The notes below the pieces were generated by a model. It had not been told where the DNA came from and did no database searches. It was given only the letters and a program-made list of their open reading frames with translations. Below, piece by piece: positions 1 to 64,000 of a stretch of 64,000 bases of DNA (the first letter of the stretch is position 1; each line of letters opens with the position of its first letter). The position numbers and the translations under genes are program-made. The DNA is from Marsupella aquatica. Lineage: Eukaryota; Plantae; Marchantiophyta. The stretch is from positions 20,471,292 through 20,535,291 of the forward strand of contig OZ316898.1 in NCBI GenBank assembly GCA_973895155.1. The letters run 5' to 3'.

Positions 1-623
1 AAGGGCTATCTCATTGGCTTGCCAAACCGTGTTCAGTCTCCCACATGAGCTTGCGTTGGGGATACAACACTGAGTAGGCATGGATGTTGAGCCAAGTGCA
101 TCTTGCCCTCAGACTTTTGGTTGAGATGGAACCGTAGAGACAGTTGCTAGAGTTGGGGACAAGCTAACTATTTGGGCCATGGGCATGTCCTGATGGTATG
201 GGGGTCAGTTAATAATGGATGGAAAGTGAGGAAGCTCGAGCAACATCCGACAAAGGGGTTGTTTTGGACGAACAATGGGTGCTAACGCTAGCTTCAACTT
301 ATGATAAGGTCACACCAGCCCAAGAGGCTCTGTCCACACACCTATTTACCAAAGATTGTTGAGTTTAAGAAAAATAATGGTCTTGGGATCCAAAATCAAG
401 GTGGATTACTTACCGATACACTTGGTTGCTTGTGTAGACAATAAGAGCCGTTGAATTACGGTCGTGTTGAGTAGCCAGTGCAACTTTGTATGAGAGTTAT
501 TGCTGATGGTGATAAAGACACCGAGTTATTTGCTCATGAAGTTCTAGGCATTTGGGCACCAAGAATACTAAAGAAAAAAATATAGGATTTGGTGAAAGTA
601 CTAGGTGGCTAGGTCCACCACTA
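1..623. repeat. Dispersed repeat, copy A (probable degenerate transposon; truncated by window start)
   Basis: Colinear similarity to ~61930-62584, e.g. GGACAAGCTA..CTATTTGGGCCATG(G/A)GCATGTCCTGA, TTACTTACCGA...TTGGTTGCTTGTG and a shared end GGTCCACCACT. No recognisable protein domain. Confidence 0.75.
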
Positions 624-2000
624 ATAACAAGAAAATTAACATATGTAAGAGCAAGTGAAATTAAACAAGAAAACAGAAGTCATCTTTTGAAATTAATTTG
701 GAGATACCTCTTTTCTGCTCATGTAGCACATATTATATTTATGAGTGAAAAGAGTGAAATGTGACAAGAAAAGGCTTTCTCAATTCAATTTGAACATATT
801 ATTTTCCAAGCCTCTTCTAGCAAGCTCAAGAAGAGCCAATTAGACTTTGAGATATTATGCTCATTGCAAAGATTTTTCCAAGTCTCTTCTAGCAAAGCCC
901 AAGAAAAGCAAATTCTAGAGATGAAAGTATAAGTAAGCCTCTTGTGGCAAGCCCAAGAAGAGCAAATTCCAGAGATGAATGTCTAAGTTAGCTGCTCAAT
1001 TTTTCTGGAAAGGAAATATCAAATGATCTTTAGAATTCATAGCAGATATTGAATGTCATCTTGAAAGTCTACGTTGGCTGCTCAAAAACTTTTAGAAATC
1101 CATAGCTCTCTCACTCCATGAAAACTAGCCACATTAGACTTGTTAGAAGGATCTTTGAGAGACTCTTCTAACGAGACATTAGACTTGTTAGGACTTCTGA
1201 GAAAACCGCTCCGATGACAGTGCATATCAATGGACATATTGCAAGTCGAAATTTGCTGCCATGTTTTCGAAAATGAGAAGGTATCAACGAGAAGGTATAC
1301 CATGCAACTCCTGTTAATTCGAATAATACTTGAGAACTTCGAGAGACAGGTGGAGTTTTATTGTTGGATGCATTCACAATCACTATTTCTGAATTCGTCC
1401 GCGAACTTAGATGTCACAAATACTCTGCATGTAAGGTGTTCCCGCATGTTTTGAAATGTTGTGCAAGTAGCCGGACCTTTTAAGCAAGAGTTAAATTCCC
1501 ATTCCCATCTTCCTTCCCCATAATCCATTCCATACACAAACTAGGGCTGATCTCAAAGCTTACCATATGCATTTGATCTCTAAGCCGTAAAACATTCAAA
1601 TATCTTCAAATCCTACATTCTCTGTTGCATTTCACAATGTGATGAGCAGCAACCGCTCGACAAACATCATACATGCATGCAGTCCTTCATTGGTACCAAG
1701 GCCTTTAAATACTGAAAGCATGTGCTCAGTTCCAAGATATTGACAAAATATTACAATGGATCGTTGTACACATCTAAAGCTTTCCATATGTTTAGTGGAT
1801 CTATCTAGTACCAGTGAAGTACAAATCATACATAGATTGCCACGCTTCTATGGTACAAGTCAATCTCATCTTCAATCGAGTTTCCAATTCCTCTAAAATA
1901 TATAACTATGAAATTACAATCTCATTGCCAAATATTCTGGTTAATATCACCAGAACATAAATTATAATGAATTAAAAATCGAAAACAAAAATGCGAGGCA

Positions 2001-5000
2001 CTACTTTCTTAACAGACAGAGAGAGTGCGCAGGGCAACGAGTTATTTCCACGACTGCAGGAGGATCATCTTCTTCACCGAGAGGTTGTTGCCACGGCTCA
2101 CCATCCATTTGCATATAAGCCTCTGATCTGTGATGCTTTCCCTTCAACTCCAGTTTTACTGCTCTTGCCTGAGCCAGTCATAAAAGCATTGACAAGCAAA
2201 CGAGATGCCTTAGTGACTTCATCAAACTTATTCTCCTTGTATCCAACCCGATCATATTGCTTTGAGAGAGTAACACTTGCCACGGAGGCAGTCCCCGTCC
2301 ACTAGCGTGCCAGATCTAGAAACTCTACTGTAAAATTTAGTTCCATTGTTCTTCTCGAAAAGAGCTGAACATATGTCAGGCTGCTAACACTAGAATCACC
2401 ATATTATGACTTTGTGTTGGCTTTCCAGTCAATTACCTGACCCAGGCGAACAGCGGAGAGCCAGTCCAACAACACAAATGCAGTATGCCAACCATCCCGG
2501 AGACCAATGATTTCGAGAACACCGTCATCACATTTTGCCTCCACATATCCTTCCTGCCAATTATTACGGAGTAAGTCATGGGTCCAACAACAACTGCAAA
2601 TATGCCTGTCCGAAACAAGGCTTTCTTCCTGCGTTGGGAGTCTAGGGCCTGAATGCTAATCACAGACTCCATGTATACTAATAAATGAATCTGCCACTGT
2701 AAGATTTAAACAATCACATGCAGGAGCCTTCCTTTATTATTGGGGGTCAGTTTCACCTTCTCTCGTCGGCCACTGCTGGGACGACCCCAAGGATTTCTGC
2801 CTCCAGCATAGCTTTGCAGATTCAAGATGACAATTGCCCTAATACTGATCAGCAGCCCACAACAATGTCAAATCTTAGTCACTCATATGTAAATAAAATG
2901 TGTCCGAAGATGTGAATTGCGGTAGCCAAGCCTCGCCATGTGAACCTCTATAATGGCACCATATCTGAGCTTTGTGCTCTTGGTTGAACTCCCTGGGACA
3001 TTCGTGAAACATCCAGGTGCGCTTGGACTATTACATTAGTAAGCTTCTTGCAGCACACCCTTGAAACGAGGCCATGGCCGTGAAGAGATTACCCGGGTTG
3101 CAGCTTCAATTCTTCCCATTGCGCCTCAACCTCATGATTTGGCTTGGTGTAAACTGTTAAGATCTGCTTTAAACCTCTGCCAATCCAGATGTGGGAACGT
3201 AAGGATTTCAAATAAACAGACTGCAAGGACATTCTCAAGTGAGATCATTGCTTCCTCCACCATCGAAACAAACGTCATGCCGGAAAGAATAGACATCGTT
3301 TCAGAAAAGTCCTTACGTCGGATGTTAATTATCGAATTGAAATTTTACCTATGAACAGGAGCTGTGGCGCAGGGTGTGCAAAACCACCCTTGTACGCAAC
3401 CATAACCTCCATAAACCACCTGGTGAATGAGTAGAATTCCTCGTCAGAATTGTCAAGGATTGCTTAAACATAAGGTCACCCAAAGTCCAATCAAACCAGA
3501 TACTCTGATCAAAACAAACAAGTCGCAGAAAAATTACAGTCTTGGTTGTGGCTTCATGCACCTGGTTGGCAACAGGGCCACTGGCGAGCCAGGGAGCTTC
3601 GTCACGCAAGTGGTGAAAACCATATGCCACTTGGGCATCCATGCCTGCAACCAGCTGAAAATGTTATTGTTTCTGGTTGTGACAGACCACACGTTCATCC
3701 CACAGTATCTCAGTAGTATGCATGTGAAGACGGTTGGGCTGTAGTGTGAGATAAATCCCCTAAACAGACTCGTAGATTTTATTCAATCAGAGAATGAACA
3801 CACTTTAATTTATTCAATCAAAACCAAATACTTTGAGCAGTTCGAAGACATCGAGTGAATTATTTGTTCCATCCCCATGCACAAAGGACTTCTTTATTTG
3901 GAAGTACCAATGCTGAAATAATTCCAGAAAGATCCTTCAAAGTACGGAGCTGCCTTCGTTTCTTCCTTTGTACCGCCGGGATTCTGCACACACAATCCGA
4001 AGAGGACACTTGCACACTTAGATTCTCGCTCAGCAAATATTCTGCCAAAAATAACATACATTGGGTCTGACAGAGCAAGAGTCTTCAAAGTTTCGCAGTA
4101 GACTTGCCTCTAGCGGTATATGATGCTGCGGGTGCATTGCATATGGCAGCTTCAAAGGAGCATCCTGGCGAGTTGGTGCCGGTTTTACTACAAGCCCCCA
4201 GCTGTAACAGCAATTGTGTTACACATACTAAGAAACTGAAAGAATGCAACAAAAGTGACCCAGATTCTTGTAAAAATAGAACCTCAAAACCTCCAGCTCC
4301 TTGACTACCTTTGCTTGTTGCAGAGAAGTAACGAGTGGTATACAACGAACCAAGTATTGCATTTCTGCGTTAAAACTTAACATGAAGATCAAGAAGGTAC
4401 CTATCGAGCGTGGCAACCTCAGCGTCAATACACTTCGATAGGCAACGCTTCACAATTCTCCGGTTTATGGCGCTAGTACCACCTCCCTACATCAAATGAC
4501 TAAAATTAGACAAGATTTCATTTCTTTCATTTGGGTGACGTATAATGCTGTAGCTGTGTCAAGACATTACCATTACAAAGACTTCTCCAATCCGCACACT
4601 TACCCAGCGAAAGCTACGGGACAGATCATTTCCTGTGCCCAGTGGAATTACGCCGACAGGAGGAACCTTGAAGCGTTCATTCTGACTTATTTCAGCAATG
4701 CATCCTAGGACCCAGCCAACAGTCCCGTCTCCTCCTGCAACCTGCCCAAAACAGAATTACTTCCCAGCATCTTTGCTTAGTATCTGATTGGACAATGGTG
4801 TCATGCCACACAATTTAACAGGCAAGACGCAAAACCTATCTAGAGAAATCACGGGCTTCACCCAAATAACTGTCCTAAACGATGAAGTACCAGTATCCGA
4901 AGGTTGTTCCGAGTCTCGAGCGCACATTTGTCCCCGGCATCAGCCTCCTTCTCTAGGAATCCCAGCCCATAACGCAAAACATCTGCTGGCTTGCGTTTGG

Positions 5001-6120
5001 AGAGATCAAACACCTGCCACATGTAACCCGCAATTCTCAAACCACATTTATACAGTTCATCAAGAAGATTGATGGTACGTCTAGTCGAAATCTTGGAAAT
5101 ATACGTTGAAGTGCGAGAGTTCTTTCTACTCATTTATTTTTCTTTCTTTTCCCTTCTGCTGAGTTAGAGTAAGGGAGCACGAGAAGAATTACAGATTAAA
5201 AAGTAGTCGGCACCAAATTTTGATGAGGCAGAAGGAGAGTACAGAAAGAAGTACAGAAAGTAGAAGGGATAAGGAGAAATTGCCTGCGTCGCCGCGATGA
5301 GATCCACGAGAAGTGCCTCCAGTTGGGGACCAAGACGGCCACCGCTTTTTGAATTGATGAATACCAAGATTGGGCACTCGGAAGCTTTCACATTTTGGAT
5401 ACGGGGACCGTCATGGTAAACGACACCGGCTGACTCAATGGCCACCACCATCCCTTTTGACAAATAGTGTGGAATCAGCACCTTTTCTTTCAGTTCTTCG
5501 TCTTTCACTCGCCTCGTAGGGAAGCTGCTCAACTTAGGCTTCCTCACCGTGGGCAATGACGTGAGTAGCCCTGGGTTTTCATGAGCTGGATCAGTAGCCT
5601 CTCCGGCATTTTCTTCAGTAGCTTCAGCAGAAGAAGGGCCGGTCGCTTCCAACTGTTCCTCGATCCCGCCTGAAATGGAGACATTCCGCTGCTCGGCGGG
5701 CAATTTCTCTGCCTCGCTTTCATTCACTTGTCTATCAGACTCCTTTAGTGCCCCCGGTGTGCTCTCAGCCTCTGCTTCCTCTAGCTTGCCTTGGTCTTCC
5801 AATGCTTCCCTGTCGTCCTGGGTACTGGATGAATGAGGGGCCCGTTCCACGATATCACTTGGAGTTGCGTCGTCTGCGACAGGGGTTTTCGTAGAGCCAC
5901 TAATTTCGAGGAGCGGATCTGGCTTACCCGTCTCAGGAATCTGCTCCTCCGAACTGACATCTTGGTTCGCAGACGGGGTAGACTCGGATTTCACCTCTTT
6001 GGGAGGTGCAGAATCAAATCCTCCTCCGGACGACGGGAGTGGAGCTTCAGATTTACGATCCGGTTTTCCATCGTACTCGCCAGTGGCCAGGGAATGGAGC
6101 GAGTGGGAATCGTCCGGCAT
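2001..6120 (-). CDS. DGK: Diacylglycerol kinase, cluster II type (AtDGK3/4/7-like, no C1 domains), 12 coding exons
   Basis: Spliced translation gives the motifs [30 protein letters not shown] (exon from 4741), [53 protein letters not shown] and [13 protein letters not shown]. Stop TAG at 2001-2003. Long acidic N-terminal extension. Confidence 0.95.
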
Positions 6121-9100
6121 GATTATTAATGTCGTGGCATTGAACCTAATCTCGGCTTAACGCTGAACTTGCTGCAAAGGTAGTGTGAGTAGAATGTTTC
6201 ATTCAATAAGGAGATTTCGTTCCTTCCACGATTATTGAATGTGACTCGAACGTTTCATTCAAGAGGAGATTTCGACAGAGGATGGGTGACTCTTCTCCCA
6301 ATTCTTGTCGGAGAAGCCGCTCGGCGATGGCTTCTTGGACTGCTTCGCTTCCCCGCTGTACGACACCACCATAGCGATGCCGCAGTGCCCGTGGCTCGTC
6401 TGCCTACAACTCTGTCCTATTGCCACCACCTGACCTGGTCCAGGACGGCAAGGCTGCCTTCCAAATTTCGGCTCGGTGGCCGAGCTCAACTAATTCGCAC
6501 TTCATTGATTGTAAAACTCCTCCTCCCTCTAAAATTGCCTCCAACGCACACAGCAAGTAAATCTGCACGAACACAGCAAGTAAATCTGCACGAACACAGC
6601 AAAGTTGCTACTTTTTACCGTTCTCCTAGCGACATACTCGCATGCTAAAGCAAGAGCTCCAACTGATCGATGCTCTCTCTCTTTCTCTCAAACACACACA
6701 TGTCAGGTCATATGTTGGACTTACATGAAAAAACTAATTCATCGCTTAGCGCAGCTTGTTGGAGATCACAAGAAGGCATTCGAAACGGCAAAAGAAAAAC
6801 TCCACTTCTCATCTAGGCGGCCAGTCCGGTGCCCAATCTATGGCCGAAAGGGTTCGAAGCATGCTCCGAACAATGAGCAAAGGCAAGTAATAAATTTGGC
6901 AGACTGAATTCGACCTCGTGAGCACCTTAAAATGATCAGTGCAAGCTAGAATCCTAAGCCGAGCGACCGACAGTAGCGAAGGAAAATACAGAACGAGCTG
7001 TCTCGAGTGTCACCAAATCTGCTGAAAATGAAAAAAAAAAATAGTAGAAGATGCAAAGCTCTATCGTGCCATTATAGGACTCTACGCACAACTAACTCCA
7101 CAATAATTGTAGAATACATTATAACAGACTCAGTGACTCACTCACTCAGATCAGTCGCTCACCAACATGCCTCAAATTATACGGGAAGCAGACCTCATGA
7201 TTCTTCCCGGCCGTACGCCGACACCTCACGCTGCTTCCAAACTATTCCGGTATTCCCACTTCCCAGGCCGTCAGGAGCTTCTGGAGTTCATAGAATCGGG
7301 CGGGCGGATCAAAACGAAGCAGGAGGAGGCTCTCAGAGAGAGTGTCCTGTGTCGTAGGGTCGAGTCGAACGGGTTTCGTCGTTGGACGAAGATCCCTCCT
7401 CCTCTCCCACTGTTTGTTTCAATCTCAATAATAATGTCTCCCCAGTAGTCCTCGTTCCACCGAATTCTCTTGATCCTTCGCGCTCCCCAACGAATCGAAT
7501 CAATGGAATTGAGGAATTCCAATGAAAGATACCATCCACTTTACCAAAAAGGTGGCCAACTGATCAAACTACAAGTCAAGAAAGGGAACAGTTCAGACAG
7601 GACTAAAGAAACTGACTGGATTCCGTTATCAAAGGGCAACTTTGCGGCTCCAGCAGCGCACAAGACCCTCTCAACGGAAAGCACGGAAGCGATCTGAAAG
7701 CTCAGAACAGAGACAGACAGCGCAGACAAGACAGCCAGATTTGTGATTATGTACAAAGGACGCCATCACACCATCCATCGCAACAGTCCCATCGTAGTAA
7801 AGGTTATGGACGAGTCGACTTTTCTCGAGAGAGAGCCAAAGAAGAACCTGAGCTCAAAATGGCAAAGTTCTCGGTTCTCAGTTCTCAGCGAGTTCTCGCA
7901 CATTTACTATGAATTGCGAATCATACCAAGGGGTTTGTATCAGTAAGTCATTTACTGGCCTAAATCGAAGGTCCAGGAGTGACCGTACTTAGATCTAACG
8001 GTCATAATGTGACCTTACAAGTGAAGTACAGAGTGTTTTGTAAGAGGAGGCTTCCCGGCTCGCCATAAGTGTCACCTGCCCAAACTACAAAAAGGAACAC
8101 TATCTCCAAAAGTTATGTACCATTGGCTCAATCTGCCTAGTGGGCCCCTTACTGTGGCCCCTCTGCCCCACTGTATGCAACCAACCTACTACCTACCTGG
8201 GCAGGCATGCCTAAGAGTAGGGTTCCATGCATGTACTCCCCGCCACCCAACCCCCATCTCCAGCAAGGCAGGGAGGTGCTTGGGTTAGCCGGGCCACAAT
8301 TGCATGGAGCTATGCAGGCTACTCCTTGGCCCTTGCCTCTCCTGCCCTCCAAATTCCTTACCCCTACGCTTGCATCTTTTAACCCGGGCACAAGTAGGAG
8401 CAGCCTCCTCCACAAGCCCAGCCGCGAGTGTTTGGAGCTTCAAAATGGGATGTCGCCCAACTTCATAGCTCAACGTCTGGAGCTCTTGAGCGCTTGATCA
8501 AGCTGCCACCCGGATCGCCTTTGCTGAATGTGGTAGATGCCATAGTTAGGCATCCACTTTCTTTGAGGGCCCCAATTGCAGCTGTTGTCCAGCTAATGAT
8601 GCATTTCTTTGAGAGTTCCACTTCTTTTCCACTTCACTTTATGGATGATGATGTGCTCACCCAAACAACAGAGACTCTCTAGAGCACTCTTGTTTTCTCA
8701 CATAATGCCCTCCTTCTAATTTTGCAAGCACTTGGGTTGGTACATGTTTGGGCAAGACAGGTTATTATAGATCAGTGGTTCACTAAGCCCTTTACAGGAC
8801 AAAGATGATGTATTTGGATTGATGAGAGTCCTTGGGAGGATCATTGACACCATTCTCTAAATAAGTCTCTCCTTGGTTTTCTACATAATTATATGAGCTT
8901 GTACATGATAAAATGATCAGAGACTCTCTTGTTCTATTGCAAATCCTGCCTAACTGACAACTCTTAGTAATGAGGCAAGTTACTCTTCCATTGAGACATT
9001 GGCTATTGGTATACATTCTTGACACCAGGTGAATTGTTTGGAGTTTTGAAGAGTTCTACTAGGAAAGTGACTTAGAAGTTCATTTCCTCTTTATCAAGGA

Positions 9101-11099
9101 GAGCTGCACATGTCATTCAATGTCCAAACAAGGCAGATATTTTCCATCCTGAACAAGAATTTCAGGACAAATGGGGTTTTCCCAATCAATGCGGAGCTAC
9201 TGACAAAACACACTTGCCTAAGTATTGAGTTGCCATTTGGTGAGGACTCCAATCAATGCTATGATTGGAAGCACAAGCTCTCAGTCTCCATGCAGGAATT
9301 TGTGATCAGAAATTGAGGTTTTTGTATGTATGTTGTGGGCTGCCAAGAAGCCTTCGGCATACTAGATTAATGAGGATGCATGTCCCAGTTTTATCACCAA
9401 GTCACATAACACCATACTTGATTGGGTGGGCCTCTATTTTGTTGTCAAGATAGCAAGATGCTGCAAGAGTATATCATTGGGGATGCAAGGTACCCTCTAT
9501 TTCCTTGTCTCAGTGTTTCCTTTGCAAAAGGTGTGTTAGAGCAGACTGATCCTCTAACTACAAGTTGTCTAGCTCTAGAATGTGTGTTGAAGCCTTAGCT
9601 TGCCTCGAATGACTTAAACCAATAAGATTTTCCTGCTGTGTTCTCCATAATCTCATCATAGACAGGACTATGGGGTGCCTTGTCCACCTCACCCACTAGG
9701 CTATGTAGAAGTCCTATGTCCCAATAGAATAAATGTACAGAGGCGGACAAGATGCACTAGTAATGGCTTTAATGGACCACTTCCGACCTGACTTCGTATA
9801 ACAAGGACTGTTAAGTTGGATAGTGGGTAACTACTTGGATTGTCACCTTTGTTAAGCTTTGAGGCCTTGTAATGTAGTTTATTTTTGTAATGCAACCCTT
9901 ATGTTTTTCAGAAAGCCTTTGGGACCATTCCCAAGTCTGAAATTTCACTATTGGATCAGGTGCATGGTTTCTTCTGCCAGATCATGGAGTGTGGTTTGTA
10001 TTCCCTGGATGCTCAAAGGATATGAGTTGCCGGGTTGGTACTTCCTTTCATGCTTGTCACACAAAGTCTGAATGAATGGTCATCACCTCAGTGATTTTTA
10101 ATTGAAGTAGAGGGAATATTGACTATCTCTTAGCCCCTGGCTGGACACTTTGGGACCCTGATGTAACCCTCTCACACTCCTGATAGGGTCCCCTGTTGGA
10201 TCCGTGGGTATCATTCCCCATTGTGGGCTATCCTACAATTTTGCACGATTTTTGTCCCCATTTTTGTCCCCGTTTTATGACCAAGTTACATATATACCAT
10301 TACATAACCTGTATATAATGGAGATTATAATATAGCATGGTTTCAAGGGGGCAAGAAAAAACTCCCAGAGAATGAAAGTAAAGCCAATCAACATCCACCA
10401 AGTTAAATGGGGACAACAGTGACACCAATGAAAGTGAAAGTCAATCGACATCTACCAAGCTAGATAATAATGTATGAAACCATGGCAAGAATAATTCATA
10501 TTTTGGCCACTGGTGACTTCATTGGAACTTATTGGTGCACCTTCACCTTACTAACGTTTTTATTAACAAAAGTATAATCATTTTTCTACAAAGTAACTAT
10601 TCTTGTAAGAGAACCGAGAAATGAAATAGTTACAATTAGGGGACCTTCAATTCACATAAACTGGCCGGAAGTGAGGAGGCCTAAAGCTTTGGCTGTCTGA
10701 ATGCATTTGTTCAACTCATACCATTGAGATTTCAGATTGGTTTATGTAATACTAGCCCAATGGTTGTATGTTACACAGTTGTTGTTACAACCATGATTGT
10801 TGTTGTTGTGGAAGTGTTTTCATTGCGCTTGTGTTTTGTGTGAAAATGTTGTTTACAAAAAGTGTCATTGCAGAAGGTGTGTCCAGGGGTGTGTCATTGC
10901 AGTTAAAAGTGCATCATTACAAAAACAAGTTGCCTTGTGGAAAGTTGTTATTGCACAAAAATTTATGTTCTCGAATGGTGTAGAAGTCGATGGAGAAGGT
11001 GAGACACATGTTTTCTTGTCCAGCCTTATTTTTGAAAGCAGACAACGCCCCCTTTTTAAAAATAAAATAAAATCCTAATACCCATCTTGTCAAAACGAT

Positions 11100-12870
11100 T
11101 CATCTTGCTGCTCTGGATCTTGGTCAACATAAGGTCTCACTGAAACCTTGTTCCGCAACTCTTTTGCAGCACTCTGATCCCACCCAGTGCTTGCTTCGTA
11201 AGCTTAACAGCAGCCTCACTTCTTTTTCCATTGCTGGGCGAAGTATTTGCAGCAAAGCATCGTTTAGAATCTGTTTCCTCTGCTCGTCAAACTCTGGCAT
11301 CAAATTATCCGTGACATCTGTCTTTGCAAGTCCAATTGTCACTTCAAGTAGCTTTTCGTCTTCAGCATTTTGTAGAAGCAGCCACTGTGCATCGGCAGAT
11401 TTATCGATGGGCTTATTCCGAAGCCACTTCACACCAGCACACTGTCTGATGGAATGCATCTATCACTGTGTTTCCCTGCAGAGCACGCTTTGTACTGATA
11501 ACAGCCTTCTCTATGTAGACATGGCAAACGTACTCACGGACTGGTGGCTCAGTGCTAATCTCCACAGCGACCATGTGCCTCGCACCTTTCAGAACTGATA
11601 TTGGATCCCGAAATTCACTTCCCAGATGCGCGCTTTGCAACCTAGGGGTGCTAACGCGTCATCCTCAACCTCATGCCTCTTGTACATGACTGAAATGTTC
11701 TCCCCAAACTTTCCAGGGGTCAGTCCAAAATGGCTTGCAACGACACCAAGCCAGCTTTGCGACACACACTGTAGAAAGACCTTCGCTTTGGTCTTTTTAT
11801 TTGGCCTGGCTCCACATCAATCTCATCATGGAGGAACTTTGCATCCACATCATGTACTGCCTGTTCTGATTCAGCGTCCCTGAGTGCTTCGAGAATTGAC
11901 TGAAACAGTTCCTCTTTTGAATTTGCCTCTACGAGACTCATTAAGTTTGCGCTTCTCGTAGGTTCCTTCAAGGCCAAGTTTGCTCCGACGTAAGGGCAGC
12001 CATTTCTTGTCCCAGTGTTGAACTGCGCATAATGCCTGGAAGATTACGGACACCTCTCGACTTGTCAGGTACACAACCACGTGCGTATGAACTAAAAATA
12101 TAGGGTGATCACCTCAGTAACAGCCAAACACCAATGGAAAGTAGGGCACGGACCTCGTAACGAATTAAATTTGGCCTTCCATCACCACTTGAATCCCCGT
12201 GCAGGTCTTCCGGTTCCAGGGACCGTTCCTTCGTGTACATCGCTATGAAGGGCAGCTCTAGTTTCTCTTCGTGTACTGGACGGAGAACAGAGGCAATTTG
12301 TTTCAATATTAATATCTTCCTTGTCCACTCGCACAACACTATCGAATCGTGGAAGTTTCCAGAATGCATACTTGCCAAAGGCCGTTCATAAATCCATGAA
12401 GCTCCTTTGGATGCAGTGTCTGCTGGAGGGAATGAACCCACTATCTCCTCCAAAACCTGGAATCTTTCAGGTACGTCAATGTCACAAATTTCTCCGTCAC
12501 AAATTTCTCTTCGAGTAAACTAGGCTCGCATTGCTTCTCCAGTAATTTACTTGACTTCTTTCTCGTAAATTCATCCTTCGATCCCCTTCGAGATCCACCT
12601 CTGCCTTATGCGCTTCCAACTCCTGCTGCCGTCTGGTATCCAAGAGCGCCGAGACATCTCCAAAATGTTTTGGGCTTCTTGAAATGCATATTAAGATGTG
12701 ATTCCGTACCTCCGTGCCTTCTACTTTTTCGCTTATTTACTTGACTTCTTTCTCGCAAATTCATCATGATCCCCCCTTCGAGATCCATCTCTGCCTTATG
12801 CGCTTCCGACTCCTGCTGCCGTCTGGTCCAAGAGCGCCGAGACATCTCCCAAAATGTTTGGGCTTGTTTA
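11100..12870 (-). pseudogene. SPT6: SPT6 (transcription elongation factor/histone chaperone) gene fragment, disrupted
   Basis: SPT6-like peptides in shifting frames: EEKLELPFIAMY, VQHWDKKW, AESEQAVHDVDAKF..KRPKRRSFYSVCRKAGL, KGARHMVAVEISTEP, VKWLRNKP..AQWLLLQNAEDEKLL, EQRKQIL..PAMEKEVR. Frameshifts and deletions; C-terminal domains absent. GT-AG intron at 12036-12153. Confidence 0.88.
12546..12866. repeat. Direct duplication (~130 bp, 190-bp period) inside the SPT6 fragment
   Basis: TTTACTTGACTTCTTTCTCG...GAGACATCTCC..AAAATGTTT.GGGCTT at 12546 and 12736. Confidence 0.9.
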
Positions 12871-13064
12871 AGTGCAAATGATGAGCTTGACTCTCTTCTT
12901 TACGTATACAATTCTTCTCACCTTGACATTTTTATTTTTTTCAATCTCCCTATCTTATTCTCATCTTTACATTTTTTTTCTTCCAATTTTTCTCATCTCA
13001 CTTTTTCTCACCTCGACAGCTGTCTTCATGTCAACATCTTTTCTTCACCTAAGCATAATACGTA

Positions 13065-13489
13065 GTCCTTTTTGTATGGGAGATTATCTAAACACTATCG
13101 TGTAATATCCAATTGTGCTCTTTCTTTCCCATAATTTGCTTACAAATGTCATTTTGGCGGGATTTCTTCTAAACATGATGTGAGCCTAAAGATGTCATTT
13201 TCCACACCCAAGTTCCCAACTTTTTTCATAGCTTGCATATTCCTTGCAATTTAGCTGCCAAACCAATACACTCCTTTTTGTATGGGAGATTATCTAAACA
13301 CTATAATGTAATATCCAAATTTCCTCTTTCTTTCCCATAATTTGCTTACAAATGTCATTCTGGCTGGATATTTTCTAAACATGATATGAGCCTAAAGATG
13401 TCATTGTGAACCTTTTCCACACGGAACTTCCCAATTTTTTTTCATAGCTTGTATATTTCTTGCAATCTAGCTGCCAAACCAATACACTC
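13065..13489. repeat. Tandem duplication, ~208-bp unit x2
   Basis: TCCTTTTTGTATGGGAGATTATCTAAACACTA at 13065 and 13272; both units end GCTGCCAAACCAATACACTC. Confidence 0.9.
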
Positions 13490-13814
13490 AATATCATGTA
13501 TGACGATCTCTCTTAATCACAACAACAGGTTCACTCAAGGACAATTATTATCTGCAATATTGTGCAACACACAAGCATTGGGCTAGTACATGCCATAATC
13601 TACATTTTGAGCACTACCCACTGAGGAAGTGAAACCAGAGGCTATAATAAATTCAATCGGAAACAGTTTTTTCCAATACTTCATGCTTGTGAGTAGATTC
13701 ATGCTGGGGAGGATGCCCTTCCTAGGCATATCATGGGTGAGAGAACGCACGGGTATTTAGGCTAGTTGCACTTATATGCACGTTGGACTGTGGACCATAA
13801 GTGAGAGACCTTGG

Positions 13815-15491
13815 CTATGGTGGGGACAGGAGAGGCCCAGCAAACTTGCGGACTAGGGGCATGAGTGATGCCATGGCATCGTCAAATTCATAGCCTGACC
13901 CAGCGTCGGGTTGCTCAGAATCACTGGAAATGTTGACAAGCTGATTGCAGGTCGTCATCTGGGGATTCGTAATGCCGTGGAAATGGTGGACTCGGGCAAC
14001 TGAGGCATTGAAATTGATGCCTTCTCCATCGTCGATCATCGCCACTCTATGAACTCCCGAAATGAACACCTTACGAGGATTCACAACATACTTGCGTCGG
14101 CCCGGCGATCCAATGCACATCCAGGGATCCTCGTCGTCGTGTGTGCACTCGGGGCTCTTGTTGCGCCATAGCAAGCGCTCGAGCTGCCACAATTCTCCAC
14201 CGAACTTTTGTTGTTTTTCTGCATTTTGGTTTAAAGTTGACATTGTGCAGTGGCCTGTGGAGAATGGTAAGTTTCCAAACGTCATCCACGGCTTGTCTCG
14301 ATGTTCGTCGAGCAGACCGGGCAGCGTGTTTGGGGCGGGGACGTAGAGCAGCTCGTCGAGATCGTGAAAGAAGGTCCATTGAGCGGTGAATCTGGTTCTG
14401 TGGATGCAGTCGTTGATGAAGAGGAGCTGGTTCCGGTACCAGCTCGGGTACGCTTCTCCTCCTCCCGCTTCGATGAGGGTGAGCAATCCGGCTTTGATCC
14501 ATGGTGCCAGCATCTGTCTCGCTTCCGAGTTCAATGCCTCCACGAGGTAGAAGTAGAAGTGAGCCTTTCCTTCCCAGAGATAATGGTGATACGCCAGCCA
14601 CTTCGGTATCCAGTCTAGGTTATGAGCAGTCCCGTACACTGGCGGTCCGCAGAACGCATACTTGTTGGGGAAATCCGGTTCCGCCAACGTCGACGACTCA
14701 GACTCGGAATCCTTCTGCTGCAGCCATGATTTGCTTCTCTCGCTAACCTCTCCGGGCTTCTCTCGGAACACATCCTCAACCACGTAGTTTGGGCCCCAGA
14801 AGACCGGGCCTCTCGAGACATGCAGACGGAGAACGCCCCCTTCCCCGTCCGCACCGACGGACTGGTTGAAAGTGCAGTTGACAACGGCGGGCACGTAAAC
14901 CATCCAGTTCTCGTCCATTGCCATGTACAAGGAGTTTGCTCCTGTGACGACCGCTGCTCCTTGTTGATCGTCGGGAGATGTCTGTTGTTGTGCTCCATCG
15001 GTGCCGATGTAGCTTTCGTTCCTGGGATCCCACTCGCATCTGAACACTGGCTGCTCGTTCTCATACTTGCGAACTATGACCGACGTGATTCCGAGGACGT
15101 AGAAAGTGTTCAGCGTGTGCCTGTAGACGCTGAAGAGAACCAGGGGATGGTTGGCGTAGCTTAGAGGCTTGAACGCCGCATGACCGGGACTGATCCTGGT
15201 CTCTTCAGGCGCAGAGGCAGACGCAACGGTAGGTGCTCGGGTAGGTGTAGGGCAATCGGCGCCTTGCGAACAACAGGAGACCGGTGACGATCCGATCTCG
15301 ACGTTCAACTCGGGTCTTGCTATGTTCGAGGAACCGAGTGACTGGCCTGCTGCTGCAGCTCTGGAGATCAGGATGTTTCCTTGTTCTCTCCATTGAGCTA
15401 ACTTCGAGATGGCAAGGAAGAGCGGTAATTGAAGCACAAGCACTCCCATTACGAACAGAATTGGTCCCACGACATCCCTGGCCTTCTTCAT
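13815..15491 (-). CDS. Glycosyltransferase family 92 (DUF23), galactan beta-1,4-galactosyltransferase (GALS)-like, single exon, 558 aa
   Basis: Intact ORF with N-terminal TM anchor; motifs FCGPPVYG, WLAYH, HFYFY, YRNQLLFINDCIHR, WTFFHDLDE (DxD) and RRKYVVNPRKVFISGVH typical of plant GT92. Confidence 0.9.
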   Translation of the reverse strand: MKKARDVVGPILFVMGVLVLQLPLFLAISKLAQWREQGNILISRAAAAGQSLGSSNIARPELNVEIGSSPVSCCSQGADCPTPTRAPTVASASAPEETRISPGHAAFKPLSYANHPLVLFSVYRHTLNTFYVLGITSVIVRKYENEQPVFRCEWDPRNESYIGTDGAQQQTSPDDQQGAAVVTGANSLYMAMDENWMVYVPAVVNCTFNQSVGADGEGGVLRLHVSRGPVFWGPNYVVEDVFREKPGEVSERSKSWLQQKDSESESSTLAEPDFPNKYAFCGPPVYGTAHNLDWIPKWLAYHHYLWEGKAHFYFYLVEALNSEARQMLAPWIKAGLLTLIEAGGGEAYPSWYRNQLLFINDCIHRTRFTAQWTFFHDLDELLYVPAPNTLPGLLDEHRDKPWMTFGNLPFSTGHCTMSTLNQNAEKQQKFGGELWQLERLLWRNKSPECTHDDEDPWMCIGSPGRRKYVVNPRKVFISGVHRVAMIDDGEGINFNASVARVHHFHGITNPQMTTCNQLVNISSDSEQPDAGSGYEFDDAMASLMPLVRKFAGPLLSPP

Positions 15492-17892
15492 TATTTACCA
15501 ATCGTACAACTTTACAGGAAACTCTAGAGTCCTTACTCCGATCGAATTACGGAGTATAAGAATTCAACAAGCTTTGAAACGGCAATGAAGAGACCCACTT
15601 GAAAGACATGTATTCCAATGACGAAAATAATCGTGGGCATGCACGACTTCCCTTCAGTTGCCTTCTTTATGACTAACCGAATGAAGCCAAAAGAATCGTG
15701 AGTTTTTAACTACAGAATACGCTGTTCCGGTGATATGTTGCAAAGTAGCCGTGTCAATGTCTGCATGCTCGCCATTACGTACGACGGCGTATCCGGCCGC
15801 TTTGTAGTTGTGTTCCATCTGCAGGCTCCATAAACTAGTCCACGGAATCGAAATTAATGGATTTCCGTCATCCAAGTTTCCAAAGTGGCATTCTGCTGCA
15901 GACTCCTGCACTCAACGCGACCACATAATCTAATTATTTAGCAATCTTACACAAATTCACAATCTAGACCTTCCTCAAATCTCCAGGAGAAGTGGTAATT
16001 AAGGGGAGACGCGGAGCACTGCTTCCAAACTCGATCATTTCTGGGAATCGGCAACAAAACCTCTGTAGGGAAGGATTATGAACACACAGCGAGATAATTA
16101 AGATGCAAGCACCCAGGTAAAACCGGAGCGATCACAGCCTAACTGTTGAGGGAAACTAACGACAGTGGTCATTCACATAATGAAGCTCCTCGTCGAAAGG
16201 AAGGAGGGGCTAGCAATTTCTCCAGCTGAATCTAAGTTATGGACGTACCGGAGAAAGAACGTATGCGCCAATTGAGAACTGAGCTTTGCGGCAGACACAA
16301 CTCTTAAGTCATCAGGCCTGTCGTTCGCAAACCTTTGAATGTACGTTACGAAACGAAGGACGGTTAATTCTCGAGGGCTATGGAAGTATGGAGAGCCACA
16401 GCAGCGGCGCTCTAGACAGCTCGTTACAGTGATGCTGCATTCCAGCGCAGGCCTTCAATTTATTCATTGGGAAACGCTGATCGAAAGTTCGGTGATCTAG
16501 AGGGACATGCCGGCCGATCGATCCACTCGCACTCGTTGAACTCACTGGTCGGGTCATATTCGACGAGTGCGACTTCACCTAAACTACGTGAAAACGACAA
16601 CTCCACTCTTAAAGCACTCGCCTTCAAGCGTTGAACGTGAGCGTTGCGGCACGCCTGCTGTGCTCGATCACGTTGCGTTACTTTGTAATCAAACTGGAAT
16701 AGTGGAATCAGAATGAGCATGTTTGGTACGAGGTTTCCAGGTGGTCGTGACTTCTTGGCATGCAAAGCCTTGAATCCTCAGTCGTTATCTTGTATTTCGG
16801 CCGCTGCCTCTTATTATTAGCGACGAATAACTGTCGTTCAACTTCGTGTGGTAAGACACTCGTCCATAAGTGGCATGACCCCCGCCTAACTGCCATTATG
16901 AGCATTACGGTAAAACATAAGGTATCTGTTTGATGGACCCACTGGCTGGAAACGTTTGCATTGATTGACGGATCCCACTAAAATTTCACTACTGTTTGGA
17001 ACCTCCTTACAAATGAAGTACAATCAGTTCTTCCAAATTGCCATAGTTTACTACAGCTTTTCCCTCCTTTTTGATTTTGGGGCTTGGCAAGTAGAGGCAC
17101 ATTGCTTCTGCATGCCATTATATTTGCTCTGTTCTCGTGGGTTTAGGTGGAGTCGCCTTTTCTCTAGGCAGGCACAAGGTTTTGGGGGTAAAGGGCGGAG
17201 GCCATGGTGATCATGGATTTTTTGGAGAGGCTAGTTTACGATGACTGTGGAGTGATACTGAAGGATGCAGCGAGTAAGAGCCGGGACGCCTCATTTGAAT
17301 TGTTTTCTGAGATTTTCTCGGATCTTTTTGGGGACTGAGAGTTTAGGGCTAGGTTCAATGAGACTGGGAGTAGGGATTACAGGTGTGTGTCATCATAATC
17401 ATATCTTCTCCAGGGACTGAGGGGTGTACGAGGGGTGTACAAATATTGTAGTAGGGAGTATGGTTTCTCCTCACACTCCCTACTAAACTCCAGGGGTCCC
17501 CTTGTCCCTGCATGGTAAGAGTGCAGGGCATTCTCATTAGCTCTAGAGTTAAATTCATATATTTAAAATACTATATACACTTTGGCTCCCTGCCCCTGGC
17601 CCATGCAACCTAGCTTTCAAGACTTGAAGTTTGCTGCAGTTAAGGGCAAAGGTTGAGGAGAGAGGTGGTTCAAGTGGTACCACCACGAGTGGTAGTTTCA
17701 GTTTGTGGTTAAGTGGGAAACAGGGGAGTTTATATACTCGGGCCCCATAAGTAGCCCTCTAAACCTTTTTAAGTAAAGACTACTAAATTCTCTTTGTAAG
17801 TTGTGATGAATGAAACTGAATAATGATGGGTTTTGCAAAATTGGTTCATCTTAGTTCATCTTAGTCTGCAAAACTATCTCAAAACCGGCCAG

Positions 17893-18678
17893 GGTAAATG
17901 GCCAAAGTGGACTTTTTTGTAGACAGGATGGATTTTGTCTTTATATGATTATTCACACATTTTTCTGGGTTCCTAGACTTTTTGGCCAAGAACACATTCA
18001 GGTACAGTAAATGGGCAAAAGGCTTTTCACATCATCATCATTGTGTTGCCTTCATCATGTGACACTTAGCACAATTTTCAGCAGCTAGACTCTGTGATCA
18101 AGAACCTATTCAGCAGGGTCAATGATCAAAAGCGGACCTTTTAGAAAGCAATGTCATGGATGTGGTCTCCACATGACTCTTCATTAGCATATGTGGGGGG
18201 CTCCTAGACTTGTTGATCAAGAACACATTCAGGTGGGGTAAATGGCCTGGCCAAAGTGGACCTTTTGGTAGACAACATGTATTTTGTCTTCACATGAACT
18301 TAGCACATTTTTGGGGGACCTTCCTAAGTAAACTTTCTTATCAAGAACACATTCAGGTGGAGTAAACTGCTAAAAGTGGACCTTTCTGGAACACAACATG
18401 GATGTTGTCTTCATCATATGACACTTAGCAGAATTTCCAGCTCCTAGGCTTCTTGATCAAAACCTTGTTCAGGTGCCACCTGGGTCAATATACGGTGAAG
18501 AGTGGACCTTTTTGGGAGACACATGGAGGTGGTCTTCACATGACTCTAAGCAAATTTTGAGTCTATAAGACCTTTCCATCAAGAACAGATTCAGGCAGGG
18601 GTAAATGGCCAAAAGCCCAGCCAAAAGAATCCATTCATGCAGTGTCAATGGCCAAAAGTTGACCATTTTGGGAGACAA
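17893..18678. repeat. Degenerate ~120-bp tandem array (~6.5 units)
   Basis: Units beginning (G/A)GT(A/C)AA.. and ending ..TCAAGAAC..ATTCAG at about 17893, 18007, 18117, 18237, 18361, 18483 and 18600. Confidence 0.85.
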
Positions 18679-21600
18679 GATTGAGGTTCTCCAAATCAGC
18701 TGTTACAGCCCTTACAGCCCTTACCAACTTAGACATGGATGATTGAATCTAAATTATTATAGCAAAGTAATTGGCCCATACACATGCCTGGGATAGAGCT
18801 GCATGGAGTGCTTGGGGCCTCAGTGTATGTAAACTAGTGGAACCTATCTATGAATGGGCTATGAACAGACCCTCTCCCCTGTGTACCCCTTCATTGTTAT
18901 TTCCATTTATCCAATAAAAAATCCTTTCCCGTTGTTACTGATATTAATTATAAGAATTTATTCAAAATTATGGATTGAAAGCACCCTTTGAATTCCTTGT
19001 TTGCACACTCTCTCCCAGTTACACCAGCAAATTAGGGGAACATTCATTCACAAAATGACTAACTGTCAGTCATCTGCCAAGCCATTGATAGTACTTTGTA
19101 AATGACAAACTTCATCTATGTTAGAGGAAAGTAACATGTTTGGAGGGGACATCCATTAGGGTTAGTTGCCCCAAAATTTCTCAAACTAAAGTTTAGACCT
19201 TGTCCAATTTTGGCTTGGTTGGAATTCTTCAGCACCAGCATTGCAGCTCTTCCGCAATATATAGGTCAGTTAGATTTCATGTTAAATCTATACACTCCAT
19301 ACACCAAAACATAAAACAATACACTGTATTTATGATCTACAAACCAAGTGACTTGAATGACATGTGTCTTGGTTTGTGTTCTGGTTGTACGGCTCATGTA
19401 GATTTAACACACAGTGTCAGTTTAGCATCAGTGAGTGGGGCTGCTGACAGAACTTAATATATACACTGGCGGAAGGATGTTAAAGAACACTGTACCGAGC
19501 GCTGTACATATCTAGCAACTCATGATTCTTTCAAATTGACAGCCAGGCAAAGATGATAATGTGCAGGCACAATTGAATTGGGGAGCCGTTTGTTTATATG
19601 TTCACAATGGTCAAGGAGAAGCGGAGTGAAAACAACAGTGCATTGATCATGCAAACTCTAGTCTAGAAACAAAACAATCAGACCACCCTCTGATTTGTAA
19701 TGCCCAATCGGGCCCCCAATTGTATCATGTTTCTCTTTGGTGCATCTTAATTTTATGAATTTCTGAGGGCCCACTGTCCAAAGGGCCTAGTTAAGTACTG
19801 AATAATCCATCTTTGTGGTCCGTCAAGTTCGGAAGTAGGAGGAGGGGCCAGTTAGGTCATTTTTTGTCCAAAAGATGCATATCAAAATGAACCACAAGTA
19901 TACTGAAACACAAAACCACAGAAAGGTTTAATACTAATTAAGATATGCTTGCCAAAGAAGTACGCTCAGGTGCAATATCCAGGACCTAGTTGCATAATTA
20001 TGCACCCTCAGGCTACTTCAACTTGAATCATTTAACGAAGTGGCACATTTTCTGATCTCCATGTTGGCAGCTGCAATGGATGAAAGTATATTGAAGTATC
20101 ATCGCAGAATGCCTCAAATACCACGGTGAGATGCAATTTAGCGGAGGAAAAAGCTCTATTTGATCTCCTTTGGAGCCACTATACTTGACAAAGAAGTAGA
20201 TAGACCATTGCAACCTACTGTCACTGGACGGACTACCTTGAAACGCAACTTGTTTATTCACGGACCTGTCCTCTGTACTTGTCATGGGTGGCACGGAATA
20301 CTTGGTCCTTCAAAATATTTTGCCTAGCATCAACTTTAGAGTGGACAGTGGATAAGTGCAGAGTGTAAAGTGTAAGGTGGTTGTGCAGTTCCTCAATAAT
20401 ACTTTTTGAAGTGCACTATATTATGCATTCCTATGGCTTTAGAAATACCAAATGCACTAATATTAAAATTTATGAATCTGGAAATTCCACAGTTTGTAAG
20501 TGCAGGTTGCCAGTCACTACACCACAAATAAACAAAGGCATTTTCAGTCTATAAGAGTACAAATGCAGTAATCAATGACTACAACACATATGCTAGAAAC
20601 ATGTATTGATAAGTGCAACAAGTCTATGAGAATACAAATGCATTAATTAATGACTAAAACACATGTGCTAGAAACATGTATTATTTGATAAGTGCAACAG
20701 AAAACTACACGCTGCAGTTTCATGCACTTATCCAGCTGAATTGTGCACTAACAGTATTCTGGGTATGAGAATTCAATGGGTATAACCTGACAAGAAATTT
20801 GTGGAAGAGCATAAGTTTTGTGGAAGAGCATAAGTTACTTCATAGACATTTATTGGAAAGTGCAAGAGACACATATGGAGTAGTGCAGTTACATGCACTT
20901 AGGATAAAGTGCATAATGGTGATAGCTGCAGGCACTTCCAAAAATTTACAGGTAGATAGAATCTGACAAGTACATTTCACCCCGAAGGCACCTTCCATCG
21001 TCTGCCATGATTTGAGGGAGGCTGAGTCTCCAAATCAACAATCAAATGGGACTTGAACCGTCTACCTCAGCTAAATAATTAATTAACTCCTGTGCTTCTA
21101 CAAAATTTCACGTACTTGTTTTTTAGTAGAATGGCGGCCTTGCTTCCTTACGATCGAGAATCTAAGTGCCCCATCATGCAGCGACTGATCATTGGAGGTG
21201 TTTGGATGCGACTTCTGTCATTGCTCCAGATATCGTAGATTTTAAGTCAATGTGCAAATGGCGTTCAGAAAAATGTGAGCAAGCATGATATCCACAAAAT
21301 ACCAATGAGGTTGTTGGAACCAAGGCCACAAATCTAATCCTGGGGCACGACCGTAGTGGCCACCATCGCTGTGGTTGTGGTTGTAATGGAACGGAAAGGT
21401 GAGATCGAACGCATCGACAATCTTCACTGGGACCTGATCGTGTCCTCGCTGCAATTTCTCGGCCACGACCTGGTTGAACATCTCCATTTTCATGGGATTG
21501 GATGACATATCTCGCCCGACTCCCGCTGGCGTGACAGTGGCACGCCATATCAGCGTAGGCCTTCGATCAGCTGGGAGGCTGATGTAAATCTTCATCCAAA

Positions 21601-22793
21601 AATCAATCATGAAGTCCACGGCTTCAGTGTACCCTTCGAGTGTGGGGAATGCCGCTCCGTCGTGCAACCCCGAGTTGATGATGATAGTGTCCGGCCATTT
21701 GGTGCCGTTGAAATGAGCTATCAAGAGGTTCCGATGGTCCTTGTGTTGGGCGAGGGTCGTCAGGCCCTCCCCATTACCATCCTCACTATTCGCTCCGTTG
21801 TAGAGCGAGCTGACTCGGAACAATTGAGAGTAGTTATGCAAATTCATGAATGTCATTTCGTATGTACGCGCTAGCCGATAGTCTGCCAAAGTTGCGCCGG
21901 AAGGCAGGCTCCATTCCAGGATGAAGAATGTCAGGTTCCGAATAGTATCCTGGAAGTTAGAACCACGTCATAAACCACCATCCATCCAAACAGTTCCAGG
22001 CTTCTTCTCGTGTGAAAATCTTGAAGCTACAGTGAGCAGAGTACTCCCAGCCATTGCTTTCCAGGCGGCCCACTGGACCGAAGCACCACATCTCCTCCCA
22101 CCTGTACGTAATGCTTGTCCGGTAGGCATAATTAGCGCTTGCTCGACTCCTCGGGTTTGCAACTGCTGGCGAACCAACTCCGAGTCCAGCGTCCCTGCCA
22201 TGTTGTCCGATCGAAGTCAGTTGGAGTGCACTGCTTCATGGCGGGCTTCTTGGGAGCATTGAGATGATGTTCTGCGATGACCATCTCCAGTTCTTGCATG
22301 AGTATCAAATCCTTTTTTGTCCAGGTATCTGTATACTACTATCCAGCTCCATGCCATGCCAGTTGCCGTAAAGAAGGTATATATCGAGGCTGAAGGCTCC
22401 AGCAAATCGAGACGGGACGAGCAAGTTCAGACTATAAGTCCCGTTTCCCAAGTCCGTTGTTGGGAGCCGTGATAAGTAGTGCAGACTCTCCCGATTGTGT
22501 AAATCCACCTCATAGTAATCCCCTCCAGCACATCGCTTCTCCCCATTTTCAACGTAAGCAACAAGAGTCAGACGATACGGCATATCTATTTCGAAGAAAA
22601 ATTTCCCTTCAACCGAATTTGGAAGTCCTTCCAATGTCGTAAAGTTCGTGGACAAATAATTGTAGCACTCTGAAGTCGTTGTGGCATTGGCATGGAGAAA
22701 ACTCAGCAATGTGCTTGTGTAATTGCTTGATTCCTCCACCATTGCATTGCGCCAATTTGTGTTGCGAGTGTTGTTGTCCTTGGATGACTGTCT

Positions 22794-23167
22794 TGCTGGA
22801 ATTGTTAACACCATGGACCGGCTAGGAATTGTACCTAGGACCTCCAATGTATGGACCGGTTAGGAATTGAACTTAGGAATCATTGTGCTCTACCACTGAG
22901 CTACAGGCCCTTCATGCCTGCATCCCTCATCAGTTTGAGTGATCGAGGTTCGAGGTTCATTTCCAACACCCTCCCTTGTCTGAGCCACACTCATTACAAG
23001 GGAAACTCCTGATCTTTGGCTCTGATACCATGCTGGAATTGTCAATAGCATGGACCGGCTAGGAATTGAACCTAGGACCTCCAATGTACATCACAGTGCT
23101 CTACCACTGAGCTACAGACCCTTGATGCTTGCATCCCTCATCAGTTGAGTGAGGTTCATTTCCAACA
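22794..23167 (-). mobile_element. TRIM (non-autonomous miniature LTR retrotransposon) with tRNA-like cassette in both LTRs
   Basis: 5' LTR 23031-23167 and 3' LTR 22794-22968, both TGTTGGAA...TTCCAGCA on the - strand. PBS TGGTATCAGAGCCA (iMet) 23017-23030; PPT AAGGGAGGG 22969-22977; 5-bp TSD TGTCT at 22789-22793 and 23168-23172. Confidence 0.95.
23051..23121 (-). ncRNA. tRNA-like Pol III cassette within the TRIM 5' LTR (not a bona fide tRNA gene)
   Basis: GGGTCTGTAGCTCAGTGGTAGAGCACTGTGATGTACATTGGAGGTCCTAGGTTCAATTCCTAGCCGGTCCA. A box TAGCTCAGTGG, B box GGTTCAATTCC, perfect D and T stems, irregular anticodon arm. Confidence 0.8.
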
Positions 23168-24107
23168 TGTCTCCACCACTCACCGAAACTTATAAGCTGG
23201 CTGTTCTGCCTATTTGATGAAACCTTGAGAAGAACTACACTGCATGTGATGGCCAGGAGAAATGCATAGGAAGCGACGATTGTCCAGAATTTATTGTTTG
23301 TTCCAAGTCCACAAACACAGTCATTGAGTACCATTTTTAAAATGCCCTTTTCTCGTTTCTCCACGGATAACTTCGTTGGCTGGTCCTTACTACTGCAGTA
23401 GTAAACAAGCCGGTTGGATCTTACTACTGCAGTTTTAAACAAATGCTCTTGATCCGACACCTCTTCACAAATAGATCTTTTTCACAAGTCAATCTAATTT
23501 AAAACTAGTGCTTGAATCGCTTGAATACAAGTGAGTCGTTCCAGTACTGCTTACCAATTAAATAAATATTCAATAATTCTGAAACAGGTGCTCATAGTAA
23601 TTAACTGATCCAGTGAAATTTAAGTTGCAAGCTGCCATTTGGTATATGGCAATACAGACAGGGGAGTGGTCCATTCAGTGTTGGTCAAGGTGCTCAAGCC
23701 CACAATTATGGACGATCAACCTGTACGTAGGTTGCCGCTTATCACAAGCTATCTGGATGGGCAATTCCCAGACCACCAAGATCCAAGATGGAAGGACAAC
23801 GGATCGATTGGCATACTGTGACGGGGCCAATGCCCCTAGAGAATGATTTTAAAGGGTATTAGTGACGCACAAATGTAAATAGGTAGATTTGTGTCATGTT
23901 TTTTTTGCTTTTGTTTTCTTACAACCTCGTTGGAGACAGTTTACGCAAAATAGATGTGGGGAGTTGTTGCTATTTTTTATGTCCTCTTGAGTTCAGTTAC
24001 TGGCCAAGCCTCAGGGAAAGAAGATCGGCCGCTTGCCGGTGCAAGACAAGGCACGTAGCCTAGTGCCGCCTTTTGGGGACTTGCCTAATTTTTGATTTGT
24101 ATCCATT

Positions 24108-25618
24108 TGTAAGCGGCCCTAGTATTAAGATAATGATGGGCCAGTTGAAATGTGTGCTCAAGTGGCCAAACACCACTTTGACCCTGGCCAGGAAGAGAGG
24201 GAAAAGGAGCTTTGGAGTGGGCCAGACACAAAAGTATTAAAAAACAATAAATTTAAAGGAGCCTTGGCCATTTGGGGACCCCGGCCAAGAGTATCCTTGC
24301 ACCGGGGGAAGGACCCAAAAGAGCCCCGGCCACCGGGGGGCAAGCCCAAGGAGACCCCAGCCAGGAGGACAGTGAGGGTTCCAGTGGCCAATCCGTAGAT
24401 GAGTATCTTACTACAAGCGAGCAGTTAGATGAAGGTTAGTATGAGAGCCTTACGGACCTTGGCCACACAAAAGTCAAATTCTCAATCTTCTCAAAATCAA
24501 GAACTTATAGGCTTATTGGAAGGAGCTCGCCGAGCTGAATCCAACAAGGTTAGACACGCCCCAAACGGAGTTAAAATGAGGGAGATACAAACCTGAGGGT
24601 TTTTATGAAGAGTTGGGGTCCAACACCGAACAGACGTCCGTACACCCTTCAGGTGAGTGACCCCGGCCAATTCCCGGCATGTGGCCTTGGCCAGGGTACC
24701 TCATCTGATGTCGTGATGGGAGGCCGGGACCATACGGACGACCTGGAAGTGACGGTGGCCGAGGTAGAACCCAAGACTCGGTAAGCCATATCTCGGGCGT
24801 CTGATTTCCGTTTTGGGAGCCATTTTTGGGGTTACGATCAGGATGGCAGTGGCTATTCATGAAAGTTCTCAGGACCAGATTTTGAGCAACTTCTACTTTC
24901 GACAATTTTCATGGCCAGGGTAGTGGGAGGCGGAGGCACCCACGTAGTAGGAAGTCAGACCATGGCCTATGTAGGACTTAGTCTAGTTTTGAATTAGTTA
25001 TTGTGGTAGCCAACAAATTCACCGTTTTCCGCCTATAGGTAGCAATAGGGTTAGGAGTGCATATGTGACATGCCGCATGTGCAAAAAACTTTTAGGTTAG
25101 AGACGCCGCCAGTGGATGGCGGTCAACCAGGGCAGTGGCCGTCGCCACACCCCCTAGGGCTTGTGTGTTCACGCATTGTTTTTTATTTAACCAGTAGCCC
25201 CTGGTAGTAGCAGGGGAACTCAATCTAGTGTTGTTTTTGTGAGGATTAACAATAGGGAATTGATCCGGAGCATTGAGGTGGAGAGGTGTTCATTGTCCCG
25301 TGAGGCAGGAGTTGGGTAGACGGCAGGAGGCCGGGTTGCCCATGCATGCACTGTGTTACCTTGGTCACTAAAAGATATAGATTTGGTTGGATTTTCATGA
25401 ATTCTTGTGTGGTGTTCTCTCTCTTTGTTGCACGATTGTGTTCTTCCCCTCGCATGAATATTTAGAGAAACTTACATAGTTTAGTCGACCCTGTGAGTGG
25501 GAGAGTGGTGACAGCACTTTGCCAAAGGCTAGCTAGGAGGAGTAGGAACAAGATAGTCCACATGACTTGATCAAAAGCAAAATATACGTGTAGTCGATAG
25601 ACTTGATCAAAAAATACA
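24108..25618 (+). mobile_element. Probable LTR-retrotransposon LTR remnant (solo-LTR-like)
   Basis: Starts TGTAAG and ends TACA; TATA-like box followed by GGGGAACTCA; the 3' part is similar to 27600-28170. No clean TSD found, so boundaries are uncertain. Confidence 0.5.
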
Positions 25619-27199
25619 TTTGCGGGAACGGAAATGAATCTACTCATCCTTAGTAGGAAATTAATCCATATAGCATCCCTCCATGCCATGTCCCCGTCAT
25701 ACAATACAAACGATTCTTAGTGGAAAGCAAGCGATATTTGTTTTGTTAATCGTTTGATAAGCACGTCACATATATTTCCGTGAATACCTACATACAGTGG
25801 AGATATGTTTCTCAAAAATCAAGGAGAGAATTGGACCATATATATGATCAAGTGCTACCCTTTAACGTCTAGACTGTGTCCGTCTTTGCAATAAATGGCA
25901 CCAATCACCATTCTCTGGGTTGGTCGAGCAGTTTCTTAAATGCCTCCCTCATGAACTCCTCTATTTACATTACATTGGCCGCACAAGACTCAAATTTGTA
26001 TGGCGGCAAAGTCTAGACGAACGCAAACTACAATTCCAGTAGTTGCAGCACATGCTGTAGTCTCTATCATAGAACCGCCTAGGCACCCTCAAGAACAGTT
26101 TGGTCCTTCTGCAATTATCTAATGGTCCTCAATAAATTTTCCATCAGCAATTATAGTGAAGCCTGTTGAACTACATCAACGAATCATAGAGCAAGCAGAG
26201 GTTGAAACATTGTGCTTGTTCTCCCGTCCATTGTTCCGGCATGCAACTTAGCAATCTACCATGCCTTCCTCATTGTAAATTGTTCGGTAGATATGAAGCC
26301 AGACTTGCCATGTTCTTTCTTTCTTGACACAATTTTCCAAGCAGGATAGAGCCCGAATTGTATTTCTTTGACGGTGAGGCTGGGTATGAGGCTGGGTATG
26401 AGGCTGGGTTCTTGAATGACTAGAATTTTGAATCTCAATGATGATAACCCCCCCCCCCCCGGCCCACTCCTTTCCCTGTGTCTGGATCAAAAGTAAGAGT
26501 TGTGCAACTTTTCTCTGAATGAAACAAGGGTAACGCTAAATTCTTTGGTAAATTCTTGCATGAAGAGTCTGGTGGGAAGAACAGATTATATGTAAACCCG
26601 ATGGCCAACCAGCAATAATCGAGAAATTATACTATAACGACTTGAACATACTCATGTGGAATACGTCATCCAGAAGGAATCCTAGCTCCAGGCATCTGGC
26701 CAGGAGATTTAGATTTGGAAGAGTGAATTGGCATAGTTAGACTGAGAAGTATCACACTTAGTTAGTCGATATCTCAAAGACAGAGGTAGTTGAGAGGGAA
26801 CAAATCTCTTTCGGCTGGAATTCATTGATCCTTTCTAGCCAATGAAGAAGCTACTAGCCAGTAAATTGCGTGCTTGATTAATTTCATGCTTCAGTCGGAG
26901 ATAAGGAAGTTTCGATTTGAATTTGACTAGTAGCCATTGATCTTAGTTGATCTAAGTTTGCTAAAATTTGATCTTAGTTTGCTGAAATCAAGCTTGAGGA
27001 TGGGTGCGCCCTTGGTGGGTACAATTTTTGAAAGCTTCTGTCCATTGCTGGGAAGAAGCTTTAGGATATGTGGATGCACTCTTGTTTATTATAATATTGG
27101 AATAGATAAATTTTGGGACTATTCCAATACTGAGATATATTTGAGCTTGTGAGATCCTCTAGAGACTCTCCACTCAGCAATGCAAGCAGTCATCTATAG

Positions 27200-28170
27200 C
27201 AAGATGGATTTCAACAAGTTAGATTAAACACAACTAAAATGGACCTAAGACGACCAAGATATGGAGAGTTGTGTTTTGCTAAGATACAAGTGAGTTTATG
27301 TGGGATGGATGTCCGTATGGTAGCCAAGCAGGGGGATTCTGGCCACCATAGCAGTGACGTAGTTGTTCAAGCAAGAGAATGTTGTTGGGGAGGAGATTGG
27401 GTGCGCGCCTAGGCTCCCGTGCGGCGCCCAGTGCCTAGTTGAAGTTGTAGGGATGGACACAATGGCTTGGTAGCGGCCAACAGTAAGGCCAATTGTTGGA
27501 TTGGCCGTTTTGACAACTAATGGGTCAAGACCAAGACTAAAGAAAGTGGCAACCAGTCAGTTGTGTGGAAGTAGACATTTTGCATAGGTAGCAAGTACAT
27601 AATGATTGGACCCAAGAAGGCCCTAGTTTGTTACAGGCACTCTTAGGATAAAATAGTATTGTAAAGATATGTGTGCGTCACATGGTTTAGGTTAGTTAAG
27701 ATATTAGGATTAGCTGTGCTGCCAGGGAAGTGGTAGACGATGTGCTCGGGATTTTTCAGTACTTAACAGCAGCCCCTCATAGATGCAAAAGGGGAACTCA
27801 TTCTAGAAAGTTGGAGAGTTAGAATCACACAATAGTGGAGTTCATCCAAAGTAGTGAAATGAGAGAAAGTAGCATCCTGTCCCAAGGAGGCAAACGGTAG
27901 ACAAACACCAGATGTTAAATTATCTTAGTTTGCAATTTGCTTAATATTTCTGTCATTGAAAGATATGGATTTAAATGAGTGCATTACCTAGGTACTGATA
28001 CTACAACTTTAGCAAAATGAGTGCATTGCTAGTCGACTATCCTAGTGAGAAGGGAGAGGGTGACTGTGGTCAACCAGATACCACAAGAAGAAATTTACAT
28101 AGTGGGTACTTAATAGGACTTGGTCAAAAACTATGAGGTGCAATAGTCAATAGGACTTAATAAAAACAAT
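27200..28170 (+). mobile_element. Diverged relative of the 24108-25618 LTR-like repeat
   Basis: Shared ordered blocks: TTTAGGTTAG, GGGGAACTCA.TCTAG, TGTCCC..GAGGCA..GGTAGAC, TAGTCGAC..GTGAG..GGAGAG.GTGAC and a doubled GACTT...AAAA end motif. Confidence 0.5.
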
Positions 28171-29524
28171 TCACCACCTAAGTCATACCCCTGCTCTATC
28201 GTACGAGCAACAAACAACTTCTGAATTGATATGGTTGTTATGATGTTGCCCATTGACATCAGACTTATTGGTGCGGGTGTATATAGAGCTTTTTAGGTGT
28301 CCGTGTCAAAAATTGTTGGGAAGTATGTTATGATATGGGAGCCATTGCTTGTGTTCATATTTCTTTTGAGTAGAAGAGTGTTTCCTTGCGGATCACTTGG
28401 AATTCCTTGTGTTCATATTTCTTTTGAGGAGAAGAGTGTTAGTCTAAGGGAGTATTCCCTCTCTAAACAATTTTGCAATCTAATTTTAAGAGATAAAGAC
28501 CTTGACTTCATATCACATCATATTCCTCAAAATTTGTGAGAAATTTTATTTTTTGTCTTAATTTTTCAGCAGGCAGTATGTATGCATTGTAGCGATTGAT
28601 AAATGCACTTACCTATTTGTTATGCAGTGCCAGTAGTTGTGTGTAGTGACGATTGAGATGCATTATAAAAGCTGCATTTTCTGGTGCATCTACAGAGAAA
28701 ATACCTCTCATAGGAGGGGACTACAAAGGCTGGCCTGCTGCACGTAGCTATGCTCGCCAAGGAATGCAGTTATACATGATGCACTTAGACACGGTGAGAA
28801 CTACACAGTAAGCGCTGGAGACTCTTTAGGGTTTACTAGACGGGAAAAAAACAGCACGAGGAGACCTCTCAGGTCCAGAGGCTCGTCCCCTGGCGAACTG
28901 AACGAGAGTCCACTGCTTCTCTCGTTGTATGTTGGTGGAGGAGCGTCACCTCTCAATGTGAGCTTTCTCCTTCTCGCACCCAGTCTTTGGGAGCGTTCGT
29001 TTGATTCGTCTATATGTTTGGTAATTACAATAGTAGGTTGAAGCGTTTTGTTGAAGCTCCAAGCAGCCATCTGAGCTCTATTAATTAACACTCTGTCTCG
29101 GTCGCAATAGTTCGAAGCATTTTCTCAAGCTTTCCACAACGAAATGTTAGCTCGATCTACTCACACTCTGTCTCGGTTTCGTTCTGCATTACATTAGGTT
29201 TGAGCATTTTGTCGAAACTCAGCACAGAAATCTTAGCTTTTTAAACACTCTGTCGGTGCACGGGTTTTTCGAGAATTCAGCGATCTGTGAATCTGATGTA
29301 CTAAAATTTTCTGCCCTGATGGCTCCTGCAGCTCAACTGAATGTCTCTGCCTGCAATCGGGACTCCCGGTTATCATGGTCTAACAAGCAACTGACGAAAA
29401 TTAAGAATCTCACCCGGTTTCTTGTGCCGGACGGAGAACAATTATCTTAGGGAGAGCCCTCTCTTTGCTCGGAAATTCTGATGGCGTCCTGCTAACGAGC
29501 CAGCTGTCCGAAGAATCAATCCCC

Positions 29525-32500
29525 ATGGCAAACGCGGTGGGAGTGCTGGAGGCTGCAGCCCAGAATGTGTCCACTTCCTCCACGAAAGAGCGGGTGGCCA
29601 TCTTCGAAGCCAGCATTCCCTCCACGCTCAATGCACCAGGTTCGAATTTATATATTCTGGCTTAGGCTTGCGGATTTGCGACATGTTGAAGTAGTTTGCA
29701 GCCTATGATGACAAATTCCGGAAATTCCGGAGCGGGGTCTGGTCCGTCTGGATGCACCGGGGTTTGGGACTTCAGCATTTATTTGTGGAATTGATCTGGA
29801 ATTAGGGCATGACTTAGGATGAATGTAGTAGGGGGCACTAATTTAGATGACCCTAGTACAAGGTCTTCTTCAGAGATGAGACCTAAACCTTCGGCTAAAA
29901 CCCTCGATGGACGAGATCAATATATGTGTCCAATCAGCTTCATTTGAGCCACCCCTTTATGTTGGTTCATGAATCTGGACTGTTGACAGTGATATGTAAC
30001 AAATGCTGATTGAAATTGAAGCTGGGAAGCAATATTGATCCACGCGTCTATGTCGTTTCAAATGGCATCTTGTAAGAAGTTCATGGATCTTCAAATCTAA
30101 TCCATCTTTTTCTCTAGTTATTTGTAGACACACGTCAACGTTTCCTGATTCTGTTAGCATGAAACAGCTAACGGTTTTCGGTATGTGATCTGACGTCTGA
30201 ATTTACTGCGACATTACAGGAGTCAATGTTACTGAGCTGGTGCCAGAACTTGTCAACTTAATATTTCAAACCGTCCCATTGTATCAAGATCGGGCATCTC
30301 AGATTGCTGTTGAGCACTCCATCTCTAGGTGTCTGCAAGAAGCAGCTTTCCTGAAAGCATTTACAGGAACACTTGTGCAGACAGCAGAGAGGACATGCAA
30401 ATTATGTTCAGATTCCGTGCGCTACAAGCTCTTCAGATGGTCATGTCTTCTCATCAGAAAAAATCCGGCTCTACTCTCTGCCAGAACTGCATTCACGAGA
30501 CTGGTAGCTGTGCAGGCTTCCCTTCTCACTTTCCTTCAAGAAGGTTCATATCCTGTAAAACGTGCGACCAATCAAGTGGCGTTGCACCTATTTTCAGAGG
30601 TATCTTCAGCAGATCTCCCTTAGCCATTACGCCTCGTTTTCGAATAAGAACTGTCCAATCATCCACTCATTTAGCACACTCGTAATCATGTTAGTCAGGG
30701 TTCTGTTTCGTGTCGTTCAGCTAGCACTCTCATTCCAAATGTAAAGTAATTATTACTTGTTGCAGGTGGTCGATCTTTTTGAGCATTATGTAAAGGAATT
30801 CCAGGGACCGTCTCTTAACTCCGAGAACAGCGCTGGACTGATAAATATTATGCTCCAATTTTGGACCCGTAATTCTACTTTTGTTGAAAAACAGAAGGTT
30901 TGTACACAGCTATGATTTTTTTTGTGGTCATGGTTTCCGTCACAGCATTATGTAGATGATGAGTTGTCTAAGTCATGTAATCAACCTTTTTGTGCTTCCA
31001 GCATGTAGGATGTGCATACCTTCATCCGTCAGTCTGCTTCCAGTTCCATTGAGTTTCTGTAGTGAGGGAAAGGAGGTTTCTCACTCATCTGTCTGTTTTG
31101 TTGAGATACGAACTCTACATTGCACTATGATGTCGTCCACAATGTAAACGTCTTATGTGCTTTGAAAATACCGCTCCTGTAAAGTTTTCGTTGACTCAGC
31201 TGCATTAGAGTATTACATGTAGTAGATGGTGTGAAGCTTAGTTATCCATGATATCCATTCGGGTTGCTCTATTTTAATGTATATTTCGACGTAATGCAGG
31301 CTTTCTTCCTGGATCTATACGTGAAAATGGTATTTAACTCGAAAGGGAAGCCTCAAAAGGCACTAAACGAGGCTTTCGTACCCCTTTTCAAACAATTGAC
31401 TCATGATGATTTTGGAATAGTTATTGTTCCCAACGCGGTGAAGATGTTGAGGCGGAATCCTGAACTTGTTATGGAGTCTGTGAGCGTGTTGTTAAGATCA
31501 TGTAGCTTGGATTTGAGCAAGTACGCCGGTGAATTCTTGCCAGTAGTTTTGCCACAGGCGCGTCACAGTGATGAAGTCAGACGGAAGGAAGCCTTTGAAG
31601 CTCTGAAAAACATAGCCGTGCAATCTAGTGATCTCGACACTATTGACGTTACGTTTAAATCCATCAAGTCGGTGCTCGCAGGTTTTCCCTCACCCTAACT
31701 CTCGTGACCCACTCTTCTGACAGATGGAATTCAATTTATTGATATTGTTACAATTTTCTGTGCGAGTAGTTTCATTTGAAGTTCAGTCTGTCAAGGAGAC
31801 AAATGTTTGACGCGTCTATAGAGTCTTAGCCTCCTGACTGGTCCAGTTAATACAATGAAATGTATCTCACTGAATAGATCATTGTCTGCCTCCTTCACAC
31901 TCTCGGAGCCCTTTCCGAAGGTAGCTAATTATCGGGCTCTAATGTAATTGGGTTATGGCTTTAGAAACTATTAGCTCCGAAGCAGCATTGTTGACATGGA
32001 CCCTTATGTCACTAGGCAGTTCTCTCAGTTGTCGACTGCAAACCGAAGGATTTGTTTAGGTCTTTATGACGGGGCATTGCTTTCCCAATTGGAGGTCTTA
32101 TGGACTGCGTCGCTGTTATCTTACCAGCCGCGTGTGGATGACAGCTTTGAACACTTACCAAAGAACTTAGACGCAATATTATCTTCGTTGACTAGGATGC
32201 CTTTTCGTTTGCTTGACAAACTGCGTGATTACCTTGTTTCAACTTGCATTCTTGTTGTTTTGGTGTCTGATGCCAGGGTCTGAAGGAAAGCTCGCATTTC
32301 CATATCAAAGAGTGGGCATGATCAATGCTATACTAGCACTTTCTTTTTCCACAGGCGGGAAAGGAACAACTACATTGGCCTGTTCCATCAGTGCTTACCT
32401 CATATCTTACTACAAGGATGATGGTATGTATTACTGAGAGTGGATCGAGACTCTGTTGGAATCTTCAAGTATTTCTGAATCCGCTTTCCTTGATCTGTGG

Positions 32501-35500
32501 TCCGTACTGTGACATGAAGTCATCTATGCAATGCCAGCAACTGTATAAAAGCACCCGGCTTATTGCATTGATTCTTCAAACTCTTTTCTTAGGACGATCA
32601 CTTGAGAGGGAGAGGGAGAGCAAACTTGTATACGGCGTCCAGACTATTTTTGCATTGCCTAATCTGTCTCTTACTTGCTCTATTTTCTGAGTTCTTGCAC
32701 TTTTGCCGTTTGCGCTTTGTGTCCCTTATCCTTATAAGGGATCCGTGGTTTTAGAAAGCAATTCATGAAACTTGTTTTGCTTGGGTCATTGATTCCTTTG
32801 AATTATTTGCAGGGAATGAAGAGGTTCGGCTTGCAGTTCTAGCTGCCCTCAGTGCTTGGATAACCAAAGCTGGAGAAAATCTTCCTCCCGAAACCTTAGT
32901 GTTCTTTCCCGCTGGTCTAAAGGAGAAAGAAAATCTTAGACGAGCACATCTTCGTTGCCTAAGGCTGTCCTTCCGAAATGGGGCAGTTCCCATACAGGTA
33001 GCCATTACTCTTGGTCCACCTTAAGGAGAAATGTATTATTTTCTTCAGTGGATGGGGTGCTTGTTTTTAACCCTGTTATACCAGCGCTACTTCACACTTT
33101 ACTAGCTGATGAACAACTGTGTCGAGCAGATGCAACCGTTAGTGGAGCCCCTTCTACAGCTCGTTAAGACCAGTGTTTCAAAACCGGCTCAGCGAGTTGA
33201 TGGAATTTACTCCTTGTTGCTGCTTGCTATCCTTACAGCTGTTGATGTGAAAGCTGGTAAGTGGTAGTCAAAGCACCTCTTGATGGCCTTAGTTTTCAAC
33301 TCGTAGTCAATTGTCGTTGTAGAAACTTATAATCACGTGTTTGATGTGGATGCTGCGGGAGCAAAGTAACTACAGTAGTTTTCTTTAATTGTTTGACTTT
33401 GTCAAGGTCTTAAACCTGAAGTGAAAGGATGGTCTATTACAAGGGTTATAAACGAATATTAGTTTTAGAATATAGACTTATCTGTTCGCCGTCATCCATG
33501 TGGAATGTCTTGAAACAGCCTGTTTAATGAAGGTCTCATCCTTACGTGACATCTTTTTTTGTTTTTGGTGCAGATGACCAACTCACCAAAGACAAGATTT
33601 GGCCTTTAGTCCTACAAAAGGACTCCGTTCTGCTTTCGCCTTCCCTGGTTTGACTCGTGACCCTTCTAGGCACAGTCCGTAAGTCAGGCGCAAGTTGTGT
33701 GGTGGCCCGAATGCTTTGTGTTCATTTTTCGTCACAATAGGGACACAGTGTACGCAAGTTATGATTGCTGGACGCAACGCGTAGAACGGTTTTCTTCAAA
33801 TACTGACGATTATGGTGATGACTTTGTGCAGGTTTCCAAACTCTCTATAGAAGACTGTGTTGCGCTGACCGAGTTGGTAGAAACAGTAGTTTTGCAGCAT
33901 TCCTCCAGGTTTTGCTTATTGACTTTCTTACTAAAAAGTGGTTTGTTTACGTCTTGTTCTGGTCTGAACTTGTTTAAGAGTGAATCAAAGTAAGCAATCC
34001 GAAAAGGAAGAAAACATGAAGTGAATTTTTAAAATGAATTCAGGGGGGTCATGAAGTTAGTTAAGTATCTCAGAGAAAAATGCCTCACTTATAATTTTGC
34101 TGACCTGCAGAATGACAAACAACCCAGAAGGTTCTGCAGAACTTTTCCAGGTGAATTGCTTATCAGCACTGCTGCTAGTAGGTGTTTGGCATTCATCAGC
34201 TGGGTTGTTTGTTTCCTTGCTGGATTTTTAGATTGGTGATATCTACAGCGATGTATCTAACTTCCGCACTGCTGGCTGTCTACTGGTAGATTATTGTGTA
34301 TTTACTTTGGCATCCATCTTGGGAAGTACGAAAGGCAGCTTCCGCCGTTGTGTCACGGTTCCATGCAGCAAGTGGTTCATGGTCAGAGGCGCTCTTCAAT
34401 TCATTTTGTGCTTGGCTTCCATCCATCGATGATCGACTTGAGGCTCAGAAAGCAAGGTATGTTACAAATAGTGGTATAATAGTCTGTACCAATTTGCAAT
34501 ATGAACTCAATTACATGATCCGGGTGTGGGCGAAAGAAGCTGCCTGTTAATTACGCCGGAGCTGTGTTGGAAAGGCGAAAGCTTTAGCCTGCTGATGTGC
34601 GTTTCTCAATGTTACTAGCATTTCTCCCGTCTTGAATTGGTATTGTCCCAGACAGAAAAGACAATTGCATCTCATGACTAGACACATCCTAAGTGTATGA
34701 CTGTTTAGAAGCATAGTCCGTTATAACACGGGAGTTTTTCTGGAATCGTTACCCGCAAATGTGCAGTTTTCCCTGCTGGTCTTTATCCTTCGGTAGGGTG
34801 TAATATAAGGTGAAGTTTCTCGAAGTTGAAGAGTGTTCTGCTCACCGTAAGAAAGCTTTTTGGGGGATTTTTTCCCCTAATCCAAGAAAGGGACGAATGA
34901 ATTTAAAGTCTATGGATTCAGAGTATGGGGCGAGGCCCTGAATGTAGAAATTGCAGATTAGGTGAGTGGAATATGGATACTAGGAAAGCTGAAAAGCAAA
35001 AAGTGAAAAAGAAGATAGAATCTTATTATGGAATATACCTAGCTCAGATTCTGCTCGCTATTTCACTGGATGACTGGATGAGTTTTTCTTTAGAAGGAAT
35101 AGTCGACAAAGTTACTCAAAAAGGGATTGCCTTCATCACAGTCATAGATTCTTAGTGGCTCACTTTTGCATTATTAACCCCAAATTTAAATTTGGGCCCG
35201 TGGACCGTATTAATTTATATCTGTTAAAATTGTACGCAGTGAAACCACAGAGGCTGTGGTTGACACTACTGCCCAGAGGATACCCGGAGGAGAACTTCTG
35301 AGCAAGGCACTCCTTTCAGTGTCTTCAGCAAGTCTTGCTGCTTCATCAGAATTTTCTTCTCAAATGCTGCTTATCTCACACAATCCATGCATTGTTAGAG
35401 GTTCCCGGAAATGCATTGCATGGAAGGTGATTTGGCTTCTGGACTTTTGTGCTCACAGATGTCTGAACGAGTTGACTTATGATATGTTGTATTTCGTGCA

Positions 35501-38500
35501 GAGTTATTCAAAACTTGCTTAATATGAAGTTCCCTCTTTGTTGGTCAAGTTCTTACCCCGCCAGATATGAATTTCGTTAACCGAATTCTATATTTTTCAC
35601 TGTTTTCAAGGCTTGTGCCATGAAACCAATGGCAAAAATCTCCTATCCTTTGCATGTAAGATAAAACAAATTGTCCTATAGATGAGAGAGTGCATGTGCA
35701 AAGGCAATCATTACACTTGGGAGGCACAAGATCTACTTTTTGCTGAAAATTGTGCGAATGCTTAAGGCCGAATGCTTTCGATCTGCATACATGCGAGTTG
35801 GGCTTGTTTTGGATGTTAGCCTCGCAGATGGGAGATGAATTTCGAGATGTATCTTCCTAATAAGAAAGTTTCTTTTTTTTGCAGTCGCTACTCAGAAAGT
35901 TTCTAAAAACGAAGACGAACATTATTAACACTCTTGCATCTGATCCAGCTGTCGTATGCGAGGTATGGGGTGCTGACTTGATCACACGTTCACTAGATGA
36001 TTTGTTTTAAGTCCACATATCAATTCACTATCCATGAACTAAATCCTTTCGGGGATTCGCTACAGGGATTGTTGAATGGCCAGTGTAAATAGTTGAGAAG
36101 TGTTTGCTGGGCAAAATTTTCTGTTGTGTCTACATATCATTTTTAAAGTAGGAGTGATTGTCAAGATCTGTCCAAGTTAGTCCTCTTGAATACCTCAAGA
36201 ATATCTGGGTTAAGTGAGAAAATGCCGGCGATGTTGTCTCGCTTTCCACTACGTTTTGTTTGCATTTTAATGTTAGAGAGAAGGGTAAAAGCCTTTCCTT
36301 TACCAGGGAAAAAGGCAATCCCCAAGTTTACTAGCGAAGTCCTGTTGATTGAAGTCAAAGCTACCATTGAGGGTCTGTGGTGCTCTCAGTGGGTGAGGTT
36401 GGAGTCTTGAGTTTTGGTGGCCATTATTTCCTGGTTGCACACGAGCTATCGTGCAGCCTGCCAGCAACCCACCTACATTATGTTGGGCCTTATACAAGTG
36501 ACGATCCTTAGCAGGTAGTAAGTTCAGGATACTTTGTGGGTCCTAAATTCAATTGCTTGGCCTTTCGAGCACTGCTTTGCAAGGAATCAACCGGCATTGT
36601 GAGTTAATTGATGATTTATCGACTGGACTGGCTTTGTGAGCAGGTGTTGATGGGACCCAGTGGTTTGATGAATAAGCGAAAGTCTTTTTCAGAAGCTGCT
36701 CTGTTCGCGTTTGCTACTGCAATGCAAACATTTCCCAAAGAATTCTTCCCGCAATTCCTTCTTGTAAGTGGGACACTTCTTATTGGGACGGAGATTAACG
36801 CTTACGATTGTTGTTTCAATCAGTATCACCGACACATGGGCCTGTTCTATTTGATTGATGTGGTTGAAAATTTTCATCTGTGGTTGAACAGAAACATAAG
36901 AGATTTGTATGAAATTATTGGGAGGCCGCATCAATATGTCTTGCACTCCAGTGTGTCAGTCGTTCTGCGTGGACGGACTTTTCAGTGATGGACTCGAAAT
37001 GCAGTATTCTAATGAAGTTATTACAGCCTACGGCTGTTGCTCTGCATGTGCAACTTATGCTATTTGTTTCCTGACTTCCACCAGGAAACCGAAAGGGTTG
37101 GCGATAAATCCTCTCACGATGCATTAACAGAGAAAGATATTAAGGTGATCTTTTCTTGCAATGGACTTCTGATCAAGAAAGAAATGTCCTAAATCTCGTT
37201 GTTAAGGTGTCCGGTTCTGTGGGTTCGAAGACTCTCCCGCCATTTTCGGGAGCTACTTTCGTCCACTCTTTATGACATGGCCATAAAACGGAATTATCTT
37301 TTACAAAATGCGCAGTCATTGCCATGTGATGTTCCCATCTCGTTTGTATTTGGCATGTACTTTAAACGTGTGCAAAGATTTTTTCTACAGCACAGCAACT
37401 TACGTTCTAATATAGAAATGCGAGATGATAAGTTAGGTCACCTTCGGAGTCTTCAGCAGGGGAGCACTTTGGTACTTTGCAGTGGAGCTTTGTAGTGCTG
37501 TATGTGTTGGACACGAATTGACGATCGGATATTTGAAAATTTATCAGATCTTCAATACTCCAGAGGGAGTGTTGTCAATAGAACAAGGTGTTTATGTGGC
37601 TGAAACGGTGGTTGATAAGAATCTTCGTCGTGATCGTGGAAGGTTCAAAATGTATGGAGACTTGGGGGATGAAGTGAGTTTACTGGTTTACAGAATTCTA
37701 GACCCAATTTTGATGTGTGGGTCATGCTGATTTGCTTTGCATTATATTTTCTCGATACAGGTCACCTATCGACGATCCTTCGGTTAATACTCGTGTAGTG
37801 TGCTAGATTTGTCAATCTGTATTGACAGAAGTTATCATATGCCCTAAAAGCATTTACTCTTGATATGCAGGAGGAAACCTTTGTGAAGGAGCCTTTGAAA
37901 CCATTAATCCCTGCTAGGCAGATCAGCGGCAAAAAGGATGCTCCCGCTGGAAGAAAAGACTCGGTCAAAGCAGTGAAAAAACCTGGTATTTAGTGTGCAC
38001 CCTCTTGAGCTTGCTTGGTTATCTACTGTATGATACGGAGGTGAAGTGGATAATCTTGGGCCTGAACGGTTCATGGATGCACATGTGCATAGGTCACATT
38101 GTCTAAATGTGCGAAGTCTGTTTGCTTTTCTTGACGCAGGTGAAGGTGACAAAGCAAAGAATGCCAAGGATGAAGCTCGAGAACTGCAGTTGAAAGAAGA
38201 AGCGGCAGTGAGGATGAATGTCAGAATTATTCAAGAAAACATTTCTCTAGTTCTCAGAGCTCTTGGAGCAGCAGCAGCTGCTAACCCTTCCTACAGTCAT
38301 GAACAGTTGCCACTACTGGTCAGTTTTACTCCAGTGTGAAGTTTAGCTAAGCTTGAATTTATTGGTTTTCTTCACCGTTGGCCTGTGACCGGCTGTTCCT
38401 TAAATTATTTGTGACAAGGCTCTGTGCTTCATGCTGCTCATAGTGCTGTCGGTTTCAAAATACTTTCTGTGATGTACTTGCTTTGGCATTTTGATTAGTT

Positions 38501-41500
38501 GAGCGCCACTCGTATGGAATGTGCGTTAGGACTTTTAGTATTCAAGCTAGCATCCTCGTTATTTTATTGCAATGCTGATATTCTGACTTTCTCGGCTCTT
38601 AATAGGTAGAACGTGTACTGCCTCTGCTGAGGTCTCCAATTGTCGACAGCGATGCTTATGATACAATGGAGAAGCTGACAAGCTGTGTTGCCCCACCTCT
38701 AAGGCCTTTAGGATCTGATCTTGCGGCAGCTCTCCGGTTGATCTCCACCTTAGCTCCTTCAGTTTTAAAAGATCTGGATGGTCCAGCACCGACAGATGCA
38801 CGGAAGAATAAGCCCGGTGTGGTGGAGAGAGTTGTTGGTGGACTTGCAGTTGCTTGCAAGCAAGGGCCTTTGCCGCCGCCATCATTTGCTTTAGTTTTTC
38901 CGGTCTGTAACTCTACTACTCTTTCCTAGGCATCATTTTGATTTTGGATTGCGTAATGATGCTGGAGTAATATTTATCCCTAAAGGTTTCTCACAGCTCT
39001 TTCACAATGACAATCTCGAAGTCCTTTGCTCATTTTGCATCGTTTTGGATGAACAGATAGTGGAGCAAACACTTTTTTTCCCTCAAAAGACCAGACTACA
39101 TGATGATCTTCTTCAAGTTCTATCCTTGCATTGCTCGCCAAATATGCCATTACCTCGCCTGAGAATGATTGCTGTGAGTCAAATAACTCCTGTAGGTTAA
39201 CGAAGTATTCGTCAGGAATTTTCTGTTGATCCCAGCTATGAGGAGTCTCACCACATCTGCACTTTGAGTCGAATGTGAAACTTGTGGATTGAGTAGAAAG
39301 TTGTGGAGTTTGCTTGTTTTCCCAGTACACTGGCTACTTTGTTTTGAAGATTATCGAACTTGCGGAGTATGTGCTAGACTGACGAGTGATTTTAGGTCTT
39401 AAGTTAGCCTGTCCGGACTTGGTTACAGCTGACCAGGATGTTCATGTCATCCTTGTTCGAATTAATTGCAGGTACTATATCATGTTCTGGGTTGTGTTCC
39501 GGCATATCAATCGCGCATAACCTTAATGGTAGAGGAGCTCTGTGAAGGCTTGGAAGCAAATGACATACCAGAGGTGGGAGATCTTGTTTAAACTGCTTCA
39601 TATGATGGACTTTTCTCGGGACAAGTCTTGTTGTTCATATTCATTCGTCTCATTCAGTCGCATTAGAAACAATCAACTTCGAAGTGAGAAGGACCTAGGA
39701 TGTCGGTGGCGCTTTAACCTGGATCTGGTTCTGATTTGCACAAGTTAATTGTGATGGACAGGCACTTTCTGGTGTATACTCCAAACATGTACATGTCAGA
39801 TCTGTGTGTCTGAGTGCTCTAAAGTCTGTCCCAGCGCTTGCAAAGCAAACAGCTCCACCAAATGCTAAAACTGCAACGGCTCTTTGGATGGCAATGCGTG
39901 ATCCTGAGGCGGTAATATATATGTGCCCTAGTTTGAATTTTCAATTTAAAATGTGGGTACAGTCTCTGGACCTCAGATCTTCACCAATATAAGCTTTGCA
40001 CGGCAACTTAAGCAAAGGGTATTCAATTAGCCTAAACATCAATCTATGTTTTCCAAGAGATATTGTAGGGATTCATTTTAAGTCAATCGTGTGTTAGTCA
40101 ACGAGACAAAGCTTGATCCCAGTATGTTGTGATCAGCTCGTCTTACCAAGAAAGGTTACAATTGCCTTGAGGAAGGTTAGCCTTACGGAATCTCGCTTTA
40201 AACAGCTTTCTGTTTTACAGAAGACCATCATCGGGCACCAAGTGCATACATCTGATTATACGGCAACAGCACTGTAGTTGAACATGCTTTTCGGATAGAA
40301 TGTCTTACGTACTCTCAACTTTGCATGAATGTTTTCTTCAACCGCAGGAAATTGCGGAATTGGCAGAAGAAGTATGGGATCTCTATGGCCATGATCTTGG
40401 GACAAATTATGCACAAGGACTCACCAAAGCCCTTGGCCATGTGAATTTCAATGTGAGACAAGCTGCAGCGGAGGGACTAGCTGATGCAATGGATGAGTAC
40501 CCCAACACTGTCCAGGTATCCATAGCTGATGCAATGGATGAGACCCCAAACACTGTCCAGGACAGTGTGAAATATTTTTATAAGATTGATACAACAGTAT
40601 TTTATGCATATTTGAATCTTTTAAAGATCGTAATGCATCAAGTACGTGTTTTTGCTCTGTATCAAAATAGTGAGGTTTATGTTGTGACTTAGGCAAGTAG
40701 TTATGCAAATTGAGGTTTTGTTTTTACTAAATATCGAGCTGCGGCATATCTCTGCACCTCCAGCTTTGAGCTAAAGTGAGCCTTACCATGTACCAAATCT
40801 GTTCCTTGTGCAGGAAACTCTTTCATCTCTGTTTTCGTTGTACATCAGAGACCTTCCAATTGGTCACGGAGATGTAGATCCCACTTGGTATGGAAGACAG
40901 GGAGTAGCATTAGCACTGCTCGCAGCAGCGGATGTGCTGACCGTCAGGGATCTTCCTGTGGTTGCTACGTTTCTTATATCACGAGCTCTGGTATAAAGCC
41001 TTAAACGATGTGACTTGTATAATTGTAATCGTAAGATGCGAGAAAGCAACCTGTCTTTCGTGGTTTGTGCACAACTGCTAACTGAAGAATCCATACCAAG
41101 CATGCTGTGCAATTATCTATTTGAAGGGTGTACTGAAAGGAAACTTGCAGGCAGATTTAAACCAAGATGTCCGCTTCAGAATGGTGGATGCTGGTGTTGC
41201 AATAGTAGACAAACAAGGGAAAGATAATGTTGGCCTTCTACTCCCTATTCTTGAAAACTATCTGGAGAAAAAGGTATCATATTTCTGACAATGTTTCACA
41301 GTTGCAGTTATTCATATGATTTATTGAATGCTTTGACGATATGGAGAGCTGATTTGGTCTAGCAACGATGGTCTTGGGGCAAGAGCAAGCAATTGAAGAC
41401 GTCGTTAACAATTTGGGTTTTGTGGTGGGCAGTCAGCTGATGAAGAGAGATATGATCTTGTTCGTGAAGGGGTGGTGATATTTTTAGGAGCTCTTGCAAA

Positions 41501-44500
41501 ACATCTGTCAGTGGTGAGTGGAATCTTTTCCTCCAAAGATTTCAGTATTAGCTTTCGATGCACACGCTCAAACGTACACTGGCCATGCTCACGCCTTGCC
41601 AGACTCTCCTGCACCCGCAACGCCTCCACCTCCGCAGATCCCCTAGATGGTCAGACAATCTTTGACACGTATATGCCAAGGCATGGTTCACTGTCTCCTG
41701 AACATATGACATTGCAAATGGGATGCCGTTCCATGGTGCCTGTCCCTTTGACAGACGCGCCTCTACATCTAGGCTTGCAATGGCCCAGTCCTCAATCTCG
41801 GGCTCAATGGACTCTAGAATCAAATTTGTTCCGTTCTGAGAAGCTAGAAAAGAATCACTATAAATAGAAAGTGGCTCAGAGAAGGGGAACTCATTTCTCT
41901 GGGCTTAGACCCTTAGTTTGTCTCCAAACTGTACTGTTAGCATATTTACTGTACTGTTAGCATGTTTATTGTATCATACTGGATTTGACTGACCTGCCAT
42001 GCTGTCATAAGAAATGGTATGCCAGTTTCACTTTCCTTGCGACTTATTCTTTGACATGTACTCGCATTATCGCACGGAATGAGATTTCTTTTAAGGAATT
42101 GCTTTCTGCAGTGCCTCAACGTGCATGGCATGTTCACTATTGCACACAAATGCTGCCATTGGGCTCATCACGTCATCGCTTTGTAGGATGACTCAAAAGT
42201 AAATGCAATTTTGGAAAGATTGCTTGAAGTGCTGAATACTCCTTCAGAATCAGTGCAGCGGGCCGTTTCGAATTGCCTACCGCCTCTGATGGCATCCCAA
42301 CAGGTACGGTTCTTGACAAGGATGGTGACAGCTTCAATTAGCATTATGACGACAATAAGATATTTCCAAGAAGTGATTTCCCTTTGATCTTGCTCTGAAG
42401 CAATATCGGTCTACACTTCAAAAGCAGACTTGATTCTTCTGGAGAAGTGACCAAGGCTACTTTTCATTTTGGATCGGCTCTCTCAGAAGTGCTCACCTGT
42501 ATTCACTCTCATACATGTGCTGGCAGGAGAATGCCCAGGTTCTTGTCTCGAAACTCTTAGACCGCCTCCTGAAGAGTGACAATTATGGAGAAAGGCGTGG
42601 GGCAGCTTTTGGATTAGCAGGTGTTGTGAAAGGGCTGGGACTCTCTGCTCTCAAGCGTTACGGAATTATGGACACGTTGAAGGCAGGGGTTGAAGATAAG
42701 TAAGTAGTTTCTGTAGTACCTGACTAAAATGACTTGGTAGTTCATCGTTTCTCTCTGAATTAAATAAGAATTACAAGCGGTCAGGAAGGAAATTATTGAT
42801 TGGTGGGACATGAGCCGTTCTGAGTGATAAGGTTCGCCAGGTAGTGTCAAACTTGTCACTGGCACATAATACTGTTCAGCGGTGTGCCTAGAAATTATTT
42901 TATGAAATGTTCTTATGAAGAGGCCTGATTGAGAATGTACATTGTGAAGCAATCTTAGTTCATCTGACCGCTCTCTTGTTGACTAATGGACAGAACTTCT
43001 GCCAAAACTCGGGAGGGTGCATTATTTGGGTTTGAATGCCTTTGTGAGAAACTCGGTCGATTGTTTGAACCGTAAGTTGCCGCAAACTTATTGACCTTTG
43101 TCATTACAGTGTAATTATACTCACCTTGTGCTTGATGCACGGGTTATTGTTATTGCTGGTGGTCGACGATGGATAACGACTATTATGATTATACGGCTTG
43201 CAGATATGTGATACAGATACTACCACTTTTACTGATCTGCTTCTCAGATCCAGTCGTAGCGGTGCGTGAGGCTGCTGATGCAGCAGCCCGTGCAATCATG
43301 GCCCAGCTCAGTGGGCAAGGCGTGAAACTTGTTCTACCAGCTTTACTCAAGGTACAGTTGACTTTCTTCAATGTAACAGAAGATTTTGAATGGCAGCTTT
43401 ATTGGCAATTTATTGCCAGCCTGAATGAATTGTGTTACGTGCAATGCCAGGCAAGCTACTCAACAGTCGTTCTGTCTTTCAACCTCTTTCTTTTTGTTTA
43501 TCTGCCCTTGAGTTACTGTTTTCTTTGCTTAGCCTTCATTTGAGATCATTTTTGGACGATCCTGTAGCAACATTTGGATTGCAGTTGTCTTACTCATCGT
43601 GTGGAAAGCTTGGCAAAGAGTGCTCTAATTGACATAACGCATTATTACATACTCCTCACGTAGGGGCTGGAGGACAAAGCATGGAGAACAAAGCAAGGCA
43701 GCGTACAGCTTCTGGGCGCCATGGCCTTTTGTGCCCCACGACAGTTATCTCAATGTCTTCCTACAATTGTCCCTAAGCTCAGTGAGGTTGGCGATTTTAT
43801 CCTCGTTCGGTCTCTTGTGGGAGATGAAAGAATAGCTTCTTCGTCTATTACGACTATGGATTGCACTTTCTTTATCTCAACTGTATTGTTGTAAGTAGAA
43901 GAGTTGAATGTCTTCGAGGATCGATAAAACCTTGCTCTCTTGTTGATTGTATTTTCCAAGAAAGCCCTTGGAACCTTTGCGTCTGTCGGTTTCTTTTGGA
44001 TTTGACGATAGTTTTGCAATCGCACTCATTGAGATCTAATTGGTTGGACTCTTTGCAGGTGCTGACAGATACTCATCCAAAAGTCCAGTCAGCTGCACAG
44101 ACTTCGCTGCAACAGGTTCGACACCTTGTCGCAAATTCAGTCTATTTGATATTTCATTGCCATGTGCATTATATGGTTTCAGGAAAATCAGTGCAAATTA
44201 TTTTTTCATAAAGTGAAAGGTAGTGCAAAAGTCGAGGTTGGTCTGAGTATAAGTCAGTTCCGTACAGTTTTCTACTTGCTTCTATGCAAGGTGCCAAGTA
44301 GAAAATAATGCGTTCTGAGTAAATTCTAAGGTCGATCAAGCAGAGTCAAAGACGACACTTCTATTAAAAGAGTTGACCTCGCGTTCGATTTTGAAGGCGT
44401 TCTAATCAGGTTAACCTGGCTATAATCGACAGCTTAAAAATTAGTGAACGATTTGGAGAAAATTTCAAGTGAAATAGAGGAAGGCCATGCAGTCAATTCC

Positions 44501-47500
44501 TTTTGTTGTTGACTTACAACTGGAGTCAATTTGTGACTTTATTGACCGGTGAGTTGCGTCATCTACGTCTTGACAGGTTGGCAGTGTCATAAGGAATCCT
44601 GAGATTGCGGCCCTTGTACCAACTCTGCTTGTAGGAATCGCAGACCCAAATGATCACACCAAACCGTGTCTTGATCTTCTTCTTCAGGTAAGTGAAGATA
44701 GGGGCCTTCAAGTATCTGGTTGAGAAATCTTTTGAGCAGGTCATGGATCGAAGACAATGCATCCGTTATGATATTCGGTGTTCATTTTTGTATAGTAACT
44801 TTGCATACTACCTGGATTAGTAGTTCATTTTTTGGTTTTAATGGGTGTGAAAGCTTTTAGGAGCGTTGAGAATTATTCCAGAGGCTCTGTGTGAGACTCA
44901 TGTTTTATCCAATGAGTGATGGTTTACAATCTGATTTGTCTATGTTGGTTATCAATCAGACTACCTTCGTGAACTCGGTTGATGCCCCGTCTTTGGCATT
45001 ACTGGTTCCCATAGTGCACCGTGGTCTGAGAGAGAGAAGTGCAGAAACCAAGAAAAAGGCAGCTCAAATTGTTGGGAACATGAGTTCTTTGGTGACAGAA
45101 CATAAGGATATGCTACCCTATTTGGGCTTGCTTCTACCGGAGGTTAAGAAGGTACAGTGTGTATTTGCCATTACATTGCCCGGGAAATCCTTGTTATCGA
45201 GAAAATTGGTATAATGCTAGTCATTGATTAATGTGCGCTGGTTTTGATTTTTCTTGCTCTAGTAGTTTCAGTCTTACACCTCATACAAACGCATTTACCT
45301 TTCTAGCTGACATGAAGTTTATTGTTCTTTGTGTCAAGGATTCGTGGCTGGTCATTGTTATGCATCTTTCCAATTTCTTTTGTTTTGGTTTGAGAAACAG
45401 GTTCTTGTGGATCCAATTCCTGAGGTGCGCACTGTGGCAGCAAGAGCTCTGGGTTCCCTGATCAGGGGCATGGGAGAGGACAATTTCACAGATTTAGTTC
45501 CCTGGTTGTTGGAGACACTCAAGTCAGAAACAAGTAGTGTTGAACGATCTGGAGCAGCCCAAGGTCTCAGTGAGGTATGTTATCGAGGACTTACAGGCTA
45601 CCTGCAAGCCACATATTTGTGCAAATCGTTGGCGAAGCCTAACCGACCATTGGACCATGCAGGTACTTGCTGCAATAGGCACAGACTACTTTGAGTCACT
45701 CTTACCGGATGTTATACAAAATTGTTCCCACCAACGTGCTGCAGTTCGTGATGGCCATCTTACACTTTTTAAGGTGAGCCAACATGTTGTGACAAGTTGG
45801 ACTCGGCAGACTGTATTTGAGATGTGTTCTAGAGCAGGGAGTTTTTCAGCAATGATGATTCCATGTGTCTACGGGTTTCCCTCTTTGTGCTAATAATGGT
45901 TTTCTTGGCTTCTTGTTCCTTCTTCTGAGCAGTACCTTCCTACAGCCCTTGGGCCCATGTTTCAGCAATACCTACAACGAGTTTTGCCTGCAATCCTCGA
46001 TGGTACACTTCATCACCTTCATAACAGTGCTTTCAATGATCCAGCTGACGTCTTTTACCTCAATTTAATGACCATTATTACTTTCCAGTGCAGTATCAAA
46101 GCTGGCATTTTTTGGACATTTTGCAGGGCTAGCGGATGAAAATGAATCTGTACGGGATGCAGCGCTAAGTGCTGGACATGTTCTGGTTGAGCACTATGCA
46201 ACAACGTAAGCCCCTAAAATAAATGATCCTGATCCCTGCATGAATAGCCGTCAGTGGAGACCTAAGCTAGAAATCGTGTCGTTGTATTTCCCACAAAAGA
46301 TGAGCACAAAATCCCAGCCATACTGAATTGTTGCCCAGTTCTACACAAATGTGAATCTCAGGCCTCTTATTATTACCCATTTTTCATCATTGGGGTATGG
46401 CTGTTTTTCTCAATGTTGTGCTTGGTTTTCCTATTCTCATCAGTTCCATTAGCACCCAGGGTAGTCTAAAGGCTACGTCATGCCGATCTAATTCTCAATT
46501 TAGAACCGATGATGTTCCCCGGCCTGAGGTCTTAGAAGTTTCCAAAAGCATAGAAGAAGGCCACAATCATGATGTGTGCATCCTCAGTAAATTTTAGTCG
46601 TTTTCCGTGTAATTTAATGCAGTTTCATGGATTGCAAGTTTACGATACTGCATACTTAGAATCTCATCAGCTGATTATTTTCGGTGCTCTCCAGATCTCT
46701 ACCGCTCTTACTACCTGCAGTGGAGGAAGGAATATTCAATGACAATTGGCGAATTCGCCAGAGCTCTGTGGAACTCTTGGGTGATCTCCTTTTCAAGGTG
46801 TTCCTCATCTCGATCTTAGTACTTCTGTCATACAAACTCTGACAGGCCTCTCTGTTGCAACTGCTTTTCCGAGGTCCTGAAGTTGTGTAATGTTATATAT
46901 TGGATTTAGGTGGCTGGAACGTCTGGCAAGGTGGTTTTAGAGGGTGGAAGTGATGATGAAGGTGCGAGTACAGAAGCGCACGGTCGTGCAATTGTTGATA
47001 TTTTAGGCAAAGAAAGACGCAACGAGGTTCTTGCCGCTGTATACATGGTTCGGTCAGATGTCAGCCTGACTGTTCGCCAGGTATTTTCTACCCAGAAATG
47101 CGGACTTTACTATGGTTGAAAATTCCTTATCAAGAACTAAAACTGTTACGTTTACAATTTTTACAGCACTTGAAATAATTTGAGAGTCAGAGCATGAATG
47201 AAGTGATTTTAGTCATTTTTAAAGCCTCAGAAACAGTAGGTTCTTCTAACAGTTTCAACTAGAATTTTTCGTTTTTGCTGGATTGGCTAAAATTGATCCT
47301 CTGATTGGTTCAGGCTGCGTTGCATGTGTGGAAGACTGTGGTTGCTAATACTCCTAAAACGTTGAAGGAGATTATGCCTGTTTTGATGAGTACTCTCATA
47401 TCCTCATTAGCGTCAACATTCTCTGAACGACGACAGGTTTGGCCCATATTCTTCCGTGGAAGGTCAATCATGTTATATGGACCGGTCTCCGTTTTCCGTT

Positions 47501-50500
47501 ATGCGTATGGCTAAATATCGTCGTAACACTGCACTAATTAGAGCAATGTTGGCCAGGTTGCAGGTCGGTCACTTGGTGAGTTGGTTCGTAAGTTGGGTGA
47601 GAGGGTACTTCCTTCGATCATACCTATTCTGAGCCGTGGACTGGAGGACAGCAATGGAAACACACGACAGGTTGGTCGACGATATTGGACTAATAGATCA
47701 AGTAGTTGGTTGGCAGGTGGTCTCTCTTTGGGTGTTTCATATCACCAAGTAGATTCTCATGGGGTAGCCTTTATATGCACCTGATTCTAATCAATCCTCC
47801 TTCATTTGTAGGGTGTTTGCATGGGACTCAGTGAAGTCATGGCAAGTGCAGGAAAGCACCAGTTACTGGCTTACATGAGTGAGCTCATTCCCACTATCCG
47901 GACTGCCCTCTGTGACAGGTATGACTTCCGACAATTTCAGAATATACTGTTTTCCATTAAGCTTGCATCGCAATACTATCGGGTCCACTGGTCTAGAGCT
48001 GTGATCTGTCTCTAGAGAGCATATCAGCCATGATCTCTTAGCTAATCGTTTGTCTGTTTTGAACTTTTGTGTCCCTTTTCAGTGAACCGGAGGTTCGTGA
48101 GGCGGCAGGCTTGGCATTCAGTACCCTCTTCAAGGTTACCTCCAGCCTAAATTGCATTGTTTTTGAAACCTGGCCGCTGATTTCATCTCTATCATGGCCA
48201 TTTGCAGTAGGTGCCGATGCATTGACGATAAGGAACGAATTTAACAGATTATGGTTACTCCCTAACACAGTCAGCGATTTGTGGATGAACCACAGAGTGC
48301 TGGGCTGCAAGCAGTTGATGAGATTGTGCCATCTCTGCTTCATGCTTTAGAAGATGACAGCACCTCAGCCACTGCACTCGATGGATTGAAACAGATTCTC
48401 AGGTAAATGAGTCACCTGTTCGCTCTAGGGCCTCCTTGAAGCCATCTTAATTTCAAATGATAAGTTACTGCAGTACTTGCTCATACGGTGACTAACGGTG
48501 TTTTGTGAATCAGCGTTAGGACAGCTGCAGTACTCCCTCATATTCTACCAAAGCTGGTTCAGCCACCACTAACGTAAGGACCTCTTTTGTATTTTTCTCC
48601 TGCACTCAGACTTGTTTGTCTGTGTCAAGTGTGCTAATAATCTAGGCGTCAAAAAATTAGATTATGGTTTCCCTTCTGGGAATCCCTTTGAATTGTTGTT
48701 CGCTTCATGATTAATTTGAAAGCCATTTTTTCAAAGTCTTTAGTAGGTGCCATCCAACTCTTGTTGTACCTGATGGTTTTGTATTGTGACAGAGCATTCA
48801 ATGCACACGCACTGGCAGCTCTGGCAGAAGTTGCTGGACCTGGTCTAAATACACACTTGTCCACGGTGTTGCCTCCCCTTGTCTTGGCTATTGGCGACGC
48901 AGATGAGGTATGTTCGGTCGCAAGACCGTTTTCAAGGTTTATTCGTTTTTATGTACCATGCGCAGGTGACGTATCTATTGTTTCACCAGGTTGTTGTTCA
49001 CAAATTCCTGATTGCCTGCTGCAGAACTTGGCTTCAATGACAAAACGAGCTGCAGAGACGGTCGTCATGGCCGTTAATGTTGAGGGGCTTGACGCCTTAA
49101 TCTCTGAGCTAGAAAGAGGCTTGGGAGACCCACAGGTGGGCAATTTACTTCACAATGGTAAAGCATACTAGACGCTTTGTCTGTCGAGAATGTGATTGGC
49201 ATCCTAGAAGGAGTCTTTCTTATCCCATAAGTGGGACACTTTGTCTTTTCCTGAAGAATAGAATGTTGGTGTCTATAGGTGGCTTTAGAACGAATGTGAG
49301 TAATCTATTGGACATCATACATCCTTCTTGACAATTAATCTTTGACTGCTCAGGCCGCCGTTCGGAGGAGCTCAGCTTATCTCACAGGGTTTCTGTTCAA
49401 GAATACTAAGCTGGAGTTGGATGAGGAAATACCAAATCTTCTCACAATGTTGATTGTCATGTTAACTGATAATGATGATTTGACCGTCAAGGTATTTATG
49501 TCCGCATATCTTTCTAGTTACCTGTTTGGCGTTTACAGTCAGTTCTCTCAATATGAGGGTTTAGTACCATGTTTACAAAAAAATAGGGGATTGCGGACAA
49601 TATTCCTATACTTCCGAACGCTAGTTATCGTTAGCCACAGCTCAACTAAATGCACCACGGTTCATAAGCTTCTTTCCTTTGGGGCAAAATGGTATTCGTA
49701 AACAACAAGGAAGAATTTATCTGCAGAAACTTAGTCCTTTCACGTGACTGATTTGGATTGCTGGGTTCAGGCTGCATGGGAAGCCTTGGGGAATATTACA
49801 GGCACAATTCCAAAAGAAAATCTCCCCTTGTACATCAAGGTAGTTCGAGATGCTGTTTCCACAGCAAGAGACAAAGAGCGTCGCAAGCGTAAGGTAGGAG
49901 GATTTGACATGATCTTCAAAACGCAGAAAATATAAGGTTACTGCAGTGTACTTCCCATTACGAAAGCTAACCCAGGAATTTACCTTCGTAGCGCTCTCAT
50001 TAGTTCATCTTAGTGCTTTTGTCAAGTTGCTGAAATTGGGAAGTGCTTCGAAACGTCTGTATAGGGTGGTGCAATCACAATTCCTGGATTCTGCCTTCCC
50101 AAAGCCCTGTCACCCGTTTTGCAAATCTTTCTTCAGGTACAACTCATATCTTTCTTTCGTATTACATATCCCTGTGTGTCAGCCGCAATGATGAAGCTAG
50201 GACTGGTCAATTGTCTCAAACTGTGGCCATGAAGTGGTCGTTTCATGTAGCATCTAGTCGGTTTAAATCCTCAATTGTGTTTTTACTGAGTGGGACCCCG
50301 ATGCAGGGACTGACAAGCGGGTCCGCTGAGCTAAGAGAGCAGGCAGCAGAGGGCCTTGGGGAACTCATTGATGTCACTAGCGAGGGAGCTTTGAAGCCTT
50401 TTGTGGTTCCAATCACTGGGTATGGGAACGTGGTGTGGGTCTGCTTTTGTGCGAATGCTGTCTTCTTTGGACAACAGCACAAATGGTCTCTCAGCTTGCA

Positions 50501-53500
50501 ATCATCTTCTACAGAGCCTGTTGCAATTCAACAAGAAAAACTGACACTTTTGTTTGTGCCGGCAGTCCCCTTATCCGAATCATTGGCGATAGGTATCCAT
50601 GGCAAGTGAAGAGTGCCATTCTAGCAACTCTTGGCATTATCATCAGCAAAGGTGGCCTTGCACTCAAACCTTTCCTACCACAGCTTCAAACTACATTCAT
50701 GAAATGCTTACAAGATAACACGAGGTAAGTCTATTGAGAAACTTTACTCTTGATAATTCATGAGGTTTAGACCACTAGCAATATGTTCTTGTTATTTCAA
50801 GTACAGTACTCCTGAACCTGGCTCCTCGTGGCCATATAGCTGCCACACCTGCGGTTTTGAACCTTTTCCACTGGCTGAAGTACTTACTTCTGCTTGTTTG
50901 CAGGGCTGTAAGGGCAAGAGCAGCTTCAGCATTGGGAAAGCTTATACGCATGAGTGCTCGAGTTGATCCCTTGGTTGGTGACCTCCTGTCTGGCATTCAG
51001 GTGCGTCCCCTCAATCTCTGATTCGAGTTTTACTGGTAAGCACCTTAATCAGATGGTTTCGAAATTCCTCATTCTAATCTGTTTTGTCATGCGAACTAAC
51101 ATGTTCCAGCAGTTCATTATCAAGATAGAAAGTCTGATTCATTCGGTTGCAATGAAGTCCCCTTTCTTCAATTCAATTTTTTTGACATGTCACGGAGCAC
51201 CCTGGTACATGGGATTTTCTTGAAGGGAATGACCTTTGAATACTAGTTTCAATTTAAGGAACTTAGCAAAACATGAAGCAGGGCAAGCAGCCTGTCTTTA
51301 GTATCTGATGAAAATTGTGTGTCCACAGTCAGCTGAAGGAGGAGTCAGGGAGACCATGTTGGAGGCACTCAAAGGAGTCGTGAAGAATGCCGGTAAGAGT
51401 ATCAGTCCACCAGTGCTGGAACGGGCAGCCACAGCATTGCAAGAGCTCCTTCAGTCAGACGAGGACGACGTGCGAGGCTCTGCTGCAAGAACCCTAGGAA
51501 TTCTCTCTCAGGTAGGACCTACGAGGCCTACACCTTTCCTTTTGCAAGATTATTGGTAATGTTCCTGAGCAGTCAATTTCTTCCCAAGACCGGAAATATG
51601 TTAGCTAAAGCCTTAACTAGAGTGGTAATTGGTCGCTAAAACTTATTTATCTGATGGTCCCGCCACGCTTCTTTATATCAATTTGAGGGATGGAAATCTG
51701 GATGCTGTGATTGTTGGCAGTATCTTGGAGACTCAGAATTTGGCACCCTGTTCAAATCAATGTCAACATCTGCACCTTCAGCTGCATGGACCCTTCGCCA
51801 TGGGACAACCCTAGTCCTGGCCTCAATATTAAGGCACGCTGTGTCTCGAGTGTGTGACTCTCCAACTTGGCTATCGGGCGTCCTTGCTGCTTTGCAATCC
51901 AGAGCAAAAGATGACAAGGTTAGACTTCTGACTACGTGTAGTCCTGTCTGGAAATTCCTGAAAACAGTGGATCAGCCTAATCTATGAGGGACAGCCCGCC
52001 TTTCTACGACTTCATGCGCTAAGTGGACTAAAGGTCGGCAGGAGTTTCCATTTGTAGCAGGCAGATGGCAATTTAGATGTGCTACATTCGGGCAGCCCAA
52101 AGCAGTCTTACTAGCCACTTGATTTACTTGGTCAAGTGCTCTACTGCCAGGGATGTCTGAAATCTCACATGCATGACGGAGGTATGCGTATGTTCTTCAC
52201 TGTTTGAAATCAGAAAACAACACAAGAAAGTTGTCTAGAGCCGTCCTGCTTTAAAGGTATCAGTGATTTAATCTGTGTCAAACATCAGGTTCCTGTACGA
52301 GAGAGTATTTCAAAGGCCTTGGGTAGGCTTCTTGTGTATCAAGTAAGAGATCGCCAATCACCCTCATCGACTGCGGAGTTGCTGCCAGTGCTTGTTACAC
52401 TCTTGCATGATGACTCAAGTGATGTACGAAGAAGAGCACTGAGCAGTTTGAAATCGATTGCGAAGGTACTTTCTAGGCACAAAAGCATATCGATATTGAA
52501 AACTTTTGGTTGTTGAAGTACTGCAAAATTTGGATTGTGTCTCACGTTTCCCGATTGAGAAGTTCGTTTGGTTCCCTAATTGAAGATTATGGTGAGTCTT
52601 GTGCAGTCAAATGCAGATGTGCTGAGTCCCTTCTGGAGCACGTTGGGACCTGCGGTTAGAGATTGCTTGAAAGATAGTAGTACTCCTGTCCGACTGGCAG
52701 CAGAGCGTTGTGCATACCATCTATTTCAACTTTCAAGAGGTAAGGAGCCAGTACTCGAAGATTGTGTTATTTCTCGCCTACTGTGAGATCACCAAATGTC
52801 ATGATATTAGTCTGACACTTCTTTTCAATGTTTTCCAGGGGCAGACAATGTGCAAGCCTCACAAAAGTACCTTACTGGACTGGATGCTAGGCGAATTTCA
52901 AAGCAGCCAGAATTAAGGTTTGAGTCAAATTCACCTTGGATGAACGAATTATGTTCTACGGTGTTCTATATTCTCGTTTTCTGTAAATGTATACCTTCGA
53001 AACATTGGAAATTTCAGGTCTTGACGCTCTTAATCCGACAGCACGGGCCTCATTTCTTTTAAAGGATGATTCCGCATTATCATGACAGAAAGATGGGACA
53101 AGCTCGGATGTAGAGGGAGCTTCTTGTACTGTAACATTTGTAATAGTCAAACAAGAAGAGGTGTCTAATTACCATCAGTCAGTATGGCAAGGTAGCCAGG
53201 AGCGATTTACAAACTATCGCTGCCAAGTTCAGTGTCAAGGGACCAACTTCTTCTAGAGGGCTGGAGGGATTTTTTATGGACTACCTGATATGAGACTTTA
53301 ATAGGGATTCCCTTTTTGGATCTCCACTGGAACTTCCGTACATTCAGCTTGAAAAGTAGCATACGGGAGTGGTTTATTGTCCCGTGTCAATAAGGAGGTT
53401 TATGAAATGATCTCCGAACGTGTTCCAGTGGATCATTCCGGGACGTGATCTGTCCCAAGATTTTTGCCTCAACTGTAGTTTTGGGGATATCGATGGAGCG

Positions 53501-53930
53501 GAATGCACTCTTGAATGAGTTATCAATGCCCGATGTCCCTTTGTGGATGTGGATCAGCATAGAGTGCCCTTGGCATATTGCTGCTTTCAATTCATGAGCC
53601 GCAGATCATTTCCAAATGAACATTTTCTAGTCATACTTCCATGATCTGGAGATTGCCCTCTGATGGAGGAACGTTCCTCACACTGCCAGTATCAAACTGT
53701 TAGCTTGGAGGTCGATGAAGCTATCCGTATGTCCTCTTATGCAAGATGGAGGAACGTTGCAAATCGACTCACCCTTTGATAGCTGCGTACTTCTAGGAAA
53801 AATTTGAAGTAGTTCTGGATTCAACGTTCAACTCATTAATGCGCTGGCACTTTTTTAACACTTGCTGTGGTATATTTACATGTGCAGCGATGATAGTGAA
53901 GACAGTGAAGCGGATACCTCAATTGGATGA
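29525..53930 (+). CDS. GCN1: GCN1 / ILITYHIA, eIF2alpha-kinase activator HEAT-repeat protein (~60 coding exons)
   Basis: Exon peptides [114 protein letters not shown] and [12 protein letters not shown], joined by GT-AG introns. ATG at 29525; last exon (S)[13 protein letters not shown] at 53888-53930. Confidence 0.96.
41547..41975 (+). mobile_element. Possible LTR-like fragment inside a GCN1 intron
   Basis: GC-richer block, then TATAAATA (41859) and GGGGAACTCA (41884) as in the LTR-like repeats at 25213 and 27791. Boundaries unclear. Confidence 0.35.
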
Positions 53931-54923
53931 TTCATTGGCTACCTACAGTCGCATAACAGTTTTGAACTTTATATCAGGATGCATCCAACATCTTTAGAAT
54001 GAAATTGCTGTAGTGAAGTTTTAATTTATCGTTTGCAGAAGGGTTAGGCTATCTCGTTTGCAATTCAATTTTGAAAGTTGAGTGTAAGTTTCTTACAATG
54101 TTCATCGTGGTACGGTCTGCGATTCAGTGACCCTAGATATTCTGATGTGTAGTTTGTATTAAGGCATATCTAGGGTCGGGTTAGCAGGGGTGAGTCCGTG
54201 GCTGTTCAATTAGTTTACGGAAATCGATACGGTGGATCAGTGATGCTTTGGCAAATATGCAAGTACTGTACTGTCTTGTTACAGTGACTGACCAACGAAA
54301 GAGGAATTCACTGTAAATCTACCTTTTGTCGCACATGGAGTTCACTGGATTTACACTATCTAATTTGGCAAGGTGACATGGGATATATGACACCTCGCAC
54401 ATGGGATGTATGACAAAGTATTAGTCACTGTTCACGTATTGCCCTTTTAAAAAACTTTGAGCAGCTAACTTCTACCTGAACTATCTCCTTCCATATCCAA
54501 TGGACTGATGTTCCTGAGGAGATTTGGAAAGATGTTTCCAATGGGCCTAATATTGTCAAATCAACTTTTAACTACATTGCCACTAAAGAGGTTGGATATT
54601 CGAAAATCACAGTTTGTTTTATATTAGTAATACTGTCAGTGTTTTGACATACAGATACAGCATGGAAGACAATGGTTAACCATGGGTCAGGCTGTCCTTA
54701 TGACACAAGTCCGTTGGCACTATCCATCCAGTCCTTGCAAGTGCTCTACTCACCCTAACCTAAACTTCTCGAAGCAACTCTCAACACTGTATCCAGCACT
54801 GACAGTTAAGTACTCACTTCCAGCCTTGCCAAAACAGGATGTTATTGCTGAAGATGTTGTGCAGCTGCTTGTCGAGATTGAGGCAGTGATTTGTCTTTGC
54901 TTCGTGAGTCTGGTTGACAATAT

Positions 54924-55041
54924 TGAGATGGCCATTGGAGCTCAAACCTGTCAACAGCAACCTGGAAGACCTTTGCAAATAGTGAGATGGCCATTGGAGC
55001 TCAAACCTGTCAACTGCAACGTGGAAGACCTTTTGCAAATA
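54924..55041. repeat. Tandem duplication, ~59 bp x2
   Basis: TGAGATGGCCATTGGAGCTCAAACCTGTCAAC..GGAAGACCTTT(T)GCAAATA occurs twice. Confidence 0.85.
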
Positions 55042-56386
55042 CAGTAATTTGCAAAGGCCACCAAAGAAGGTCCTGGGCAACTGGAAAGACCCAGGAAGGA
55101 CCTGGAGGATTTGCCCTTTGTTATCATCGTACCAGCAAGACTTTGGTTCCTTATGTTACCAGCATCATTTACAACTAAGATTGTCCATGCCACAAGAATG
55201 TCCTGTTAAATATGTATAGGCACTGATGTGTATCAAGAAAAGCATCGATACCCAACCTTAGCAGTTCATCAACTCCTCAACTAATCTCAGCATGAATCAT
55301 TTTCAGCAAGCAGTGCAACAACAGAAATTTGCATCTACAAAACAAAGCATGCAATCAAGCAAATCAGTGACAAAGACTGTAACTGAGCCTTTCTCATGCT
55401 CATAGGATTGGTTTGTTGCTTAATGCACTGACACACTCGAGACATACAGGAAAACACATATGAAGTGATTCTGGATTGTTTGGATCATGTTAATTCATGG
55501 GTGTTTGTGGACGGCCACGTTCAGCTTCAGAGCTAATTAGACATGTATTGTGGTCATGTGTAATACTTCAATGCTCACTGCAATTGACATTTCTTTCATC
55601 AGAATTGATTCTGTGTTCTCCTGTGGCTCATGTTACCAGTTCAAAATTCAGTCCCTGGGTGAAACCTCATCTGAGTGGCCCTTCCGCCGCGTACCCTATT
55701 TGACATCCTGGGCAACTGAAAGTTGAAACCCACGACAACCTAGATCGAGAACCTAATCAGGGCGTGACACGGTGAACCTTAGTTAACCCAAGCAACCTTG
55801 TACCAAACCGTGGCAGTATTACAATTTCTGGAAATACTGTGGCATTATTTGAATTGCCAACATCTTTAATGGCAATGTAATTAAAAGCTGATTGCCTAAT
55901 TTCACAAAGAATTTAAACTACAAGTTTCCAAAGCTGATTGTCTCGTTTTCTTGTTCACTCTCTGTGGAACATTTACTATATGAGCTCACGAGAGAGTTTC
56001 AGTTTCCCTATGGTCCATCGGGCTTGCAAAAGTCTATCCTACCATTTTGGCAAACATGGAAGTTCATCCAGGCTTCAACTTCCAAGATAAGACCTAAAGT
56101 AATACACCCTAATCTTGGTTTTCCAAACTGTCTAAGAACTGCATGAGCAATGATGATAAACTTCTCTTGCAGACGATAATAATTATTCTCTGCTACAGTT
56201 CTCTTATAAGTGCACACTCCCAGGAAGAAGCATTCAGTGTGCACTACATGATAAGTGCAAAAATGTGGAATTGTGCATTCATGAATAAGAACTACAGTGA
56301 CTCCATGTGACAATGGGCCCCTCTGTTACTGAACATTCTCTGGACTCCCACCCTAAATTGGTAAATCCATGCTCAACATGATCCCC

Positions 56387-56572
56387 TACCCCATTAGTGC
56401 AATTTTCATTTTACAGATAAATGCCATGCACTTTTCATTGAAATTGTGTACCCCATTCGTGCAGTTTTCATTTTACAGATAAATGCCATGCACTTATCAT
56501 TGAAATTGTGTACCCCATTAGTGCAGTTTTCATTGTACAGATAAATGCCATGCACTTATCATTGAAATTGTG
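56387..56572. repeat. Tandem repeat, 62 bp x3
   Basis: TACCCCATT(A/C)GTGCA(A/G)TTTTCATT.TACAGATAAATGCCATGCACTT.TCATTGAAATTGTG at 56387, 56449 and 56511. Confidence 0.92.
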
Positions 56573-57343
56573 CGCGTACTAATAAGTGCTCAATGATAAT
56601 AATGTACACTTATCAAGGGTTTTCACTTATACACGTATCATTTGGCACAAAATATTTGGCATGTTTGCAGCTTGCAAAACTGCAAACTCCACTGAAAAAG
56701 GGAGGAAGGGGACTCCTTGCAGTTATGCAGGGTTCTCACTTATGAAGTGCACTTAGAGAGAGACGACTGTCATGTTGCACGTTCCACACATTGGAGTGTT
56801 TTCCGCTCATGCTCACAAAAGCTCTACAATTTGTACATCACCATCTCGTAATGCTCAAATCCTCACGGCAAGAAACCTAATAATGCGCCACTTCTAGAGC
56901 TTCGTCCTCCTTCACGCACAACAGCAGTGATTGTTGCTCCAAGTCGAGAAGGGTTCCTTGACAAGTTGAGATGCCATGTCTCGAGGAGCATTGCATTTTT
57001 CTGCTTTGAAATCTTTCTCCCGTGCAGTTTCTTCGGTGATGGTGTTCGGACAAAACAGCCAAAGATGCCCTGCGTTGGATTCCAGTGATGTATCATTGTG
57101 TTACTGTACTGTAGGTCCGAATCATTGCTCTAGCCGAGTGTCACACTGCGAGCTAGGCTGATTCGGGCCTCTCTCCCAAAGCTTGCGGCAGATGCATCGG
57201 TTCATTATTGCAGGTGGAGGAGGGGTCCAGGTCTGGCCCTTTGGTGGTGATTGCGTCCGTCTATGAATTGGTATGAATATCGATCCAGCTCCGGAGCAGA
57301 TTGGATTTCGTAAGCACCGAAACTTCGGCCTGCGTTGGCTGAA

Positions 57344-58573
57344 ATGGAGAGAATGGAGAGAAAGGACGGCGGCACGACGGCTCTACCGGACGAGCTCGTG
57401 GAGAGGGTTATAGCAATGATGCCGTTTCCATACATTTTCAAAGCTCGATGTCTATCCAAATTATGGCTGGCCCGGTTCGCATCAATTGCATCCCTAAATG
57501 ATGACGAGACGAGGAAGCGCCTGGCCATCTCGTTTCAGAAGCAGGTGGGAGAGAGGTCCAAGCATTGGGGGACCTTCTACCCTGTCTGTATTGACCAGAT
57601 GCATTCCATCGCTTACGACCGGGAATCTCACAGATGGCAAAGAATGCCATCTCTGAGCTATCTCCCCTGGACCATGGTGAATAGTTCACAAGTGCAGATA
57701 AGAGGAGCTCTCTTGTTGGCCCCTAGTTGGCCGATAGTCAACAGACTCAATAGCATTCGGGGACCCCAGGGATACAATTACTTGCCGGCAGAAAGGAAGG
57801 ACCTCTTCGTGGCCAACATTCTGACTGGGAGCTGGAAGCAGTTACCACCTCGTCCCAAGGTCGCTCAAAGAAGCCAAACGTACATGGTGAAGGACCATGG
57901 TGAAACACTGGTGAGCGATGCTTCATCGGGGACGTACATGGTGATCGCGTTCGGTCGAGATTTTGATGGCTACTTTGCACAGATTTACTATTCCAAATCA
58001 GCTGCCTGGACTACTACGAAGCTTGGCGGTGTATCGGATTACCTCTATCTGCTAAGATCCGCTGCTTATCTCAATGGAGTGCTCTATATGCTGGCAGGCT
58101 CCAACAGGGATTCTTTACTGGCCTTTGACATCGAAGTGGGGACTTGGGAAAAGCTAAGATTGCCAGCGACTGATTTAACCAACGAAGAAAAATCCATTAA
58201 GACCTTGGTGGTTTGCAAGTCTGATTTGATGGTCGTAATGGGATTCGGCTCGGCTCCCCGGGAGGATTTTCATGTGCTGAAGCTTGATCTAGGGTCCCTA
58301 CGGTTGTCGAAGGTGGCCAGACGACCCCCTGTTGCTCTTGCTCTGAGCCTAGGCAGGTTCAACTTTTTCAAAGCTCAATTAGGTCAAGAACCTGTTACTG
58401 ATGGAAGGTGCATCTTCCTAGGGATGGACAAATTCGAGGGAACAATGGTGGAATACGACGTGCATGAAAATGAGTGGAGTTGTTCCAATTTCCCGACCAC
58501 CAATCATGCTAAACGCTATGATTGGGTTGCATCTTGCCTTCAGCCTGGCTCGAACTCCTTTGTAGAAGTCTGA
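57344..58573 (+). CDS. F-box protein with C-terminal beta-propeller/kelch-like interaction region, single exon
   Basis: Intact ~409-aa ORF from the first ATG; F-box LPDELVERVIAMMPFPYIFKARCLSKLW; FVANILTGSWKQLPP, AQIYYSKSAAW, AYLNGVLY and LLAFDIEVGTW motifs. Confidence 0.88.
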   Translation: MERMERKDGGTTALPDELVERVIAMMPFPYIFKARCLSKLWLARFASIASLNDDETRKRLAISFQKQVGERSKHWGTFYPVCIDQMHSIAYDRESHRWQRMPSLSYLPWTMVNSSQVQIRGALLLAPSWPIVNRLNSIRGPQGYNYLPAERKDLFVANILTGSWKQLPPRPKVAQRSQTYMVKDHGETLVSDASSGTYMVIAFGRDFDGYFAQIYYSKSAAWTTTKLGGVSDYLYLLRSAAYLNGVLYMLAGSNRDSLLAFDIEVGTWEKLRLPATDLTNEEKSIKTLVVCKSDLMVVMGFGSAPREDFHVLKLDLGSLRLSKVARRPPVALALSLGRFNFFKAQLGQEPVTDGRCIFLGMDKFEGTMVEYDVHENEWSCSNFPTTNHAKRYDWVASCLQPGSNSFVEV

Positions 58574-58839
58574 GGTCTCAGGATCAATCACACCTGGCTG
58601 CACTCTTTCGTGGAAGGCTTCATTGCTTACAGAGCTGTTTGTATGTATGGGATTAAACCCACATACATCGCCTCTGGTGAACGAAAGACTTCAGCTTGGA
58701 GCAGATACATGGGCCCAAATTCCACCACAAGTTTTAGGTGGGCATTTCTTCAATTCTTGGACTTGTCATGCCTTGTTCATGACAATGTTGGCACAGTTTT
58801 CGTGAAGTTTTCTTCAATTCATGAAGCAGGATGTCTCGT

Positions 58840-58840
58840 A

Positions 58841-58872
<32 letters not shown>

Positions 58873-58882
58873 TAGTAGTAGT
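58840..58882. repeat. (AGT)n microsatellite
   Basis: About 14 AGT units with one interruption. Confidence 0.95.
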
Positions 58883-59400
58883 ACAGGATTTATCAGGCGG
58901 ACAAAGTTTGATCCACAAAGTTTCTGCCAATTATCGGCCCTTGGTCCGAAACCAGACCAAGATTGTTTTGGCGAAGTTGCGTTCGAGTCGAGTCGAAGAC
59001 TCGAAGCAACGTTTCTCGTTGTTACTTGCGAAATGTCAAGCTCTGAAGCTTAGTTGAAAGCCCTCAAGTGGCACAGAGAGATTGGACTATCGTTACATTG
59101 AATTTGGTCGGCACAGTGCAGAGAGTTGCCGATGTCATTTTCTTGTGGAGAAGATTTGTGTTGAAAGGGGAAGAAATAAAGTTCCCATTTCTGATGTTTG
59201 GTCCACTGGGTTTGAAATGTGACGAATATCCGTCTCCTGCTTGTCACTAGAGCTCTCCTCCCCTTGAAACACACCTGAATAAACCTAAACTGGTGACAAA
59301 CTAAATTAACAATGGGTGGAATCCTGGTGCCCTCTCAGAGTCTGTAGCCAACCTACCCATGAATCATAACGGCCTATACTAATTTATGTAGGGTACCCCA

Positions 59401-59903
59401 TCCTCAAGAGGGGGTAATGAGATGTGGTCCTGGAAGGTGGTGAGCCAGGGGTTGACAGCCCATTATCCCAGAGTGGAGATGAGTTCCTCAAGAGGGGTTA
59501 GTGGGATGTAATCCCGGAGGGTGGTGAGCTCCCCATGTGGAGAGGAGTTCCTCAAGAGGGGATAATGGATGTAATCCTGGAGGGTGGTGAGCCTCGACGG
59601 ATGACGGCCCATTATCCCCACGTGGAGATGAGTTCCTCAAGAGGGGTTAATGGGATGTAATCCCGGAGGGTGGTGAGCTCCCCATGTGGAGATGAGTTAC
59701 TCAAGAGGGGGTAATGGGATGTAATCCTGGAGGATGGTGAGCTCCCCACCTGGAGATGAGTTCCTCAAGAGGGGGTAATGGGATGTAATTTTGGAGGGTG
59801 GTGAGCCTCGAGGGGGTGACTACCCATTATCTCCAAGTGGAGATGAGTGGAGGGTGTTGAGCCTGAGGGGGTGACGGCCCAGTATCCCCAAGTGGAGATG
59901 AAT
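59401..59903. repeat. GC-rich minisatellite with long (~85 bp) and short (64 bp) unit variants
   Basis: Units start T(C/A)CTCAAGAGGGG at 59401, 59485, 59549, 59634, 59698 and 59762, followed by a partial unit. Confidence 0.95.
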
Positions 59904-61079
59904 TGCCAAAGTTGTAGGTGAATTGAATTTTTGAAACACTTTTACACTGAAGAAAGGTTTTGTCACTTGCTCCTTTTATTCTCATTCACATTTGGGGATC
60001 CTTGGGCCAGCCTATGCACAGGGTTTAGGGCAGGGCTTAGGGGGAAGGGAACCTCCTGGGGGGAGGTCTTGAGTCCCAGGCTTGGATTGTCTTGGGGGGA
60101 TAAGGATTTGGAGAGGAACTTATTGGGGTACAACCTTTTCTGTGCAATGATTCTGTCCCAACAGGATCCCTTCCCAAACCCTTCTGCCACAACCTTTTCT
60201 GCGCAAGTAATTGCACCCCCATAGGGTCTCTAAAACCTCCCCCTTTTGGCTCTGGTCACCCCAAGCTAAGACTCTAGCACAGCTCGGGTTAGGGATTGAA
60301 CTCTTGAATAGAACTGTCTGGTCTGCTCAAGTGGCCGGGGGTGGCCCGAGGAGGTCCGGATGGATATGTTCCCCTTCAACCTCCTTGTCAAAATTAGTGT
60401 TACTTGGACTCAAAATCACTTTTACTCCCTTTAGGGTTGATGTGGTCCCTTTTCCTGCTCCTATTCTTCATAAGAGCTTGTTACATTATGACTCTCATAG
60501 ACAACTTCTCCAAGTACACATGGGTGTCCTTCTCAAAACATTTAAGCAAAGCACTTCATTGTTTCATGTCATCAGCTTTTAGTTACTTTGCCTATAAAGA
60601 TGTCCAAATTGATGTATTTGTACAAATATGCCACGGTTTCATATGATGACAAGTTTAACAAAGTACCAAGGTGGGAATATATTAAAATCGTAGATTATTT
60701 ATAAATACAATAAAAACAGTGGCAGACTTGTAAATTAGAACATCTTTATTGACAATATAGTTAAATGTTGTTCATGTCCTTCCAGCAGCGGGTTGAGAAT
60801 TCCTTGTCTTCATAGATTGCATGCCTAAAAAGGGACAAAGGAGGTGAATTCATGCAGATTAGTTCAGCAAACTCTGCAGCAACCAGGGATCAACCTATGG
60901 CTCACAAGGGCTCGCATTCCTCATCAAAATGGTGTTGCAGAAAGGGAAAATGGCACCCCCCCAGTGGGAATTAGTTTTGTTTCTCGTTGTCAGTGTTTAT
61001 TTTCATTTCAACAATGTGGATAAAAAAAACCTCTTGTAAAGAGAGAGGACCATGCCAAAGTTCTATAGCATGTCAGTGT

Positions 61080-62584
61080 TTTGGCGAGAGTCGCGGAACT
61101 CAACTACCTTTAACACTTAGCTCCGGCGTCGCTGACTCCGACGCCGAGCTCCCTCATGGTCCAGGCCCGGATAGGCCATCCGGGGAGGACTTAGCATGGG
61201 GAAACTTGTGGGCAATGAGACGTGGCACAAGCGAGGCAAGGAGCCAAGCTGGGGGCACACACTAAGGACTTGGACTAACCGATGGCTGGTCGAGTCAAGG
61301 GGAAATGGGCCGGGCTCAAGGATGGTCATCCGGACCTCCGGATGGACTTTGAGTTCTGAGGGCTTTAGTGTGAGGTCCTCTTGGGCCCAGGGCCAGTGGA
61401 GTTGAAGCCATTGGCAATAGACGTTTGGGGCGCAAGTTGTGGCCCGATCCGGGTTGGGCCGGTCGGGGGCCCCGAGCAGCAATCAGACATGAGGGCCTAG
61501 ACATGAGCACTGGGTCAGCCGGATCACAACGGGCTAAGGCACTCCGCTTGCGGATGCCTATCAAGAAAGTTATGGGCGTTGCCAGTTGGTGGCGCGCCCA
61601 TTATGCGCGATGGGATCCGGGTTGGGGGCCAAATGTTTAGGGACCAAAGCTGGTGCGGGGGTGGCAGGTCTCCAGAAGCATAATGAGGGGAGTGGTGTCT
61701 CCCTGGGGGCTAAGGGCGAGCCGAAGTCGCGAGCCGCGGCCGTCGCAACACTAAGGGAAACTGCCAAACGGAAATTGCGATATCTTCCCAACGGGAAGTT
61801 CGTTGGAGGACTTCTTAGGTGTGTTGAAAAGATCTTGAGGAGGGCTACGCCCTCTTGAGCTCAGCTGGGTCTGGGGGTACCTTGGGTTCTCGGGGTTTGC
61901 GGGTGTTAGCTCGCCCGCTTGCCAAATCCCGTCGAACATCAGCCAAGCCGCGTCCAGTCTCCCAAGGGAGCTTGCGTTGGGGAGGCAAGGCCAAGTAGGT
62001 GTGGAGGTGGAGCCCCAAGAGAGTTCGGCCCCTAGCCCATCAGTAGTGCGAATCATGGGTTGGATTTGGGAGTCGGGGCCATTCTGGTCCCGGCGTGTTG
62101 GGACAAGCTTGGGACAAGCTTTAGGACAAGCTATGCTATTTGGGCCATGAGCATGTCCTGAGGTCAGGGCGGTCAGTTGGTGATGGATAGGTACAAGGGG
62201 GAACCCGGGCCGCGTCTGAGGAAGGAGCTGTTCTGGACGAACAGTGGGCGTGGGTTCTGGTTCCGGCTTATGGCATCGGGAGGACCTATCGCTGACCTAT
62301 TTACCAACGTCTGTTGAGCTTGAGTTAGGATGCTAGACTTGGCGAGTTCCAGATCCAGAGGGGTTACTTACCGAGATGCTTGGTTGCTTGTGGAGACAGT
62401 GAGGACCGTTGAGTAGCGGTCGTGTAGGTGAGCAAGTGCGGCTTCATACGGGAGGGGCCGCTGGTGGTGCAAGGGGCACTAGGATGCTTGCTCAAGATAT
62501 TCCGTGGAGGCGTTCGGGCACCAAGGGCACTTAGACGTGAGTGCTGGGATTGGTGAGGGCGTTGGGTGGCAAGGTCCACCACTG
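61080..62584. repeat. Dispersed GC-rich repeat, copy B (probable transposon remnant)
   Basis: GC-rich block with sharp compositional edges; the 3' ~650 bp is homologous to positions 1-623. Confidence 0.7.
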
Positions 62585-62968
62585 AGAGTCAGGCTCAGCT
62601 TAGAGTAATATGTTGTGCATGATGTATTCAATTTAGTTCATGATTTTTGAGTTCCTTCACACACCTAACCTTCTATCACACCTCCAACTATTTGTAAACA
62701 TTGTGGTCAATGTATACAATTCTAGATGTGATGCATTGTTTCTAGCCGAGGTAGCATGGTAAAGGGCTATTTCAACACTGCACTTGTAGTCAACTGCATT
62801 ATTTAGGCAATGCAATCAAACATCCAACAACTGTCCATAGCAATCTTGGGTTCGGTCTACAATGGTGTCCTTTTGGTTATAAGGACTGAAAATCTTATTA
62901 CAAAAACTTTTGACAAGAAATGGTACATTGATGAGAAATTGAGAGTTTTGGTCTATTGGGAGACAAAC

Positions 62969-63145
62969 TCTGGTCAGGAGGTCTATAAAGTATAAATCTC
63001 ATTCCTTGGAGTTGTTGCTCTAGAACACATAGCTGTTGAACCCACCTGTCAAGGACAAACTTTGGTCAGGAGGTCCACTGAGTATATACGTCATTCCTTG
63101 GAGTAGTTGCTCTAGAACACGTAGCTGTTAAACCTACCTGTGAAG
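62969..63145. repeat. Tandem duplication, ~92 bp x2
   Basis: TGGTCAGGAGGTC...TCATTCCTTGGAGT.GTTGCTCTAGAACAC.TAGCTGTT.AACC.ACCTGT occurs twice. Confidence 0.85.
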
Positions 63146-64000
63146 GAGCTAGATTGCTATGAATGTCCCTTCCCTACTTCCTTCACAGTTAAATGAAGGA
63201 GCTGGCATTAGAATCCAGCAGAATGACTTGGCTACTAAGGCATATTGAAGCTCTACATGGGAGAAACAGCTGCCTGGGCTGAAATGGAGATAAATTCTCT
63301 TTTGACAATGTCAGTACATGAGAAATACATTCTCAAAGTACTTAAGGTGGAAATGTTTTGTTTTCATGAACACTTTTATTCATCAATCGTCAATGTCCGT
63401 GAAGGTTTCCGATACTGGCAGCAATTTGCTTGCTATGATGTTAATTGGCACCATTCAAGGTGCAGAGATTTGTAGATCACCATAGAATCTTGTGAATGGC
63501 TCCTTAACAATGCATTTTGTGACAAATTGTCTGGAAAATCCTGGATCTTGCAACCAAAAAGACACAAAATTTGGGCAATGTTGTCCGGATGGACAAAGCT
63601 TGTGAACGTACCTTGACACCCCTTATACCCTCACTTGTTGACCCTTTTCTTGCTTCCAAAAGTTTCTGTCAAGCAAATTTCTCTCTTGCTATGCAACCAA
63701 ATTGATTTTTGTTGATGTTAGAATCAGTTTTGAAGGATCTTTCCAATGAGATTCATAATTAGAGTCAATTTCATTAAAAATTGAGGGAGCTAGAGATTAC
63801 ACCCTCACTCGCTGGATACTCTTCCTGCTCCCTAAAGCTTTGACCAGAGAACTTTCAGAAGGAGGAAAAGTGTAAGTACATTGGCTTATCTTGGAGAAGT
63901 TGATAGGGCGACTCAAAACTAGTTGGGCAGCTCAAAACTAGTTTAGAAGTAATCGCCCACGGGAAAGTACATTAGTCTGTTAAAAGCTATTGATTGCCTA

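Follow-up and report, generated by a model that had tools for sequence, protein, structure and literature searches.

Helenus, a set of tRNA-bearing TRIMs, has been described from fungi, animals, and one plant, and has been grouped with Ajax and Cassandra as TRIMp3 (Kojima 2024, PMC10886601). According to that paper, the tRNA-like sequence of Helenus has kept box A (TRGCY..YGG) and box B (GGTTC), while a working tRNA is considered unlikely; the sole plant host given there is Selaginella moellendorffii, with the element Helenus-1_SMo (LTR of 120 bp, interior of 85 bp, total length of 325 bp, and TSD of 5 bp; Data S1 of the same paper). In Cassandra, the LTRs carry Pol III terminators, and the conserved PBS is the 12-mer TGGTATCAGAGC, the same as in the element described below (PMC7215508). 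A sequence-only reading of the DNA analyzed here had given the name Helenus to TRIMs with tRNA sequences, correctly as it turned out, and had supposed that the concept might not be new but that the family and host might be. Both suppositions agree with the literature, as Helenus has been published and bryophytes are absent from its published hosts; our literature search recovered no liverwort element of the Helenus kind, and it found TRIMp3 in Kojima's sense in no other paper.

The locus was analyzed within a window of 64 kb (the whole stretch of DNA under study) from the liverwort Marsupella aquatica, in which positions 22794-23167 on the minus strand hold a complete 374-bp TRIM. The 5' LTR (23167..23031, minus strand) is 137 bp long, as delimited by alignment and BLAST, and the 3' LTR (22968..22794, minus strand) is 175 bp long, with two insertions (12 and 26 nt) that the 5' LTR lacks; both LTRs start with TGTTGGAA and finish with TTCCAGCA. 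The two LTRs are identical at 123 of 137 aligned positions (89.8%, MAFFT), the differences being nine transitions and five transversions, and they were paired by BLAST within the window at an E value of 1e-29, while a BLAST search of the TRIM against the 64-kb window returned no further copy. The 12-nt insertion includes a 7-nt tandem duplication (GAACCTC twice), and the 26-nt insertion adds a second, partial T arm together with an acceptor end. Both look private to this 3' LTR, because the loose ends of other copies (see below) are without them.

Directly adjoining the 5' LTR is a 14-nt PBS, TGGTATCAGAGCCA (23030..23017, minus strand), which we take to be complementary to the 3' end of the initiator tRNA-Met, as is established for plant LTR retrotransposons. 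The interior (22969..23030, minus strand) comprises 62 bp, is non-coding, and ends in the purine tract GACAAGGGAGGG (22980..22969, minus strand), which adjoins the 3' LTR; the longest stop-free stretch anywhere in the TRIM is 66 codons. On both sides, the element is bordered by TGTCT, read directly at 22789..22793 beside the 3' LTR and at 23168..23172 beside the 5' LTR, giving a perfect 5-bp TSD (a 5-nt match is expected by chance in 1 of 1024 cases). Thus, the element described in the sequence-only reading, with LTRs of 137 and 175 bp, a 14-nt initiator tRNA-Met PBS, a 62-bp interior, a purine tract, and a TGTCT TSD, was confirmed in every part. It also shows the set of features by which Helenus is recognized, namely, a size below ~1.3 kb, paired direct LTRs, TG..CA ends, a PBS, a purine tract, and a TSD. 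With an LTR divergence of 10% and a damaged 3' LTR, this copy is old and probably inactive.

Each LTR contains a tRNA-like core that exceeded the gathering score (29) of the Rfam tRNA model (RF00005), with 44.0 bits for the core of the 5' LTR (23121..23051, minus strand) and 40.4 bits for that of the 3' LTR (22910..22814, minus strand), the latter with the extra partial T arm. These two cores were the sole Rfam matches in the whole 64-kb window. In both LTRs, the D stem (GCUC/GAGC) and the T stem (CUAGG/CCUAG) are perfect, and the acceptor stem of the core forms six of seven pairs, while the anticodon arm has decayed: it is unpaired and was skipped by the Rfam model. The A box, TAGCTCAGTGG, occurs at 23114..23104 in the 5' LTR and at 22903..22893 in the 3' LTR (both minus strand). 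Only the 5' LTR has an intact, canonical B box, GGTTCAATTCC (23072..23062, minus strand); the 3' LTR has two degenerate candidates (22873..22863 and 22835..22825, both minus strand), GGTACAATTCC and, in the extra partial T arm, AGTTCAATTCC, each one letter off in the conserved GGTTC. A and B boxes at tRNA spacing were found at just one place in the 64-kb window, the core of the 5' LTR.

The possibility that these cores are functional tRNAs was ruled out with ARAGORN, which called no tRNA in the window at the default threshold and only a pseudo tRNA-Thr(tgt) at relaxed thresholds. In addition, the tRNA-like stretches fold no better than their shuffles (z of +0.33 and -0.62), and the cloverleaf of the core is not its minimum-energy fold. 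The cores are tRNA-derived sequences in which the promoter motifs, but no working tRNA, have been kept, the same pattern that Kojima gives for Helenus, and we regard them as promoter relics.

Logan contigs from four public runs, representing organisms A and B and three studies, were compared with positions 22300-23700 of the window, the filled and empty site as well as the family being read from contig tables. In organisms A and B alike, contigs matched the flanks and both element junctions without a single difference. Organism B yielded a further contig in each of its two runs (X3 and X4), in which 22788 is connected to 23170 by only two letters (AA). This amounts to a net loss of 379 bp, the exact length of the 374-bp element and one copy of the 5-bp TSD together, so that a single 5-nt target is kept. 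This empty-site contig carries several other substitutions (~3% over 200 nt), and the empty site is on a diverged allele or homeologue. In organism B, the filled and empty forms had a depth ratio of ~1:1 in one run, as against 1:2 in the other, and organism A had the filled form only; heterozygosity, polyploidy, or pooling of samples may account for the two forms in organism B.

Beyond this locus, 124 to 319 contigs per run matched the TRIM at 85 to >99% likeness. The summed depth was ~20 to 35 times the flank depth over the interior and ~200 to 500 times over the T-arm half of the core; read roughly, since these family figures come from contig tables only and summed depth is not copy number, such depths suggest tens of copies with the 62-bp interior and probably hundreds of LTR-like pieces in the family. 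Contigs that run into unrelated sequence span from the interior or PBS (22981 or 22997) over the LTR border to 23122-23136 (e.g., records 3, 6, 11, 12, and 28 of the contig table). Because these contigs from other loci pass from the interior and PBS into the LTR, other copies also combine interior, PBS, and tRNA-bearing LTR. Loose ends at the LTR borders show low-agreement flanks, as expected of insertions at many loci. Most copies have T at 23033, a letter with which the LTR termini would form a perfect inverted repeat, and none of the listed majority differences between the copies and this one falls in the A box or the B box. Scans of metagenome contigs, with the T-arm half as well as with a degenerate D-arm...T-arm pattern, found nothing.

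These results bear directly on whether a transposon is involved at all. A local tandem duplication of a tRNA pseudogene would account for two tRNA-like sequences that lie 211 to 237 bp apart in direct orientation, yet it would leave no exact empty site in which the 5-nt target is present once, no PBS and purine tract at the expected borders of a unit with TG..CA ends, and no hundreds of contigs from other loci. The empty-site joint and the copies at other loci refute it. The element entered by integrase-type insertion that duplicated 5 bp of target, and it belongs to a multi-copy family; the test set by the sequence-only reading, whether further copies join LTR, PBS, and tRNA cassette, was thus decided in its favor by the contigs from other loci together with the exact empty site.

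The insertion lies in sense orientation within a coding exon of a minus-strand NXPE/PC-esterase-like gene (window positions 21245-23460). At 59% identity, the gene piece downstream of the insertion (22305..22788, minus strand) matches residues 88-221 of a 602-aa protein, P0016, and a further piece (21245-21889, minus strand) matches its residues 388-601, likewise at 59%; the family of this protein has weak Pfam NXPE4_C matches and an Atlas lead to PC-esterase/NXPE. Pfam searches with the three host-gene pieces themselves gave nothing, even at an E value of 10. The piece upstream of the insertion (23173..23460, minus strand) comprises 96 codons with a membrane-anchor-like segment and is not conserved with P0016, a pattern that a type II membrane protein with a variable stem would show. 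This first coding piece also contains a 34-nt tandem repeat (23378-23442, 84% identical) with the palindrome TTACTACTGCAGTAGTAA in each unit. The open frames on the two sides (23173-23460 and 22305-22790) meet the TSD copies in the same codon phase, and therefore an uninterrupted site would be translated without a break; in the filled copy, a stop within the 5' LTR ends the frame, for which reason this gene copy is probably knocked out.

Two other genes were recognized in the window, both single-exon: a GT92 glycosyltransferase gene on the minus strand (13818-15491) and an F-box/kelch gene on the plus strand (57335-58570). The best named relative of both was from the leafy liverwort Calypogeia fissa, with 66% identity for GT92 (74.6% for the gene DNA) and 41% for F-box/kelch, followed by relatives from Marchantia and the lycophyte Diphasiastrum. 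Such matches place the genome among the liverworts, probably in the Jungermanniopsida, but in a species other than C. fissa. A search for the exact GT92 product gave no match. Around its GT92 homologue, C. fissa showed no synteny with the NXPE-like host gene and no copy of the TRIM.

Taken together, the best explanation is a multi-copy TRIM whose core is a promoter relic and which would be transcribed by Pol III and mobilized in trans, and we would put the probability of this reading as a whole at roughly 80%. The promoter motifs suggest the following cycle. The A and B boxes of the 5' LTR core would recruit TFIIIC and RNA polymerase III, and transcription would start at, or just before, the tRNA-like 5' end (~23121), pass through the LTR tail, PBS, interior, purine tract, and 3' LTR, and, since the TRIM itself has no T-run, end at one in the flank, in the manner of many SINE transcripts. 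The repeated part of such a transcript, R, would begin at the tRNA-like 5' end and comprise the remainder of the LTR, which is 91 nt long in the 5' LTR, with its second copy in the 3' LTR. The 3' end of the initiator tRNA-Met would prime the minus strand at the PBS, the purine tract would prime the plus strand, and Gag, reverse transcriptase, and integrase would be supplied in trans by an autonomous element that makes 5-bp TSDs. The same model has been published for tRNA-bearing TRIMs, with Pol III transcription being proposed there as well (Kojima 2024, PMC10886601).

The sequence-only reading had named the supplier as a Copia-like autonomous element, which is only a guess. An initiator tRNA-Met PBS and 5-bp TSDs occur in plant Gypsy elements as well. 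No such helper was found in the 64-kb window, which contained no second initiator tRNA-Met PBS (the 12-mer did not recur with one mismatch tolerated) and no reverse-transcriptase ORF. As for termination, no run of at least four T's occurs on the element strand in the 374 nt, and the first TTTT lies 93 nt beyond the TRIM. Such a lack would be compatible with transcripts having to pass the 5' LTR, but it carries no statistical weight, as TTTT is missing from 34% of shuffles too.

An element without a terminator and with only degenerate B boxes in its 3' LTR might instead be an ordinary Pol II TRIM whose ancestral LTR took up a tRNA-derived SINE or tRNA pseudogene, the core now being a passenger without promoter function; insertion of a SINE into a TRIM LTR has indeed been proposed as an origin by Kojima (PMC10886601). 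On the other hand, the core fills over half of the 137-bp LTR, so that the part upstream of it is just 46 nt long and has no TATA-like motif, and its A and B boxes are intact while the anticodon arm decayed. Moreover, the core is found in other copies of the family. We therefore consider a passenger unlikely. The sense orientation within a host exon raises a different possibility, namely, that the tRNA-like modules serve as RNase P and RNase Z signals by which genomic RNA with repeated ends is cut from longer Pol II read-through transcripts, such as those of the host gene. The parts recognized by these enzymes, the acceptor stem and the T arm, have been kept, and such processing would suit a TRIM that has no Pol III terminator. 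However, the poor folding of the tRNA-like stretches, with a cloverleaf that is not the minimum-energy form, speaks against enzyme substrates; besides, no observation requires this route, and it leaves the conservation of the A box unexplained, making it highly improbable. Promoter function of the core, with transcription predicted to be by Pol III, is thus the reading that we prefer.

A liverwort with many copies would offer a practical system in which Pol III transcription from Helenus LTRs can be put to an experimental test. Elements of this type also have consequences for annotation and for gene space, as tRNA-bearing TRIMs inflate tRNA-gene predictions and scatter potential Pol III promoters among genes. 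A direct cost is seen at the present locus, where the coding exon of a conserved gene is interrupted while the uninterrupted haplotype persists in a related sample, so that the site provides a filled/empty marker.

Compared with other known systems, the liverwort TRIM resembles Cassandra in being a plant TRIM with a small-RNA gene sequence and an internal Pol III promoter (predicted in the liverwort) in each LTR. The sequence in Cassandra is derived from 5S rRNA, with the boxes A and C of that gene, 5S motifs that the liverwort TRIM lacks, and the Pol III terminators of the Cassandra LTRs have no counterpart in it. An assignment to Cassandra was rejected, as its motifs are absent from the TRIM and the window and Rfam gave no 5S match. 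With tRNA-derived SINEs (SINE2), the element shares a tRNA-derived head, A and B boxes, a decayed anticodon arm, and a short, non-coding, multi-copy nature, whereas SINE2 elements have a single head, a LINE-related or A-rich tail, and no LTRs, PBS, or purine tract, and are copied by the machinery of LINEs with variable TSDs; the two LTRs, PBS, purine tract, and 5-bp TSD rule out a tRNA-derived SINE. Classical plant TRIMs (Witte et al. 2001, cited in PMC10886601) are likewise shorter than 1 kb, with short LTRs, an initiator tRNA-Met PBS, a purine tract, and a 5-bp TSD, and are often inserted in or near genes like the liverwort copy, but, as far as the cited account goes, they have no small-RNA gene in the LTR.

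Helenus, in contrast, shows no difference in kind from the liverwort TRIM. The two have in common a pair of LTRs with tRNA-like sequence, a PBS, a purine tract, and a TSD, which is 5 bp long in plant and fungal members; most fungal Helenus families are primed by an anticodon loop (PMC10886601), whereas the liverwort TRIM would use the initiator tRNA-Met 3' end. The sequence of Helenus-1_SMo in Data S1 was compared with the liverwort TRIM by eye only. Their sizes are similar (LTRs of 120 versus 137 bp, interiors of 85 versus 62 bp, and totals of 325 versus 374 bp, with 5-bp TSDs in both), and the tRNA-like core is near the LTR 3' end in both. The PBS reads TGGTATCgGAGC in Helenus-1_SMo and TGGTATCAGAGC in the liverwort TRIM, and the LTR ends read TGTTaGAA...TTCCAACA and TGTTGGAA...TTCCAgCA, respectively. 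By eye, the cores agree at 50 of 58 positions outside the anticodon arm, with 20 identical letters across the D arm (23 of 26 in the acceptor/D-arm block and 27 of 32 in the variable/T-arm/acceptor block). The upstream LTR, the anticodon arm, the LTR tail, and the interior, except for the PBS and purine tract, do not align by eye, and the LTR tail of Helenus-1_SMo has a TTTT that the liverwort TRIM lacks. Judged by the same visual comparison, the likeness falls short of the family rule of at least 80% identity over at least 80% of the LTR and interior. Because only the core, termini, PBS, and purine tract correspond, the liverwort element is a different family of the same kind.

The likeness between the liverwort and Selaginella cores invites the idea that both families are survivors of one land-plant lineage of tRNA-promoter TRIMs that predates the split of bryophytes and vascular plants. 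If true, this would parallel the deep history of Cassandra and would dispense with two independent captures of the same tRNA type. However, the fungal Helenus-1_AmAr of Amylostereum areolatum equals Helenus-1_SMo in 31 of 32 letters of the T-arm block (Data S1, PMC10886601), and since a fungal core is nearly the same, the likeness does not prove common descent of the liverwort and Selaginella cores; the ancient-lineage idea is weakened accordingly, and we regard it as unlikely. An 85-bp interior is also listed for both Helenus-1_AmAr and Helenus-1_SMo in Data S1, and no discussion of their likeness was found in the portion of PMC10886601 drawn on here. Evidently, hosts that are very distant from one another have recruited, or retained, one type of tRNA. 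Since both the concept and a very similar plant example have been published, the liverwort TRIM is best regarded as a further family of the Helenus kind, one that widens the published plant host range of these elements from a single lycophyte to a liverwort as well.
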